A stretch of DNA of 64,000 nt from positions 64,001-128,000 of the forward strand of contig CANLTW010000001.1 of NCBI GenBank assembly GCA_947494155.1. The letters run 5' to 3'. The notes beneath the pieces are model-generated. The model made no database searches. It was not told the origin of the DNA and was given only the letters and a program-made list of their open reading frames with translations. The position numbers and the translations under genes are program-made. Shown here piece after piece: positions 1-64,000 of this stretch; the stretch's first letter is position 1, and every line of letters begins with the position of its first letter. This DNA is from Chlamydiota bacterium (GTDB lineage: Bacteria; Chlamydiota; Chlamydiia; Chlamydiales; RGXB01).

Positions 1-1270
1 ACGCTGCCCCTCTAATAAAATTTTAGTTATTTATGGCCGAGTGGGTTTTGGAAAAACCATCCAGTGCCACCACGGCGGTGGCCGTATTGTTTGGCCGCTC
101 ATTCAGGGATATGCTTTCTTGGATCTAACTCCTAAAACAATCCATATCTCGTTAAAAGGGGCGTTATCTCAACAAAATATCCGTGTGAACATCCCCAGCA
201 CTTTTACAGTGGCTTTGGGAGTAAATCCCGAAATCATGCAAAACGCTGCTATTCGTCTATTAGACCTGGACGCACGCAGCATAGAGATGATGGCTACCGA
301 AATCATCACCGGTCAACTCCGTTTAACGATAGCCTCTTTGCGTATTGAAGAGATCAACCAAGACCGGGAACGGTTTTTGGAAGCAATTAAAGATAATATC
401 GAGGAGGAGCTCCATAAGATCGGATTAACTCTTCTTAATGTCAACATCACCGACATCACGGATGAATCGGAGTACATCGACAGCATCGGAAAAAAAGCCT
501 CTTCCACAGCGGTCAACCAGGCAAAAGTCGATGTTGCGGAACAAGAAAAGCAGGGTGAGGTGGGTAAAGCTTCTCAAGAAAGAGATTGTAGAATTCTTGT
601 CGCCAGTTACAACGCCGATGCCGTACGGGGAGAAAATGAGTCCGCTGCAGAGATCGCCGCAACAAACGCTATGCTTGCAGAAAAAGAGGCTGAGGCAAAA
701 CGTAGAAGTCAGACCGCTCTAGAGCAAGCCGAAGCCGAGATCCAAAAAGCCAAGTCGCTTGCAAATACACATAGGCTTGAGGCTGAACAGATCGTTCCAC
801 AAGAAATTCAGAAACGGAAAATTGAAATCGAGGCCCAAGCTGAGGCTCAAAGTAAGATTCTAGTCGCTAAAGGGGAAGCGGAGGCGATTCTCCTGATTAA
901 AGAGGCGGAAGCCTTAGGAATCCAAAAGATTCTCGACGCAAAGGCCCGCGGGTACAAACAGCTTATAGATGCCTGTAATCAAGATGCCCAGAGCGCTTCT
1001 ACGATGTTATTGATGGAAAAACTCGAAACGATGGTTTCTTTGCAAACTGAGGCAATTAAAAACATCAAAATTGATAAAATCACCGTTTGGGACTCGGGAA
1101 ACCAGGGGGACAATCAAAAATCGACAACCTCTAACTTTTTAAGCCAATTTATGAAATCCCTCCCCCCTCTCCACGATGTTGCAGGGATGGCAGGGTTGAA
1201 AATGCCCGATTATCTGGGGACAGTGAAAACATCTCAAGAATCTTCAGAAAAAGAGTTTCAACTCCAATAA
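1..1270 (+). CDS. Flotillin/SPFH (band 7) family protein, 5'-truncated by the window edge
   Basis: Frame is open from nt 2 (RCPSNKILVIYGRVG), followed by GGGRIVWPLIQ, GQLRLTIASL.IEEINQDR, an Ala/Glu-rich coiled coil and IKIDKITVWD, all typical of bacterial flotillins. Confidence 0.9.
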   Translation, partial: RCPSNKILVIYGRVGFGKTIQCHHGGGRIVWPLIQGYAFLDLTPKTIHISLKGALSQQNIRVNIPSTFTVALGVNPEIMQNAAIRLLDLDARSIEMMATEIITGQLRLTIASLRIEEINQDRERFLEAIKDNIEEELHKIGLTLLNVNITDITDESEYIDSIGKKASSTAVNQAKVDVAEQEKQGEVGKASQERDCRILVASYNADAVRGENESAAEIAATNAMLAEKEAEAKRRSQTALEQAEAEIQKAKSLANTHRLEAEQIVPQEIQKRKIEIEAQAEAQSKILVAKGEAEAILLIKEAEALGIQKILDAKARGYKQLIDACNQDAQSASTMLLMEKLETMVSLQTEAIKNIKIDKITVWDSGNQGDNQKSTTSNFLSQFMKSLPPLHDVAGMAGLKMPDYLGTVKTSQESSEKEFQLQ

Positions 1271-1277
1271 AAAAAGA

Positions 1278-1327
1278 CTTTAGTCGCTTTTTTTGTCCGT
1301 TTTTTTGGACAAAACCAGCGACTAAAG
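1278..1327. terminator. Long hairpin between convergent genes (probable bidirectional terminator)
   Basis: Outer stem ctttagtcgct...agcgactaaag and inner stem tttgtcc...ggacaaa, between the flotillin and PP2C-like stop codons. Confidence 0.75.
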
Positions 1328-1357
1328 CCCTATTTACTTACAAAAAGCATCTCTACT

Positions 1358-2497
1358 TTACCCCCTTTTCTCTTGGAAGCTGACCAATACAACTCCTGAG
1401 AACTCTTTGATCTCTCTCCCCATCGGCATCGCTTTAACAATCACGTGTTGCAAAGACGATTTGGGATCGCTTTCGATCGCCTCTTCAAAAAGCTCGATAG
1501 GGTAGCTCTCAAAGAAGGGTTTGGTGCCCATAACAAGCGTCTCTTTTCCTTGTAAGGGATAACAGGTAATTTTAGGTTTTGCGCTGATAGGCCATAAAGG
1601 TCTATCCAGACCACGGTAGCTATTAAACGACAAAAGACCCAAAGCCCTCGACTGGGAGACCCCCTCCTTTGTATTTGGCCACCTGTATTCACCAGAAAAA
1701 GGGAGATAACAACTCCCCCTTTGCTCGTGTAAAGCCTTCAGGGCTTTATCTAGGCGTTGGATATCTTTTTTTGACGAAAAATTTCTGATATTGCTGAGTG
1801 GAATTCCACCCCCTTTTGTCTGGTTACGAATCAAGTACGCCCTAGGGTTCCCGAGAGTCGCCGTATACAAAACCGCATTGGCATGATCTATAAGACATAC
1901 GATTCCACCCGCTCCCTGGTGTGCAAAGTTGCGGTTAGATAAAACGTTAGCCTCCAATTCATGAAATGTCCGCAATAGAACCTCCCTCGGGGAAAGCCCC
2001 TGAGCGACTAGAGCTCTGATAACCACTTGGCAGCGCGATTGTAGAAAATCGGCGACATCCCTACCGTTAATCCCCTCAAAAAGGGTGAAAGCGGTCATGG
2101 GATTTGCAGGGTCAATTCTCTGATCGATTTGCCTAAACTCTGTTTTATTGCACTCTTTGAAGACAAAACACTCCTTGCAAATAACGCCGTTTGTCCTTTT
2201 TGCAAGCTCTGAGCGCACTTTACGCTCGTATTCTGCCGGATCTATTCTTAACGTCCGCTTTTCGGTTAAAGCCTTGAAAAGATTTTTCATCAGCTTTTCG
2301 CCATCTTCTTGAATAATACGATCTCTGGAAAAAAGAGATCCCATACCCCTTCTTGAAGTGCAGCCCATCCCAAAAAATTCGGTGATGCTATCAAAAAATC
2401 CCTTTTCGCTCTCCTCAGGAATCTTCCTGGCGCTGCTGCAAAAATCGAAAAAGGAGCCCCCTACATTCTCTGTAGAGCCTCCGGTTTTTGTACTCAT
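1358..2497 (-). CDS. PP2C/PPM-fold protein with degenerate metal-binding motifs (probable pseudophosphatase)
   Basis: FTLFEGING, LYTATLGNPRAYLI, VSQSRALG and LVMGTKPFFE align with PP2C motifs. ATG 2497 has a GGAGG RBS (ORF track start is 2539). Confidence 0.75.
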   Translation of the reverse strand: MSTKTGGSTENVGGSFFDFCSSARKIPEESEKGFFDSITEFFGMGCTSRRGMGSLFSRDRIIQEDGEKLMKNLFKALTEKRTLRIDPAEYERKVRSELAKRTNGVICKECFVFKECNKTEFRQIDQRIDPANPMTAFTLFEGINGRDVADFLQSRCQVVIRALVAQGLSPREVLLRTFHELEANVLSNRNFAHQGAGGIVCLIDHANAVLYTATLGNPRAYLIRNQTKGGGIPLSNIRNFSSKKDIQRLDKALKALHEQRGSCYLPFSGEYRWPNTKEGVSQSRALGLLSFNSYRGLDRPLWPISAKPKITCYPLQGKETLVMGTKPFFESYPIELFEEAIESDPKSSLQHVIVKAMPMGREIKEFSGVVLVSFQEKRG

Positions 2498-2702
2498 AGT
2501 TAAACCTCCGCAACTATTTTTTCCAGTATAGTGGTTCAATCTATATAAGTAAAATTTTAATTTTGCATAAAGAGCTAGAAATGCTCTCTTAACATAGTGG
2601 TAGAATATTTTTTAATTTTTTTTCTGTAGACCCCCATTACCAGATGCAGCTTGCTCTTCGGAGGATTTTTCCCCTATAGTATTGATGGTAACTACTATTT
2701 TT

Positions 2703-3188
2703 ATGAAGAAAATCATTTTAGGTTTTGACCCGGGAACCGAAAAAACCGGTTGGGCGCTTTTAGCACAAGTGCAGGGGAAAATCCACCTGATTGAAGCGGG
2801 ATGCATCTCTTTAAGCGCAAAAGTTTCGCTACAAAAACGGCTTGGGGAACTGTTTCGGGAAGCCTCAAAGATTCTTGAGAAATTTTCCCCCGATCAAATC
2901 GCTATCGAATCGCAGTTTGTCGGTTTGAATCCGAAGTCGACGATGGCTATTTCTATGGCTAAAGGGGTAATTCTTGCCGCTGCGGACCAAAAAAATGTAG
3001 AAGCTTTCGAATATTCGCCCCAAGAGGCTAAAAGAGGGATCACAGGAAAAGGGAACGCCACAAAAGAGGAGGTGCAAAAAATGTGCAGGCTCTTATTTCA
3101 GCGCCCTTTTGAAACCCCGTTTGACACAACCGATGCGATTGCGTTAGCCTATTGCCATCTCAACCGATCAAAAATGGGGATCTTATGA
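2703..3188 (+). CDS. ruvC: Holliday junction endonuclease RuvC
   Basis: ILGFDPG..TGW, IAIE, EYSPQEAK..ITGKGNATKEEV and D.TDAIALAYCH motifs. Confidence 0.95.
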   Translation: MKKIILGFDPGTEKTGWALLAQVQGKIHLIEAGCISLSAKVSLQKRLGELFREASKILEKFSPDQIAIESQFVGLNPKSTMAISMAKGVILAAADQKNVEAFEYSPQEAKRGITGKGNATKEEVQKMCRLLFQRPFETPFDTTDAIALAYCHLNRSKMGIL

Positions 3189-3751
3189 TAGAGTGTATCG
3201 AGGGTAAATTGATCGATCTCAATGGGCAAAAAGCAACCCTTTTTGCGTACGGGGTAGGTTACGGCATTTGGATCCCGTTAACAACGTTCGACAAAATCTG
3301 TCATCGTTTGGGCGAAACCGTTTTATTGTATACCTCGCAGATCGTTCGTGAGGATTCCAATCGCCTTTTTGGTTTCCTGGAAAAAGAGGAGAAAAAACTT
3401 TTTGAAACTCTTCACCCCCATATTGGCCCCAAAACCACCCTATCCCTTTTAGGCCACCTTTCAAAAGAGGTCTTGAAACGGGCAATAGAGCTCAAAGAGG
3501 TGCAGACTCTCATCAAAGTTCCAGGAATCGGAAAAAAATCGGCGGAGAGAATTATTGTCGAGCTCAATGGTAAACTTGACCCCTACTCTCAAGAAAATTC
3601 TTTACTTGAAGATGGCGTGCAAGCTCTAGTGAACATTGGTTACTCGGCTGTTGAAGCAAGAAAAAAAATTCTCAAGGCGCAAGAGAGTGTCTTGGAAAAA
3701 ACCGACCTACAAGAGTTATTGAAAGTTGCTCTGCAGACAAAAACCTGCTAA
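3185..3751 (+). CDS. ruvA: Holliday junction branch migration protein RuvA
   Basis: MIECIEGKL, GVGY, VRED...LFGF, VPGIGKKSAERIIVEL and ALVNIGY motifs; ATGA overlap with ruvC. Confidence 0.95.
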   Translation: MIECIEGKLIDLNGQKATLFAYGVGYGIWIPLTTFDKICHRLGETVLLYTSQIVREDSNRLFGFLEKEEKKLFETLHPHIGPKTTLSLLGHLSKEVLKRAIELKEVQTLIKVPGIGKKSAERIIVELNGKLDPYSQENSLLEDGVQALVNIGYSAVEARKKILKAQESVLEKTDLQELLKVALQTKTC

Positions 3752-3763
3752 TATTATCGCCTT

Positions 3764-5110
3764 ATGAGCGAAAAAAAGACTATTGCAGCGATCGCTACTC
3801 CTCCTGGTGATGGCGGGGTGGGGATTATCCGCATTAGCGGTCCCGAGGCTGTTGGAATTGCCAATAAAATTGTACAAATCGACCTTTTACAAAAAGAGAG
3901 CCACAAGGTCTATTTTACCAAAGCTTTAACCCCTTCTAAGGAGATCCTTGACGAGGTACTAGTCTTCAAGATGTGCACACCCCGCTCCTTTACCGGCGAA
4001 GATGTAGTAGAAATCCAGTGCCACGGGGGGCAGCTTGTTTGTAAGAAAATTCTTCAATCGGCCCTGGATTCGGGTGCTAACCTAGCCCTTCCTGGAGAGT
4101 TCACTCTAAGGGCCTTCATGAACGGCAAAATCGACCTTGCTAAAGCCGAATCGATACAGATGCTGATCCACGCCAAAAATACAGCCGCCCTAAAGGCAGC
4201 AAAAAACCAGCTTGAGGGGCACTTATCCCAAAAAATTCTTTTCTTCCAAGAGGAGCTCTTCTCTTTGGCTGCAATTTTGGAAGCCTGGGTTGATTATCCT
4301 GAAGAGGGGCTTGAATTTTTGACAACTGAGGAATTTCTGGAAAAACTCCAGGGGATCATTTTTTCTCTAAAAAAGCTGGAAAACACCTTTTTTTGTGGCA
4401 GCAAGCTAAATACCTCCACTAAACTTTGTCTGATTGGGGCACCCAACGTAGGGAAATCCTCTCTTTTGAATGCGCTGATGGAAAAAGAGCGGGCTATTGT
4501 TACCCCGATAGCCGGGACAACGCGTGATCTTATCGAGGGGGAAATCCATCTTTTTGGTCACCATTTCACTCTGATCGACACCGCCGGAATTAGAGATACC
4601 GACGAGACGATTGAGAAAGAGGGGATCCGCCGCTCCCTTGAAGCGATAGATAAAAGTGATTTAGTCCTCTTCCTTCTCGACGGCTCGCGCCCCAGGACTG
4701 AGTCCGAAAGCGCACTTTTAAAAGAGATGGATGCGCAAAAGACGATAGTGGTCACCAATAAGGCCGATCTCCTCCCTCCACGAGTGAACCCTCAAGGAGT
4801 CCTGATATCTGCAAAACACCTCACCGGTTTAGATACTTTAAAAGAGCTCTTAGTCGAATGGTTGGAGACGCAAAACGGGCAGCTCTCAAAAGAAGAGGTC
4901 ATTTTAGTTCAAGAGCGACACTTCAAAGCGATCCAGCAAGCGATCGACTTTTTAAAAACTGTCGAAATGGGGCTTAAAGAGGGAATAGGTGGCGAACTTT
5001 TAGTCATGGATCTCAAATCGGCAATCCACTCTTTATCGCTCATCATCGGACGAAATGTTACAGAAGAGGTCCTTAACCAGATCTTCAGCCGCTTTTGCGT
5101 TGGGAAATAG
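3764..5110 (+). CDS. mnmE: tRNA modification GTPase MnmE (TrmE)
   Basis: TIAAIATPPG.GGVGIIRISG, SFTGEDVVEIQCHGG, GAPNVGKSS, DTAG, NKAD and C-terminal FCVGK. Confidence 0.97.
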   Translation: MSEKKTIAAIATPPGDGGVGIIRISGPEAVGIANKIVQIDLLQKESHKVYFTKALTPSKEILDEVLVFKMCTPRSFTGEDVVEIQCHGGQLVCKKILQSALDSGANLALPGEFTLRAFMNGKIDLAKAESIQMLIHAKNTAALKAAKNQLEGHLSQKILFFQEELFSLAAILEAWVDYPEEGLEFLTTEEFLEKLQGIIFSLKKLENTFFCGSKLNTSTKLCLIGAPNVGKSSLLNALMEKERAIVTPIAGTTRDLIEGEIHLFGHHFTLIDTAGIRDTDETIEKEGIRRSLEAIDKSDLVLFLLDGSRPRTESESALLKEMDAQKTIVVTNKADLLPPRVNPQGVLISAKHLTGLDTLKELLVEWLETQNGQLSKEEVILVQERHFKAIQQAIDFLKTVEMGLKEGIGGELLVMDLKSAIHSLSLIIGRNVTEEVLNQIFSRFCVGK

Positions 5111-5115
5111 CTCTC

Positions 5116-5754
5116 ATGAGAAAATCTGAAAAAGCCTCGCGTATTTTCGCTCTGCTTAACAACTACTACCCGAGTGTGGATATCCCGCTCAAACACCGAT
5201 GCCCCTATACCCTCTTAGTCGCAGTTTTGTTATCCCAACAGAGCACCGATAAAAAAGTTAATGAGATCACTCCTGAACTTTTTGAAAAGGCCGATTCGCC
5301 CGAAAAAATGGTTGATTTAGGAATAGAGGAAATCCAAAAAATCATTCGCCCTATAGGACTTGCTCCCCAAAAAGCGAAAAACCTCTATGCCTTATCAAAA
5401 ATGCTGTTGGAACATTTTCAGGGTAAAGTTCCCCCTAGACTCGAAGAGCTTATGCAACTCCCTGGAGTGGGGAGAAAAACGGCTCTTTGCGTTTTAGCTC
5501 AAGCCTTTCATCAGGATGCTTTTCCCATAGACACACATATCCTGCGACTCGCAAACCGTTGGGGACTCTCCAAATCCAAAAATCCTCTTCGGGTTGAAGA
5601 GGATTTAAAAAAACTTTTTTTGAAGAGCTCTTGGTCCAAGGTGCATCTTCAAATCATTTTTGCCGGAAGAGAATTTTGCAAAGCCTCCCCACATGACCCG
5701 CAAAAATGCCCTTTTTGCTCCAGCCTAATCTCAACCAAAAAGCCCCTAGATTGA
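5116..5754 (+). CDS. nth: Endonuclease III
   Basis: LLVAVLLSQQSTD, HhH LPGVGRKTA, PIDTHILR and a C-terminal Cys/His Fe-S motif. Confidence 0.93.
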   Translation: MRKSEKASRIFALLNNYYPSVDIPLKHRCPYTLLVAVLLSQQSTDKKVNEITPELFEKADSPEKMVDLGIEEIQKIIRPIGLAPQKAKNLYALSKMLLEHFQGKVPPRLEELMQLPGVGRKTALCVLAQAFHQDAFPIDTHILRLANRWGLSKSKNPLRVEEDLKKLFLKSSWSKVHLQIIFAGREFCKASPHDPQKCPFCSSLISTKKPLD

Positions 5755-6594
5755 GGCGATCGGCTGCCCCATTTTAATCAAAACCTCCCCTTCAGGAAAA
5801 TCGAGATCCTCCTCCACAACGACCCCCTCTTTTAAAAGAAGAACGCACATCGATCCGCCAAAAGAAAAATGCCCTAACTCGTCCCCCTTTTTCACCTCAT
5901 CCCCCTCTTTTACTTTGAGGTGAATTGTACCTACAAATGTCGCTCCGACTAATACCATCGCGTAGGTTTCAAATTCTAAAAGTACTCTTTTATTCTCGTG
6001 CAAAATCGATAAATTCTGTTTCAGCGCTATAGGAGAAACCGAAAACAGAGGACCGTTCATTTTTTTAACCGATAGAATTTTCCCATCCATGGGGGCATGT
6101 AATCTATGGTAATCTTGTGGAGCCAAACGGACCGTTAAAATTTTTCCATTCTCAAATTTTTTTGCGATATTTTTGTCCTTAACAAGCCTTTCTAGCGAAA
6201 AATTTTTCCCCTTTACATCAAACGTTTTCTCTTGAATCACCTTCACTCTGCCGTCCGCTGGGCTGATCAACTTTTTTTCATCAAGATAGATAGGGCGCGC
6301 GCAAGATTTAAGCCTCCTTTCAAAAAAGTCTGAGAAGGTCGGGAACTCGCTTGCAAGAAATTCGTCTCTTTTGACCTTGTATTTTTCTATAAAAGGGTCA
6401 ATAGATTTTTTGCTGTAAGCGCTTTTTTGAAATTGCGCATAGGCCCAGCCCAAAAACGGGACATGGGCTAACAAAAATCGGGCGATTTTGCTAATTAGAT
6501 TGTCTTTATATAGCCACACCAATGCATTTTTTGCGGGGGGCTCTTCTTCAAGTATCTGTTTGGATTCTCTGTCGAGTAGTTTAATCGATGTCAT
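5746..6594 (-). CDS. psd: Phosphatidylserine decarboxylase proenzyme
   Basis: F.DFF.R.LK, ISPADG, RLAPQDYHRLHAP, VGATFVG and self-cleavage motif FGGS. Confidence 0.93.
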   Translation of the reverse strand: MTSIKLLDRESKQILEEEPPAKNALVWLYKDNLISKIARFLLAHVPFLGWAYAQFQKSAYSKKSIDPFIEKYKVKRDEFLASEFPTFSDFFERRLKSCARPIYLDEKKLISPADGRVKVIQEKTFDVKGKNFSLERLVKDKNIAKKFENGKILTVRLAPQDYHRLHAPMDGKILSVKKMNGPLFSVSPIALKQNLSILHENKRVLLEFETYAMVLVGATFVGTIHLKVKEGDEVKKGDELGHFSFGGSMCVLLLKEGVVVEEDLDFPEGEVLIKMGQPIASI

Positions 6595-6654
6595 AAAAAT
6601 TGATTATATCTTTCACATCGTTTATGCTCAAGGATCAAGAATTAGGGTTTTTTC

Positions 6655-9633
6655 ATGATTTTCGACCTTTTAAAACGGATATTTGGCACACAGCAGACTC
6701 GCATGGTCCGCAAGTACTTCAAAATTGTTCAAAAGATCAATAAAGAAGAAGAGAAACTCCAACCTCTTTCCGATGAGGCGATCCGCTCTAAAACAGCCGA
6801 GTTTAGAGCCCGTTTAGAAAAGGGCGAGACGACCGATGATCTTATGGTTGAGGCTTACGCCGTTGTGAAAAACGTCTGCCGCCGTCTTGTAGGGACCGAT
6901 GTTCATGTATCAGGATACGATCAAAAATGGGATATGATCCCCTACGATGTGCAGCTTGTGGGGGCGATTGCAATGCACCATCAAACGATTTGCGAAATGC
7001 AAACAGGGGAAGGAAAAACGCTCACCGCCTCCATGCCTGCTTACTTGCATGGCCTTACGGGGAAGGGTGTGCACGTTGTAACCGTAAACGACTATCTGGC
7101 TAAAAGGGACTGTCAATGGATTGGCGTCATCTTTAGATGGCTTGGATTAGATGTTCGCGCATTGACAAACGAAACCTCTCCTATGGAAAAACAAGATACG
7201 TACAACGCCGATATCATTTATGGTACCGCTTCTGAATTCGGATTTGATTATCTCAGAGACAACTCTATGGCCCAAGATGTAGAGGAGCAGTGCCAGCGCA
7301 AACACTATTTTGCCATCATCGACGAGGTCGATTCGATCCTTATCGACGAGGCGAGGACCCCACTCATTATCTCTGGTCCAGCTGGAGAGACGCGTCAGAT
7401 GTACGATGAATTAAAAGAGGATGTCAACGACCTCGTAGCGCTGCAAAAAAGGTACTGCAACACTTTGGCCGAACAGGCTAGAACCATTTTAGACAAAATG
7501 GGTCTTTTCAAAGATTTAGAAGAGCAACCGAAGCTTACAAAAGAGCAAACGAAGCTGAAAAATGAGGCGATTCGCCTCCTTTGGAAGGTCTCTAAAGGGG
7601 TCCCCACCAATAAAATTTTATGCCAGGCAAAAGAGCTCCCTGACATCCGTGCCGACTTAGAAAATCTGGAAACCTATTTGCATGCTGAAGTCAATAAAGA
7701 GGAAAAAATCGAGCTCTTAACCGACCTTTACCTGATTATCGATGAGAGATCGAATGATTTCGAGTTGACCGATAAAGGGATTCACGCCTGGAAAGGGGGA
7801 GCCGAAGACTTCACCCTTGTTGACCTCACAGAAGTTTTTCAAAACATCGATGAGATGCCCCTCTCAGAAGAGGAAAAAATGAAGGAGCGGGTGAAAGTAC
7901 GTGAAGAGGACTCTTTGAAAAAAGAGCGCGCTCACAACTTGCGTCAGCTTTTCCGAGCCCATTTGACGATGGAAAAAGATGTGGATTATATCGTTCAGGA
8001 AAAAAAGGTCATCATTATTGATGAAAACACGGGCCGTCCGCAGCCGGGTCGCCGTTTTTCTGATGGATTGCATCAGGCAATAGAAGCAAAAGAGAATCTA
8101 CCCGTCCAAAGAGAAACACAGACCTACGCAACTATCACTTTGCAAAACTACTTCAGGATGTACGAGCGGCTTGCAGGGATGACTGGTACTGCAATGACCG
8201 AAGCGACCGAATTTAAACAGATTTATAACCTCGAAGTTTTGCAGATCCCCACCAATCGGCCTAACCAAAGAGCCGATGCCGATGACGAAATTTACATGAC
8301 CGAAAGGGAAAAATTCCAGGCGATCCTCAAGGACATTCAGGAAAAACATAAAATCGGACGCCCGGTACTTGTGGGTACGGAGACTGTTGAGGCATCAGAG
8401 AAATTTTCCAGAATTTTACAACAAGCCGGTTTGCCACATCACGTGTTAAATGCAAAACAGCCCGAAAAAGAGGCTGAAATTATTGCGATGGCGGGGCAAA
8501 AAGGGGCAATCACCGTCTCCACCAATATGGCAGGACGGGGAACCGATATCAAGCTGACCAAAGAGGTGGAATCTTTTGGTGGGCTCCATGTCGTGGGAAC
8601 GACCCGTCACCAATCACGCCGTATCGATAGACAGCTTCGTGGTAGATCGGGGCGTCAAGGAGATAAAGGGAGCTCTAAGTTTTACGTCTCTTTTGAAGAT
8701 CCTCTGATGCGTCTGTTCACCTCCCCGAAATTGAGTCAGTTTCTGGTTCGCTTCCGTCCTCCTGAAGGGGAAGCTATTACCGGAGGGTTGATCAATCGCT
8801 CGATCGAAACAGCTCAAAAAAGGGTCGAACAGAGAAACTATGCGATCCGCAAACACACTCTCGAGTATGACGACGTGATGAATTTGCAACGTCAAGAGGT
8901 GTATGCTTTCCGGAACGACATCTTGAAAAATCCTAACCCTTTTTCTATCGGGAAAAAAGTTCTTGAGGGAGTTTGCTCCATTTTGGTCGAAAAAGAGTTT
9001 AAAGAGACTCCACGAATCGATGCAGACAAGATGCGAAAATTTCAAGAGACCGTTTTTGCTCATATGCCGATTCGTTTTACCGAGGAAGAAATCGAAGCAC
9101 GATACGAATCCATTCAAGAACTTGAGGCCCTTTTTGTCAAAAAAGCGGTCGATATGTACGTAAAAAAACTTGACCATGAAGCAAAAATGATTGCCATGAT
9201 TCAAACAGCAGCCGGTAAACAAGTGGAGCCCCGCTCGGTTTTACAGGGTGTTTTGCGAAATGTTTTTATACGCAACATCGATCATCTATGGCAACAACAT
9301 CTTCTTTCAATCGATCATTTGCGTACCGAGGTTGGTCTATTGACTATTGCGCAAAAAGACCCTCTCTTAGAGTTCAAGCATGAAGCCTTCCGCCTCTTCC
9401 TGCTTTTCCGCGAAGACCTTTATCAGGAAATTACTCATGCTATTTTTTCCATGCAAATGATGTTGCCGAATTCGGAAAAACTCTTGCAAAGTTTGAAGAC
9501 CATCTCCATTCGAGAAATGCCCGGTTTTATTTCGAGCCAAAATTTGGAAACTATTGATGTTTTGATGGAACCGCATGCCTTTAAGCAACCCTCTCACCCG
9601 AAAATCGTAGAGCTTGAAACGGCACATCCCTGA
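6655..9633 (+). CDS. secA: Preprotein translocase subunit SecA
   Basis: EMQTGEGKT, VTVNDYLA, IIDEVDSILIDEARTPLIISG, STNMAGRGTDI and RRIDRQLRGRSGRQGD. Confidence 0.98.
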   Translation: MIFDLLKRIFGTQQTRMVRKYFKIVQKINKEEEKLQPLSDEAIRSKTAEFRARLEKGETTDDLMVEAYAVVKNVCRRLVGTDVHVSGYDQKWDMIPYDVQLVGAIAMHHQTICEMQTGEGKTLTASMPAYLHGLTGKGVHVVTVNDYLAKRDCQWIGVIFRWLGLDVRALTNETSPMEKQDTYNADIIYGTASEFGFDYLRDNSMAQDVEEQCQRKHYFAIIDEVDSILIDEARTPLIISGPAGETRQMYDELKEDVNDLVALQKRYCNTLAEQARTILDKMGLFKDLEEQPKLTKEQTKLKNEAIRLLWKVSKGVPTNKILCQAKELPDIRADLENLETYLHAEVNKEEKIELLTDLYLIIDERSNDFELTDKGIHAWKGGAEDFTLVDLTEVFQNIDEMPLSEEEKMKERVKVREEDSLKKERAHNLRQLFRAHLTMEKDVDYIVQEKKVIIIDENTGRPQPGRRFSDGLHQAIEAKENLPVQRETQTYATITLQNYFRMYERLAGMTGTAMTEATEFKQIYNLEVLQIPTNRPNQRADADDEIYMTEREKFQAILKDIQEKHKIGRPVLVGTETVEASEKFSRILQQAGLPHHVLNAKQPEKEAEIIAMAGQKGAITVSTNMAGRGTDIKLTKEVESFGGLHVVGTTRHQSRRIDRQLRGRSGRQGDKGSSKFYVSFEDPLMRLFTSPKLSQFLVRFRPPEGEAITGGLINRSIETAQKRVEQRNYAIRKHTLEYDDVMNLQRQEVYAFRNDILKNPNPFSIGKKVLEGVCSILVEKEFKETPRIDADKMRKFQETVFAHMPIRFTEEEIEARYESIQELEALFVKKAVDMYVKKLDHEAKMIAMIQTAAGKQVEPRSVLQGVLRNVFIRNIDHLWQQHLLSIDHLRTEVGLLTIAQKDPLLEFKHEAFRLFLLFREDLYQEITHAIFSMQMMLPNSEKLLQSLKTISIREMPGFISSQNLETIDVLMEPHAFKQPSHPKIVELETAHP

Positions 9634-9697
9634 ACAAATTTCCCCAATAGATCTCTTTTTATCCTTTTTTAAAAAGAGATCTATTCAATCAGATGCC

Positions 9698-10384
9698 TTG
9701 ATCTCTAAGTATTCTTGCCTGTTCTTCCTTTTTTTACCCTATGCATCGGCTGCAGGATCCAGAATACCGACAGAAATCAATGAGCGAAACATTTTCTGCA
9801 AATCACCCGAAATTTTTGTAGTGGAGAATTTTGCTGACGATACCCTTTGTGAACATCTTGTGCGTGTAGCACTACCTCATCTGAAGCATTCTACAGTTGT
9901 GGATTTGACGGGAAAATCGCACGGAGTGATCGATTCCGGCCGCACAAGTAGCGGTATGTATTTTCCCCCGATGCTGCAGGATAAACACATCGATCATCTT
10001 GAAAAAAAAATTGCTCAGCTCACCTCCCTTCCACAAAAAAATGGGGAATGGATCCAGGTATTGCGTTATAAACCTTCACAGGAGTACCGCCCCCATTACG
10101 ATTTCTTCGATCCGCAAACACTTGGGGGATTAGAGACGCTCAAGCGGGGGGGACAACGCGTAGTGACATGTATTTTGTATCTGAAGGAACCTCTTGTTGG
10201 TGGAGAGACTGTTTTTCCCCTTCTTGGGGTCTCTATTCCCCCAAAAAAAGGATCTTTACTTGTTTTCTACAATTGCGATGAAAAAGGTCAAGTGTTCTAC
10301 GAAACACTTCACGGGGGCGCGCCTGTTATAGAGGGGGAAAAATGGATTGCCACCAAGTGGATACGGCAAAAAACTTTTCACTAA
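9698..10384 (+). CDS. Prolyl 4-hydroxylase (2OG-Fe(II) oxygenase) with probable signal peptide
   Basis: RTSSG, QVLRY, HYD, GGQRVVT.ILYL, GGETVFP, TLHGGAPV and GEKWIATKWIR. Hydrophobic N-terminus ends ASA-A. Start is uncertain (TTG 9698 or 9614). Confidence 0.88.
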   Translation: MISKYSCLFFLFLPYASAAGSRIPTEINERNIFCKSPEIFVVENFADDTLCEHLVRVALPHLKHSTVVDLTGKSHGVIDSGRTSSGMYFPPMLQDKHIDHLEKKIAQLTSLPQKNGEWIQVLRYKPSQEYRPHYDFFDPQTLGGLETLKRGGQRVVTCILYLKEPLVGGETVFPLLGVSIPPKKGSLLVFYNCDEKGQVFYETLHGGAPVIEGEKWIATKWIRQKTFH

Positions 10385-10457
10385 CACTTTAAAGATATTG
10401 AAAAGACAAGCGGGCTCTGGTATACACTTAAACATATTTAAAGAGTTTGTTTGACTT

Positions 10458-12497
10458 ATGGCGTCCAACAGTTTGTCCTCCCGATTTATCGGATTTTTGC
10501 CGTTTCTTTTTCTCTTTACCTATTGTTTTGCAGATCCGCAGCAGGTTGTGATAGTCAGTTACGCAGAATCGGATGCAAACGGCTACCTTACAACTGCAGG
10601 CACCTGTAGCGGTATAGCTCGTGCAAATTATTTTCCCGGGTACCTTTCTGGCACAACCCCATTAAATCTTTATGGACCACCCATAGCACTTTATGGTGCA
10701 CGCCAAACCGCAGACAACCCTGGGCCAAACGTGATTCAATCTCTCATCCCCACCTCAAGATCCTTTAAAGTGCCTCTTCATCTAGGATACGATAGTGGAT
10801 CTCCGGCAGATTTGGCAGATGAGATTTTATCAAACACACTCTACAGCGGAAAAACAGTATTTATCGTATGGGACTATGATGCTATTCCTAGTTTGATCAA
10901 TGCCTTTGGCTACAGCTCCCCAGCCGCCCCAAATCCAGTAGCCTATAACAGAACCTACATTTTACAATTTCCCATTAACTCTCCTTTTCCACTCACTCTA
11001 TGCCAAAGTTTAAACACTTGCGATAGCGGATGTACCCCCCCGCCACCTCCACCTCCATCGCCTCCTCCAGCCCCCCCATCGCCACCTGCACCCACACCTT
11101 TACCTAATCCCCCTCCTCCTATAACCGATTATCTACCCATTACTTTTGTAGATCCCAATTCCGCTAGTTTTGATACTTGGGCGGTAATTACAGGTAAAGT
11201 TCCTGTCGCGTCAGGTCTAACTCCTACACAAGCCTGTTTTGTAAAGATAGACACTAACACTGGCATAGGGACAAGAAGCAACACGACAGCATCAAGCAAT
11301 TCCTCTGAATATGCTTTCAAAATAAAGGACCTTCCCACACTAAACGGAAACCGGTATCTCTACTTACCCTATCTTGACTCCGGAGAAATCTATTTTTCGA
11401 TTGGCGCCCTTGGTGATGATGACCCAAAATGGGCTGTTAAGCTGGATGTCGAATCAACTGGTGGATATGATTTTAAAAAAATTGAACCACTAGATGTAAA
11501 TAAACAATACTATAACCTTCTATTTGATAAGGCTCTTTGTGCTTTTTTACCCACAGGGCAAAACAGCCAATTCTATGTGAGTGCGGTAGATTTTTTTGGT
11601 CTGCCTATGTATGTGGAGCTCTTTCTTGCAAAACCTACATCGAGTAGCGCCAGTCAAAACTGCGGGTTTTGGCAAAGCAGATCCTCTTGTTTTACCGCTT
11701 TTGAAAGAATTTTAAAATCTGCATATGATCAAACAACCCTAGACAAATGGGGTAATTTGTTTATTAATGCTTCTTCTGGAGGTACGACAGTCAACTTAAG
11801 ACTTTCTTCCACACAACTAGCCATGACTTATTCCTCATCAACTCCCATTTTTCCTAAAACTTACTTATCTGATTCTACTCTTTTCATAGAACCTTTTGAT
11901 TGGACCGATAAAGTGTGGAAAACATTTTACCAATCTAATGGTTCGAATAAACTTTTTATCGACTGCTCAGGTGTCTCACCCCCTTATAATATCCCCATGT
12001 CTGGCTCAACAGCCACTACCCCCCCTTACAGTTTTGATTTCCAATACACCTCTGGTACAGTCACTTTATCCTCTTCACTTAAACTTCCCACTGACTCCTA
12101 TGGATTTTTTTCGGGTGATTACAGTGCGTTTGATGCAATTACAGATGTCCAAAAAGAATTGGTAGATAACCTCACTGCAGCGTTTAGTAGCGGACTTCTT
12201 CCGGTTGATGGTGCAAGTCAGACGCTCAATAGCGCTTTTTTTCAGGCAAACCAAGCCAGTTTCTACACAAATACTTTTATACAGACGGCATTCCCCTCTC
12301 AGTCGGGACCCTTCTATGACCTTTACGCAAAAGCAATCCATCAGGCTTTTTCTACCAATCAACCCCAAATTTATGCGTTCAAAAACGATGACCTTTTAGG
12401 ATTTGTCGGCAAAACCACATTTGACACGATAGAAGACGCTTATATTACCCTTACATTTGGTAGTCTCGAAGGACAAACTTTAGTCTACCCTCCGTAA
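10458..12497 (+). CDS. Secreted protein: degenerate histidine-phosphatase-like domain + polyproline linker + GH64 beta-1,3-glucanase-like domain
   Basis: Signal peptide ending CFA-D. GH64-like motifs LPYLDSGEIYFSIG, SAVDFFGLPM, YDLYAKAIH and YAFKNDDLLG. N-terminal VVIVSYAE...YSGKTVFIVWDYDAIPSL. Confidence 0.75.
   Translation: MASNSLSSRFIGFLPFLFLFTYCFADPQQVVIVSYAESDANGYLTTAGTCSGIARANYFPGYLSGTTPLNLYGPPIALYGARQTADNPGPNVIQSLIPTSRSFKVPLHLGYDSGSPADLADEILSNTLYSGKTVFIVWDYDAIPSLINAFGYSSPAAPNPVAYNRTYILQFPINSPFPLTLCQSLNTCDSGCTPPPPPPPSPPPAPPSPPAPTPLPNPPPPITDYLPITFVDPNSASFDTWAVITGKVPVASGLTPTQACFVKIDTNTGIGTRSNTTASSNSSEYAFKIKDLPTLNGNRYLYLPYLDSGEIYFSIGALGDDDPKWAVKLDVESTGGYDFKKIEPLDVNKQYYNLLFDKALCAFLPTGQNSQFYVSAVDFFGLPMYVELFLAKPTSSSASQNCGFWQSRSSCFTAFERILKSAYDQTTLDKWGNLFINASSGGTTVNLRLSSTQLAMTYSSSTPIFPKTYLSDSTLFIEPFDWTDKVWKTFYQSNGSNKLFIDCSGVSPPYNIPMSGSTATTPPYSFDFQYTSGTVTLSSSLKLPTDSYGFFSGDYSAFDAITDVQKELVDNLTAAFSSGLLPVDGASQTLNSAFFQANQASFYTNTFIQTAFPSQSGPFYDLYAKAIHQAFSTNQPQIYAFKNDDLLGFVGKTTFDTIEDAYITLTFGSLEGQTLVYPP
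11037..11120 (+). repeat. Polyproline-coding low-complexity tract
   Basis: Encodes PPPPPPPSPPPAPPSPPAPTPLPNPPPP with mixed CCN codons. Confidence 0.9.
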
Positions 12498-12673
12498 AAT
12501 AGCAAAAACTAACTAAAGGTGATTTGAAAAAAGACTACAATAAATCTATAAAAGGGAAAATAACCCCCCTATTTTTTTGAAGATGTTCGGTAATCTCTGG
12601 AATAAAAAAATAAAACAGGCCATATGAAGGTAGAAGTAGCAAAAAAACTTTTTGTTCGAGGTCAAGATCACCC

Positions 12674-13612
12674 ATGAAAAAAAATCCGGTCCCAGGGATT
12701 TACCTTTTTATTTTTTCTTTTTTTCCCATTTTATGTGCCGAAAATAGTCTTACAAATATTGAACTTGAGGGAGAATTTCTCTACTGGACAGCATACCAAA
12801 ACGATTTTGGTTGTGCCACCCACTCTACACCGGTTTTTACCACAACGGATTTTCTTTTAAATCGGATTGACAAACCCACCTATTCCTGGCGGCCAGGCTA
12901 TAGATTAAGCGGATATTATGATGTTTTTTTTGGGGAAGTGGGGGCAAGATTTACCTCCTACCAAGGGGCGTTGAACGAGAGGTATGGAACCTCAGCTTTA
13001 GAGGGGTTTTACCCCCTTTTCACACTATGGAACGATAAATTACCAAGCGATTACACACGCTTTTCCTCCATAAAAGGGGCAATCGATCTTTGGAGTATCG
13101 ATGCATATGCCCTATTCAATCTTTTAAGTGAGGATATCCTTATATATCCGAAAATTGGAGTAAGAAATTTGTGGCTTAACCAAAGCTACGATGTTACGTA
13201 TGACGGGGGGACTTTTGCAGCAGGCACCGATATCCTCTTTCGCTCATCCAAGTTTTATGGTGTAGGACCTCAAGCGGGATTAACCGGTTTCTTGCAGCTT
13301 TTCGGAAATTTCTTTTTGACAGGGGAAGCTTTGGGAACATGGTATGCCGGTACCTTCAAAGATTTTCAATCCGAAACTTTTTTAGATCGAACGCTTACTG
13401 ATCAAAAACTTACCCAAACCTACAGCCGGTTTAGCCTAGACTTGCAAGGGGGCCTTGAATGGGCGGGGAGTTTTTTTGATGACCGTTTTTTAGTGGGTAT
13501 AACGGTAGGGGGGGACTGGATTTACTTCAATAAAGGGTCGAACAAACTCCCTTTCAACGGCTCAGCAACCTTTTTCACAGGGGCCCACGCCGGCATCAAA
13601 ATCGCGTTTTAA
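12674..13612 (+). CDS. Outer-membrane beta-barrel protein (Lpg1974/chlamydial MOMP-like family)
   Basis: Signal peptide, GEFLYW, WRPGYRL.G.Y, SKFYGVGPQAG, amphipathic strands and C-terminal Phe. Confidence 0.75.
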   Translation: MKKNPVPGIYLFIFSFFPILCAENSLTNIELEGEFLYWTAYQNDFGCATHSTPVFTTTDFLLNRIDKPTYSWRPGYRLSGYYDVFFGEVGARFTSYQGALNERYGTSALEGFYPLFTLWNDKLPSDYTRFSSIKGAIDLWSIDAYALFNLLSEDILIYPKIGVRNLWLNQSYDVTYDGGTFAAGTDILFRSSKFYGVGPQAGLTGFLQLFGNFFLTGEALGTWYAGTFKDFQSETFLDRTLTDQKLTQTYSRFSLDLQGGLEWAGSFFDDRFLVGITVGGDWIYFNKGSNKLPFNGSATFFTGAHAGIKIAF

Positions 13613-13620
13613 AACCCTTT

Positions 13621-13974
13621 TTATTCTCCCTTACACAGTCCGTAGACCAAAAGAATCATAGCGGCTATAAAAATCCAGGGCATCCAATAGGTTTCTATGG
13701 TGATATCCACCCCTTTGGATCCGCCAATACCCCACAAAAAGAGTGCCAAAGGAGCGAGTACTCCCCCAACAACAATAGAGTAAAATGAGCGAACCCCCCC
13801 ATTATCGGGCACCAAAGCAACGATAGGCTCCTCAGATTTTACCTGATATATCGGGGTAAATATCTCTTTATTTTCGACTTTATCCATCTGTGTACCACAG
13901 TAAGGGCAATCTTCAGAATAAAAGTCGATGAATCCTTCACAAAAAGGGCAAAGTTTTGCGTATTGATTGGACAT
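13621..13974 (-). CDS. Zinc-ribbon (CxxC...CxxC) membrane protein, conserved-hypothetical type
   Basis: CPFC...CPYC at the N-terminus, two C-terminal hydrophobic segments, purine-rich RBS before ATG 13974. Confidence 0.75.
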   Translation of the reverse strand: MSNQYAKLCPFCEGFIDFYSEDCPYCGTQMDKVENKEIFTPIYQVKSEEPIVALVPDNGGVRSFYSIVVGGVLAPLALFLWGIGGSKGVDITIETYWMPWIFIAAMILLVYGLCKGE

Positions 13975-14052
13975 AGACTCTTTTCCCCGTTTCGAATGGA
14001 GGTTTTTTTGCCCCATAACAGTTGTCTTAAATTTCTTTCAACTTTTGGTTTT

Positions 14053-14101
14053 AAGGTTTCCATGAAACCTTTTGATTTAGGATGACAAATTCCCCTATAC
14101 T
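14053..14101 (+). promoter_or_regulatory. Sigma70/66-type promoter for lpdA with an abutting inverted repeat
   Basis: TTGATT (14072)-18 nt-TATACT (14096). AAGGTTTC-cat-GAAACCTT at 14053-14071. Confidence 0.55.
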
Positions 14102-14121
14102 AAAAAAATAGTCGAACCTGA

Positions 14122-15531
14122 ATGGATGAAAAACTCATGCGCACTTTTGATGTGGTAGTGATTGGAGCCGGTCCCGGCGGTTATGTTGCAGCAATCTATG
14201 CCGCACATCATGGATGCAAAACGGCTCTCATCTCAAAACAAAAAGATTTGGGTGGAACCTGTTTGAATCGGGGTTGCATTCCAAGCAAAGCTCTGATCAC
14301 AAGCGCCGAAGTGCATAGAACAATCACCCAAGAGGCTCAAAAGCATGGGATTGAAGTTGCCGGCCCCGTCAAGGTGCACTACGATAAGATGAGCGCACGT
14401 AAAGATCAGGTAATCCAAACAATGCAATCGGGTTTAAGAACCACCATAGTAAGCCACGAGGTGGAGCTGATTGATGGGTTAGCCTCTTTTGAATCTCAAA
14501 CTCGCATCCGGGTACAAAGCGACTCAGGCACCGAAATGATTGATACTCAATTTATCATTATAGCGACAGGCTCTGAGGTATCCCCCTTTCCAGCTATCCC
14601 TTTTGACGATACGCACATCCTTAGCTCAACCTCAATATTAGAGCTCAAAGAGCTTCCGAAAACTTTAGCTGTGATTGGCGGCGGTTATATCGGATGCGAA
14701 ATTGCCTGTATGATGCGTGGTTTGGGGGTCGAGGTGACCATCATCGAAGCACTCGATAAAATTATCAAACCGGTCGGAGATTCCCCCTCAGCACAGCTCA
14801 CTGAGAGCTTGAAATCCATGGGAATACGTTTAGAGCTCGAAAAAAGGGTAACCGGTTATTCGATTCAGAGCGGACAGGTGGAGCTTAACTTAGACAATAG
14901 CCAAAAAATTCAGGCTGAAAAAGTCCTTGTGGCGATCGGAAGAAGACCCTTTACCGAGGGGCTTAAGCTCGAAAAAGCGGGAGTCTTTACAAATCCAAGA
15001 GGCTTCATCCAAGTCAATGAACAGATGCGTACCAATATCCCAAACATTTTTGCGATAGGGGATGTAAATGGTGTTTTCATGCTAGCCCACGCCGCCTCCT
15101 ACCAAGGAAAAGTCGCTGTTGACGCTATCTTTAACAAAAATCGGCATTTTGACCCCAAACTTGTACCGCAAGTAATTTTTACCAAACCCGAGATCGCTGT
15201 TGTTGGAACTCTTGAGGGGGCAAAACAGATTTTCCCTTACGGAGCAAATGGCAAAGCGGTTGCAAGCGCTAAAACTTTAGGAACTATCACCGTTTACTAT
15301 GATGAAAAAACGAAAGTCGTCCATGGTGTGGAAATAGTCGGAGAGCAAGCCACAACCATGATTGCCATTGCGACTATATATCTGACACAAGAACTTACAA
15401 TTGATACTTTTGACACCACTATTTTTGCCCACCCCACCTACGCAGAGGCGATGGTTGAACCATTTGAGATGGTTCTAGATAAACAGATCCATTTTCCAAA
15501 AAAGAAAAAACAAAAGGCTGCTTTAGTTTGA
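14122..15531 (+). CDS. lpdA: Dihydrolipoamide dehydrogenase
   Basis: GAGPGGY, GGTCLNRGCIPSK, GGGYIGCE, AIGD and HPTYAE. Confidence 0.96.
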   Translation: MDEKLMRTFDVVVIGAGPGGYVAAIYAAHHGCKTALISKQKDLGGTCLNRGCIPSKALITSAEVHRTITQEAQKHGIEVAGPVKVHYDKMSARKDQVIQTMQSGLRTTIVSHEVELIDGLASFESQTRIRVQSDSGTEMIDTQFIIIATGSEVSPFPAIPFDDTHILSSTSILELKELPKTLAVIGGGYIGCEIACMMRGLGVEVTIIEALDKIIKPVGDSPSAQLTESLKSMGIRLELEKRVTGYSIQSGQVELNLDNSQKIQAEKVLVAIGRRPFTEGLKLEKAGVFTNPRGFIQVNEQMRTNIPNIFAIGDVNGVFMLAHAASYQGKVAVDAIFNKNRHFDPKLVPQVIFTKPEIAVVGTLEGAKQIFPYGANGKAVASAKTLGTITVYYDEKTKVVHGVEIVGEQATTMIAIATIYLTQELTIDTFDTTIFAHPTYAEAMVEPFEMVLDKQIHFPKKKKQKAALV

Positions 15532-16433
15532 TGGAGAAGGATTTTTTTGATGCCGAGCCGCGACTTGAGAGACTCATCCCCTCCACCTACCGTTTAAGAG
15601 TAAAGCCCTCAGACTCGCGGTTTGAAACCGATCAGATTTTAAAAAAATATGGACTTAACACAGTTTGTGAAGAGGCCAAATGTCCAAATCGGCATGAATG
15701 TTATACAAAAAAAACGGCCACCTTTCTTGCTTTAGGAAAAGAGTGCACACGCAATTGCAGTTTCTGTGCGATTGATTTTTCCAAAACACCGAAAGAGCTT
15801 GATCCTTTAGAGCCAAATAAAATAGCCTCATCGGTCAAAGAGCTTGGGCTAAACCATGTCGTTATCACTCAAGTCGCACGGGACGATTTAAAGGATGGGG
15901 GGAGTAGGCAGATGAAAAAAATTGTCGAAGAGGTGCGCCTCTTGAATCCCCAAACCACCATTGAGCTCCTGACCTCTGATTTTCAAGGGGAGGATTTTGC
16001 TCTGGAGGTGATTTTTTCCGCTCTACCCGACGTATTCAATTATAACATAGAAACCTGTAGACGCCTCACCCCAAAAGTGCGTCACAAGGCGACTTATGAC
16101 AGAACTCTTTCGATTTTAAAAAAAGCCCACGATGCGGGCTTAGTCACAAAATCGGGTTTTATGGTAGGTTTGGGTGAAACCATGGAGGAGATTTTTGAGA
16201 CCTTAAAGGATCTTAAGTCTTGCCACACCTCAATGGTAACAGTAGGCCAGTATCTGCAGTCTGACGTAAACAAGTGGAGGGTGAAACGCTTTTATTCTGT
16301 AGAGGAGTTTTCCACCATTCGTCAAATGGGGTTAGAGCTGGGATTAAAAGAGGTTTATAGCGGCCCGTTTGTCCGGTCTAGCTATAACGCAAAAGAGTTT
16401 TTAGAACATGCAAAACAAACTGCCTTTCACTGA
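15528..16433 (+). CDS. lipA: Lipoyl synthase
   Basis: CEEAKCPNRHEC, radical SAM CTRNCSFC and VRSSY. Confidence 0.96.
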   Translation: MMEKDFFDAEPRLERLIPSTYRLRVKPSDSRFETDQILKKYGLNTVCEEAKCPNRHECYTKKTATFLALGKECTRNCSFCAIDFSKTPKELDPLEPNKIASSVKELGLNHVVITQVARDDLKDGGSRQMKKIVEEVRLLNPQTTIELLTSDFQGEDFALEVIFSALPDVFNYNIETCRRLTPKVRHKATYDRTLSILKKAHDAGLVTKSGFMVGLGETMEEIFETLKDLKSCHTSMVTVGQYLQSDVNKWRVKRFYSVEEFSTIRQMGLELGLKEVYSGPFVRSSYNAKEFLEHAKQTAFH

Positions 16434-17274
16434 CGCTGTAGATTTAGAAATTCTCATGATGGGGTATGCCCACTTCGATGGGGATTTTTCTCAAATGAAA
16501 CAGACCCTTGAGGATCTCCCCTCCCACCCTCTCAATAGTTTCCCCAAAGAACATTTAGCTAAAGTTTTCCATTCCATGGAGCACTCCTCACAAGATCTTT
16601 TTTCTCTTCTCCCCTTAAAAGCACAAGAGGCGGTTCTGGATGCGCAATCCATGCTGAAAAAAATGCAAAAGACGTTGCACGATCACCCTGACTCGATGGA
16701 AGCAAAAATCGATGCGCTGATTGTATATGTCGGTGATGACCCCTACCGTCTTATTGATGAACTAGTCATGGATGCAAAAGAGTCGCTACCCTATCTTCAA
16801 AAAGCTCTAAATAACCCCCTACTTAATGATCCCCTCTATCCCGGATTTGGTGTATCTATCCCCAGAATTGCTGATGCGCTCAAGGGGATACAAGATCCCA
16901 TAGCGATCCCCCACCTCTTTCAAGCGCTACTAGAACAAAACAACAGAAATGAGGATCCCCTCCTCGATGCTTTAGCCTCTTTTGAAGCAGATGCGAGAAA
17001 TTTTTTAATGGACATTTTAGAAAAGCGCCCGTTTAGCCTAGAGTCCAGTTACGCAGCAAAAGCGCTTAATTTCCTGAAAAATGGGGATGTTGGGCTTGCT
17101 GCTATCGATCATCTATGTGATAACGAGGTGATCAAACATCCTGCTCTGGTCAATTATTTGATTCTTTTATTAGATCATCTCCCCATGGAGGAGCGCTCCT
17201 CGCTGTTGACTCAGCTTTTAGAAGAGACTCATTTCTCTGAGGCACATAAAAAAGAGATTCGTTTGATGATTTAA
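16408..17274 (+). CDS. Conserved hypothetical alpha-helical (HEAT-like) protein
   Basis: 288-aa ORF with AHFDGDF..M and LYPGFG motifs, lying immediately upstream of glgC as in chlamydial genomes. Confidence 0.7.
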   Translation: MQNKLPFTDAVDLEILMMGYAHFDGDFSQMKQTLEDLPSHPLNSFPKEHLAKVFHSMEHSSQDLFSLLPLKAQEAVLDAQSMLKKMQKTLHDHPDSMEAKIDALIVYVGDDPYRLIDELVMDAKESLPYLQKALNNPLLNDPLYPGFGVSIPRIADALKGIQDPIAIPHLFQALLEQNNRNEDPLLDALASFEADARNFLMDILEKRPFSLESSYAAKALNFLKNGDVGLAAIDHLCDNEVIKHPALVNYLILLLDHLPMEERSSLLTQLLEETHFSEAHKKEIRLMI

Positions 17275-17283
17275 AGAGCTTTG

Positions 17284-17311
17284 TTGACAATTTAAGCGCA
17301 TTCCTTAGAGT
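17284..17311 (+). promoter_or_regulatory. Putative sigma70/66 promoter of glgC
   Basis: TTGACA-16 nt-TAGAGT, followed by GAGG RBS and ATG 17318. Confidence 0.45.
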
Positions 17312-17317
17312 GAGGTT

Positions 17318-18547
17318 ATGGATCTCACCCTCATTATTCTTGCCGGGGGCAAGGGAGAAAGGCTAAAACCACTCACACAATATGTAGCTAAGCCGGCCGT
17401 CTCATTTGCCGATATGCGAATCATTGATATTTCACTTTCTCACGCTATCAAATCGCACCCTAAAGAGATTTTTGTGATTACCCAGTATCTCGCCGATACA
17501 ATAGAAAATTATATTTATGCCCACTATCCAATTGATCCTAATGCCCATTACAAGCTGAGCATTTTAAGCCCACAGGAGGATCCTAACGGAAACCTGTTGT
17601 TCTTCAAGGGGACTGCAGATGCCATCAGAAAAAATCTGGATCATCTTATACGGGCGAAAACAAAATACACCATGATCCTTTCAGGGGATCAACTTTTCAA
17701 TATGGATCTTTTCAAAGTCAAAGATCTGATTGAAAAACTCTCTACCGATCTTTGTATCTGCTGCCATCCAGTAACAAGAGAGGATGCTCCACGGTTAGGG
17801 ATTTTAAAGGTCAATTCGTCCCATTTTATCACCGAATTTCATGAAAAACCCCAAGACACAAAAGTTTTAGACCCCCTAGCCTCTTTAGAGGGAGATCGCC
17901 CCTTTTTAGCCTCGATGGGGCTCTATCTGTTTAAAACCGATGCCCTCATTCACCTGCTTACAACTCAAAAAGGGGACGATTTTGGCAAAGACCTGATCCC
18001 TAATCTCATCCCCAAAGGGAATGTCGGGGGGTACATTTACGAGCACTACTGGGAGGATATTGGCACGGTAAAATCCTATTTCGATGCCTGTTTGCTCCTT
18101 GCTACCGGAAAATCCGGATTGAAATTTGACGACCCCCACCATCCTATCCTAGTACCCCCCCATTTCACAGCACCGGCCCAGTTCCATTCCAACAAAATTG
18201 ATGCATCGATGGTCTGCCAAGGGACCAAAATCGGGATGGGGACAACTATTCTCTCCTCTCTTATTGGTCCTAAAAGTTGGATCGGCAAAAATTGCCATAT
18301 CGAACACTCGGTAGTTGTGGGGCACCAGCCTTATAACACAACAAAATACGAGACCTTTTCCACAAAAATACATGATGGTTGCCAGCTAAAAAATGTCCTT
18401 GTAGATGCAGAAACCATTTTGGATGAAGGGGTCGTTCTCCTAAATGAAAAACATCTCCAAACTTTTGAGGATCCCTATATAGTTCTTGTAGATGGGATCA
18501 TAGTGACAAAAAGATTTGCCCACATCCCAAAAAACTATCGCTTTTAG
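17318..18547 (+). CDS. glgC: Glucose-1-phosphate adenylyltransferase
   Basis: ILAGGKGERL.PLT..AKPAV, F.GTADA, ILSGDQ, F.EKP, ASMGLYLF, DFGKDLIP and YWEDIGT. Confidence 0.93.
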   Translation: MDLTLIILAGGKGERLKPLTQYVAKPAVSFADMRIIDISLSHAIKSHPKEIFVITQYLADTIENYIYAHYPIDPNAHYKLSILSPQEDPNGNLLFFKGTADAIRKNLDHLIRAKTKYTMILSGDQLFNMDLFKVKDLIEKLSTDLCICCHPVTREDAPRLGILKVNSSHFITEFHEKPQDTKVLDPLASLEGDRPFLASMGLYLFKTDALIHLLTTQKGDDFGKDLIPNLIPKGNVGGYIYEHYWEDIGTVKSYFDACLLLATGKSGLKFDDPHHPILVPPHFTAPAQFHSNKIDASMVCQGTKIGMGTTILSSLIGPKSWIGKNCHIEHSVVVGHQPYNTTKYETFSTKIHDGCQLKNVLVDAETILDEGVVLLNEKHLQTFEDPYIVLVDGIIVTKRFAHIPKNYRF

Positions 18548-18557
18548 TTTCAGATCC

Positions 18558-18587
18558 TTGATTTACCCAAACCTGATGCCCTATACT
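18558..18587 (+). promoter_or_regulatory. Putative sigma70/66 promoter
   Basis: TTGATT-18 nt-TATACT upstream of ATG 18618. Confidence 0.5.
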
Positions 18588-18617
18588 CTTTAAAATTGAC
18601 GATTTAAGGCACCTCTT

Positions 18618-19358
18618 ATGAATATCTTTGCGATCGCAGATTTGCACTTAGCTCTAGGTGTTCCCCAAAAAAGAATGGGAGACAAGTGGCAAGTTTGGCA
18701 TGAGCATGAGCAAAAACTCTACGATAATTTTCACCGTCTTGTTTCCCCAAACGATCTAGTTTTATTGCCCGGGGATATCTCGTGGGCTATGAACCTTGAA
18801 GAGGCTAAACCCGACTTTGAATTTCTTTCACAACTCCCCGGCAAAAAAGTCCTTTTAAAGGGGAATCACGACTACTGGTGGCCCTCAGATAAAAAACTCA
18901 CCGAATTTCTCGACCCCTCTATCACCTTCATTCACAAAAACGCATTAGAGATTTCAGGTGTTTCTATCGGGGGAAGTCGCCTATGGGAAAATGATGAGAT
19001 CAGCTCCGCGTCGATTATGGATTTTGTTCCGGGATCAAAGCACGAAAAAAAACTTCTTACTGAGCTCGACCAAAAAAAATTTTTACAAGAATATGACCAG
19101 TTGGAACACAGCCTTTTGCAAATGCCTTCTGGAAAGCTACGCATAGCGATGACCCACTACCCTCCTATCGAGCCCACCCTGGCTAGCTCAAGATTCTCCC
19201 CTCTTTTTGAAAAATACCACATTCAACATGTTCTTTTTGGGCATATCCATAACGCAAAAAAAATGCCCCTTTACGGGGAAAAAAATGGGGTCCATTACCA
19301 TTTGGTAGCAGCCGATTATCTAAACTTTTGCCCCAAACAAATCGCTACCCTTCCCTAG
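18618..19358 (+). CDS. Calcineurin-like metallophosphoesterase
   Basis: ADLHL, PGDISWA, KGNHDYW, HYPP and FGHIH. Confidence 0.9.
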   Translation: MNIFAIADLHLALGVPQKRMGDKWQVWHEHEQKLYDNFHRLVSPNDLVLLPGDISWAMNLEEAKPDFEFLSQLPGKKVLLKGNHDYWWPSDKKLTEFLDPSITFIHKNALEISGVSIGGSRLWENDEISSASIMDFVPGSKHEKKLLTELDQKKFLQEYDQLEHSLLQMPSGKLRIAMTHYPPIEPTLASSRFSPLFEKYHIQHVLFGHIHNAKKMPLYGEKNGVHYHLVAADYLNFCPKQIATLP

Positions 19359-19366
19359 AAATGAAA

Positions 19367-19387
19367 AAGGGCCCTTGAAAGGCCCTT
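19367..19387. terminator. Hairpin between convergent genes
   Basis: aagggcc-cttgaaa-ggccctt, preceded by an A run. Confidence 0.6.
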
Positions 19388-19410
19388 AGTAAGCTAAGAT
19401 CAAAAAAGAG

Positions 19411-20376
19411 TTAGGCTCTTTCGACAATTTTCTTGAAATGGGAACAGGCATTATCTTGAGGATGTAAACGTCTTTTCTCATCGATTTGAGAACGGCTATC
19501 CAAGATCTTTTTGATCTCCATCATTTCCCTTAACCTGTCTTTTTCTTCAAAAAATTCTTGGGCGACAGTGAGCAATTCCACAAAGTCGGCCTCCTCTTTG
19601 GAGAAATCTACAGTGTGGGACAGCAAGGGGAAAAATCTATCGCTCTCCTCCTCTTTCAACACATGTAAAACCTCTAAAGAGAATTCAAAATCTTTAGATT
19701 CTAGCGCTAGATCAGACAAGTTTTCCAACCGAGATTCTTCAGCTCCTTTAAGGTAATATACCAGTAAAGAAAACCAATGAGGTTTGCTGAGGTAATCAAA
19801 AAAGAGCTCAATGAACTCTTCTGCTAAAATCTCCTGTGAATTATCGATAAGATCAGCAATAAAATCATAAATGAATCCCTCGAGATCGTAGGCAAAATAG
19901 CGGGATATTTTTTCCAGGATTTCGCTCGGATTTTTCACTCCCGATAAATTTTCCCTCAGAATATGGACAAGTTGCTTCAAATGAGGGACGATTTCGGCCC
20001 AATTTTTTCCTGAAGTTGCTTCATATTTTTGAATGAGCGTATCAAACTCGTCAGCAAAAATAGAAAGGCACCCTTTTTTGTCCATGTGTCTTTTGCACAA
20101 TTCAAATAAAATCAAGTAGACATTTTCCACTTTTTCAGGGCTGTCCGTTTCTAAAGTTACAGCCTCTAAAAAGTCTTCCGGTGTCTCAATCTCTTCTAAA
20201 TATTTTTTTAAATTTGCGCTGGTAACAGGCACCTTTAGCACCTGTAAACGTTGGAAAAGATCTTTGTCGGAAACTGCCAATAGATCTTCCACCATCCATT
20301 TTTCATGGGGGGTAGAAGGATCCCAAGCAACCTGGGCTTTAAGTAGATTATAGTGTGCTTTGATCTCTTTTTTCAT
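19411..20376 (-). CDS. Conserved hypothetical acidic helical protein
   Basis: 321-aa uninterrupted ORF; no motif recognised. Confidence 0.7.
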   Translation of the reverse strand: MKKEIKAHYNLLKAQVAWDPSTPHEKWMVEDLLAVSDKDLFQRLQVLKVPVTSANLKKYLEEIETPEDFLEAVTLETDSPEKVENVYLILFELCKRHMDKKGCLSIFADEFDTLIQKYEATSGKNWAEIVPHLKQLVHILRENLSGVKNPSEILEKISRYFAYDLEGFIYDFIADLIDNSQEILAEEFIELFFDYLSKPHWFSLLVYYLKGAEESRLENLSDLALESKDFEFSLEVLHVLKEEESDRFFPLLSHTVDFSKEEADFVELLTVAQEFFEEKDRLREMMEIKKILDSRSQIDEKRRLHPQDNACSHFKKIVERA

Positions 20377-20424
20377 TCTATCTTTAGGTTTATCTTAAGG
20401 GTAGGCTATGATATTAACGATAAA

Positions 20425-20820
20425 GTGAAAAAGATCAAACGAAAATCCTTTCTTGTTGTTGAGGTTTTACTAGCCTTTTTACTTGTAGTGATCCTCCTTT
20501 CTACCCTCATACAGGCACCCAATTCCCTTTATAAATCATTGAAAATCAATCAAAAAAAGATCGATTTTTTTTTCGAGAGAAACATTTTGATCCACGATTT
20601 GATGCTCCATTTAGACCAAAAAAAAACCCTAAAAAATGGGGAAGAGATCACCCTAGACAAAAAAAATTTTCAATCCCGCACTGTCAAGATCCATTACACA
20701 TTCGAACCTACCGATCCCTGTTGTAGACTGGAATGCACCCTATATCTTAAGACCCATGAGGGGCATGAAGATACCAGTGTGGCTTTTTTGGTGGTAAAAC
20801 CAAGAAAATCAATAAGATAA
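20425..20820 (+). CDS. Type II secretion minor pseudopilin-like protein
   Basis: From GTG 20425: basic leader KKIKRKS, then FLVVEVLLAF and a hydrophobic helix (prepilin-like). Confidence 0.55.
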   Translation: MKKIKRKSFLVVEVLLAFLLVVILLSTLIQAPNSLYKSLKINQKKIDFFFERNILIHDLMLHLDQKKTLKNGEEITLDKKNFQSRTVKIHYTFEPTDPCCRLECTLYLKTHEGHEDTSVAFLVVKPRKSIR

Positions 20821-20859
20821 TCTTTGCATTAAACAATCCTTATCCTCTATGAAAAGATC

Positions 20860-22707
20860 ATGGAAGAGCCACAATTTAAGCCTTATATCGGACACAAGCA
20901 ATCTGGAAAAGAATTTACCCTTCGCGCCGTCATTTTAGGGATTATCCTCGGATTTATCTTCGCTGTGGGGAATGCCTATCTAGGTCTCAAGATCGGGATG
21001 ACGATTTCGGCATCCATCCCCGCTGCGGTATTTTCGATGACCATAATGAAAATTTTATTCAAAGACGGGTTTATTTTAGAACATAACCTCGTGCAAACGA
21101 TGGCCTCTGTGGGTGAGGCCATTGCTGCGAGCGTAATTTTCGTTTTCCCCGCCTTCTTTTTTTTAGGTCTTACTCCCAGCTCCTTTGAAATTTTTCTTTT
21201 AATACTCATTGGTGGAGTGACCGGTATCCTTTTTATGATACCCATGCGCCGTTATGTAATTGTTAAGGAGCATGGCAAACTTATTTTTCCTGAAGGGACC
21301 GCTTGCGCAGAGATTTTGCGTGCTGGTGAAGAAAAAGGGCATGCCGGAGCACTCGTTGCCGGTCTTGGTCTTCTAATAGGTGCCGTGTGCAAATTTTTTA
21401 TCTCCGGGTTAAAAATTTTTGAGGAAAACATCCAATTTAACCTATTTAAACCCAACGGCGTCCTCACTTTTGAGGCGACTCCCTCTTTGATTGGTGTCGG
21501 ATTTATTATTGGACCTAGGATAGCAAGCTACATGTTTGCAGGTGGACTCATGGGGTGGTGGATTTTGATCCCCCTCATTTCTACCTTTGGTGTTTCAGAT
21601 ACGGTCATCTATCCAGCATCTGTAGATGTCGATTCTCTCGACTCCTACGGAATATGGAGTAATTACATCCGCTATGTCGGTGCCGGAGCAGTTGCCGTAG
21701 GGGGCCTTTTTAGCCTCATCAAAATAGCGCCAATAGCCACAAGCTCCCTTTACGAGGGGTTCAAAGATCTATTTAAAGGGCTTAAACATGCGGCCGATGT
21801 TCAACGCACCGATCGGGATATCCCTATGGGATTTCTTATTCTAGGCTCTATTGTCTCGGTATTTTTGATCTGGGCATTGCCCATTTTTCAAATGAATCTT
21901 GTCGCAACGATCCTCACCGTAATTTTAGCATTCTTTTTTACGGGTGTTGTCTCCATCACGGTCGGTCTCGTCGGCAGCTCGACGAACCCCACATCGGGGA
22001 TGTTGATCACCTCGCTTTTGATTACCTGCACCCTATTTTTTGTATTAGGTTGGACCGAAAAAATCTATTTGGCCATGAGTTTGACAAGTGTCGCTTTTAT
22101 CAGCGTAGCGATTTGTTTAGCCTCTGCGACCTCACAAGACCTTAAAACCGGATTTCTCCTTGGTGCCACCCCGGCCAAGCTCCAGATTGCGGAAATGATC
22201 GGATTGATCTTGCCAGCATTGGTAATGGGTTCGATTCTCCACCTGCTCAACCAAGCCTACGGCCTAGGTTCGGTGGATCTGCCCGCACCGCAGGCGACTC
22301 TATTATCTTTTATCGCTAACGGCATCTTGAAAGGGCAGCTCCCCTATATTTTTGTGCTCATCGGTATTTTTCTAGGCCTTATTTTAGCCCTAATGCGGCT
22401 CCCTATTCTTCCGTTTGCAATCGGTCTATATCTCCCGTTAGATCTGTCTGCAACAATTATGCTGGGCGGAATAGTCCATCTTTTCATAAAAAAACTCCAA
22501 CGCCCTACACAAAAAGGGGTCTTGGCAGCTTCGGGGCTTGTAGCCGGTGATGCATGCATGGGGGTTCTTGTCGCTCTTTTATCTATTTTAGGAGTGCTCC
22601 CCAATAAACCACTCGCTCTCTTTTCTGATACTGCTAGTTTCTTAGCCCTTTTTGCTATAGCGGTACTATTGGCAATTATGGCTTACCAAAAAAAGAGATC
22701 CATCTAA
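20860..22707 (+). CDS. Oligopeptide transporter, OPT family
   Basis: EFTLRAVILG, NAYLGLKIG.TISASIPAAV, NLVQT.AS.GE, FPEGTACAE, QDLKTGFLLGATP and LPAPQA. Confidence 0.93.
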   Translation: MEEPQFKPYIGHKQSGKEFTLRAVILGIILGFIFAVGNAYLGLKIGMTISASIPAAVFSMTIMKILFKDGFILEHNLVQTMASVGEAIAASVIFVFPAFFFLGLTPSSFEIFLLILIGGVTGILFMIPMRRYVIVKEHGKLIFPEGTACAEILRAGEEKGHAGALVAGLGLLIGAVCKFFISGLKIFEENIQFNLFKPNGVLTFEATPSLIGVGFIIGPRIASYMFAGGLMGWWILIPLISTFGVSDTVIYPASVDVDSLDSYGIWSNYIRYVGAGAVAVGGLFSLIKIAPIATSSLYEGFKDLFKGLKHAADVQRTDRDIPMGFLILGSIVSVFLIWALPIFQMNLVATILTVILAFFFTGVVSITVGLVGSSTNPTSGMLITSLLITCTLFFVLGWTEKIYLAMSLTSVAFISVAICLASATSQDLKTGFLLGATPAKLQIAEMIGLILPALVMGSILHLLNQAYGLGSVDLPAPQATLLSFIANGILKGQLPYIFVLIGIFLGLILALMRLPILPFAIGLYLPLDLSATIMLGGIVHLFIKKLQRPTQKGVLAASGLVAGDACMGVLVALLSILGVLPNKPLALFSDTASFLALFAIAVLLAIMAYQKKRSI

Positions 22708-22750
22708 TCCATTTTGAAAAAAATCTTCTTCTGGAATTATACTTTCCCTG

Positions 22751-23365
22751 ATGAAGATAACAAAAAAATCTTTAAAAGGGTTTACCCTAATTGAAGCGAT
22801 GATTGCTCTTCTCTTATCGGGAATCCTTTTTTATGTTCTAAGCGGCTGGATCACCTTCTTTTCGTTTGCCTCAAAAAATTTAACTCAGATTACAACGGAC
22901 TTTTTTCCACAAAGTCTTGTGCACCTAAAAAGAGCTCTGAACAATATCGACTATGATGTGGCCCCTTTAAGGCTGGATGCAACATCAAAAGAGTGTAGTT
23001 TTGCCTACAGGCCCCAGGGACTTGAGAGAAAAAAAAACCCTACAGTCTTTGCTAGACTGTTTGTTTTTGAAGATCGGTTGTACTTGGAGAAACGGGGAGA
23101 GGATAACCGTCTTATAGAAAAAGTTCCCCTTCTTAAACAGACAGAGAATCTCAAAATCACCCTTTTAGGATTCCTCTTTCAGGAGAAGATAACCTCTTTT
23201 GTGGAGCTAGAAGAACTCAAACCCTCGGATTCATTTATCCCCATCTCGATACGATTGGAAACAAAGAACAAAAACTTTGATGTGGATCTTCCCACTCTTT
23301 ACGCAGAAAACCTCCTATTGCAACTACACCTTTCACCCACTAAAAAGGGGACACCATGCAGCTAA
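22751..23365 (+). CDS. Prepilin-type N-terminal cleavage/methylation protein (T2SS pseudopilin)
   Basis: KKSLKG|FTLIEAMIALLL class III signal peptide. Confidence 0.8.
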   Translation: MKITKKSLKGFTLIEAMIALLLSGILFYVLSGWITFFSFASKNLTQITTDFFPQSLVHLKRALNNIDYDVAPLRLDATSKECSFAYRPQGLERKKNPTVFARLFVFEDRLYLEKRGEDNRLIEKVPLLKQTENLKITLLGFLFQEKITSFVELEELKPSDSFIPISIRLETKNKNFDVDLPTLYAENLLLQLHLSPTKKGTPCS

Positions 23366-24288
23366 TTCCTTTCGTTCTCGTGGTTTTTTTCCTTTTGTCT
23401 CTGACAACACTCTCGTCGTATAATAAAGTAAGTCGCCACATCCAATTTCAAGAGCGAGTTCTTTATCACCTATCGATAGAGCAAAAACTTCAGCAAGAGG
23501 CTCTTGACACCTTTTTTGAAGCCAGTTTCAAGCAAGAAAACGAAAATAAAAAAAAGACGAAAAACCGTACCTCCATTTTCCACAACCGGCGTGAAAAAGG
23601 GTATCTGCTCAACTCACGACTTGTCATCAAACCCCTTTTTACTCGCAATGATCCTGTTTTAAAAAAATTGGCTTCACGATTTTTGCAACTTTTATACCCC
23701 TCCTCCCTTGGCTTTGATAGCGATGCTTTATTGGAGGAAATCTTAGAAAAGGGGGCTCAAATCATCGAATCTAAACCTAAAACCCCCTTTTTTACCCTCT
23801 ACGATCTCATAGAACCCTCCCAAGAGCTTTTGCGCGCCATCGAGGGAAAACCGGGTTACCGTTTCGGTCAAAAAGATTCCTATCCCCCTTTAGGCGACTA
23901 CCTGGAAATTTTCCCCAAATCAGATAGGAGCCCCGTTTGTTCACTCTTTGCCTCTACTCCTCTCCTTTTTGCCCTTTTTTCTGAAAAGGGATCCAAAAAA
24001 ATTCTTGAAGAAGAGTCAAAACGTTTTTTAGAGGATAAACACTCCCCCTATTGCAATAAAAAAGATCTCCAGGAACTCTTTTTAAGCGACACTACCATCG
24101 ATACTAAAATTTGGTCGCTTATCGCTGATCAGACGATGAGGGGATCAAAAGAGGGGGAACTGGAGCTGATTGTTATTGACCCTAAGTTACGACTTGAGGC
24201 TCGCGGTACGTTGCGTACATTTCCGCTAAAGAGAGGTGACTTGCAAGAGGGAGCTCCATCACAAACTCCGTCCATTCCTGGTGTTTAG
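23356..24288 (+). CDS. Hypothetical protein with N-terminal membrane anchor (possible GspK-like T2SS component)
   Basis: Hydrophobic N-terminal helix, overlaps the pseudopilin gene, YPPL.DY motif. Confidence 0.5.
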   Translation: MQLIPFVLVVFFLLSLTTLSSYNKVSRHIQFQERVLYHLSIEQKLQQEALDTFFEASFKQENENKKKTKNRTSIFHNRREKGYLLNSRLVIKPLFTRNDPVLKKLASRFLQLLYPSSLGFDSDALLEEILEKGAQIIESKPKTPFFTLYDLIEPSQELLRAIEGKPGYRFGQKDSYPPLGDYLEIFPKSDRSPVCSLFASTPLLFALFSEKGSKKILEEESKRFLEDKHSPYCNKKDLQELFLSDTTIDTKIWSLIADQTMRGSKEGELELIVIDPKLRLEARGTLRTFPLKRGDLQEGAPSQTPSIPGV

Positions 24289-25039
24289 AAAAAACAGAGA
24301 TTTCCCCCCGATGGTTCTCAACAATTTTTTTCACAATCGATAAGCCAAGACCGGCGCCCCCTAAACGTCGAGAGTGCGTTTTATCTACTGTGTAAAATCG
24401 ATCGAAAAGATGCGGGAGATCTTTTTCAGGTATCCCCATTCCCTCATCCTTAATCTTGATTTTACAACTTTGCTCCCCAACTTCCAGGCGGATAGCGATT
24501 CGAGCAGCCCCCTTAGAATATTTAACAGCATTTTCTAAAAGATTTCTTAGTGCGAGTTCGAGAAGGTCCAAATTTGCCCAAATACGAATACTGGAATCTT
24601 TAAGGTAGGTTTCAATTGTTGCCTCCTGGTGAATAGAGATCAAATTGTAGCTCACCTCATCTATGATTTGCACAAGATCACAATCCTCAAATCCCCCTTT
24701 AGGACAATTTTCTAAATCGGCTAAAAGCAGAAGACTTTTTACTAAGGATTCCATCCGCTCACAGCTCTTGAGCATTTTTTTTAGGATTTCACTAAAAAGA
24801 TCCTGCGAGATCTCGGGCATGTCCCGCATAGTCTCTAAAAAGCCTTTGATGATCGTTATAGGGGTTCTCAGCTCGTGAGAGGCGTTAGCAACAAAATCCC
24901 GCCCTACGTCCAAACGCTCCTGTCTTAAAACCAACCCCTCCTCTTTACGCTCCATTTTAGAGATTTTTAATTGTCTTGATAGGGTAATTCCCCAACTGAA
25001 ACTTAGAATAAAGGCGAAAAGTAAAATTAAGGTGATCAT
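24182..25039 (-). CDS. Two-component histidine kinase (PhoR/WalK-like core, no sensor domain)
   Basis: FVANASHELRTPIT, NLLENAVKYS, DEGMGIP, FDRFY.VDK..SR..GGAGLGLSIVK. Confidence 0.92.
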   Translation of the reverse strand: MITLILLFAFILSFSWGITLSRQLKISKMERKEEGLVLRQERLDVGRDFVANASHELRTPITIIKGFLETMRDMPEISQDLFSEILKKMLKSCERMESLVKSLLLLADLENCPKGGFEDCDLVQIIDEVSYNLISIHQEATIETYLKDSSIRIWANLDLLELALRNLLENAVKYSKGAARIAIRLEVGEQSCKIKIKDEGMGIPEKDLPHLFDRFYTVDKTHSRRLGGAGLGLSIVKKIVENHRGEISVFSKHQEWTEFVMELPLASHLSLAEMYATYREPQVVT

Positions 25040-25165
25040 AGTTTCTTTTTGCTTAGATAGGTTCTAGCCTTGGAATTTTAACCCTTTTTCCGTTGATTTG
25101 CACCTAAAAACTCTTTGGCAACGAATCGAGCAAATTTTTTTAAGAAACAAAAAAGGGTCTTAGGT

Positions 25166-27667
25166 TCAGGGGGTTTTTACCTTATAGAGAATATAGGGCT
25201 TTGAGATCCCCTGAAACCTGCGCTCCCCCTCACATTCGACCTCAATCTGCCCGACAATGTTATCATAGATATTAGTAGTGATCCAAATTTCGCCCCCTTT
25301 TGCCTCATCGCAAACCCTGGAAGTAATATTCACACTAGACCCAATTACAGTAAACTCGCTGTGCTCCTCTGAGCCCATAATCCCCTCAGTGACTTTGGCA
25401 TAGTGGATGCCAATACCAGCCTCCAAAGCAACCTTGTTCTCTGTTTTTCTTTGCTCATTCAGTACAAGTATGTGTTTCTGAATTTCGATTGCAGCCCTTA
25501 CCGCATTTAATGGACCCTGTGGATTTTCCTCGGGGACTCCCCAAAGAGCTAATACAGCATCCCCCTCGAATTTATCGATAATCCCCCCATGATTTTTTAT
25601 TATACTAACGATGTTGTTGAAATAGGTATTTAGCATCAAAACCATCTGATTAGCCGGCATACTTTCTGTAAGCTCTGTAAATTTTCTGAAGTCTAAAAAG
25701 AAAATGGTCGCAAGTACCTGTTTACCGTGCAAAGAGGCGGCATCCGATAAAATTTTTTCGGCTATTTCAGGCGCTAAAAACTTATTTAAAACACTTCTGG
25801 AACGCTCTCCATCTCTCATCCGTTTGAGCATGGCCTCAAAGTTTGCAAACAATGTTTTAAGCTCATCCGGTTGATTACTGTACTCCTCCTTAAGAGGAAA
25901 ATCGGTCTCTTTACCACTTCCAACCGACTGTACTGCCTCTGCCAAAGTAGTTATGGGCTTTAATACAGAACGCAACAGGTACCAAAGTAAAAAGATGATT
26001 GCTGTGGTGAGTACGATTCCAAAGGCGTAGATCTCTTCGGTCAAAGATCTCAATAGGCTCTTAATATCCCTGGCCAAATTTTGCAAAATTTCTATTTCGC
26101 TGATGCGTAATTTGAATACAAAAAGATCCATATCCATATCTTCATAGGGCTGTATACGGAAAAAAATGTACTCATTCCCTAAAGCATCTCTAGTGACCCC
26201 ATGGGTTACTTTTTTCATTCTCTCTAAAATTTCCTTAGAGAGGACGATCTTGTCTTCGATCGACCCATCGGGCCTGTAGGCTTTAAGTACGGAGTCGTTC
26301 ACCACTAAAAATGTTGATTCTTGAGTGGCAACAGCCACTTTTTGCAGGAATTTGGATGCATCGATACCCAGCATGATAGAACCGAATCGCGTCTTATTCG
26401 TTTTGGGATCCAAGTAATTTAATTGCAACCGGTTTCCAATGTACATCCTGCTATCAGCATCATGGTAGATAATCCCCACTCCGCCATTCAGCTTTTCCAA
26501 ATCATTATCAAAACCGCCACTTATACCTGTAGGATCGAAAAGCTTAAAAGGTATATCGGGGGAGATCTCCTCCCAAATAAACCCTAAACCTTTAGGGTGG
26601 TTCCCTTGTGTTCTGGCAAAACCGTCTGGAGCTTTCGATGCATCCGGGTCATACCCGAAAATACCTGACAAAAATATCGCGCTGAATTCCCAAATGAAGC
26701 GATGTAGATCCCAATTTCTACTCATCTCTTCATACCGAACCGGGATAATTTCCTGGTTATCTAGGGAATCTTCGGAAATCGTTTCTAATTTTTCGTAAAT
26801 GCTCTCTCCATCCCTGATCTGCTTTTTTAATGGATCAAGCTTAGTTTTTAGCCAATCCTGTGCCTGCGGTGAATCTAGCGCTTCATACAGCTGTTTTGCT
26901 TCAGGGGTCAAAAGATTATTATGAACTTTTTCAATACTGCTGATAAGTGCTTTTGAGATGGCCTGAAATGCAGGGTCATTTTTGACCCAAACGCTGATCT
27001 GAAGAGGTTTAATGGGATTCCCTTCTACTGTTGCTTTTAGGTTTGAGGGATCTAGATTTAAAATATCTTTGGGGTTGAAAAGAATCCAAAAGGCGAAACC
27101 CTCAGGTTGATCCTTCAGGCCCGATATGTCGAAAGGGGTGTAATCTACTAAAGGGCCCATCCATACCGGAATACCAATGTACGGGCCGATCAAATTGCCT
27201 TTAGCGTCATACTTGGCAAAAATCTCCACCCCGGGTGCACCCTCAAAATGCCAAAAACCACTCGCATAGGGTGGCTCTAAAGCATACAGAGCCGTGACAT
27301 TCCCCTCGTTTTCGACTTGAATAAACTCTACCCAAGGATCTATTAAAAGAGCTGATGCTGCAGAAAACCAGTTCCCCTTTTCAGCATTTTCAGGTGTAGG
27401 AAGAAACTGACTTTTTACGTATTCATACTGGTTGATTTTCATCAACAGCATATTTGTTCTTACTTGCGTATCTGAAAGAACAGAGCGCAGATAGCGCTCA
27501 AGATTCTCCCTTTTCTCCTCATATTGTCGGATAATCTCTTCTTCGACATTCTTTTCCGCTTTATTCAGCTGTTTTGAGATGGTGATTTGCTGGATGGAAA
27601 TATAAAGAATAAATCCAAGCACAAAAACAATACTGACTAAAGAGAGAATTTTGACACGTAAACGCAT
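25166..27667 (-). CDS. Membrane-bound class III adenylate cyclase with periplasmic domain and HAMP
   Basis: Two TM helices flank a roughly 500-aa domain. HAMP (KPITTLAEAV...DELKTL..NF). Catalytic FLDFRKFT, IDKFEGD and FTVIGSSVNITSR. Confidence 0.9.
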   Translation of the reverse strand: MRLRVKILSLVSIVFVLGFILYISIQQITISKQLNKAEKNVEEEIIRQYEEKRENLERYLRSVLSDTQVRTNMLLMKINQYEYVKSQFLPTPENAEKGNWFSAASALLIDPWVEFIQVENEGNVTALYALEPPYASGFWHFEGAPGVEIFAKYDAKGNLIGPYIGIPVWMGPLVDYTPFDISGLKDQPEGFAFWILFNPKDILNLDPSNLKATVEGNPIKPLQISVWVKNDPAFQAISKALISSIEKVHNNLLTPEAKQLYEALDSPQAQDWLKTKLDPLKKQIRDGESIYEKLETISEDSLDNQEIIPVRYEEMSRNWDLHRFIWEFSAIFLSGIFGYDPDASKAPDGFARTQGNHPKGLGFIWEEISPDIPFKLFDPTGISGGFDNDLEKLNGGVGIIYHDADSRMYIGNRLQLNYLDPKTNKTRFGSIMLGIDASKFLQKVAVATQESTFLVVNDSVLKAYRPDGSIEDKIVLSKEILERMKKVTHGVTRDALGNEYIFFRIQPYEDMDMDLFVFKLRISEIEILQNLARDIKSLLRSLTEEIYAFGIVLTTAIIFLLWYLLRSVLKPITTLAEAVQSVGSGKETDFPLKEEYSNQPDELKTLFANFEAMLKRMRDGERSRSVLNKFLAPEIAEKILSDAASLHGKQVLATIFFLDFRKFTELTESMPANQMVLMLNTYFNNIVSIIKNHGGIIDKFEGDAVLALWGVPEENPQGPLNAVRAAIEIQKHILVLNEQRKTENKVALEAGIGIHYAKVTEGIMGSEEHSEFTVIGSSVNITSRVCDEAKGGEIWITTNIYDNIVGQIEVECEGERRFQGISKPYILYKVKTP

Positions 27668-27726
27668 GACTTACATTTAACAAAATCCCCCTTAAGGTAA
27701 AACACCTTTTTAAAGTGCTTAAGTTT

Positions 27727-28689
27727 TCAAAAGAAAGAATCCTCTCCCGTGAGGATTTCAGAACCAGTTTCTGTGACTAAAACCATACTCTCATACCTTG
27801 CCCCGTCTTGTTGGGGTCGATAGAGACCGGGCTCTACAGTGATAACCATCCCGGGCTCTAAAATTTTTTCTTTATCGGTTTTATAAAAAGGCCTTTCATG
27901 CACTTCTAAACCGATACCATGGCCCAAAGAGTGGTCTTTGAGAGGGATAATTGTTTTGACAAGTTGATCCAACTCTTTTAAAGCTATACCCGGTTTAATC
28001 GCATAGATCACCTGATCGTGAGCCTCTTTGACCTGTTCTATAAGTGAGCTATGTATCGTTCTTGTCATGTCCCCCATGTAGTAATCTTTTTTCACCCCCA
28101 GATCGACTAAAACGGTCTCTTTAGATTGATACTTGCGCTTGGTAGGTCTGTGGTGCACATGTGCACTATTGGATCCAAAAGCAATGATAGGGGCAAACGA
28201 GGGTGATCGGACCAGTTCTGCCAGCTCCTCCTCGGTTATCCCCTCTTTCAGAGATTCCAAGACTAGCCGCATCGTTGCAGCGGTAAGATCGGCTGCTTGT
28301 CTCAAAAGCTTTATTTCCTGAGCATCTTTTATGATACGCAACTCTTCAACCACCATTTTGGACAAAAACTCTACGTTTGGATAGGCCTGGCTGAATTCCA
28401 AATACTGGCCGTAACTGACGTTTTCCCCCTCAATCACAACCTTTGCATAGTCTTTGAACCGTTCATGAAGTGGCTTATCACTTACTTTGTACCCTTTTTC
28501 CTCTGCATCAGTGGTGTAACGAAGGTCTAAGTACAAAGTAAACAAACCTTGCTCGACAACAAGCATCCCTACTGAAACATCCAACCCCAAAAGGTAGAAA
28601 AGATTAATAGGTTTTGTAACTACAAAGCAATCGATGTGGTATTCTTGTAACTTTTTTTGCAATTTTTCTAGTCTTTGCACGAAAAACAC
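27727..28689 (-). CDS. pepP: Xaa-Pro aminopeptidase (M24B)
   Basis: LRIIKD..EI, SFAPIIAFG.NSAHVHH, DLG...YMGDMTRT, HSLGHGIGLEVHE and TVEPGLY. Confidence 0.9.
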   Translation of the reverse strand: MFFVQRLEKLQKKLQEYHIDCFVVTKPINLFYLLGLDVSVGMLVVEQGLFTLYLDLRYTTDAEEKGYKVSDKPLHERFKDYAKVVIEGENVSYGQYLEFSQAYPNVEFLSKMVVEELRIIKDAQEIKLLRQAADLTAATMRLVLESLKEGITEEELAELVRSPSFAPIIAFGSNSAHVHHRPTKRKYQSKETVLVDLGVKKDYYMGDMTRTIHSSLIEQVKEAHDQVIYAIKPGIALKELDQLVKTIIPLKDHSLGHGIGLEVHERPFYKTDKEKILEPGMVITVEPGLYRPQQDGARYESMVLVTETGSEILTGEDSFF

Positions 28690-30482
28690 CTGGATAAATG
28701 GTTCCTTTCCAAGAAAATAAAGACTTTCTTGGAAAAATCTTTTTTGGTTTCCAAAAGCTCTTTAAAGGCCTGTGTTGCCAAAAGGATATCTTTTTTAAGA
28801 TACCCCTTACGAAATTTTGGAAGTATCTTTTCCAGCATCATCTCTTGAGTCCGCTCAGGATTTTGTAAAATTTCCAAAACAATCTCGTTCAGCTTTTCAG
28901 GATCAATACAGGGTGCTAGACCCTCTATCGATAGAGACATTTTGGACAGGAAACGGGCCTCAATTCCATAGTTTCTCAACAGTTCCAATACCCTCTCCTC
29001 ATCTTGATCAAAAGTCGATTCCAAGCGTAAGCTGCGACTAACGCACTCTGTTTGAATCGATGCATCCATGCGATACATTTGCTCTTTAGCTAAAAAATCC
29101 TCAAGAGCATCCAAATCGACAAGAGCCGTTTTCTCCTCCCATTTAGCAATCAAAAAACCGTCGATAATTAAGATCCCCACAACCTCAATCAAAAAAGATT
29201 GTCGTAAAAGCACCCCCTTTTCGCCAAAAGCGCAACCCTTTTTAAACCCCAAAGCATCTCTAGTCTCCAGCTTTTCTATTGTCTCATTTTTTACCAGACT
29301 CCAGTCGGGGGAAAAAAAGGGGGAAATCGAATGCTCTCTTGGGGAAGTCGAATGCTCTCTTGGGGAAGTCGAATGCTCTCTTGGGGAAATCGAATGCTCT
29401 TCGATAGAAAAGTCCCCCTTTCTTTTTTCCAGAGGATACTCATACCCATCCCAGCTATGTATTATATGTGCCAAAGAGGACCCACCTTGCTGTGCAAGCA
29501 ATGCCCTGTCTATCGCCTTTTGGACAATCCTAAACCAGCTTTTCTCCTCCTTAAGTCGCACTAAACTTTTTTGCGGATGGACATTCACATCCACCAAATC
29601 GAACGGAATATCTAAAAAAAGAATCAATGCGGGATGGGTTTTAGGGGGGAAATGTCTCTGATAAGCCTCAAAAGCAGCCATCTGGATTAAAGGGTTTGAG
29701 GCGGTTCTTTGATTTATAAAAAAATATTGCTGCGCCCTCGTTTTTTGCCCCTCTTGAGAAAGACTTATCAACCCATAACATCTTACCGAGTCCTCTTGAA
29801 ATTCAAATAGCTGCATTTTTTTTATCCAAGAGGTGCCAAAAAGGGTTTCAGCTCTCTCTTGAAGAGTTTGTTCAGCCGGGCAATCTAATTCTATTTTTTT
29901 ATCGATTGTGTAACTAAATCGCACTTTGGGATTACAAAGGGCTATTTTCTGCACCATTTTTGTGATCTCCATTGTGGCCCCCTTTACCGTTTTTTGAAAC
30001 TCCAAACGGGCAGGCACATTATGAAAAAGGGAATAAATTTCAAATGTCGTTCCTGGTTCTCTGTGACAAGGTGCAGAATCTAAGAGCTTACCAGCTTTTA
30101 CTTCGACTTTTGTCGCCTCCTGCAAATCTTGCGGTGCCGTTTTCATTAAAACATGACTAATACTGGCGATAGAAGAAAGCGCCTCCCCTCTAAAACCTAA
30201 AGTTTGGATCCCCTTCAGATCCTCTTTTTTTTGGATTTTACTGGTAGCATGCCTTTCAAAACAAAGCAGAGCGTCCTCTTTAAGCATGCCGATACCGTTG
30301 TCCATTATTTTAATGAACTCAAATCCACCCCCTTTAATGTCGATATGGATAGAGCTGCTTTGGGCATCAATAGAGTTTTCCACGAGCTCTTTTATGCAGC
30401 TGGAGGGATTTTCCACCACCTCGCCTGCGGCTATTAGATTAATTAGGTGCTCTTCTAAAAGATGGATAGATCTACGTTGCAT
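28668..30482 (-). CDS. mutL: DNA mismatch repair protein MutL
   Basis: IAAGEVVE.P.S.IKELVENSIDA, DNGIG, RHATSKI, GFRGEAL and VDVNVHP.K. Confidence 0.95.
   Translation of the reverse strand: MQRRSIHLLEEHLINLIAAGEVVENPSSCIKELVENSIDAQSSSIHIDIKGGGFEFIKIMDNGIGMLKEDALLCFERHATSKIQKKEDLKGIQTLGFRGEALSSIASISHVLMKTAPQDLQEATKVEVKAGKLLDSAPCHREPGTTFEIYSLFHNVPARLEFQKTVKGATMEITKMVQKIALCNPKVRFSYTIDKKIELDCPAEQTLQERAETLFGTSWIKKMQLFEFQEDSVRCYGLISLSQEGQKTRAQQYFFINQRTASNPLIQMAAFEAYQRHFPPKTHPALILFLDIPFDLVDVNVHPQKSLVRLKEEKSWFRIVQKAIDRALLAQQGGSSLAHIIHSWDGYEYPLEKRKGDFSIEEHSISPREHSTSPREHSTSPREHSISPFFSPDWSLVKNETIEKLETRDALGFKKGCAFGEKGVLLRQSFLIEVVGILIIDGFLIAKWEEKTALVDLDALEDFLAKEQMYRMDASIQTECVSRSLRLESTFDQDEERVLELLRNYGIEARFLSKMSLSIEGLAPCIDPEKLNEIVLEILQNPERTQEMMLEKILPKFRKGYLKKDILLATQAFKELLETKKDFSKKVFIFLERNHLSRCFSCKD
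29320..29401. repeat. 21-bp tandem repeat, about 3.9 copies, within mutL
   Basis: GGGGAA(A/G)TCGAATGCTCTCTT units at 29320, 29341, 29362 and 29383 (partial), encoding EHS(I/T)SPR. Confidence 0.95.
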
Positions 30483-30583
30483 GATTTCGATCGTAGCAAA
30501 ATCAAAGAAAAAAAGGGATTGGAAGGTTATTCTTTGAAAAAAAAGATCCGAACCATAATTCTATCATGTAAGCCATGATAGGT

Positions 30584-30731
30584 GCTTTATGGCCCGGATG
30601 GTTAAAGAAAAAACCCGCTAATGACTAGGAGTCGTGCTTTAGTGCCCCAGCCTAAACCAAAGACACCCAGCTCAATCCTAATAGGCCAAATAACCACTTG
30701 GTCCCTTCTTTAACCAACATATAAAGTTTTT
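30584..30731 (+). ncRNA. Candidate structured ncRNA (6S-like rod with central bubble)
   Basis: tggttaaagaa (30599) pairs with ttctttaacca (30706), and ctttat pairs with ataaag. Inner pairings tagga/tccta, gtg-cttt/aaag-a-cac and tttag/ctaaa. A U-run follows the 3' end. Confidence 0.45.
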
Positions 30732-30766
30732 GATAATTTTTGTTAAGAAAAAAAACTGTTTTTTTT

Positions 30767-31606
30767 ATGATTAGGATTCTATCCAGCCTTGCCACCTTAG
30801 CCTCAGTAGGCTACGGAGCTTATTACCTCTCTCAACAACATCCTGAAGTAAAAACTAAGGTGATGGATATTATCTATTCGGGCAATTTTCATACGCTCGA
30901 AGCAAGACTTAGTGCCAAACAGATCATGGAGGCTAACAAGCGTAAGCTTCTTAAGGACGACAGGCACCATTTCCTAGAACCGGCAACCCTATTTACCCCG
31001 TATCTTTTGCTAGAGATCAAGTATACCAAACCAGATCACACCACTGGGGAGGGGATGATTTTATGGGACCTTATTGATGGGGAGATGGTAATGAATACCC
31101 AAGGATGGGATAAAACCCATGGGTATGCCGACTGCATTAAAGCCCGTCTAACCAAAAATGAGTTCAAGGTGATCAATCTTTTAGCAGAACGGGGTGGGGC
31201 TTTAGACCGGGGGGCTCTAGCCAGGCTTCTATCCGCAGAGAACGAAACTTTAGATAAAGTGATTGAGGCCTGTAGACGGAAAAAACTGATTGTTTTGACC
31301 GGCAACCAGTATCGACTCCATCTAAAAAGCCCTAAAATTAGCGTGATCCCAGAGACCTCGATTGACGATCACCTAGTGACAAAATCATTAAAAAATGCCG
31401 AGAGACTCTCTCAAAGATTTTCGGAATGGCAGATAAGACAATTAGCAGAATCGACCTTTGGTTCCGATTTTGCGATTCGTAGCACCCTGAATGTCTATCT
31501 CCCTATCTATAACATTACAGTAGGAAACCCGGACGGAACCTTCCATACCTCTTACTGGAACGCCATAAGCGGTAAAGAAATCCCCTTTTCCTCAATGATT
31601 GAGTAA
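30767..31606 (+). CDS. Conserved hypothetical protein with N-terminal membrane anchor
   Basis: 279-aa ORF with PYLLLEIKY, EGMILWDLIDGEMV...W.KTHGY.DC and VYLPIY. Confidence 0.75.
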   Translation: MIRILSSLATLASVGYGAYYLSQQHPEVKTKVMDIIYSGNFHTLEARLSAKQIMEANKRKLLKDDRHHFLEPATLFTPYLLLEIKYTKPDHTTGEGMILWDLIDGEMVMNTQGWDKTHGYADCIKARLTKNEFKVINLLAERGGALDRGALARLLSAENETLDKVIEACRRKKLIVLTGNQYRLHLKSPKISVIPETSIDDHLVTKSLKNAERLSQRFSEWQIRQLAESTFGSDFAIRSTLNVYLPIYNITVGNPDGTFHTSYWNAISGKEIPFSSMIE

Positions 31607-31695
31607 AAGCCCTTAGTACAGGTTATCGCTAAGAGAAAAAGACCTTGTATTTAACCCTTTAGATCCCTTAACATTTAGAGACTTTATTCTTTTTT

Positions 31696-31782
31696 GGAGA
31701 GATGGCCGAGTGGTCGAAGGCGCGTCCCTGCTAAGGACGTATACCCGTGAGGGTATCGAGGGTTCGAATCCCTCTCTCTCCG
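31696..31782 (+). tRNA. tRNA-Ser(GCT)
   Basis: Acceptor GGAGAGA/TCTCTCC, D-loop GAGTGGTCGAAGGC, anticodon arm CGTCC-CTGCTAA-GGACG, long variable arm, GGTTCGAATCC. CCA is not encoded. Confidence 0.97.
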
Positions 31783-31873
31783 CTCTTGTTAACCTCCTCA
31801 TCCTCACCTTTTAGCACTTTTCCCTTTTCGTAAAAAAAATTATTTTGCTATATAGAAGGAAAAAGGACTTTGT

Positions 31874-32077
31874 ATGAAAATTCAAAAAAACCAACCTTCC
31901 AATCCGCATGCCTACCTTGGTAGCAAACCCTCCCTTTTAGACAAACAAATCCAAAAAATTTCACGAAACTGTATTAAACCCTCCAAATCAACATCGGCAT
32001 CAAAACTTGCCAACCACAAGATAACACATGGGCTTGTTGAACAGCCAAAAGGGAAAGTAAAACAGAAGAGGGCATAA
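31874..32077 (+). CDS. Small basic hypothetical protein (67 aa)
   Basis: AAGGA RBS before ATG; Lys/Ser/Pro-rich. Confidence 0.5.
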   Translation: MKIQKNQPSNPHAYLGSKPSLLDKQIQKISRNCIKPSKSTSASKLANHKITHGLVEQPKGKVKQKRA

Positions 32078-32090
32078 CCTTTTTTAAAAA

Positions 32091-32306
32091 TCATACAGCG
32101 ATAAAACAAAAATGAAGCGGTCCGTTCCATCGCGCTTTTTTGTATTGATCTGTTCTTTGGTTTAAAAGGTATAGGCTTTGACCCTTCTGGGAAGATCGGT
32201 TTTTAAGAATTAAAGTCATAAAAGCCGATAGGGGTCGGCCTTGATGGGCGAACCCTTCCCCCTTTTTTGCCTCTCTACTTTCTATTAGAGTCTTCAAAAT
32301 CTCCAT
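32091..32306 (-). CDS. Small hypothetical protein (71 aa)
   Basis: AGGA immediately upstream of ATG; fills the gap convergent with the previous ORF. Confidence 0.4.
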   Translation of the reverse strand: MEILKTLIESREAKKGEGFAHQGRPLSAFMTLILKNRSSQKGQSLYLLNQRTDQYKKARWNGPLHFCFIAV

Positions 32307-32405
32307 TTCCTCTACATCTCTTTCTTAAAAAAAATTCCTGGAGGACAACAGGTATAGTTTACAATTAAGCTGGACAAAACTTTTTTGGGAACCTAAAATG
32401 GTCTC

Positions 32406-33023
32406 ATGGATATTTTAGAAACCATTTATGCGCGCCGATCTATTAAGCTTTTTGAGCCCACACACTCTATGCCTAAAGAGATTTACGAAAAGCTAATCGA
32501 GGCGGCCCGTCAAGCCCCCTCCTCTTACAACCTGCAGCATACTCGGCTTGTTCACGTTAAAGAACAAAAAATCAAAGAGGCTATCTCAAAAGCAGCCTAC
32601 AATCAGCCCCAAATTTTAAGCTCCTGTGTGTTTTTTGTCATTACAGCGGATACAAAAGCTTGGACAAAAAACCCTGAGCGCTGCTGGCAAAATGCCCCGC
32701 AGGAAGTACAAGATTATATCCTTAAATCTATTCCCCCTTTTCATAAAGCTAGACCTTATATAGAAAGAGATGAGGCGATCCGCTCAGGAGCTCTCACGGC
32801 GATGACACTGATGTTAGCTGCAAAAGGATTAGGTTATGATTCTTGTCCCATGATCGGGTTTGAAGAACCCAAAGTCCGCGAGCTGATTCGACTCCCCGAT
32901 GATCATGTTGTGGTAATGCTTTTACCCATAGGCAAAGGGGTAAAGCCACCCCTCCCTAAACCGGGCTTTATCCCGATGGAAGAATTCCTCTATACCGACT
33001 CTTTTCCCGTAGAACAACGCTAA
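32406..33023 (+). CDS. Nitroreductase family protein
   Basis: RRSIKLF, APSSYNLQ, YNQPQI and LMLAAKGLGYDSCPMIGF. Confidence 0.92.
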   Translation: MDILETIYARRSIKLFEPTHSMPKEIYEKLIEAARQAPSSYNLQHTRLVHVKEQKIKEAISKAAYNQPQILSSCVFFVITADTKAWTKNPERCWQNAPQEVQDYILKSIPPFHKARPYIERDEAIRSGALTAMTLMLAAKGLGYDSCPMIGFEEPKVRELIRLPDDHVVVMLLPIGKGVKPPLPKPGFIPMEEFLYTDSFPVEQR

Positions 33024-33043
33024 TTTTTAAATGGAAACCAGCG

Positions 33044-33904
33044 ATGCCTTTTTTTATACCTCGAATATTTAAAACATGTTTTTTTTTCATTCTATTTTCT
33101 CTACTCCCTATCGAGTTAGGGGCTAAAATCTATGATGGTTTTACCTTCTTTAATGAATTAGAACTCCTCGAATTGCGTTTACATCAGCATGCTCCGTTTG
33201 TAGATGCCTTTATTTTAGTGGAGGCAAAAGAGACCTTTCGAGGCGATCCCAAACCACTTTACTACGAGGAAAACAAAGAGCGTTTCCGAAAATTTCACGA
33301 TAAAATTATCCATATTGTTGTGGATAAAATTCCTGCAGATGGGTACCAGGGGGCCAGCGCTTTTTGGCATAGGGAAGCCATACAAAGAAATTCTATTTTT
33401 GAGGGCTTAAAATCGGCCGATTTAACAGATACAGTTATCATCTCTGACGCGGATGAGATTCTGCATGAGAAAATTTTTCGCTTTCTACTGAAAAGATCAT
33501 CCTCTAAAAAAAGAGGGATCAAATCTGTAGAGCAGAATCTTTTTTTGTATCATATGAACCATCAAAGCAAAGAGGGCTGGGTTGGACCGGTAATCTGCCA
33601 GAAAAAAGATCTCTTAGTAGAAACCGCCCATGAATTAAGAAATCGTCGCAACAGCTTTACACGGATTCATGGAGGCTGGCATTTTAGCTACTTGGGGGGG
33701 GGCGAAAGAATCCAAAAAAAAGTGGGAGCTTTTAGCGAAGTCGTCTTTGATAATCTACTCAAGTTAGACCCCAAAGCTGCAGCTCAATGGATCTATGAAA
33801 CAAATAAGGATTCCTGTTTCTTTAGAGAAATAGACGAACATTTTCCAAAATATCTGCTTGAAAATAGAAGCTACTATGAAAAAATAGGCTTCATTCACCC
33901 CTAA
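33044..33904 (+). CDS. GT17 family glycosyltransferase (MGAT3/beta-1,4-GlcNAc transferase-like) with signal peptide
   Basis: KIYD.F.FFNELELLELRL, FILVEA..TF.G.PKPLYY, RE..QRN, ISDADEI and GGWHFSY. Confidence 0.85.
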   Translation: MPFFIPRIFKTCFFFILFSLLPIELGAKIYDGFTFFNELELLELRLHQHAPFVDAFILVEAKETFRGDPKPLYYEENKERFRKFHDKIIHIVVDKIPADGYQGASAFWHREAIQRNSIFEGLKSADLTDTVIISDADEILHEKIFRFLLKRSSSKKRGIKSVEQNLFLYHMNHQSKEGWVGPVICQKKDLLVETAHELRNRRNSFTRIHGGWHFSYLGGGERIQKKVGAFSEVVFDNLLKLDPKAAAQWIYETNKDSCFFREIDEHFPKYLLENRSYYEKIGFIHP

Positions 33905-33915
33905 GAGTCCCTTAC

Positions 33916-33938
33916 CTCCCCCATCCTATTTGGGGGAG
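33916..33938. terminator. Hairpin between convergent GT17 and hisS
   Basis: ctccccca-tcctatt-tgggggag followed by ttt. Confidence 0.65.
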
Positions 33939-33953
33939 TTTAAAAGAATCTTA

Positions 33954-35291
33954 TTAAAGACTCTTCAAGTAGGCTATTAAAGACTCCAGTTGCCCTTTTT
34001 CTTGCCTTTGCTCTTTAAGTATTCTGTAATTGAGAACCGCAGTTTCAATCTCTTCGCTATTGGCTATCACAACAACCTCAAACCCTTTCCGATCTGCGTA
34101 CTTGATCTGGTTGGGCAACGGTTTATCTTGCAGATACACCTCAGCACCATACCCGCGGGCCCGAATTTTTTCCGCTAATTCGATGTAGTAGGGTAAATAA
34201 TCCCGATTTTGGACGGTAACTAATACCTTCGCATTCGTCTCTTTGGAGGATTCAATAAGGCCCCTCTCCAACATTTTTGGAATTAGACGGGAGACGCCTA
34301 TTGAGATACCCACACCGGGTAGCACTTTTCTTGTGAAGGTAGCAGCTAAGTTTTGATAGCGACCCCCGGCACAAATCGTGCCAATCTCCAAACAGTCGAG
34401 CCACTTTGTCTCATAAATAGTTCCAGTATAGTAATTGAGTCCACGCGCTAATGTGGGGTCAATCTCCAGGATTGTTTCAGGGACACCATAGGCTTTTGCC
34501 AGCGCCAGAACCTCTTGGAGCTCTTTGAGCCCCTCCTCAAGTAGGGTTTTGTGTGGAAAGCTTGAAAGATATTCCATCATCTCGTTGTTAGTCCCCTTTT
34601 TTTCCAAAAAGAGGAGAACTTTATCTACTGTCGATTGCTCAAGTCCAAGATCCGATAACCCTAAAGCCATCGAAGCCTGATCGACTTTTTCTTTTTTATC
34701 AATTTGTCTGATTGCGGCCTCAAGGTGCTCGTTAGGTACGCCAAACACCTCCATTAATCCCATCAAAATTTTTCGGTTATTCAGCTTAACAATATAATTT
34801 TTTAGGCCAATAGATTGAAAAATTTTATGGATAATTCCTAAAAGCTCTGCGTCGTAGGCAAGCGACAGCTCATTTTCGCCAATGATATCAATATCACATT
34901 GAATAAATTGCCGGTATCTGCCGGCTTGCGCCCTTTCTCCCCTCCACACCGGCGCTATATGATATCGCTTATAGGGGAAGTGAAGCTGACCGTAATGTTC
35001 TGCAACATACCTTGCCAGCGGAACTGTGAGATCAAATCTTAGGCCCAGGTCTTTCTTGCTCTCTTCCTCAGCAGTCAGGCGGCACAACCCGTAGATTTCA
35101 CTGTCATTTCCTTTAGAAAGTAATGTTGATGCTTTTTCTACAGCCGGGGTATCCATCGGAGAAAAGCCAAACGATTCAAATTGCTTGCGTATCGTATCAA
35201 TACATGTATTAAAAGCTATTTGATCCTTAGGCAAAAACTCCGGAAATCCCGAAATCGATCCCACCAGAATCCCTTTTGATGATTTTGACAT
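33954..35291 (-). CDS. hisS: Histidine--tRNA ligase
   Basis: LRFDLTVPLARY, VWRGER.Q.GRYRQFIQCDIDIIG, LARGLNYYTG, GGRY and an anticodon domain (QIKYAD). Confidence 0.95.
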   Translation of the reverse strand: MSKSSKGILVGSISGFPEFLPKDQIAFNTCIDTIRKQFESFGFSPMDTPAVEKASTLLSKGNDSEIYGLCRLTAEEESKKDLGLRFDLTVPLARYVAEHYGQLHFPYKRYHIAPVWRGERAQAGRYRQFIQCDIDIIGENELSLAYDAELLGIIHKIFQSIGLKNYIVKLNNRKILMGLMEVFGVPNEHLEAAIRQIDKKEKVDQASMALGLSDLGLEQSTVDKVLLFLEKKGTNNEMMEYLSSFPHKTLLEEGLKELQEVLALAKAYGVPETILEIDPTLARGLNYYTGTIYETKWLDCLEIGTICAGGRYQNLAATFTRKVLPGVGISIGVSRLIPKMLERGLIESSKETNAKVLVTVQNRDYLPYYIELAEKIRARGYGAEVYLQDKPLPNQIKYADRKGFEVVVIANSEEIETAVLNYRILKEQRQEKGQLESLIAYLKSL

Positions 35292-35439
35292 GAAATAAAC
35301 CTCTTCTCAAAAGCCCCGATATAGGAAATCGAATCTGGGCTTTAACCTTAAAAAACAGGTTTTGTATTCTAGCTTTTTTTAAAATTAACCATCTATCGAT
35401 TTCCTAGGTAGAGGGCTAACCCTTTTTAAAGGTCCCCTT

Positions 35440-36039
35440 CTAAAGAGAGGCCACCTCTTTTTCTACAGACGAAGAAAAAACTTTGAACGCGCTTTGGGGA
35501 CCGCCTGCGCTTAAATGCCCGATAACAAAAGGGCCCGGCGCCGTTGGGGGCTTTATTTTGGGGATATCTATGAGGATAAGATTGCCTGTCCTTTTGACAT
35601 GGGAAAGAGGAGGTTGAGTTTTCTTACGGGCCAACTCAGCCGTTGTAGTCACGATTAAACGACCCCAGGTATGGCAAACAGCTTTTTGTGGAGATTTATC
35701 TATTACCCATTTCTTCAATTTAATCTGTGGCTCCAAAAGACCAAGAAGAGAAACCGACAAAACCTCAGAGCAATGACTCTTGAGCTGGTTTGTTACCAGA
35801 TGGTGTATAAGCTCGACACTGGAGAGCTTTTCTCGGAAAAAGCGACTTTTCCCCTCCTCCGTAGTCAACTGGTCGAAGTGAACCGGTTCAAGCCAAAAAT
35901 TTTCTTGCGACTCGCGTAATCTTACATACGGGTATTCTTTTGAGGGGGAGATCAGAGCCTCCAAAGCTAAAATAGTGGGTTCAATGTTCCATGCTTTAGC
36001 CGCAAGCCAATTTCCTGGTTGCATACCACCTGAAATCAT
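35440..36039 (-). CDS. Hypothetical protein
   Basis: 199-aa ORF with GAGGA RBS; no motif recognised. Confidence 0.55.
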   Translation of the reverse strand: MISGGMQPGNWLAAKAWNIEPTILALEALISPSKEYPYVRLRESQENFWLEPVHFDQLTTEEGKSRFFREKLSSVELIHHLVTNQLKSHCSEVLSVSLLGLLEPQIKLKKWVIDKSPQKAVCHTWGRLIVTTTAELARKKTQPPLSHVKRTGNLILIDIPKIKPPTAPGPFVIGHLSAGGPQSAFKVFSSSVEKEVASL

Positions 36040-36140
36040 ACTATTCCTCTGATTTTCCTAGTTAAAAAGGGTTTTTCAAAAGAGTGTACTAAATGTAATT
36101 TTTTTTAGAAATAAAAATTTCCCTTTTTATGAGCCTTTCT

Positions 36141-37070
36141 CTAAAGAGTATTTAGAGAGGCATTCGGGTCTTCACTCATTTTCATTCCCTCTTCATACCG
36201 AAAATGAACAGACTCCCTATATCCCGGGGGATTAGGCCAACTGGTTGCGCTCTTTAGAGCCTCCTCGGGGGTGATTTTTAAGTGGTATTTTTCCAGCAGA
36301 CTTTTCAGTTTTTGTTTGGCATGTAGTAGAAAAAGGCCGTGGCGATCTGCGCGAAATTCGACATGTCTTTCCTGTACATGCTTTACATACAAACAACCAA
36401 GAATAGGCAAAAAACGGCGCGCCAGTAGAGAAAGAGTTGGCGTCTCAGGGTCATCTATCGTCAATAAAAGTTTAAATAACTGATAAACGGTCATCCCGTT
36501 AGACAAAATTGTTGTTACGTGAGATTTCAAAATATCCTCATTGATGGAGTGCCCCAGCTCGTGGCCCAAAAAAAACAGGGCATCCGTCTTATCTGCAATA
36601 TGGTCTAAATTCAAAGTGATTTTTTTAGGGCAGATACCGGAACTTGTGGCTGCTATTTTCGACTTCTCAAGGTTAACTTTAATCTCCTCTTGAAAATCGA
36701 GAACCTCTTTGGCTTCTGTCAAAATTTGTGTTAATGACAACCCCTTTTTAGCAAATTCTTCCTGCGCCTCTCTCTCCAGGGCTTCGCTCTCGTCCGATCC
36801 AAAATGGCTCTCTTTTCCAAGTGGCAACCATTTTTTCAGAGGATTTACAACCGAGATATCGAGAACCTTTTCCCAAATAAAAAAAATTTTAGAGTCTATC
36901 CCATCCCGCATTTTTTTTAAGGAATACTCCATTGGTTCTTCCGTCATAAAAGAACTATGAACAAAAGAGGCTAGCGCAGTAATGCCAACTAAAGCTATAG
37001 CGCTCGACAAAATGGGTCGCTCTAGAAATCCCTCTCGCACTGAAGGTGTCAAAAACTGTCCCACAACCAT
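36141..37070 (-). CDS. M48-like zinc metallopeptidase, membrane-anchored
   Basis: FFLGHELGH (HExxH), downstream E.RAD motif and N-terminal TM. Confidence 0.75.
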   Translation of the reverse strand: MVVGQFLTPSVREGFLERPILSSAIALVGITALASFVHSSFMTEEPMEYSLKKMRDGIDSKIFFIWEKVLDISVVNPLKKWLPLGKESHFGSDESEALEREAQEEFAKKGLSLTQILTEAKEVLDFQEEIKVNLEKSKIAATSSGICPKKITLNLDHIADKTDALFFLGHELGHSINEDILKSHVTTILSNGMTVYQLFKLLLTIDDPETPTLSLLARRFLPILGCLYVKHVQERHVEFRADRHGLFLLHAKQKLKSLLEKYHLKITPEEALKSATSWPNPPGYRESVHFRYEEGMKMSEDPNASLNTL

Positions 37071-37232
37071 ATCAAGATCCGATTTTTATTCCTGCTATCT
37101 TTATATTTATTTTAAAATTTGCGCAATATTTTTTTAGAAAACGATCCAAAAGTGATTGAAGAACCCCTTTTTCTAACACGATTATTTTTCATGGGAAAAT
37201 TTTCCCAGATACCCTATATTCTGAACTTAGCT

Positions 37233-38723
37233 ATGGAAATGACTATCAAAGAAAAACCTTTAGAAAAAAAAGGGAAAGATTTTTCAAAAAGCAAAATAAG
37301 GGTTCCTCCCCAATCTAAAGAGGCTGAAAAGCTTGTTTTGGGGATGATGTTTTCTTCTGTCAACGCATTAAACGTTGCAGCCGACACTCTATTGCCCGAA
37401 GATTTTTATTTCAAAGAGCATCAGCTTGTTTTCCATGTCCTGCAGGAGGCCTACCGCAACGACCGCCCGGCGGACGTACATCTGGTTAATGAAGAGCTCA
37501 AACGCAGGGACGAGCTTAAAGAAGTTGGCGGAATTGTAGCTTTGACCGAAATTGCGCATTATGCGGGCACCTCAGCATATATCGAAGAATATGTGAATGT
37601 GGTTAAAGATAAGGCGCTTTTACGGCGCATGATTTCTACCGCTAGTGAGATGGAAAAAAAAGCGCAACAAGAACCCTCCGACGTCCTCTCTTTTCTTGAT
37701 GAATGCCAGTCTAAACTCTACACGATTTCACAGGAAAAATCGGCCAAAGAGGGCTTTTTGCTTCGTGATATTCTATCGGGTGTACGCGCTTCAACAAAAC
37801 TCCCTTTTTTAAAAGAGCTACAAGATCGGCAAGAGGAGTTTCTTACCAAAGGACCCAACCAAGCCCATTTTACCGGCCTTTCGAGCCACTTTTTAGATGT
37901 CGATAAAATGATCAATGGTCTTTGCCCCTCACAGCTTTTGATTTTAGCTGCACGCCCCTCAATGGGGAAAACAGCTTTGGCTTTGAATATCGCACAAAAT
38001 GTTGCCTTTCGTACTAAAGAGCCTGTGGGGATCTTTTCTTTGGAAATGAACTCCGAAGAGCTACTTCACCGTTTGATCTGCTCGGAGAGCGAGGTGGAAT
38101 CGGAAAAAATCAAAAACGGCTCCTTGACAGGCAGTGAGTATCAAAAAGTTGTTGCCGCTGTAAATGAGATGCAAAAGCACACGATGATTATCGACGATCA
38201 GCCCGGTCTGAAAATCTCCGATTTACGCTCACGAGCTCGTCGCATGAAAGAGATGTTCAATATCAAGCTTTTAGTAATTGACTATTTGCAGCTTCTAAGC
38301 GGACCTAAAGCCAGCTACAACTCAGACAACCGGCAAAATGAGATCTCCGAAATTTCCAGAATGTTAAAAAACCTTGCCAGAGAGCTGAATATCCCCGTGA
38401 TATGCCTATCTCAGCTATCTCGTAAAGTTGAAGAGCGGCAAGGGCATCGCCCGATGCTCTCAGACCTAAGAGAGTCGGGATCGATTGAGCAGGATGCCGA
38501 TATTGTGATGTTTTTATTCAGACGTGAGTATTACAATCCCCAAGACAAACCGGGTACTGCCGAGCTTATTGTAGCGAAAAACCGCCATGGAAAAGTGGGG
38601 GACATCCAGCTTGTATACAAAAAATCTTTAGCCCTTTTCCAAAATTTTGTAGCCCCCGTGCAAGAGGCCCCCCTGGCTCAGCAGTTCAACCCCGCTGCCT
38701 TCTCAGCCTTTCAGCCAAAATAG
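37233..38723 (+). CDS. dnaB: Replicative DNA helicase
   Basis: PPQSKEAE, AARPSMGKT, FSLEM, IDYLQL, LSQLSR, DLRESGSIEQDAD and KNRHG. ATG 37233 preferred over 37119. Confidence 0.97.
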   Translation: MEMTIKEKPLEKKGKDFSKSKIRVPPQSKEAEKLVLGMMFSSVNALNVAADTLLPEDFYFKEHQLVFHVLQEAYRNDRPADVHLVNEELKRRDELKEVGGIVALTEIAHYAGTSAYIEEYVNVVKDKALLRRMISTASEMEKKAQQEPSDVLSFLDECQSKLYTISQEKSAKEGFLLRDILSGVRASTKLPFLKELQDRQEEFLTKGPNQAHFTGLSSHFLDVDKMINGLCPSQLLILAARPSMGKTALALNIAQNVAFRTKEPVGIFSLEMNSEELLHRLICSESEVESEKIKNGSLTGSEYQKVVAAVNEMQKHTMIIDDQPGLKISDLRSRARRMKEMFNIKLLVIDYLQLLSGPKASYNSDNRQNEISEISRMLKNLARELNIPVICLSQLSRKVEERQGHRPMLSDLRESGSIEQDADIVMFLFRREYYNPQDKPGTAELIVAKNRHGKVGDIQLVYKKSLALFQNFVAPVQEAPLAQQFNPAAFSAFQPK

Positions 38724-39010
38724 CTTTTAAGAGGGGGATGCGCAACTTTGCCCCTTCTTGGCTATACACTTTTCTCTAAGGATAAAAAATTTTTACCCCT
38801 AACCTTTACACCCATTAAGCTCCCCTAAAAAGGGATTTTTTTAGGTCTCACATTTTTTAAAAAGAGGTTAAGAGACTCGGCGGGAGTCGGTTAAACTCGA
38901 GTGGATCTCACCCCATAAAAATTTATTGCCCCTTTCTAGAAAAACCCTCGCTTCCCCCTTTACGGTAAAACGTAAACGGAGTATGCTTCTTGAATCAAAT
39001 TGGAGTCAAA

Positions 39011-39103
39011 ATGGCCTCTGTTAAAAAGAAGCGCAAGGCGAAGATGAATCGCCACAAGTTGAAAAAATTGCGTAAACTCAACAGACACAAGAACAGCCCA
39101 TAG
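39011..39103 (+). CDS. Small basic ribosomal protein bS22-like (AURKAIP1/COX24/mS38 family), 30 aa
   Basis: GGAG RBS then MASVKKKRKAKMNRHKLKKLRKLNRHKNSP*, matching the S.KKKR..KM..HK.KK..R pattern. Not in the ORF track. Confidence 0.85.
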   Translation: MASVKKKRKAKMNRHKLKKLRKLNRHKNSP

Positions 39104-39112
39104 TTCTATTTT

Positions 39113-40996
39113 ATGTGGACCTTCGAGACGTTTTACGATGTTCTCGTCGTCGGAGCCGGCCATGCCGGCTGTGAAGCTGCGCATGCGGCTGCAAAGATGG
39201 GGGCGAGGACACTTTTAGTTACCATGAACTTGGACACCATCGCCAAGATGAGCTGCAATCCTGCGGTCGGGGGGACCGGCAAAGGGCAAATTGTACGTGA
39301 AATCGACGCGATGGGTGGCATCATGGGGCAAATCATTGACCAGACTGCAATACAGTTTCGGATGTTGAATCGCTCCAAGGGCCCTGCAGTTTGGTCTCCG
39401 CGAGCCCAAGCTGACAAGCACCTCTATGCCCAAAAGATGAAAGAGACTTTGGAGACAATCCCCAATCTTTTCCTCATGCAGGGCACCATCGAAGATCTCC
39501 TGGTAGAAAACGGTCGAGTGGTAGGAATATCCACAAAAGAGGGTATTGCGTTTCGCTCTTCGACAGTCATCCTCTCCTCGGGGACCTTCATGCAAGGAAA
39601 AATCCACATCGGCTCTACCCAATTTTCCGGGGGCAGAGCGGGTGACCCCCCTTCAGTCGGACTTTCGCATAGTTTAGCGCATCTTGGTTTTAAACTGGGT
39701 CGTCTTAAAACTGGCACACCCTGTAGAATTCACAAAAGATCGGTCGATTTCTCAAAATGTGAAAGACAAGATGGAGAAGAAGATGTCCGTTTTTCCTTTA
39801 GAAAAGAGTTTGAGCGCCTCCCACAAGTCCCCTGTTACATCACCTACACTTCGTCTGAAAGTCAAAGAATCGTAGAGGAAAACCTCTCGAAATCAGCCGG
39901 CTACTCTAAAAAAATGGTTGGACCCCGCTACTGCCCTTCCATCGAGGACAAAATTGTGCGTTTCAGCGACAAAGAGCGTCACCAAATTTTTATTGAGCCA
40001 GAAGGCTTAACCACACAAGAGCTTTATCTAAATGGTATTTCGACTTCGCTGCCGTTTGATGTGCAAGTCTCCCTAATCCGCTCGATCACAGGATTAGAAA
40101 ATGCCGAAATTTTAAGACCTGCGTACGCGATCGAGTATGATTACGTCAGAAGCGGCCAGCTCAAACTCTCTTTAGAAACAAAACTCATCGAGGGGCTTTT
40201 TCTTGCTGGGCAAATCAATGGAACAACGGGTTACGAGGAGGCGGCGGGTCAAGGTTTTATTGCTGGGGTGAATGCTGCCTTAAAAGTCCAGAATCGCCCC
40301 CCCTTTATCCTGAGTCCACAAGAATCCTACTTAGGGGTAATGATTGAGGATATCGTATCGATGGAGCTTACCGAGCCCTATAGAATGTTTACCAGCCGCG
40401 CTTCAGCTAGACTTCTACTGCGTCAAGATAACGCCGACTTAAGACTGAGCCACTATGGTTTTTATCTAGGCGGGCTGATCAATAAAGCCGAAATGGAGTC
40501 TATCGAGGCGAAAAAAGAGAGCATTTCCTCCACAATTTCGGCTCTAAAAAGACATGTGCAAGTGGAAGATAGAAGCTATACTCTTCAGCAAATGGTTGCA
40601 AGGCCCGATATGAGTTATGAAGGGGTACAAAAAAGCTACCCTCATCTTGTCCCGAATATTGATAAAGAGACCCGTTTTCAAGTAGAGCTTGAACTGAAAT
40701 ATGCAGGCTACATTAAAAGACAAGAAGAGGATAATCTTAAGCTCAAGGATCTCGACGTAATTGCTATCCCCGATGGATTGGATTTTGCCCAGGTGAAAGG
40801 TTTAAGGAATGAGGCAAGAGAGACTTTAAAAAGGGTGCAGCCTATCCACTTGGGTCAAATCGGTCGATTGCCAGGGATTACCCCAGCTGACCTGAATATT
40901 CTTTTTGTAGCAATCAAAGGATTTCGTCATCAATTTGCCCTTTCAAAAAATCGCCTCGAAAAAGAGGATCTTTCTTTTTGTCAAATAAAGACTTAA
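39113..40996 (+). CDS. mnmG: tRNA uridine-5-carboxymethylaminomethyl modification enzyme MnmG (GidA)
   Basis: GAGHAGCEAA, MSCNPAVGG, RLKTGT, GPRYCPSIEDK, AGQINGTTGYEEAA and EPYRMFTSRA. Confidence 0.97.
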   Translation: MWTFETFYDVLVVGAGHAGCEAAHAAAKMGARTLLVTMNLDTIAKMSCNPAVGGTGKGQIVREIDAMGGIMGQIIDQTAIQFRMLNRSKGPAVWSPRAQADKHLYAQKMKETLETIPNLFLMQGTIEDLLVENGRVVGISTKEGIAFRSSTVILSSGTFMQGKIHIGSTQFSGGRAGDPPSVGLSHSLAHLGFKLGRLKTGTPCRIHKRSVDFSKCERQDGEEDVRFSFRKEFERLPQVPCYITYTSSESQRIVEENLSKSAGYSKKMVGPRYCPSIEDKIVRFSDKERHQIFIEPEGLTTQELYLNGISTSLPFDVQVSLIRSITGLENAEILRPAYAIEYDYVRSGQLKLSLETKLIEGLFLAGQINGTTGYEEAAGQGFIAGVNAALKVQNRPPFILSPQESYLGVMIEDIVSMELTEPYRMFTSRASARLLLRQDNADLRLSHYGFYLGGLINKAEMESIEAKKESISSTISALKRHVQVEDRSYTLQQMVARPDMSYEGVQKSYPHLVPNIDKETRFQVELELKYAGYIKRQEEDNLKLKDLDVIAIPDGLDFAQVKGLRNEARETLKRVQPIHLGQIGRLPGITPADLNILFVAIKGFRHQFALSKNRLEKEDLSFCQIKT

Positions 40997-41042
40997 AAAT
41001 AGAATTGATGGTAGAAGATCTTTAAATGAGGTTCTTTTTGTC

Positions 41043-41732
41043 ATGAATACTATTCGCGTCGTTCAATTAAAAAAAATGCCTATCTTTCAGATGCTTGCAC
41101 TTGAAGAGTTTCTTCTTGACCAGCCCTGTGAAAATTTTCTTTTGATTAACTATGGGACACCTGATGCGATTGTTTTGGGAAAATCGAACGACCGCCATTC
41201 CCTCATCGAAAGCAAAACAGAGGTACCCCTTATACGTAGATTTTCGGGGGGCGGAACCGTCTATGTCGATCAATCGACTCTTTTCATTACCTGGATTTTA
41301 TCCAAAGAGCTTTCTGAGGCTAAATGTGTAGACACTCTTTTTGACTGGACCGTTGACACCCTTCAAAAGGCGCACCCTAATCTTAAGTTAAAGAGAGTAG
41401 AGACGGACTACGTGATTGGGGACAAGAAGGTGGGGGGTACGGCTCAGTATGTAAAAAAAGATCGCATTCTACACCACACAAGCTTTCTATTCGATTATTC
41501 TCAAGAGAAGCTCCAAACCTTAAAGCACCCTCTTAAAGCACCTAAGTATCGAGATGGGCGAAGCCATGAGGATTTTTTAACCACCCTCAATTCCCACTTC
41601 ACTACTATGGAGGAGTTTATCAACCCTTATGTAGAGGTATTACAAGGGGATTTTTCCTTACAAGCAACCTCAATGCTCGAAATTTTAATCCATTTGCAAT
41701 CGCCTAAGCAGACGGTAATTCTCGAGAGCTAG
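41043..41732 (+). CDS. lplA: Lipoate-protein ligase A family protein
   Basis: IRRFSGGGTVYVD, KKVGGTAQ, HHTSFL and P.YR.GR.H.DF. Confidence 0.85.
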   Translation: MNTIRVVQLKKMPIFQMLALEEFLLDQPCENFLLINYGTPDAIVLGKSNDRHSLIESKTEVPLIRRFSGGGTVYVDQSTLFITWILSKELSEAKCVDTLFDWTVDTLQKAHPNLKLKRVETDYVIGDKKVGGTAQYVKKDRILHHTSFLFDYSQEKLQTLKHPLKAPKYRDGRSHEDFLTTLNSHFTTMEEFINPYVEVLQGDFSLQATSMLEILIHLQSPKQTVILES

Positions 41733-41855
41733 AAATTTACTAATCCTAGAGCAAGAATCCCCCTTTCCAAGCTAGAGACTAAAATAGCAACTGTAGCGAA
41801 AAAAAGGGTGGGATTTTTTGGTTTTCTTAGGGATAAGTACTCTAGAAGAAACGAC

Positions 41856-42623
41856 CTACTCTTCTGGGTTGTTAGAACCGAAAAACTCTTTTACCGCATG
41901 AACTGTAACCTGACCACCCATTTCAGCAATCGCCTCAACCAGATCGATTTTCTTAGGGCAAACCTGGACGCAATTTTGCGCTTTGCTGCACTCATGCAGC
42001 CCCCCTTTGCCCATTAAACTATCCAAGCGCTCCTCTTTGTTGGATTTGCCATGAGGATGCAAATTAAAAAGGCGAGCTTGTCCCACCACGGCTGCCCCCA
42101 CAAATTGGGTGGTTTTTGTATAGTTTGGGCAGGCCACAAGGCAGCAACCACAACTCATACATGTTGAAAGCTCGTACATGACCTCATGGTTTTTAGGGAG
42201 AATTTTTGGGCCAAAATCTTTACTTCGGCTCCCATCAACCTCACTCCAGCCCTGGATTCTTTTCAAATCTTGAAAAATTCTGGAACGATCGATCACTAGG
42301 TCTCGAATCAAGGGATAAGAGTTAAAAGGGGCTAAATAGATTGTATCGGATCCACTCTCCTCCAATATGGGTTGAATCATCGCTGTACAGGACTGGCGGG
42401 GAATTCCGTTGATAAGCATGGAACAAGAGCCGCAAACCTCCTCAAGACAGGCTTGCTCCCATACAACCGGAGTCGTAAGCTCCCCTTTTTTATTGATAGG
42501 GCGTCTTTGAATCTCCATTAATGCGGTGATCACGTTCATCAAAGGGGTGAGCTCTAATTCAAATTCCTCCAAAAACTGATTCCCTTCAGTCCCACGAAGA
42601 ATTTGCAAAGTGAAAGATTTCAT
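41856..42623 (-). CDS. sdhB: Succinate dehydrogenase iron-sulfur subunit
   Basis: CLEEVCGSCSM.ING...QSC, CMSCGCCLVACP and CSKAQNCVQVCPK. Confidence 0.95.
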   Translation of the reverse strand: MKSFTLQILRGTEGNQFLEEFELELTPLMNVITALMEIQRRPINKKGELTTPVVWEQACLEEVCGSCSMLINGIPRQSCTAMIQPILEESGSDTIYLAPFNSYPLIRDLVIDRSRIFQDLKRIQGWSEVDGSRSKDFGPKILPKNHEVMYELSTCMSCGCCLVACPNYTKTTQFVGAAVVGQARLFNLHPHGKSNKEERLDSLMGKGGLHECSKAQNCVQVCPKKIDLVEAIAEMGGQVTVHAVKEFFGSNNPEE

Positions 42624-42632
42624 CTAATGGCC

Positions 42633-44522
42633 TCACACGTATGCAGGGTAATGTGTTGGGATCTTTGAGAGATCCAGACTCTCCAAGGTCACCTTTTTCT
42701 TATAATCCCGTTTTGCCACAGAAAAGTATCTTGCGTCAACATCTCTAAAACTCATAACCGGCTCTGTTTCTTTAGGATCAAAAACCGCAATCGTGTGCTT
42801 TAAAAAGTTGTGATCATCACGCTCCGGAAATTCGGGCTTAAAATGGCCTCCACGAGATTCATCCCGCAACAAAGCCCCTTTTGCAATCGCTAAAGCAATC
42901 TCCAGCATCCCTTTAAATTGGTTTGCAAAAATGAACGTCTGATTCAAATCGTTTGAGGTATCATCCAGCTTGATATTCTTGTAACGCTCCCGAATCCGCT
43001 TGATCCCCTCAATCGCTTTTTTTAATCCTTCGTTATGACGCACAACAGTACAGTCCCTAACCAAAATCTCTGATAGCTCCTCGTGCAACTGGTGGATATT
43101 CTCGGTCCCTTTTTTTGCCATGAGCTCATGCTTTAAAGCCTGCTCTTTTGCAAGTGCCTTTTCAAATACCTCATCAGATATCTCCTGATAATCCCGTTTA
43201 AGCTTTTTAAGATAGCTCACCATCTCATCCCCCACAACAAGCCCATCAAAAATACACGAAATCAACGAGTTTCCACCTAAACGGTTTGCCCCATGAATCC
43301 CATATTGAGATTCCCCCACATTAAAACAGCCCGTAAGATTTGTCATGTATTTGTATCGCAAGTGCCGATCCCCGTCCTCCTCAGCCGGATAATCCACATA
43401 AGCTCCCCCCATCGTGTAATGGACTCCCGGGTAGATTTTCATCGGTTTTTCCCGAGGATCTTCCCCTGTGAATTTTTGGTAGATCTCAAAAACGGAATAG
43501 AATTTTTTCACCAGCGCTTCATCAAAACCGGTACAATCTAAGTAGACCTGTTTTCTCCCCTCCACTCCTAGACCCAATTCGCAGACTTGATGGATCGCTC
43601 TAGCAGCAATATCTCTTGGAACTAAATTCCCCAAAAGCTTGTACATGTCCTCAAGAAAATACCAGCGCTCCCCCGTTTTTCCACACTCTATCCACTGCCC
43701 GTTTTCGTCTTTGATTTGTTTTGTTTCATCCCCATACACCCAAACACGGGCAAACCCGCGCAAAGTCTCGGTCATTAAACGCAGTTTATCATGCCCCGGA
43801 ATCGATGTGGGGTGGATTTGGATGAACTCCCCGTTGGCATACTCCATCCCCTGCATAAAAAGACGGCCGTTCGCAGCTCCGGTGCAAATGGTGGAATTCG
43901 TGCTTTTTTTAAATAAAAATCCCAGCCCGCCTGAGCCAACAATAACGGCATTAGCCTTTAAAATTTCGAGTTTTAGATTGTAGTGGTCCATTAAAACAAT
44001 ACCACAAGCAACCCCCTCCTCATCTTGTATGAGCCGCATGAATTCATGGTGCTCATATTTTTTTATAAGCCCCTTTACCTCATAACGTCGCACCTGCTCG
44101 TCAAGTGCATAAAGCAGCTGCTGGCCAGTTGAAGAGCCGCAATAGACCGTCCGATTGAATGTTGTCCCACCAAAGCGCCGCACATCGAGACCACCCTCTT
44201 GATTGCGATTGAAGGTGCAGCCAAACCGATCCAGCATCTTGATAATATTGGGAGCGGCTAAACACATCTCAACCACTTGGGGTTGATTGGCTAAAAAATC
44301 GCCCCCTTTGATGGTCTCATACGCATGTATATAAGGGGAATCCCCCTCATTTTTGAGATTGACCGCAGCGTTTATCCCCCCTTGTGCACAAACCGAATGG
44401 CTCCTTTTTACCTTTGTCAAAGAGACAAGATGAACCATAATCCCGTGCTCTGCAAGGCGCATAGCAGCCGATAGACCCGCTAAACCACCGCCAACTACAA
44501 TTACCTCATTTTGTATTGCCAT
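42633..44522 (-). CDS. sdhA: Succinate dehydrogenase flavoprotein subunit
   Basis: GGGLAG, RSHSVCAQGGIN, QIHPT, HYTMGG, HGANRLGGNSL and ESRGGH. Confidence 0.96.
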   Translation of the reverse strand: MAIQNEVIVVGGGLAGLSAAMRLAEHGIMVHLVSLTKVKRSHSVCAQGGINAAVNLKNEGDSPYIHAYETIKGGDFLANQPQVVEMCLAAPNIIKMLDRFGCTFNRNQEGGLDVRRFGGTTFNRTVYCGSSTGQQLLYALDEQVRRYEVKGLIKKYEHHEFMRLIQDEEGVACGIVLMDHYNLKLEILKANAVIVGSGGLGFLFKKSTNSTICTGAANGRLFMQGMEYANGEFIQIHPTSIPGHDKLRLMTETLRGFARVWVYGDETKQIKDENGQWIECGKTGERWYFLEDMYKLLGNLVPRDIAARAIHQVCELGLGVEGRKQVYLDCTGFDEALVKKFYSVFEIYQKFTGEDPREKPMKIYPGVHYTMGGAYVDYPAEEDGDRHLRYKYMTNLTGCFNVGESQYGIHGANRLGGNSLISCIFDGLVVGDEMVSYLKKLKRDYQEISDEVFEKALAKEQALKHELMAKKGTENIHQLHEELSEILVRDCTVVRHNEGLKKAIEGIKRIRERYKNIKLDDTSNDLNQTFIFANQFKGMLEIALAIAKGALLRDESRGGHFKPEFPERDDHNFLKHTIAVFDPKETEPVMSFRDVDARYFSVAKRDYKKKVTLESLDLSKIPTHYPAYV

Positions 44523-44526
44523 AGGT

Positions 44527-45528
44527 CTAGCTCCTCAAATTAATCCAGTAGGTGCCCCAAACAGAACTCAGGCCCATAAAACCGAGTAAAAACATCAACC
44601 CTACACAAATTTTTAACATTCTTCTTTGCGATATCTGTTTGACAACAAGACCCCATGTAATAGTGAAAGCCCAAAGACCATTAAATCCATGAAAAACCGC
44701 CGCAAGGACAAATATGGTGTATAAGATAGCTTTAATCGGGCTTTTGAACACATCGCGCACGTTCATCAATTGGGATGTACCAAAAGAGGAGGTAACAAGA
44801 ATCACTTGATCCTCCTGGAGCTCCCTTTTTGTGAGACCAGAATAAAAATCTTCCATCTCCATCGCTTTGAGTTTTTCCTTTCCAAGCTCAGAGGCCTCAA
44901 GGTTGTACTGGGTCCCATTGGCATCCACTTCTTTCAAACGCTGATCTACAAGTGCCTGTTGAGCCATCTCTTTATCAAGAGATTGCTTATACTCCTCGAT
45001 CTGTCCCGAATTGTACAGACTAAATCCTAATCTATCCTGCAGTGTGTAGAGCCCTTTGTCAAAATAGACTCTAGTAAAAAAAAGGCGCTTATTCCCCTCC
45101 TTAGCCTCCGCTGGATAGAGGTAAAATCTAAAGTTGGCGACGTGCAGAATGATTCCGATCAAAAGAATCCATGCGGTCCAGCGCTGGTAAGTGTAGGCGC
45201 GACTACGGGTGTAGGGCATGTAGGGTTTTGTCCCTTCTATTGAACCAAAAGAATTGGAGCGCCCATAAATCGCTTTTCGGATTCCGATCACCGCATGATA
45301 GGCGATTGGCACCCCGATAAAGGTGAGTTCAATCACTTGCAAATAGGGCAGATCATGAATGAAATTTACCATCCTTACGAAACCGGCACCATCATCACCG
45401 AAAAATAGTGCAGCCTGCGAGTTAGTAAGCAGGTGTTCAAAAAGGAAAATGACTATCAGTAAACCGGTTAAAGAGTGTAGCCGAGAATAGATAAATTCTT
45501 TGGGAAGATTATTTTTACGAGGATCCAT
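44527..45528 (-). CDS. sdhC: Succinate dehydrogenase cytochrome b558 subunit (Bacillus-type, with periplasmic insertion)
   Basis: RLHSLTG, FEHL..N, YHA, QRWTAW, HV and FHGFNGLW...ITWG heme-ligand His pattern. Confidence 0.92.
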   Translation of the reverse strand: MDPRKNNLPKEFIYSRLHSLTGLLIVIFLFEHLLTNSQAALFFGDDGAGFVRMVNFIHDLPYLQVIELTFIGVPIAYHAVIGIRKAIYGRSNSFGSIEGTKPYMPYTRSRAYTYQRWTAWILLIGIILHVANFRFYLYPAEAKEGNKRLFFTRVYFDKGLYTLQDRLGFSLYNSGQIEEYKQSLDKEMAQQALVDQRLKEVDANGTQYNLEASELGKEKLKAMEMEDFYSGLTKRELQEDQVILVTSSFGTSQLMNVRDVFKSPIKAILYTIFVLAAVFHGFNGLWAFTITWGLVVKQISQRRMLKICVGLMFLLGFMGLSSVWGTYWINLRS

Positions 45529-45586
45529 CGCGTCTCATCTAAGTTAAAGTATCCAGTGCCCCTAAAAACATTTTCGCTAAAACCTT

Positions 45587-45648
45587 AAGAGCATAGGAGC
45601 TCACTATCAAAAGAGAGGTAAGTTTTCAGATAGCGAGCTCCTAGTCTT
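45587..45648 (-). promoter_or_regulatory. Long stem-loop upstream of sdhC (cis-regulatory RNA or terminator candidate)
   Basis: Minus strand: TAGGAGCTC-G-CTATC...GATAG-T-GAGCTCCTA, a 15-bp stem with one G.U pair. Confidence 0.55.
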
Positions 45649-45730
45649 GTATTAAACGCTGTTTAAACGTTTTTTTGAAGTAAAATCCTCGTTAATGTGC
45701 ACTTTAAAATTTAAAAAGAAAAAAGGGCTG

Positions 45731-46471
45731 CTATAACCTAAAAAGCTCTTGGGCATTCCTATAGATCGCCTCCTGAATTACTTGCACCGGCTTTTTTTGC
45801 AACGCGGCCACCTTATCCACTATGTAAGGGATATAGGAGGGCTCATTTGTTTTTCCTCGAAAAGGCTCTGGGGCAAGCCAAGGGGCGTCGGTCTCTACAA
45901 GCATCTGAGATAGGGGGGTTGTGGAGGCGATCATTTGCATTTCTATCGCATTTTTGAATGTCACAACACCACTGAAAGAGAGGGTGAAACCCGCATCCAA
46001 GGCCCATGTTGCAATCTCTTTTGGGCCTGCAAAACAGTGTAAAATGCCCCTTTTAATCGGGTGTTTTTCCACAAATTCTTTAAGCTCATTATAGGCGTTT
46101 CGGCAGTGGATAGAGAGGGCTAAATCTAAATCATTTGCCAGCTCGATGTGCTTTTTGAAAAACTCTTTTTGTATCTCAAGGTGGTCTTTTGAATGGTGAA
46201 GATCCAAACCGGTCTCCCCTATCGCGACGATCTTTTTTTCTTCAGCCAACCGGACGATCTGCTCAAAGTGGTTGGCCTCCACCTCATGGGCATGGCAGGG
46301 ATGGATACCTGCTACCATCGGTGCTGAGGGAAACTCTTTTACAATTTTTTGCCCCCGTTCGATATCGCTAGGGTGGATACAGATATTGATGACGTGGTGC
46401 ACCCCTTTTGAAAAGGCTCTTTGTAATACCTCTTTGTAATCGTCCCCTAAATGGCAGTGTGTATCAATCAT
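45731..46471 (-). CDS. tatD: TatD family DNase
   Basis: MIDTHCH, GIHP, AIGETGLD, IHCR, LHCF and ETDAP.LAP. Start is ATG 46471. Confidence 0.93.
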   Translation of the reverse strand: MIDTHCHLGDDYKEVLQRAFSKGVHHVINICIHPSDIERGQKIVKEFPSAPMVAGIHPCHAHEVEANHFEQIVRLAEEKKIVAIGETGLDLHHSKDHLEIQKEFFKKHIELANDLDLALSIHCRNAYNELKEFVEKHPIKRGILHCFAGPKEIATWALDAGFTLSFSGVVTFKNAIEMQMIASTTPLSQMLVETDAPWLAPEPFRGKTNEPSYIPYIVDKVAALQKKPVQVIQEAIYRNAQELFRL

Positions 46472-46653
46472 GTCTCTTGAATATTTTTTTACGGGACTAG
46501 TGTAATAGTTGAAAGGATTAAACAAGAGAGGTTTTTTGGAGGTGCATGGAGATCTTAAAAGGGATTTCAAGAAAAAGAGGTCTATTGACAACTACCCAGC
46601 TAAAGAATAAGGTTTACTAAAAAACTTTTTCACCGCCCTTCTAGAGAAAAATT

Positions 46654-47352
46654 ATGACATCCATTTACATTTTTGTAAGCGCTTTCAAAGACTCAGACGG
46701 TTTTGGAAAAATCATCTTCCTTCTCCTTTTTTCTGTCTCTTTCCTCTCCTGGTTCATGCTGATTTTTAAAGCACGCCAGTTTTTTTCGATAGAAAAACAG
46801 ATGCATCTTTTTCTGGAAAACTTCCAAAAAAAAGAGCAATCCATTCTTGAAAAGACCTTCTTGGAGAGCTTGACGTGTAGCCCCCTTTTTCACCTCTATA
46901 AAAACTTCAAAAAGTGCACTATAGACCTTATGGATCGCAATAGAAAACTCGACGGGGTGGATATCCATTTTCTTAGCCGCTCTGACGTGGAGATGTTAAG
47001 TAGTTTTTTGGATCAAAAAGTTCTTAAAGAGAGTAAAAGCCTCGAAAAAAATCTTTTCATCCTCTCCACCTCGATCTCTTTGGCCCCTTTTTTAGGGATT
47101 CTAGGGACTGTTTGGGGGCTTCTGGTGAGCCTAACAGGTCTAGGAAAAGGGGTCTCTGCTTTATCGAATCAGGTGGTGATGAGCGGTTTATCTACAGCAT
47201 TAGCCACCACAGTCATCGGTCTTTTGATCGCCATTCCCGCTCTCATAGGGTATAACTACTTGCGCGCTAAAGCAAAGGAAATGACCCAATCCATGCTCGG
47301 GTTTTCTGCTCTTTTAGTGCACGAAGTGGAAATGGGTTTTAGACGAGACTAG
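46654..47352 (+). CDS. tolQ: TolQ/ExbB proton channel
   Basis: LAPFLGILGTVWG and ALATTVIGLLIAIPA..YN. Confidence 0.9.
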   Translation: MTSIYIFVSAFKDSDGFGKIIFLLLFSVSFLSWFMLIFKARQFFSIEKQMHLFLENFQKKEQSILEKTFLESLTCSPLFHLYKNFKKCTIDLMDRNRKLDGVDIHFLSRSDVEMLSSFLDQKVLKESKSLEKNLFILSTSISLAPFLGILGTVWGLLVSLTGLGKGVSALSNQVVMSGLSTALATTVIGLLIAIPALIGYNYLRAKAKEMTQSMLGFSALLVHEVEMGFRRD

Positions 47353-47358
47353 CTTTAT

Positions 47359-47769
47359 ATGAGACGACGCTTTTTTGATGAGGCAACCGAGGACTTGGAA
47401 TTGATCAATCTCACCCCTTTGATTGATGTTCTTTTCACCGTTTTGGTTCTTTTCATCGTGATCTCCCCTTTTTTGGATATCGAGTCGATCCAATTGGGGC
47501 AAAAAGGGGCAGAGGCTGTGGGGCAAAGAGCGAAAAGAAAAATCCGTATTTTTGTCCAAAAAAATGAGCAGATCAAAATAAACGATACCCCAGTAACGAT
47601 CAAACAGCTCCCGGTAGTTTTACAAGAATTAAAAAAAACATTTCACGAAGATACCGTTGAGCTCTACCAAGATAAAAAATCCCCTTTTGGAACCTATTTA
47701 CAGATAAAACATGCGCTGGAACAAGCAGGCTTTGAAGAAATGGATCTTGTGGTCCAATCCGAAGGATAG
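47359..47769 (+). CDS. tolR: TolR/ExbD
   Basis: INLTPLIDVLF.VLVLFIV and D...FG...I..AL..AG. Confidence 0.88.
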   Translation: MRRRFFDEATEDLELINLTPLIDVLFTVLVLFIVISPFLDIESIQLGQKGAEAVGQRAKRKIRIFVQKNEQIKINDTPVTIKQLPVVLQELKKTFHEDTVELYQDKKSPFGTYLQIKHALEQAGFEEMDLVVQSEG

Positions 47770-48418
47770 TGCCGAAAAAATCGCTTTAAAAAGGGCCCTT
47801 CAGGTACACCTGGTACTCTTTTTATTGTTTTCTGCCAACTCATCCCCTAGCTTTTTTGGCAAACCCAAACAAAAACTGCATGTGCAAACAACCTATCTGG
47901 AAATCAAAAAAGGGGCTTTAGCAAAAGAAAAAAGTGCTTTAAATACCACCAAAAAAACCAGCCAGCCCCCCCCTTTACAAACAAAAAAGAGAGCCGAGAC
48001 AAAACAAGAGGCGAGCGTCGCAAAACACCCCCAAAAACCCAAACTTAAAAACCCCTCCCCTCAAAAGCGGATAGAGGAGCTAGAAAAAAACCTCAAAAAA
48101 ATTGAAACTTCCCAAAATGAGCCACCAAAAGAGCTTTATGTTGCTGTAGAGGCCTCACATGAGGTGAAAGAGACCCTCCCCTACGAAAGCCTTGTAGTGC
48201 ATCTTTTGCAAAAATCTCTCAAACTCATTGACCCTGAGAGTGTCGACGTGCATATCTTTGTCAACCCAAACGGAATTGTTGATAAAATACTAGAAATTGA
48301 TTCACAAAGCGCCCTGAACGCGAAAATAGTCGAGGCATCACTGGAAAAAATGGTCTTTCCCGGTTTTGAGAGTTCAGAACCTATCGAACTCCATTTGCAT
48401 CTTTGTACTGGAAACTAA
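47711..48418 (+). CDS. TolA/TonB-like energy transducer
   Basis: HLVLFLLF TM with His, Lys/Pro-rich linker, positioned between tolR and tolB. Start may be TTG 47747. Confidence 0.7.
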   Translation: MRWNKQALKKWILWSNPKDSAEKIALKRALQVHLVLFLLFSANSSPSFFGKPKQKLHVQTTYLEIKKGALAKEKSALNTTKKTSQPPPLQTKKRAETKQEASVAKHPQKPKLKNPSPQKRIEELEKNLKKIETSQNEPPKELYVAVEASHEVKETLPYESLVVHLLQKSLKLIDPESVDVHIFVNPNGIVDKILEIDSQSALNAKIVEASLEKMVFPGFESSEPIELHLHLCTGN

Positions 48419-48446
48419 GGTAGAATTCCTCTACTCTTTTTTGTAA

Positions 48447-49829
48447 ATGCAACGAATAGTAAACACCCTCTCTTTATCCCTTTTGAAAAAGAGCGTTTCT
48501 TTTTTATTTTTTCTTGCACCGTTATTTCTTTTTGCCAAAACCTCCACAAGCACGATTGTGATCCCTTTAGAGGTGGTAAAATCGCTACCCACAATTTATT
48601 TTTCTGACAGCCCCTCAAGCGGAGAATTCAGTGCAGCCTACAAAGACAGCCTTTATGAGGTTCTCAAAGAGGATATCGAGGAGTCCTACCATTTTGATTT
48701 GACCCTAGGGAAAATCGATATGGAGCCTCTGGTAACAGGGCCGTTAAAAACCGCTTCAAAGGAGTTAGTGGCATTCACCGCCGATTTTGTTCTTTTACCA
48801 AAAATGGAGGGGAAAAATTGCACCTTAAAAATTTATGAACCCCGTTTTCACCAAACCTCAACCGTGGCCAGCACCCCTTTAACGGGGAATTTTGAAGAGG
48901 ATCGGCAAAAAATCCACACCCTTTTTGACCAGCTCCATCTCAAAGTATTCCATCAAGAGGGGATCGCAAGCTCAAAAATCCTTTTTTGCAAAAAAACCGA
49001 GGAGATCGAAGGAGAATGGATTTCCGATATCTATGAGGTTCAACAGGATGGTACACACCTAAAGAAGATCACCTCATCGCAAAATTATCTTATCACTCCG
49101 CTAATGATTCCCAAAACGCGAAAACAAAATAGCTACGACTATCTTTTCGTGTCCTACGAAAAAGGGCAGCCTAAAATTTATAAAGCAAACTCCTCCTCAA
49201 GCGCCTCTATACCTTTACTACCATTAAGGGGTAATCAGCTACTACCCGCTTTGAGCGCTGTAGCAGATAAGATCGCTTTTATTTGCGATGCATCGGGTCG
49301 CACCGATCTTTTCTTGCAACAATTCCATCCGCAAAAGGGGGCTATAGGAAAACCGATTCAGCTTTTTTCAAAAGGCAATTCCACCCAGGCTTCTCCCTCT
49401 TTTTCGCCCTGTGGCTCCAAGCTTGCTTTTGTCTCCGACAAAGATGGTTGCCCGAAAATTTATGTACTCGACATCATCGACGCTATTCGTTCCCAAAAAA
49501 CCCCTCTGGTGCGTCTTTTAACTGTGAACCACAAAGAGTCGACATGCCCCAGCTGGTCACCCGACGGAAAAAAAATTGCTTTTAGTGCTATGAGCGAAGG
49601 GTATCGTCAAATATGGGTGATGGATCTGGATAAAAAAATAGAGATGCCTATCACTAGCGGCCCGATAGATAAGGAAAATCCCTCCTGGGCACCCGACAGT
49701 ATCCATTTGGTATACAATACCACCGGAAAAGAATCGCAAATATATACTATTGATATTGTAAAGCAAAAACCTGTAAAAATACCTACAGGGGACGGGATCT
49801 CCCATTTCCCCTCATGGGAACAAAGATGA
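48447..49829 (+). CDS. tolB: Tol-Pal beta-propeller TolB
   Basis: Repeated PSFSP.G.KLAFVS, PSWSPDGKKIAF and PSWAPD (PD40-like) motifs. Confidence 0.92.
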   Translation: MQRIVNTLSLSLLKKSVSFLFFLAPLFLFAKTSTSTIVIPLEVVKSLPTIYFSDSPSSGEFSAAYKDSLYEVLKEDIEESYHFDLTLGKIDMEPLVTGPLKTASKELVAFTADFVLLPKMEGKNCTLKIYEPRFHQTSTVASTPLTGNFEEDRQKIHTLFDQLHLKVFHQEGIASSKILFCKKTEEIEGEWISDIYEVQQDGTHLKKITSSQNYLITPLMIPKTRKQNSYDYLFVSYEKGQPKIYKANSSSSASIPLLPLRGNQLLPALSAVADKIAFICDASGRTDLFLQQFHPQKGAIGKPIQLFSKGNSTQASPSFSPCGSKLAFVSDKDGCPKIYVLDIIDAIRSQKTPLVRLLTVNHKESTCPSWSPDGKKIAFSAMSEGYRQIWVMDLDKKIEMPITSGPIDKENPSWAPDSIHLVYNTTGKESQIYTIDIVKQKPVKIPTGDGISHFPSWEQR

Positions 49830-50512
49830 GAAACCATATGAAAAAATTCACTCCGCTCGTTTTTTTCGTACTTGCGAGCTGCACCAGCACCGTTTATGAT
49901 GCATGGGAAGAGACGAAAATGGCGACAAGATCCTTTACAAAACAGGGTCTAGCTTATTTAGGTTTAATTGAAGAAGAGTCTCGTATTGTAGCTACTTCTC
50001 AAGAGATCTACCAATCCTCCGAAGAAGAATTTGTCCCTTTAAGGGATCAGGATTTGTCGAGCCAATACATGGATGAGTCCTATTCCCAGCCTAAAGAGAC
50101 AAAGGCACCTGCCAGAAAAGGGATGCATGCAACAGAACAATTCTCAAAACCCTCTTCAACCCTCTCCTCTATCTTCTCGACAGTGTACTTCAATACAGAC
50201 GAGCATGTGCTCTCGCAAAAAGAGTATTACCAGGTAATCAACAGAATCGCCTCCTACATGAAAAAAAATCCCCATGTCTATTTGAGTGTAGAGGGTCATT
50301 GTGACCAAAGAGCCTCTGAAGCCTACAATCTTGCCCTAGGGACTAGAAGAGCTCAATTCATCCGTAGCCTTTTAGTAAAAGCGGGAGTCGAATCAGACCA
50401 GATTAATACCGTCTCTTTTGGAAAAGAGCGCCCTATCTCGAAAGGAAACACAAAAGAGTCATTAGCTAAAAATCGTCGTGTTGAATTCAAAATATTCCAG
50501 CAGAGGTCCTAA
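49826..50512 (+). CDS. pal: Peptidoglycan-associated lipoprotein Pal (OmpA domain)
   Basis: Lipobox LASC, VEGHCDQR...YNLALG.RRA, SFGKERP and NRRVEF. Confidence 0.92.
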   Translation: MRNHMKKFTPLVFFVLASCTSTVYDAWEETKMATRSFTKQGLAYLGLIEEESRIVATSQEIYQSSEEEFVPLRDQDLSSQYMDESYSQPKETKAPARKGMHATEQFSKPSSTLSSIFSTVYFNTDEHVLSQKEYYQVINRIASYMKKNPHVYLSVEGHCDQRASEAYNLALGTRRAQFIRSLLVKAGVESDQINTVSFGKERPISKGNTKESLAKNRRVEFKIFQQRS

Positions 50513-51142
50513 ATGAAATCTCTCACTCCCCTACTTGCTCTTTTAGTCTCTTGCTCCAACCTTGTTGTATCCCAAAGATCTGATAAACAACAAATGGAGT
50601 TCAGCGTCCAAAAACTCAAGAATGAGATTGAAGATCTGAAGCAGGAGATGAAAGCCCACCAAATTGAGGTGGGTATTTTAGAGGGTAAAATCATGAACCA
50701 TGAAGAGGATCTAGGCTACCTTCAAGCCCAGGACCTACCCGGAAAAACCGGGGGGCGCTTTTTAGACTCCTCTACCCTCATGGAAAAAAAGATCCTCGAA
50801 ATCGAGAGGACTCTAGAGTTGATTGTGAAGCGTTTTGACCGAATCGAAATAGAATCGAGAGAGATCGCTAAATCCTATGGGATTTATAAGCAACGCTTCC
50901 AAGACTATGAGAAATTTTTGCAGTCTCAAAATGAGTCTATGCAAGAGCTCGCTAAAACTAAAAAATCTTTTAAAGAAAAAAGCGAGGATCTGCTAGAAAC
51001 CAGCGCTTATCGTGTGCGCGCAGGCGATTCGATCGAAAAAATTGCCCGCCAATTTGGGACAACCCCAGAGCAGCTGAAAAAAATCAACCAGCTCCATAAT
51101 GATCTCATTCTTGTTGGCCAAGAAATCCGAGTTCCGAAATGA
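50513..51142 (+). CDS. Coiled-coil LysM lipoprotein
   Basis: Lipobox LVSC, coiled coil and C-terminal YRVRAGDSIEKIARQFG...LKKINQL..DLILVGQEIRVP. Confidence 0.9.
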   Translation: MKSLTPLLALLVSCSNLVVSQRSDKQQMEFSVQKLKNEIEDLKQEMKAHQIEVGILEGKIMNHEEDLGYLQAQDLPGKTGGRFLDSSTLMEKKILEIERTLELIVKRFDRIEIESREIAKSYGIYKQRFQDYEKFLQSQNESMQELAKTKKSFKEKSEDLLETSAYRVRAGDSIEKIARQFGTTPEQLKKINQLHNDLILVGQEIRVPK

Positions 51143-51879
51143 TCTGCCTTATCGATTCGGGCATAGGTGGTCTGTTAGTCTATAAAGAGCTCAAAAAAAT
51201 CCGCCCTGAATTGCGAGTCATCTATGTTGCAGACAATAAGAACTTCCCCTACGGGATAAAATCTCCTGAAGAGATTTTAGATGCGATTAAAGATATCGAA
51301 AAAGGGCTTAAAACATTTTGTTTGGAAAAAATCACGATTGCCTGTCACACAGCTTCCATTGTACTTGAAAATTCCCCTTCAAACTTTAGTCTAATCACTA
51401 CGACCACAAAAAAACTGATCAACCAGCTCAATGAGAGGGGCTCGGTTGCTATTTTAGGGAGTAGAGCTACAATTGAAAGTGGCTACTACCAAAAGCTGTT
51501 TTTTGAAAAAGGGTTTGAAAAAATCCAAGGGTTTCCCCTGCAAGATCTCATAGGTCTTATCGAAAATCAAATCACAGAGGAGTCACTTTTAATAAAAGCA
51601 TTAGAACCTTTAATCGCCTTTTCGCCAGAAATCCTCCTTTTAGGATCGACACACTACCCCTACCTGGAGACACTTTTGGTCAAACTTTTCCCCTTCTCGA
51701 AAATTGTAAACCCCTCCAGCCAGTTTGCTTTAGAAATTTCTGCTAACGTTTTAAGCCCCTCAAAAAATGACCTAGATGAAGATCTTTTCATCACAACTAA
51801 ACACGATCCGGGATTTCTGCGTAGATTGCAAAAAAATCCAATAAATAATCTTTTAAAAAAAGATGTCAAGCGTGTATAA
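51139..51879 (+). CDS. murI: Glutamate racemase-like protein (second catalytic Cys replaced by Ser)
   Basis: IDSGIGG, YVAD..NFPYG.KS, IACHTAS and LLGSTHYP. Confidence 0.85.
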   Translation: MICLIDSGIGGLLVYKELKKIRPELRVIYVADNKNFPYGIKSPEEILDAIKDIEKGLKTFCLEKITIACHTASIVLENSPSNFSLITTTTKKLINQLNERGSVAILGSRATIESGYYQKLFFEKGFEKIQGFPLQDLIGLIENQITEESLLIKALEPLIAFSPEILLLGSTHYPYLETLLVKLFPFSKIVNPSSQFALEISANVLSPSKNDLDEDLFITTKHDPGFLRRLQKNPINNLLKKDVKRV

Positions 51880-52110
51880 TCTTCTTTAAACTTGAAAAAG
51901 AAAAAGCCGTAATTGCTAGGTTATATAGACTATTAAAAACCCCTTTATTCTTCTTTATTTATGCATAAGAAATGCGTGCTTATTTTTGGTATGAACTACT
52001 GAATTCTAAAAAAGCGAACCCCTTTCTTTATTGCATCCAATTTTGAAGACTGTAAGTAAAAGGCTTTTTTTGTTTAAATATACGTTTAAGACTAAGAAGA
52101 AAGGATTCAC

Positions 52111-52866
52111 ATGAGTCAGAAGAAACGCATTCTACTGATCGAGGATGAAGAGGATATCGCAGCTCTGATCAAACTCCAAGCTGAGCTCTCGGGATTTAAA
52201 CTTCACGTTGAGGTGGATGGGATAAATGGATTCCGCGCAGTAGAACGGGAAAAACCCGATCTAGTTTTGCTTGATATCATGCTTCCTGGCCAAAACGGGT
52301 ACGATGTTTGTCGCAAAATCAAGAGCACCCCCGAGCTCAAATCGATACCTGTTATCATCCTCACTGCAAAAGATGAAGAACTAGACATCCTTTTGGGTCT
52401 AGAACTCGGCGCCGACGACTACATTCTTAAGCCTTTTTCCCCTAAAGTTCTGATGTCCCGCATCCGTGCGGTGCTTAGAAGGGGGAAAGAGAACGAAAAA
52501 GCTCCTAAGACCCTCTGTTTTGGAGAATTCACTTTAGAGGTAGATCGCTACCTTCTTCGTAAAAAAGATAAAGTGATCACGATTACCCTATCTGAATTTG
52601 GAATCCTCAAAAGACTCTTGCTTAACCGCGGTAAAGTCCTTACACGAAACCAACTTCTTGATGATATTCATAATGATGACTCTTTTGTTGTCGACCGCAA
52701 TATCGATGTCCACATTGCAGCTCTTCGCCGCAAACTAGGTCCAAATTTTAAATGGATCGATACGGTAAGAGGAGTTGGCTATCGGTTTAAGGGAGATGCT
52801 AACGAGACGTATGATGATGAGAGCGAGTCCTATGATCTTGAGGAGATGGAAGAGGCTCTGGTCTAA
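52111..52866 (+). CDS. OmpR/PhoB family response regulator
   Basis: IEDE, LLDIMLPG, LTAK, GADDYI.KPF and winged helix R.IDVHIAALRRKL...IDTVRGVGY, plus an acidic tail. Confidence 0.93.
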   Translation: MSQKKRILLIEDEEDIAALIKLQAELSGFKLHVEVDGINGFRAVEREKPDLVLLDIMLPGQNGYDVCRKIKSTPELKSIPVIILTAKDEELDILLGLELGADDYILKPFSPKVLMSRIRAVLRRGKENEKAPKTLCFGEFTLEVDRYLLRKKDKVITITLSEFGILKRLLLNRGKVLTRNQLLDDIHNDDSFVVDRNIDVHIAALRRKLGPNFKWIDTVRGVGYRFKGDANETYDDESESYDLEEMEEALV

Positions 52867-52877
52867 AAAAACCTAAA

Positions 52878-52903
52878 AAAAGAGGGGCTCCAGCCCCTCT
52901 TTT
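52878..52903 (+). terminator. Intrinsic terminator
   Basis: aaaagaggggct-cc-agcccctctttt directly after the response regulator stop. Confidence 0.85.
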
Positions 52904-53001
52904 GCTTTTAAAAACCCTCTATTTTTGCCAATCTCTCTTAACAAGTTTAAAATAAATCCCCTATCGTTTAAGAAACAGGCAAAAGACACCATAGGTTTTT
53001 T

Positions 53002-53451
53002 ATGCAAAAAACGTTAGTAACTTCTCTTATAGCCCTATCCCTTATCTCTTGCTCTACAAACACCGGAACCGGTGCTTTGGTTGGAGGGGGTGGTGGCGCC
53101 CTGATTGGAGGCTTGGCAGGTGGCTGGGAAGGGGCGGCAATCGGTGGTGCTGCCGGTGCTATTTTAGGGGGGCTGATTGGGAATGCAGCAGACCAAAAAG
53201 AAAAACAGCAACAAATTGATAACCAATACCCTGGTCTCTCCCAAAAACTGATCAATAATGAGCCTTTAAATGTTCAAGATGTGATCAATTTATCCAAACA
53301 GAATGTTCCGGCTGAGCAAATTATCCGCTACCTTAAGGATTCGGATAGTCAATTCTCGCTTACAACCCAGGATTGTAAAACTCTTTGTAGAAAAGGGGTT
53401 GACGATTCGGTCGTCAGATATATGAGCCAAGGGCAGTGTGGTTGCAACTGA
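53002..53451 (+). CDS. Glycine-zipper lipoprotein
   Basis: Lipobox LISC, GALVGGGGGALIG...GAAIGGAAGAILGGLIG and C-terminal CGCN. Confidence 0.85.
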   Translation: MQKTLVTSLIALSLISCSTNTGTGALVGGGGGALIGGLAGGWEGAAIGGAAGAILGGLIGNAADQKEKQQQIDNQYPGLSQKLINNEPLNVQDVINLSKQNVPAEQIIRYLKDSDSQFSLTTQDCKTLCRKGVDDSVVRYMSQGQCGCN

Positions 53452-53585
53452 TCTTTACGTGGTATTAATAGTATATTTACTAATTATTTTATCTCGAAAA
53501 ATCGGGTGTTTTTCTATGCAAAATTTGATTGATTTTTAAAATATATATGCGATAAACAAATGGTTCTAAACTTTAAAAAAACGTC

Positions 53586-54602
53586 ATGGCACTAGCGACC
53601 TCCTACACCCCGTACAACGAACCTCACCAGCTTTTGGATCCAATCCATCAGCTTCAGGAGGAGAGCGTTTTTTGTGAACGTTTTGAAAAACTATCGAGCT
53701 TTCATCTCGTCTTTCACTTCTCCTGCCTAACTCTTTTGAGTCTACAAACTCTGGCGTTTGTGTATCTTCTTGTGATGAACACCCGATCTCCCTATGTTGC
53801 GGCTCTCCTTTTTTCGGGTATTTTGACTCTATTCTCCTACTTGATCCTCCTTTTTTACTACCAAGCGAAAAAACCGCAGGATTTCCAGGATCTAAGACGC
53901 TTTTTCATCCAGGCATGCCGTAAAGAGATCGCTGAGAGTCGACCCAACCAAGAGGAGCACCTCTTTTTAGCAAAAGCTGCAGAAAGTTTGACAAGCAAGC
54001 TGGCTAAAAACCAGTTCTATCTAAACAATCTGGGGACACTCTCCTCTCTAATACGTCTAGTACGTTTCAAAGATGTGGAGAAAATGCAGGAGCTTTTAAT
54101 GTATGCTGCTATTCAAGAGCACATCGAAAAGATCAAAAAAGATCCCCTCAATTCCCAAACGCATTTATCGCTAGCGAAATCCTATCTCAACATGTACAGG
54201 CTCTACCAGTCACCGCTTAAAGAGCCCCTTAGCCGGTTTTGGATCGTCAAAAAAATCATCCAAACTGAGAAGAGGCAAAAAAGGGTAGATGCCTCTTTAC
54301 TACTAGCGATGGAGGAGCTAAGAATTGGTTTAGCATCTCAAAATGAGGAACCCTGGGCTCTTTTGGAACTTGCAAATTGTTACGAGGCTCTTCAAGATAA
54401 GCAACTAGAACTTCATACACTAAAACAGCTTCAAGAGATTCGCCCCCTTGACGAGTCTTTGCTTTTACGCATAGGAAAAATCTACTTTTTCCTCGGTATG
54501 ACCTCGCATGGTCTCGAGATTTTTTCCACATTAAAAAACATCAATGTGCACCTCTCGTTTGAACTAATCGATTCTTACAACGCCTACCTTAAAAAGATCT
54601 AG
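53586..54602 (+). CDS. Membrane protein with C-terminal TPR-like repeats
   Basis: Two N-terminal TM segments; helical P..PW.L.ELA.CY and LLRIGKIYF.LG repeats. Confidence 0.7.
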   Translation: MALATSYTPYNEPHQLLDPIHQLQEESVFCERFEKLSSFHLVFHFSCLTLLSLQTLAFVYLLVMNTRSPYVAALLFSGILTLFSYLILLFYYQAKKPQDFQDLRRFFIQACRKEIAESRPNQEEHLFLAKAAESLTSKLAKNQFYLNNLGTLSSLIRLVRFKDVEKMQELLMYAAIQEHIEKIKKDPLNSQTHLSLAKSYLNMYRLYQSPLKEPLSRFWIVKKIIQTEKRQKRVDASLLLAMEELRIGLASQNEEPWALLELANCYEALQDKQLELHTLKQLQEIRPLDESLLLRIGKIYFFLGMTSHGLEIFSTLKNINVHLSFELIDSYNAYLKKI

Positions 54603-54718
54603 AAAAAGATCTAGCCAACCCCCTTTCCCTTTTTTTTCTCTTTCAAGTAATTTTTTTATTTAAATTTTTTTCTTAAACGATTAGAAATCAAGTAAGTATA
54701 GCTATAAAGGGATGCAGA

Positions 54719-57508
54719 ATGAAACGAGGGCTCTTTTTGGGTGCGGTTGTGTCACATTTAGCCTTGTTTTCACAAGGAATTTCTACAGATTCTCTCGACA
54801 AAGAAGAAGCATTCATGGTCAGAAGGATCACAGAATTCTGGAAAGACCAGGATTTTGCCCTAGTGGAGAGACAAATATTTGTTTTTTTAGAAAAGTATCC
54901 CGATTCGACTCTTAAAGATTATCTCAAAGGAATTTTGGGGGATATTTATCTTAAAGATCGAAACTTTGAAAAAGCGATTGACACCTACTTATCGATTCAA
55001 GACTCTGACGTCGAAGAGAAGGTTCTAGTGAATGCATTACAAGCGATGTACGAGCTTAGCCGTTACAACGACTTGTATATGACAGGCGGCAAGTATTTAG
55101 CCCATCCGGAGATTTTTGAAGATCGCAAAGAGGAATTTCTTTTCCTTGTTGCCGAGGGTTTTTTTCGCAGCTCGCTAGATCAAGAGGAGGCTAGTGCACT
55201 CCCCCTTTTACAAGAGGCTAAAAAACTCTATGAAAAACTGGTCAAAACAAGTTACGGTGATCCTGCTCAATTTGCTTTAGCTGAAATCTACAAAAAGACG
55301 AATGAGCCCCAAAAATCGGCAGAACTTTTTAAAAAGCTTGCCTCTAAGTATAAGGATAAAAAAGAGGAGCTCCTCTTTCATGCAGGTCTCGCTGAATCCT
55401 CTTACAATCCTAAAGGGGCGATCGATACGTTTAGCGAAGTGGTCGAAATGCGCGGAAGCAGACTCTTTACCAGCGCGTTTAATCGTCTTGTACTCATGTT
55501 TCAACTAGAAGCTTATGATTCTGTTATCGACTCCATCGATGTTGTTTTAGCCAACGCTGATCAACAAAGCCTGCCCGTTGTCCTCTATATGTACTCACGC
55601 TCTTTATTTGGGGCAAAAATGTATGATAAAGCACTTGAAATTCTTGATAAGCTTGAGGCGAGAAGCGCTTTAGACGAAGCCCAAAAGAAAAATCTCTACC
55701 TGATTGAGCTTGGATCGAGCCAGCAGCTTAAAGCCCTTGAGCGGTACGAAAAAGCGCTTAAAAAGTTTGAGTCGGCCTTTCCTCAAGATAAAGAGATCCC
55801 TAAAGCAATTTTTATCCACGCACTACTTTTGAAAGAGCAGCTTAAAACACAAGAGGCGCAGTGTCAGCTGGAAAAAATCCTAAAACAATTCAGTGATTTT
55901 GAGAGTGCCGATTCGCTTTTGCTCGAATATGGGCTTGTAACTTACGACAATGAGCAGTATGAGCTTTCCCGTACGAGTTTGAAAAGTTTTATCGACACCT
56001 TCCCCTCTTCAGATCAGATCCATCTCGCCTGGCGTTATTACCTCTCGGGAACACTACAGCTTTACGATCTGATCCAAAGAGAAGAGCACACCGTAGAGGA
56101 ATTCTCAAAAATTCAATTCTTTAGTGATTTGAGTTGGGTGTTGTCTAATGCCAAGGGGTTGTCTGATAAAGAGATTCAAGAGAGCCGATTCTTGCAGGCA
56201 AAAGTCGGTTTTGATTTAGGGTATACACAGGAATCCTTGCAAAAGCTTGTGACCTATATCCAAGACTACTCCAAACATAGCTCTATCTCGGATGCCCACC
56301 TCCTTGTTGCTCTCTGCTATGACCGTATGCGCACCAACTACGAGAACTTTATTGAACATGCCGATAAATCGATCCAGTTAGCGCAGAAACAAGATCACCT
56401 CAGCTCGATGCACATCCAAATCTTTAATGCCCTACTTCGCTATAAAGAATCTTTAGAATCTCACCCTAATTTAACACAATTGCAATCTAAACGGCTTAAA
56501 GAGATCCAAGAAAAAGCATCCCAACACCTCTATGCGGCATTCATTCGTGAGGACCTCGATATCCGAAAAGAGAATCTTTTATGGTTATCGAATATTTTCT
56601 ATGACCAATCTCCGCTACACTTAAGTGTTTATGAGAGGGTAGAAGGGGCAGAATCTCCCCTTCCCGACAACTTATCCAAGGCCAAAAAAATCCTACAAAG
56701 AATTTTGGTGTCGGGCAAAGAGACCTTCCTTAATCAGATCCAGAGTGCTCCAACTCTTGAGTGGGATATGATGCGACTTGTACGTATTGCCCATAAAGAG
56801 GGGAATTTGCGCCAAAAACAATCCTACCTAGAGATCCTTACGGAGTCCTATAGAAAGTGTGCCCATACATGGAGCCAAAGGCAAGAGGCTCTTATCGAAC
56901 TCTCCAAAATTTATGAGGTGCAAGGGAATAAAAAAATGGCTCTGGAAACTCTTAAAGAGGCCGTAGCTGTCTCGGGGTCCCACAGAACAATGGGTTCAGA
57001 GTATGCGCGCATCCATAAAATACGCCTTGAGTGTGAGGATTTCGAAAATTTTAATCAGGCACAAATTGAGGAAAAGATCAACTACCTGAAAGGATTGCAA
57101 ATCCAAAAAGATGTGGGATCAGAGCCTCTGCACCTTGAAGCAAGCCTTGTCTATGCTGAAGCAAGAACCTATCTATCTGATGAGCTCGAAAAAGACTCCA
57201 AGCACCTCTTCTTTTTGAACCGGGTGAAGGAGGATTATAATAATCCTAAAGATCCCCAAATAGTCGCTTACAAATCGAGTCTGAATCAGAATCCAAAGCT
57301 TAAAGGGCTGTACGAAGAGTATATGCAGGTGTTGGATGCAGAGATGCTCCTTGCGAAATTCCGTCTAGAATCGGCAAATGGGGATTCCAGGGATGCTAAT
57401 GTCTACAAGCTCGAGGGGTTAAAACTCCTCTCAAAATTGAAAAAAGAGCCCTTAGTCTCCCACTATGTGAAAGTAAAAGTAGATGATCTTGAGAATCTTT
57501 TCGAATAG
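54719..57508 (+). CDS. Large secreted TPR-repeat protein
   Basis: Signal peptide, F..KYP.S, LGDIY, AQFALAEIY and FIDTFPSS TPR-type motifs. Confidence 0.8.
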   Translation: MKRGLFLGAVVSHLALFSQGISTDSLDKEEAFMVRRITEFWKDQDFALVERQIFVFLEKYPDSTLKDYLKGILGDIYLKDRNFEKAIDTYLSIQDSDVEEKVLVNALQAMYELSRYNDLYMTGGKYLAHPEIFEDRKEEFLFLVAEGFFRSSLDQEEASALPLLQEAKKLYEKLVKTSYGDPAQFALAEIYKKTNEPQKSAELFKKLASKYKDKKEELLFHAGLAESSYNPKGAIDTFSEVVEMRGSRLFTSAFNRLVLMFQLEAYDSVIDSIDVVLANADQQSLPVVLYMYSRSLFGAKMYDKALEILDKLEARSALDEAQKKNLYLIELGSSQQLKALERYEKALKKFESAFPQDKEIPKAIFIHALLLKEQLKTQEAQCQLEKILKQFSDFESADSLLLEYGLVTYDNEQYELSRTSLKSFIDTFPSSDQIHLAWRYYLSGTLQLYDLIQREEHTVEEFSKIQFFSDLSWVLSNAKGLSDKEIQESRFLQAKVGFDLGYTQESLQKLVTYIQDYSKHSSISDAHLLVALCYDRMRTNYENFIEHADKSIQLAQKQDHLSSMHIQIFNALLRYKESLESHPNLTQLQSKRLKEIQEKASQHLYAAFIREDLDIRKENLLWLSNIFYDQSPLHLSVYERVEGAESPLPDNLSKAKKILQRILVSGKETFLNQIQSAPTLEWDMMRLVRIAHKEGNLRQKQSYLEILTESYRKCAHTWSQRQEALIELSKIYEVQGNKKMALETLKEAVAVSGSHRTMGSEYARIHKIRLECEDFENFNQAQIEEKINYLKGLQIQKDVGSEPLHLEASLVYAEARTYLSDELEKDSKHLFFLNRVKEDYNNPKDPQIVAYKSSLNQNPKLKGLYEEYMQVLDAEMLLAKFRLESANGDSRDANVYKLEGLKLLSKLKKEPLVSHYVKVKVDDLENLFE

Positions 57509-57529
57509 GTAGGGCTAAGGTTTAAAACT

Positions 57530-60500
57530 GTGCGTATGACAAAAAAACCCTTTTTCACACTCTTTTGGATGAGTTCAGCACTTTTAGCTGCCTCGACAGA
57601 TATGTCACCCCTTTTGTTAGAGGGGCCAAGGGTGGAGCCCGCTTTTGAGCCGACAGAATATTACACCCCCAAATTTGAGAAAACCCGTCATACGAATCTT
57701 TTAGATAAACTTCCTGAAAAAGGGGAAATTCCCCTGGACGGAACCTCTTTAAAGAGAGAGGAGGTTTCTCGTGGAGATTGGAGTGTTACCTTCCATTCAA
57801 AACTCCTTTTTGAGGATACACACCTGCTCTCCAAAAAAAGGCACCCTTTTTTCTCCTCAAAAAAATTTGTCCCTTTCCAAATGCAAAAATCGGGGTATAT
57901 TTCTCTTCATCCTCACCTTCTTTTCATTGATAAACGCTATTCATCCTCCCATTTTTGTAAGCTCGACCCTTTTGTTGTTTCTCAAGCCGATATCCCCATA
58001 GAAAAAGAGACTGTGTTCATTTATGAGAATTTTTCCCCTCTGGTGGAAGAGGAATTGAATGACCTCTTTATACTGGAATCTGACTATAAATCAGAAAACC
58101 ATTCTTTGAAAAAAATCTCTCTTTCTCTTAAACATCTTGAGAAAAAAAATTCCCTGATCGAAGAATCAAACACCCCTTGTCACGCTATTATCAAGGGGAA
58201 AATCTTACCTCTCCCTTTACTTCCCGTCCATTTAGCCAAAGAAACCATTTTGCCATTAGGCAAAGAGGTCTGTCACCCAAAAGGTTTTGTTCTTGAAGAG
58301 GAATTAAGCCAAAAACACAAACAAATTTCCTTTAGGATTGCTAAAAATTTTAAAGTGCATTTTAGTCTTGAATTGAACCTAAAAGACCTAAAGGATACCC
58401 CTTTACCACTTTTAGAAGAATATTACAGCTACCTTGATGCGAGTGTCGATTCTGATGAGCCTCTTTTTATCGGAGATGAGGGGGAATACCCCTATTATGC
58501 TTTCATCGAACAGCCCCAAATAGCTGAAAACTCTAGCACCGCGATAAAGCACACCAATTTTTTTGAAACGGAACAGGAAAATCCACCCCAAGAGATCTCT
58601 ACACTGGAGCCGATCAGAGAAAATTCCTTAAATGCCTCTTTAATAATAGAGGAGACCGAGCCAAAAAGTATTCAGAACGAGGATCTTGAGCCGGTAACCA
58701 CTCAATTAGTCTCCAAAATCTCACCTATTAACCCACCTAATCTCCCCGTAAATCCCGTTGATGGGATCTGTAGTACGCCACATGGAATACAAGGGAATAA
58801 CAAAGCCTCGGTCGAGTCCTCTTTAGAGGATCATCCGTTTTCCCTTTTGGAAATCCCCCATCTTTTGCTCTACATGATAGCGAATAATACCGCCTCTAAC
58901 GAGAATTCCTTTTTTCCACAAACCGACAAAGGGGAAACGATCTTTTTCTTTAGATATCTTGAACCGAGCGATAAAACGCTTTTTCGATGGACAAATTTCA
59001 CATACCCGTTCCCGCTTAACCCTATTTTCCAACCGATCCATCTTTTTTGTGAGTACGTAGCAGATCTTTTTCATCCCTTCGAGGAGAAGCTAAACCGACT
59101 GTTTGACTATTTTGCTACAAAATACCCTCTCGAAAAAAGTCAATCGTTCTCACTATCGACAAAATCTTCACCAATCGATATGCATGGTCTTTCCAACACT
59201 TTGGAAAAATCGAGGCTATTTTCGACACCACTTCTATCTCTACCGTTGCCTAAGGTTGTGAGAAATTTTTGTCATGATTTCATTACCCAACCTCTAGTGG
59301 TCCTTCCCACTATACCTGAATTACACGATGAAAATGTGGTTTCAAACGAACCGCTTGAATTAGCTGATAAGCTCGAGAGTAATACACCTCTGATCTCCTC
59401 AAAGTTTGTCGTTTTTCATCACCCCCTTGGCCTCTCAACTACAGACCTGAACAGCGCCGAAAACAAGCTGCTTTTACCACAAAAAACTACAGGACTGGAG
59501 ACAAAAATTGCTTCAGGAATCCCTTTTTATAAGGAGCTGCCACCCCAACAGTCGCAACAAGAGATCCAAACCCTGTATTTGCCGCATAAGATCGATGAGG
59601 AAAAAAACCATCTAAAAGTGCTCTACTCGTCAGGGGTATTTTTGACTCATGTCAATATTTTGCACCCCGGATTTATCAAAATATCCACGCAAAAAGAGGC
59701 CCTGCTTGAGCTATTTGACGCCAAAACCGAGACCCTTATAGCAGATAAAGACCGTCTTGATTTACTCCCCGGGCAGAAATTTCGCACCTCCATCAGCCTT
59801 GAACACAAAAAAATGGTTTCGTTTGAGCCTGTTGCTAACGATTATGTAGAAAAAATCTCTATAGAGAAGATTGAAATAGCCGTACTGGATTCACCGCAGA
59901 GGAAAATTCTCAAGCATTTCTTGCAAAGTGAGATCTCTTTAAAAGAGATCCCTTTAACTTCTAAATCCTTGGCAATGATCACCGGAGCAAGAATGCTTAA
60001 TGAGCAGACAAGAAAGTTCTTTGCCTCTGTAGACTGTTTTCGAAATCTCCCCTACTTGGCGGAAGATGTAACAGAGCAGTTTTTCACAAAGGCCACAAGC
60101 GCCGCCCTCTCTTCAAAAGAGGGTTATGGGGTGGAGATCGAACTAGAACTTTCTGAGACAGCCAGACCCTCAATTTTAGACCAGGAAATTCTTTTTGTCC
60201 TTGATGGCTCCAAAAATACCCCGGTTGAACATTTTGCCATTTACAAGCAGGCGATCCTAAGGAGCTTAAAAAGCTTAAATACCGATACACGATTCAACAT
60301 CCTTGTAGTCGCAAAAACAGTGGAAAAACTCTTCGATTCTTCTGTTAGCGCAAGTCTCGATAAGCAAATACTTGCAAAAAGATTTTTAGAAAAAGTCGAA
60401 TCTTATCAAGGGTCTGAAACGGGGCTGCTGCTAAAGACCTGTGCAACCCTTGTCCCCTCTGAAGATGACAACACCCTCACAACCGTTGCCCTCATGGCCG

Positions 60501-61069
60501 ACTCAGTGAAGCCGCAAAAACAGCTTGTGTATCTGCAGGAGACTAAAAAAATTGTGGAAAAAAACCAGGGGAATTTCCAGCTTCTAACCTTCTCGCTTAC
60601 CTCTAAAGATCACCAAGATCTCCAATTTATCTCGATGATCGGGAGCGGAAAAAACCATATAATCACCTCTTCAACCTCTTTTGTGAGAAAATTCTGCTCG
60701 ATGATTCGCAAAATCAAATATCCTTTCCTTGCAAATCTCTCTATAACACCCTTAAGTGAGGGTGTAGAAATTCTCCCCCATAGTCAACTTATTGGCCCCA
60801 TTTTCTTAAATCAACCACTGAAATTCTATGCGGTCTGTGAAAAAAATACCCCGTTCTTCCTTCTGATCCAATCCATGTGCGACGGAAAAATCGTACGCAT
60901 CCTTAAAGAAATCAAACCCATAAGCAACGAAAGTATTCGCTCAAAAATGAAGGCAGAAATTCAGCTCAAACGGGCAGCTGACGCTTTCAGAGACTATGTC
61001 AAAAAAGAGAACCGTGCGAATCTTGAGGAAACCAATAAGCGCCTAGAACTTTTTGATATCCAGCTCTAA
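57530..61069 (+). CDS. Large secreted protein with C-terminal VWA domain
   Basis: Signal peptide, long low-complexity N-terminal region and EILFVLDGS...SL..L..DTRFNIL VWA signature. Confidence 0.7.
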   Translation: MRMTKKPFFTLFWMSSALLAASTDMSPLLLEGPRVEPAFEPTEYYTPKFEKTRHTNLLDKLPEKGEIPLDGTSLKREEVSRGDWSVTFHSKLLFEDTHLLSKKRHPFFSSKKFVPFQMQKSGYISLHPHLLFIDKRYSSSHFCKLDPFVVSQADIPIEKETVFIYENFSPLVEEELNDLFILESDYKSENHSLKKISLSLKHLEKKNSLIEESNTPCHAIIKGKILPLPLLPVHLAKETILPLGKEVCHPKGFVLEEELSQKHKQISFRIAKNFKVHFSLELNLKDLKDTPLPLLEEYYSYLDASVDSDEPLFIGDEGEYPYYAFIEQPQIAENSSTAIKHTNFFETEQENPPQEISTLEPIRENSLNASLIIEETEPKSIQNEDLEPVTTQLVSKISPINPPNLPVNPVDGICSTPHGIQGNNKASVESSLEDHPFSLLEIPHLLLYMIANNTASNENSFFPQTDKGETIFFFRYLEPSDKTLFRWTNFTYPFPLNPIFQPIHLFCEYVADLFHPFEEKLNRLFDYFATKYPLEKSQSFSLSTKSSPIDMHGLSNTLEKSRLFSTPLLSLPLPKVVRNFCHDFITQPLVVLPTIPELHDENVVSNEPLELADKLESNTPLISSKFVVFHHPLGLSTTDLNSAENKLLLPQKTTGLETKIASGIPFYKELPPQQSQQEIQTLYLPHKIDEEKNHLKVLYSSGVFLTHVNILHPGFIKISTQKEALLELFDAKTETLIADKDRLDLLPGQKFRTSISLEHKKMVSFEPVANDYVEKISIEKIEIAVLDSPQRKILKHFLQSEISLKEIPLTSKSLAMITGARMLNEQTRKFFASVDCFRNLPYLAEDVTEQFFTKATSAALSSKEGYGVEIELELSETARPSILDQEILFVLDGSKNTPVEHFAIYKQAILRSLKSLNTDTRFNILVVAKTVEKLFDSSVSASLDKQILAKRFLEKVESYQGSETGLLLKTCATLVPSEDDNTLTTVALMADSVKPQKQLVYLQETKKIVEKNQGNFQLLTFSLTSKDHQDLQFISMIGSGKNHIITSSTSFVRKFCSMIRKIKYPFLANLSITPLSEGVEILPHSQLIGPIFLNQPLKFYAVCEKNTPFFLLIQSMCDGKIVRILKEIKPISNESIRSKMKAEIQLKRAADAFRDYVKKENRANLEETNKRLELFDIQL

Positions 61070-61158
61070 CCGATCTCTATTTATTTCCCCCTTTTTTCGA
61101 TTTTTTTAGATAACAACAGAAAAAAAGGGTAGAATTTTTATGACCATGTTGAGCGTTT

Positions 61159-61689
61159 ATGTACATTCTTGCCGGAACTAAAAAAGGGATGCGTCTTAAC
61201 GTCCCGAAAGAGGGGACAAGGCCCACAACTAATAAAATAAAAAAATCGCTATTTGATTCCATACAGTATTTAATCGAAGGGGCTTGTGTACTAGACCTAT
61301 TCGCTGGAAGCGGAAGCCTGGGACTTGAGGCCTTATCGAGAGGCGCTCAAACGGCTACGTTTGTGGAAAAAGATGCAGTTGCTATCGAATGCATCAAAAA
61401 AAATGTGGAAACCCTTGGTTTTTCTTCACAAACCACCCTTATCCCCTACCCTGTCGATCGTTCTATCTCTCACCTAAAAGAGTACGATCTGATTTTTGTC
61501 GACCCCCCATACGATTTAGACATCAAAAATTTGGTGGAGGAGGTACGATCGCATCTCAAAGAGGGGGGCCTAATGATCGTAGAACAGTCTAAAAGGACAA
61601 AATTTCTGGAAGATCTGCCGTTTAACAGGAAAAAAGAGTATGGAGATACTGTGAACTACTTTTTTGAAAAAATAGCGAGAAACAGCTAA
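61159..61689 (+). CDS. rsmD: 16S rRNA (guanine966-N2) methyltransferase
   Basis: I.AG..KG..L, TRPT, VLDLFAGSGSLGLEALSRGA and DPPY. Confidence 0.95.
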   Translation: MYILAGTKKGMRLNVPKEGTRPTTNKIKKSLFDSIQYLIEGACVLDLFAGSGSLGLEALSRGAQTATFVEKDAVAIECIKKNVETLGFSSQTTLIPYPVDRSISHLKEYDLIFVDPPYDLDIKNLVEEVRSHLKEGGLMIVEQSKRTKFLEDLPFNRKKEYGDTVNYFFEKIARNS

Positions 61690-62915
61690 GAAAGGGCCTT
61701 TTGGTCTGTCTGTACAGTTTGAGGTCTCAGCATCACCAAACTTCCGGCTATTGATAGCACCATCCCGTAAAAAATCGCCACATTAGGTTCAAATAGCTCG
61801 GTTAGCAAACCACCAAGCAAGGGCATCACCAAGCCTCGCAATCCCACCATGAAAACATTCACCATCGTATAGCGACTGCTATCCCCCTCCTGGGAAAAAT
61901 AGGGGCCCGAAAGGTTCCACAATAAATGGCTCCCTGCCTGCGCTATACCGTATACGAAATAGGCTCCAAAAAGAAATAGGACTCCCCATTTAAGAAAAAA
62001 AAGCAACCCTAGAAAAAAAGTGACAAAGATAAAGACTACACCCGATAAAAGTTCGTACCGGTACTTTTTCATAAAAAAGCCCCACAGTGGTGTCGCTAGA
62101 ATCATCCCCACCTCTTTTATAGCGCAATTAGAGGTGAATAGGGTGGTAAACTTAAACCCTAAGTTGGTCAATAAAACAGCAATCGCGGGCATAGCCAGCA
62201 TCAGCCCACCCCCGCAGAGAAAATATCCCAGCTGAAAACGGACAAACTGCCGATTATTTTTTAATAGATCCCAGCCTGTACGAATCGGCTCTAAAAAAGT
62301 GAATCTCTTTTTACTCCCCTCTTCCGTCCTTTCTAATGGGTTAATCTCTAGCCTGCTTTGGAAGATAAGCCCCACTAACCCTATCAGTGCATAGGCAGGA
62401 AATAAATAAATCCAACCCGATGCCATGTTTTCCACTATCCACCCTGTAAAAAAAGCAAGCCCTATCCCCTCTATGTATCCGGCTGTAGAAGCAAAAGAAA
62501 AACTTGACTCGCGACTCTTTTTGTCCAAATTACGGCGAATGATCTCTATAAGTGCCGGCGCCTCTGCTCTGTAAAAAAGGGTGAAAATTGCAGAGCTAAA
62601 AATTAAATACCCTATGTTAGGAAAAAGGGGGACAAAAAGAAAAGGGGTAAGAGACAAAGCATGGGCGCACATGAGATTAAAACGGAGAGATTTTGGATCC
62701 TCATGAATGAATGTTCCCCAGTAAAAAGATAAGAAACTGATCAGGGGGCGCAACATCATCAGGACCGAAATCTGCATCGCAGAGGCCTTAAGATAATTAC
62801 ATAAAATGAGCCCTAAAACCGAGTGGATCGATAAAAAGGGCTCTATAAGTAGGCAGTGGTAAAGGAGGGTCTTTTTAGTTTGTCGAGCGACCTCCTCTTT
62901 AAAGAGCGTGCTCAG
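61686..62915 (-). CDS. MFS transporter, probably initiating at CTG 62915
   Basis: Multiple TM helices. The frame is open 46 codons upstream of the tracked ATG 62777, up to CTG 62915, which has AAGGGG 7 nt upstream. Confidence 0.8.
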   Translation of the reverse strand: MSTLFKEEVARQTKKTLLYHCLLIEPFLSIHSVLGLILCNYLKASAMQISVLMMLRPLISFLSFYWGTFIHEDPKSLRFNLMCAHALSLTPFLFVPLFPNIGYLIFSSAIFTLFYRAEAPALIEIIRRNLDKKSRESSFSFASTAGYIEGIGLAFFTGWIVENMASGWIYLFPAYALIGLVGLIFQSRLEINPLERTEEGSKKRFTFLEPIRTGWDLLKNNRQFVRFQLGYFLCGGGLMLAMPAIAVLLTNLGFKFTTLFTSNCAIKEVGMILATPLWGFFMKKYRYELLSGVVFIFVTFFLGLLFFLKWGVLFLFGAYFVYGIAQAGSHLLWNLSGPYFSQEGDSSRYTMVNVFMVGLRGLVMPLLGGLLTELFEPNVAIFYGMVLSIAGSLVMLRPQTVQTDQKALS

Positions 62916-64000
62916 TCACTTTCCCCTTTTCATCTACTGTTTTTTTAAGCACTAAGACATCGTTATCGAAGCGCTGCTCCAAACGGAGCTTCCCTTCATT
63001 GGTGTATTTATTGAAAAATCCCGATTTTTTTCCTTTGTCATACTCCCCCTCAAAGATTTTGATCCCCTCTTCAGAGTAGCTGACGCTGACCCCGTCAAGA
63101 ATCCCCTCTTTGTAAAAACAGCGGTTATACAAAGTGCCTGTTGGGTAGAACTCCTCGTGCGTCCCTTCAAGCTGATCGCATTTATAGTAGGATTTTTTCG
63201 CGATAATCCCCGACGGGAAGTATTGGACTAGCCGCCCCTCTTTTTTATCATTAGCATACTCCACAGTCATCAATACCTTCCCATGTTCCCCATACAAAGC
63301 GCTTAACCCCTCTTTTTTCCCCGCTTTATAGGTTGTCATGGCCACAAGATCTCCGTAGACATTGTATTCGCGCAACTCTCCATCAATCTTGGAATTTTTA
63401 AAAGTGCCCTCAACTGCACGCATTTTGATACCGTCCGGGGCATCTTTATGGTACACAAGATAGGGACCCTCTTTTTTATTTTCCACGTAGTGTAAAACGG
63501 TCTCTCTTCCCTCAGCATCTACAGAAAGATACGGACCATGCAGTTTCCCGTTTTCAAACCAGGCCTCCTCTATCTTACGCCCTTCAGCATCAAAAAGAAC
63601 CTTCAGCCCCTGTAAAACACCTGCGTCATAGTTGATAACACTAGCCATGATTCCATTCGGATGATAGGTTCTCTGTTCCCCATGGTAGACCCCCTCGGAA
63701 TCAAAACGGACAAGTCTGTGGACAAGAGGTTCTGCATTAAGGTCCACTTTTTCATAAAATTCTTTGTGCTCCCCAATCGGTTTGCCCTCCAAGAATTCTC
63801 TTTGAAACTTTACAGAACCATCCTGATAGAAACCTTTGAAAGTACCCTCATTTTTCCCCTCTTTGTAAAACCCGATTACGGAGGGTTTGCCATTCGGGTA
63901 AAACTCTTTATACTCTCCCACCAACTTATCCTCAGAGTAGACTACATCCATAAGCACCTGCCCGTTGTCAGCATACTGCTTGCAATTGCCACTCTTTTTC
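62899..64000 (-). CDS. MORN-variant repeat protein (YwqK-like), 5' end outside the window
   Basis: Repeated Y..G...G....Y..G units throughout. Confidence 0.85.
   Translation of the reverse strand, partial: KKSGNCKQYADNGQVLMDVVYSEDKLVGEYKEFYPNGKPSVIGFYKEGKNEGTFKGFYQDGSVKFQREFLEGKPIGEHKEFYEKVDLNAEPLVHRLVRFDSEGVYHGEQRTYHPNGIMASVINYDAGVLQGLKVLFDAEGRKIEEAWFENGKLHGPYLSVDAEGRETVLHYVENKKEGPYLVYHKDAPDGIKMRAVEGTFKNSKIDGELREYNVYGDLVAMTTYKAGKKEGLSALYGEHGKVLMTVEYANDKKEGRLVQYFPSGIIAKKSYYKCDQLEGTHEEFYPTGTLYNRCFYKEGILDGVSVSYSEEGIKIFEGEYDKGKKSGFFNKYTNEGKLRLEQRFDNDVLVLKKTVDEKGKVTEHAL

Follow-up and report, generated by a model that had tools for sequence, protein, structure and literature searches.

The prolyl 4-hydroxylase (P4H) of B. 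anthracis, whose natural substrate is said to be unsettled, has reportedly been characterized with (Gly-Pro-Pro)n peptides that resemble collagen. In several outer membrane systems (LptD-LptE, RcsF-OmpA/C/F and SusCD) a β-barrel holds a soluble or lipidated partner; the RcsF linker threads the lumen of OmpA/C/F, and Sus-type systems hold a glycan-processing enzyme at the outer membrane channel. Thaumatin-like proteins include non-hydrolytic binders of β-1,3-glucan. One account gives Ser-Pro(n)/polyproline-II peptides as the substrates of algal P4H and describes the Chlamydomonas enzyme crystallized with (Ser-Pro)5, in which Tyr140 contacts the target proline (PMC9676403). For the GH64 enzyme LPHase, another report names Glu154/Asp170 as the catalytic pair (PMC4758615).

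We analyzed a 64,000-nucleotide stretch of DNA (the window) whose source organism is a lake-water chlamydia. Directly 3' of secA, and all on the + strand, lie genes for a P4H, a secreted protein (protein 2) and a β-barrel, with coordinates and orientation as given in an earlier, sequence-only reading, which was partly supported overall. All three reading frames are intact, and the features are as follows.

6655..9633, + strand: secA, 992-aa open reading frame; upstream anchor of the cassette, context
9698..10384, + strand: P4H gene, exported prolyl 4-hydroxylase, 228 aa from TTG 9698; reading frame open from 9614
10458..12497, + strand: protein 2 gene, secreted protein, 679 aa
10458..10532, + strand: protein 2 signal peptide, MASNSLSSRFIGFLPFLFLFTYCFA/DPQQ; read from sequence, position conserved in orthologues
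10530..11027, + strand: protein 2 N-domain, residues 25-190; histidine-phosphatase-like fold; predicted barrel-docking module
11037..11120, + strand: polyproline stalk, residues 194-221; candidate P4H substrate
11124..12494, + strand: GH64-fold head, residues 223-679; Leu360 at 11535-11537, Asp378 at 11589-11591
12674..13612, + strand: barrel gene, 312 aa, Legionella_OMP-type, ends in Phe; predicted docking partner of the N-domain
13621..14016, - strand: small zinc-ribbon membrane protein, convergent; downstream boundary of the cassette, context

A predicted exported P4H with a complete active site

The in-frame TTG at 9698 gives the P4H the N-terminus M-ISKYSCLFFLFLPYASA/AGSRIPTE. This start is supported because orthologues open with equivalent hydrophobic leaders of ~20-25 aa just before the conserved SRIPT/RKPDE region, and the leader MISKYSCLFFLFLPYASA/AG is similar to theirs; signal peptides were called by eye and hydrophobicity alone. 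The protein matches PF13640 at 5.6e-17, and its best solved relatives are the Chlamydomonas P4H (2jig/3gze, 2.9e-36) followed by the B. anthracis P4H (3itq/5hv0, 1.1e-31). The HYD, TLHGG and ATKW motifs align with their counterparts in these structures, as do the HxD, distal His, Lys and both loop Tyr residues, including Tyr140 of the algal enzyme, so that the active site is complete. Comparison with orthologues and with 2jig/3gze thus upholds the earlier description of an exported enzyme with an intact catalytic site, and the product is predicted to be of the collagen/plant type. The motifs that had been called plant/algal-type are instead family-wide, being common to 3831 mostly bacterial clusters that match the P4H, typically at ~45-55% identity. 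Signal-like N-termini were found in 95 of the best 120 of these clusters.

A GH64-fold head that is probably not a hydrolase

The sequence-only reading described a polyproline GH64 protein; a head of GH64 fold was found, as was the polyproline tract, which matches the quoted sequence exactly. A 120-sequence family profile matches the GH64 structures 5h4e (3.7e-43) and 3gd0 (2.4e-35), and in the AlphaFold model of protein 2 (pLDDT 86.3, above 90 in the head) the head resembles 3gd0 with E 4.4e-15 and a TM score of 0.81 on the target. The GH64 call is carried by this profile, the model and the orthologues (60-68% identical), which match PF16483 at 1e-15 to 7e-22, whereas the window protein alone falls below the Pfam cut-off (22 bits vs 27; no match at E<=0.1).

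At the position of the catalytic Glu, 145 of 154 family sequences have E, whereas the window protein has Leu360; Asp378 is retained, and the window protein lacks the ~110 aa by which its orthologues extend further at the C-terminus. Since Leu replaces a near-invariant catalytic Glu, the window head is probably non-hydrolytic. This loss went unnoticed when the protein was described as a glucan-interacting GH64, and it fits a binder better than a glucanase: from the alignment, the head more likely binds than cuts β-1,3-glucan, or is decaying. That it does bind this glucan non-hydrolytically we suggest tentatively, at slightly less than even confidence. The protein-2 profile matches 121 of 401 Chlamydiota genomes, N-domain-only matches counted, and with this profile no GH64-like genes were found in family f35, whose 30 members have small genomes. 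Both the N-domain and an adjacent barrel are absent from most GH64-like genes of the phylum.

The N-domain likely docks on the barrel

The sequence-only reading had overlooked the N-terminal histidine-phosphatase-like domain of protein 2, through which contact with the barrel is predicted. Pfam gave no match in this domain; its fold matches are weak (E 0.02-0.06; e.g., RosC 9emu at 0.019 and Huf 2yn2 at 0.039), and an Atlas lead was obtained at 0.93. It has SYA where the RHG of histidine phosphatases is expected and where homologues have RHGE/RHAE, suggesting, together with the model, a catalytically dead module of this fold. Loop 88-109 is disordered in the monomer model, and its residues P98, S100 and H108 do not vary among 9 full-length relatives sharing 27-68% identity with the window protein.

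The barrel ends in ...IKIAF, consistent with the earlier description of a β-barrel ending in Phe, and scores 29.4 bits against PF05150 (cut-off 25.4; only 20.7 bits in a six-frame search). This genome has 13 members of the Legionella_OMP family, namely 12 clearer paralogues, with open frames of 343-419 aa compared to 312 aa, and the barrel itself, for which a single-sequence search found no paralogue in its own genome. By sequence, the barrel is a diverged small member of the family and belongs to a separate subfamily whose genes accompany those of N-domain proteins.

Complex prediction for protein 2 (residues 25-679) and the barrel (residues 23-312) gave ipSAE values of 0.80/0.75/0.72, and the best of 3 controls gave 0.00; of 157 solved complexes 116 attain this docking mark, compared with 2 of 215 mismatched pairs. 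The docking runs (n=3) agree on at least 85% of contacts, with partner pLDDT of at least 82. Since a search for solved relatives of the barrel returned 0 matches, this pass is not the memory of a known complex. On protein 2 the predicted contacts involve N-domain residues 76-128, among them the loop disordered in the monomer. On the barrel they involve segments 54-58, 108-127, 179-186 and 236-241, which lie in the long stretches that follow strands 1, 3, 5 and 7; the head is not predicted to dock, and the linker is outside the confident contacts.

Of the 45 N-domain-family genes examined in Chlamydiota, 23 have a co-oriented A4-type barrel gene no more than 500 nt away, and by our own reading of the labels such loci span at least 7 chlamydial families. 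At one barrel-paired locus the N-domain is fused to an arylsulfotransferase (ASST) head (PF14269, 3.8e-49), in G141 the order is split (barrel, RHGE N-domain, GH64-like, barrel), and the barrel gene comes first beside a 33%-identical relative of protein 2. Two full-length N-domain proteins (L067 and L226) had no barrel gene on the available DNA. Taken together, the predicted complex, which passed its controls, and the conserved gene pairing make docking of the N-domain on the barrel likely, in agreement with the earlier proposal that the barrel anchors protein 2.

The stalk as a candidate P4H substrate

The stalk (P7 S P3 A P2 S P2 A P T P L P N P4) has Pro at 21 of its 28 positions. Its mixed Pro codons show that it is not a pure DNA repeat, and no other genuine long Pro tract occurs in the 1.41-Mb genome. 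Two runner-up tracts were rejected as antisense frames of Gly-rich genes. A second adjacency was found in family f8, where the GH64 gene of G404 (PF16483, 6.3e-27) is flanked by two PF13640 oxygenases and its product, an (SPPP)n-GH64, begins ...PPPSPPPSPPPSPPPSP.... Judged by sequence, adjacency of P4H and Pro-rich GH64 genes is thus an arrangement that arose independently twice, in families f1 and f8. In addition, of the 89 Chlamydiota genomes surveyed that encode a GH64-like protein, P4H is carried by 34 overall and by all nine that have at least 7 consecutive Pro before the GH64-like head (within-family label shuffle, p ~0.005, with relatives not independent and within-genus kinship remaining).

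Nevertheless, when 20 other chlamydial P4H loci were examined (+-5 kb), none contained a GH64-like gene or an ORF reaching 12 Pro in 20 residues; two have ORFs with 9-10 Pro in 20. The P4H genes of G038 and G022 lack a Pro-rich neighbor. Many P4H-positive genomes (e.g., G248, G185, G342 and G099) have GH64-like genes without Pro tracts, and a GH64-like protein of the P4H-negative G148 has 15 Pro in 20. P4H must therefore have other substrates or roles. The enzyme/substrate pair suggested by the sequence-only reading is therefore favored by the f8 adjacency and the 9/9 association and disfavored by the other P4H loci; its proposed neighborhood survey bore out the barrel pairing (23/45) and yielded the G404 case, with P4H/Pro-rich linkage being the exception. 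On these genomic grounds, we somewhat favor the view that the P4H acts on the stalk prolines.

Maintenance and loss of the cassette

The order secA-P4H-protein 2-barrel is complete on a single contig in G005 and G004, and is present in pieces over contig ends in G006 and G002 and on L064 and L066. The cassette is gone from 2 of 6 genus members, G001 and G003, in which secA is 89-90% identical to that of the window and the gene for the zinc-ribbon membrane protein remains beside it. Since a barrel remnant with 2 stops persists at the cassette site of G001, sequence comparison indicates that the cassette is lost by deletion in at least this member, contrary to the earlier suggestion of a fresh insertion after secA. 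The joint absence of all three genes in G001 and G003 may reflect a single deletion event.

Values of dN/dS are 0.07 (N-domain), 0.16 (P4H) and 0.08-0.34 (barrel), and the head gives 0.46 relative to the nearest orthologue. In RNA libraries made from lake water in 4 studies, contigs match parts of the barrel gene with 0-2 differences, and one contig spans the 3' part of the protein 2 gene at ~95% identity, a hint of cassette expression.

A model for the cassette and its alternatives

Sequence and structure predictions lead us to propose, with evenly balanced confidence, that the cassette encodes an outer membrane-docked stalked protein and an enzyme that modifies its stalk. From their sequence features, all three products would be exported by Sec. 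The 312-aa barrel would reside in the outer membrane, and the dead N-domain would dock via its 88-111 loop on the long-loop face, as the model and comparative genomics suggest. The 28-residue tract would form a stiff polyproline-II stalk, at 3.1 Angstrom rise per residue ~8-9 nm long, bearing a head whose GH64 fold is indicated by model and profile; heads of related species retain the β-1,3-glucanase Glu/Asp, whereas here, with Leu and relaxed constraint, the head more likely binds than cuts or is decaying. Finally, homology, adjacency and co-occurrence suggest that the exported P4H, with Fe(II), 2-oxoglutarate and O2, could 4-hydroxylate stalk prolines in the periplasm, which might make the stalk stiffer or shield it, much as Ser-Pro(n) wall proteins are modified by the P4Hs of plants and algae. 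A role of the barrel as exporter and mimicry of host walls are speculation.

It is rather doubtful that P4H and protein 2 are neighbors with no enzyme/substrate relation, the tract joining two domains without being modified, as Pro/Thr linkers do in secreted glycanases, and the exported P4H acting on other envelope proteins or host proteins. Most members of so large a family (3831 clusters) cannot have such a partner, the 20 other P4H loci lack one, 18 of 62 P4H-positive genomes (counted from survey tables) have no protein-2 profile match, and Pro-rich linkers of varied length occur in P4H-negative relatives (e.g., G148, G188 and G096); against this reading stand an adjacency that arose twice (f1 and f8), runs of at least 7 Pro confined to P4H-positive genomes (9/9) and a genome holding no other genuine long Pro tract. 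Decay of the cassette to no current function in this lineage would explain the loss of both the catalytic Glu and the RHG motif, the missing C-terminal ~110 aa, the head dN/dS and the absence from 2/6 genus members, but we regard it as quite improbable given three intact reading frames, constraint on the N-domain, P4H and barrel (0.07, 0.16 and 0.08-0.34), a complete P4H active site and RNA-library contigs matching the barrel gene.

The location and use of the docked protein can also be read differently. Barrel N-termini are usually periplasmic, which places the four contact segments in putative extracellular loops, although topology was taken from an amphipathicity plot by eye with rough strand calls, and the structure predictor has no membrane model and cannot tell the barrel's two sides apart. 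Protein 2 has a Sec-type leader only, with no lipobox, autotransporter or POTRA features, the cassette has no dedicated exporter, and none of the 3 secretin genes in the genome is linked to protein 2. A complex with the N-domain on the periplasmic side, its stalk and head acting for example on periplasmic or cell-envelope glucan, is thus conceivable but unlikely on the contact loops, and a variant with the stalk threading the barrel lumen is at odds with a linker outside the confident contacts. That protein 2 is surface-exposed and not periplasmic is itself a tentative assignment, not quite reaching even confidence. By analogy with SusCD surface enzymes, the barrel could instead be a working porin whose docked partner, elsewhere an active phosphatase, glucanase or sulfotransferase, processes host-derived substrates at the pore entrance for import of the products; with both catalytic domains dead here, the unit would be a remnant or have turned binder. 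The porin family of the barrel (13 members), the RHGE kept by stand-alone partners, the Glu/Asp kept by most head relatives, the interchangeable GH64 or ASST heads and the frequency of GH64-like genes in environmental Chlamydiota (121/401, N-domain-only included) are all consistent with such uptake, which is compatible with the docking part of our model. We give it limited credence, since strong constraint on an N-domain in a protein missing both catalytic motifs (dN/dS 0.07) argues for a structural role here and most GH64-like genes of the phylum lack the N-domain and adjacent barrel.

Comparison with known systems

The head shares its two-domain fold, catalytic Asp and many groove positions with GH64 structures (3gd0 and 5h4e), but the equivalent of LPHase Glu154 is Leu360, making hydrolysis unlikely in the window copy, and protein 2 additionally has its polyproline stalk and, N-terminal to it, the predicted docking module. 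Thaumatin-like proteins show partial fold likeness to the head (Foldseek E 2e-4 to 1e-2), and by analogy with some of them a Glu-less GH64 head might be a non-hydrolytic β-1,3-glucan binder; these proteins are, however, much smaller, eukaryotic and disulfide-rich, with no sequence-level relation to the head. The barrel passes the PF05150 cut-off of Legionella porins, yet is shorter and diverged. The likeness to LptD-LptE, RcsF-OmpA/C/F and SusCD is one of analogy only, with no homology to the cassette: here a small, porin-like barrel would hold a partner that is not a lipoprotein, through an adaptor with a dead histidine-phosphatase fold.

Of the two solved P4H types, that of B. anthracis (3itq, 5hv0) is a small stand-alone bacterial collagen-type enzyme matched over the whole catalytic domain (1.1e-31), from which our case differs in a candidate substrate without a Gly-X-Y repeat and an enzyme with a signal-like leader. 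With Chlamydomonas reinhardtii P4H-1 and plant P4Hs the window enzyme shares the HxD...H...K site and the Tyr134/Tyr140 loop, although alignment gaps indicate that the algal beta-IV/V insertion and its disulfide are absent. The (SPPP)n tract adjoining the P4H relative in G404 is also like algal substrates. The algal enzyme acts in a secretory compartment on hydroxyproline-rich wall glycoproteins, whereas the window P4H would act in a putative bacterial periplasm on the interdomain stalk of one protein rather than a wall polymer, and the cassette thereby offers a concrete candidate substrate for the many unexplained exported proline hydroxylases of bacteria.

Organization and history of the cassette

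In this genome (1.41 Mb in 24 contigs, 97.6% complete), secA is followed by three co-oriented open reading frames (ORFs), whose positions and motifs had been given correctly in the sequence-only reading.

6655-9633: secA, directly 5' of the cassette
9614/9698-10384: P4H (prolyl 4-hydroxylase), co-oriented with the other two cassette ORFs
10458-12497: protein 2 (679 aa), co-oriented ORF; residues 25-190, N-domain; residues 194-221, polyproline stalk; residues 223-679, head with GH64 fold
12674-13612: barrel (312 aa), co-oriented ORF
3' of the cassette: small zinc-ribbon membrane protein (convergent), then lpdA

All three genes were present in four of the six other genomes of the genus, in identical order wherever the contigs show it, with contigs interrupted inside the Pro tract in two of these four; the same gene order was found at two further metagenome loci, one of which encodes 22 consecutive Pro. 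One genome of the remainder (G003) has secA, then about 600 nt, then the zinc-ribbon gene, and another (G001) retains a 42-residue barrel remnant with two stop codons, beside a GNAT-like gene. The remnant indicates that the cassette is older than the lineage of G001 and was deleted there; the proposal that the genes were inserted after secA therefore does not hold in the sense of a fresh insertion. The GNAT-like gene itself is a 228-aa ORF on the opposite strand (L033, G001:C1, 10567-11253) with a weak match to PF00583 (0.0022). A sharp break in base composition was absent at the cassette, a promoter and terminator scan of 9400-14200 gave counts not above those of shuffled sequences (8 versus 8.6 and 8 versus 5.8), and an NCBIfam search with all three cassette proteins returned zero matches.

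In four genomes (G002, G006, G392 and G209; L009/L010, L004/L005, L110/L111 and L112), short-read contigs end within the polyproline-coding stretch, and therefore the lengths of their Pro runs are underestimated and the split "genes" found there are assembly artefacts. Synonymous divergence from L064, the locus of an 83% identical orthologue of protein 2, was very uneven: dS was 0.63 in P4H and 1.2 in the N-domain, as against 0.18 in the GH64-like head and 0.12 in the barrel, which suggests that a recombination breakpoint arose recently close to the Pro tract. In four lake-water RNA libraries from four studies, contigs matched parts of the barrel gene with 0-2 differences, and a single contig covered 12052-12519, mainly the 3' part of protein 2, at ~95% identity; these contigs span small shares of the stretch, with P4H and most of protein 2 outside them, and cannot show transcripts or operons, and RNA libraries may hold DNA.

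An exported prolyl 4-hydroxylase

P4H matches PF13640 at 5.6e-17, and its best solved relatives are the Chlamydomonas P4H (2jig/3gze, 2.9e-36), the B. anthracis P4H (1.1e-31) and the catalytic domain of human C-P4H (1.2e-23). The Fe(II) triad His-X-Asp...His is present, with PHYDF and TLHGG aligning to the triad of 2jig; the Lys for the C5-carboxylate of 2-oxoglutarate is kept (ATKW aligned to SATKW), and the beta-I/II loop retains its two Tyr (YKPSQEY aligned to YHDGQKY, Tyr134-Tyr140). The available text of PMC9676403 assigns this Lys to 2-oxoglutarate and the beta-I/II-loop Tyr to contact with the target Pro. If translation starts at the TTG at 9698, which is in frame, P4H has a leader that ends in ASA before AG; orthologues at 58-82% identity have equivalent leaders, from which we infer a signal peptide and export of the enzyme.

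The P4H family comprises 3831 clusters at E<=1e-3, mostly bacterial. The nearest non-orthologues are ~45-55% identical, their few named sources being Verrucomicrobia, Simkaniaceae and Proteobacteria, and a crude hydrophobicity rule detected a signal-like N-terminus in 95 of the 120 best relatives. Since the family is so large and so largely bacterial, the motifs that had been described as plant/algal are present but are family motifs, not specific to plants and algae, and exported bacterial P4Hs are common. To our knowledge, almost none of the exported stand-alone bacterial P4Hs has a known substrate. Tandem duplicate P4H genes were also observed in three chlamydial genomes (G392, G239 and G262; L183, L189 and G262:C9).

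A GH64-fold head with an altered catalytic site

Protein 2 alone falls below the PF16483 cut-off (no match at E<=0.1; 22 bits versus 27), and orthologues at 60-68% identity pass it. Direct PDB searches with the window protein, an 8-row profile and the orthologue P0005 yielded low-complexity Pro matches only. When 1.84 billion representatives were searched by profile, 669 relatives of protein 2 were retrieved at E<=1e-3, and a 120-row profile matched the GH64 structures 5h4e (3.7e-43) and 3gd0 (2.4e-35). The AlphaFold model built from the 120-row alignment, which replaced an unusable first model from an 8-row alignment (mean pLDDT 38.9), had a mean pLDDT of 86.3, exceeding 90 in the head, and aligned with 3gd0 at a TM score of 0.81 on the target. 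Profile and fold thus bear out the GH64 identity first proposed from the sequence.

In LPHase, the catalytic acid is Glu154 and the base Asp170, according to the available text of PMC4758615. The column of the catalytic Glu holds E in 145 of 154 family sequences and is occupied by Leu360 in the window, by Leu in the 83% orthologue and by Lys in two others; the base is kept as Asp378 in AVDFF, a column with D in 120 of 154. This mapping is based on the 5h4e and 5h9x alignments and the Glu-Asp spacing: in 5h4e, the counterpart of Leu360 is the E of FEWAEMAW, and the conserved D follows 16 residues later. In addition, the ~110-aa C-terminal extension of other orthologues is missing from the window protein and the 83% orthologue. 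In comparison with the latter, the N-domain had a dN/dS of 0.07, P4H one of 0.16 and the head one of 0.46, and the value for the head was 0.145 when compared with the G005 orthologue, which keeps the Glu; thus, constraint on the head in this lineage is relaxed, not absent.

Predicted docking of the N-domain on the barrel

Pfam detected nothing in the N-domain or in its homologues with an RHGE motif, and a word-based search for short N-domain relatives returned just two orthologue fragments. N-domain homologues in other chlamydiae are secreted proteins of 185-280 aa; where these have IIIRHGEK or LLMRHAEK the window protein has VIVSYAES, and the catalytic Arg-His-Gly motif is absent. Foldseek searches with the model of the N-domain gave weak matches (E of 0.019-0.06) to RosC, Huf, PFKFB3 and EhPSP, and an Atlas feature score of 0.93 to a cluster with His_Phos_1 in 23% of its members provided a lead only. 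On the basis of model and motif, the N-domain is read as a putative histidine-phosphatase fold without the catalytic motif.

The barrel scored 29.4 bits for PF05150 in hmmscan (cut-off 25.4) and 20.7 bits, under the cut-off, in a six-frame search of the genome, which holds 12 clearer and longer members of the family. The leader MKKNPVPGIYLFIFSFFPILCA (followed by EN), strands of alternating hydrophobicity and a C-terminus ending ...IKIAF agree with the previous description of a beta-barrel ending in Phe, and pLDDT was >=82 in the complex model. No paralogue of the barrel was found in a single-sequence search of its own genome, nor was a solved relative found. Outside the window, eight PF05150 barrel paralogues lie in a row on one strand (G000:C1:171633-185191), with a second pair at C1:41707-43839 and 13 family hits in the genome in total. 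A link between the barrel and the PomS porin family of Protochlamydia was dropped, the available PomS text containing neither a mention of Legionella nor comparable data.

When protein 2 (residues 25-679) and the barrel (residues 23-312) were modeled as a complex, ipSAE, which is the model's confidence and not a measurement, reached 0.80, 0.75 and 0.72, with 0.00 in all three controls. In the calibration of the tool, the mark was reached by 116 of 157 solved complexes and by just 2 of the 215 pairs that were mismatched, figures that apply only approximately here, since our own alignments were used. The three runs shared at least 85% of contacts, with partner pLDDT >=82. On protein 2 the contacts involve N-domain residues 76-128, including a loop that is disordered in the monomer model, and on the barrel they involve four segments (54-58, 108-127, 179-186 and 236-241) that a rough strand plot, from which the topology was derived, places in long inter-strand regions on one face. 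The earlier idea that the barrel anchors the GH64 protein is therefore supported as regards docking (0.75 versus 0.00), but the predicted contacts are made through the N-domain, which that reading lacked.

Gene neighborhoods provide evidence for this pairing that is independent of the complex model. Of 45 N-domain-family genes examined, 23 have a barrel gene of the cassette's own type (A4-type) at most 500 nt away and on the same strand; these 23 include genes for 15 stand-alone proteins (12 scored RHGE or RHAE), fusions to a GH64 head (genus g1, G130, G392 and L068) and a fusion to an arylsulfotransferase (ASST; G398). The 22 genes without a barrel encode mostly lower-scoring RHAE-type proteins and include two full-length proteins with SYAE (L067 and L226). 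That the barrel and the N-domain belong together, as model and neighborhoods jointly suggest, is the best-supported new point of this analysis, and it points to a means, previously undescribed, by which secreted enzymes are kept at the outer membrane of chlamydiae.

Several related loci show other arrangements. At L109 (G398:C8, 4501-7621), the gene immediately after a barrel gene encodes a 700-aa protein whose N-domain is fused to an arylsulfotransferase domain (PF14269, 3.8e-49) in place of GH64. At L108 (G141:C1, 4629-9553), one strand encodes a barrel, an RHGE N-domain protein, a GH64-like protein with a Pro-rich start and a second barrel, a row that may resemble the ancestor of protein 2 before its domains were fused. 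In G033, a GH64-like gene without an N-domain adjoins a generic PF05150 barrel.

The polyproline stalk as a candidate P4H substrate

Pro accounts for 21 of the 28 stalk residues, which include a P7 run and single SPPP and SPP motifs but neither repeat arrays nor Tyr motifs; across all six frames, the stalk is the top Pro tract of the genome. We infer the length of the stalk using the polyproline-II rise known in general. An origin of the tract by DNA slippage was rejected, its Pro codons being mixed and its 6- and 12-nt periodicity weak. The two runners-up among Pro-rich frames (window 52968-53255 and C5:55295-55642) were rejected as P4H substrates, both lying antisense to Gly-rich genes; the former is a 95-aa frame on the minus strand opposite a Gly-rich lipoprotein-like gene (53002-53451, plus strand), and such poly-Pro frames opposite poly-Gly genes are artefacts.

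P4H and protein 2 are adjacent throughout the genus, and a second, unrelated adjacency occurs in family f8, where G404 encodes P4H and a second PF13640 oxygenase beside a GH64 gene (6.3e-27) that opens with four SPPP units. Within a sample of 401 Chlamydiota genomes, 62 had P4H and 121 matched the protein-2 profile (N-domain-only matches included), the matches falling by hand count in 44 of the 62 P4H-positive versus 77 of the 339 P4H-negative genomes. Among the GH64-domain matches listed, we surveyed 90 GH64-like genes from 89 genomes for Pro, about ten listed and four further matches lying outside this survey: all nine genomes with a run of at least seven Pro before the head (families f1, f5, f8 and f33) were P4H-positive, versus 34 of the 89 overall. 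When labels were permuted inside each family, 0.5% of trials attained the observed count, a result that is purely descriptive, since genomes of one genus are not independent.

These associations have to be weighed against loci where P4H keeps other company, and linkage of P4H to strongly Pro-rich neighbors was seen in the genus and in G404 but at none of the other loci surveyed. Neither a GH64-like gene nor an ORF with at least 12 Pro in 20 residues lay within 5 kb of any of 20 other P4H loci, and P4H adjoined protein-2 relatives outside the window's genus in none of 12 contig loci, being encoded elsewhere in two of the five genomes concerned. The neighbors of the P4H genes of G038 and G022 are unrelated, many P4H-positive genomes have GH64-like genes without a Pro tract, and the P4H-negative G148 has 15 Pro in 20. 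On balance we lean slightly toward P4H acting on the stalk of protein 2; that it has other targets, the stalk apart, is an appreciably weaker prospect, which fits the scattered P4H loci but not readily the two adjacencies.

Two neighborhoods contain further genes near P4H. In G404 (L106, C77), a diverged signal-bearing PF13640 oxygenase (6.4e-09) at 4719-5441 on the minus strand lies between P4H and the (SPPP)n-GH64 gene, which is followed by a convergent, outer-membrane-barrel-like ORF ending ...NFLYCF. At L175 (G209:C27, 5693-6958), directly after P4H, an ORF encodes 422 aa or more that match no Pfam family and have moderately Pro-rich stretches (PPPPP; 9 Pro per 20 residues), a possible further P4H client.

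A proposed stalked adaptor and its relation to known systems

We propose that the N-domain would serve as an adaptor, docked on the barrel and bearing a stiff polyproline stalk that is probably hydroxylated by P4H and tipped by a GH64-fold head, whose hydrolytic activity would have been lost in this species. A barrel-docked, stalked adaptor fits most of the evidence. The predicted docking is compatible with a tethered-enzyme/porin uptake device, which we regard as doubtful. It is likewise rather unlikely that the complex faces the periplasm. As regards a route across the outer membrane, the genome contains three secretin genes, none of them linked to protein 2. Decay of the cassette in this lineage appears improbable, the relaxation of the head being what such decay would produce and the constraint that remains, in the head and still more in the N-domain and P4H, being what it would not.

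More broadly, but only tentatively, the stalked adaptor may exemplify a modular outer-membrane display in environmental Chlamydiota, in which a porin-like barrel would hold a histidine-phosphatase-fold adaptor that is itself an enzyme or bears interchangeable GH64 or arylsulfotransferase heads on proline-rich stalks. Where an exported P4H is present, these stalks would be long hydroxylated polyproline or (SPPP)n rods, counterparts of the hydroxyproline-rich wall proteins of plants and algae. Because the P4H alpha subunit is included in the table of genes shared by Chlamydiae and Plantae in the available part of PMC2376095, such rods may share history with those wall proteins.

The cassette and its independent twin in G404 provide a concrete candidate substrate for an exported bacterial P4H. 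If the stalk is hydroxylated, a bacterial envelope protein would have hydroxyproline-rich stalks, and hydroxylation would explain why very long polyproline runs were seen in these proteins only where P4H is present. The chlamydial envelope is poorly understood outside the pathogens. Many environmental chlamydiae carry GH64 heads, and a search of 30 small-genome f35 genomes recovered none, a distribution that hints at some engagement with the beta-1,3-glucans of hosts that are protists or algae.

Every part of the cassette can be assigned or likened to a known family, namely collagen-type P4H, GH64, PF05150 barrels and the histidine-phosphatase fold. The listings and abstracts searched contained no work on GH64 in chlamydiae or on an exported P4H paired with a polyproline protein there. 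Nor did they describe the combination of a bacterial P4H that is exported and encoded together with its polyproline candidate substrate, a predicted barrel adaptor with a dead phosphatase fold, and interchangeable heads. The Sus, RcsF and LptDE systems offer analogies. Autotransporters join passenger and barrel in one chain, and two-partner secretion pairs a POTRA-bearing TpsB with a TPS-domain partner, whereas the cassette has neither arrangement: Pfam detected no autotransporter, POTRA or TPS domain, and passenger and barrel are encoded by separate genes. Finally, extensin-like hydroxyproline-rich glycoproteins of plants and algae are characterized by Ser-Pro(3-5) repeats, a P4H in the same compartment, Tyr cross-link motifs and Hyp O-glycosylation. 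The cassette encodes a P4H; its stalk has neither a repeat array nor a Tyr motif, and the G404 relative has four SPPP units.
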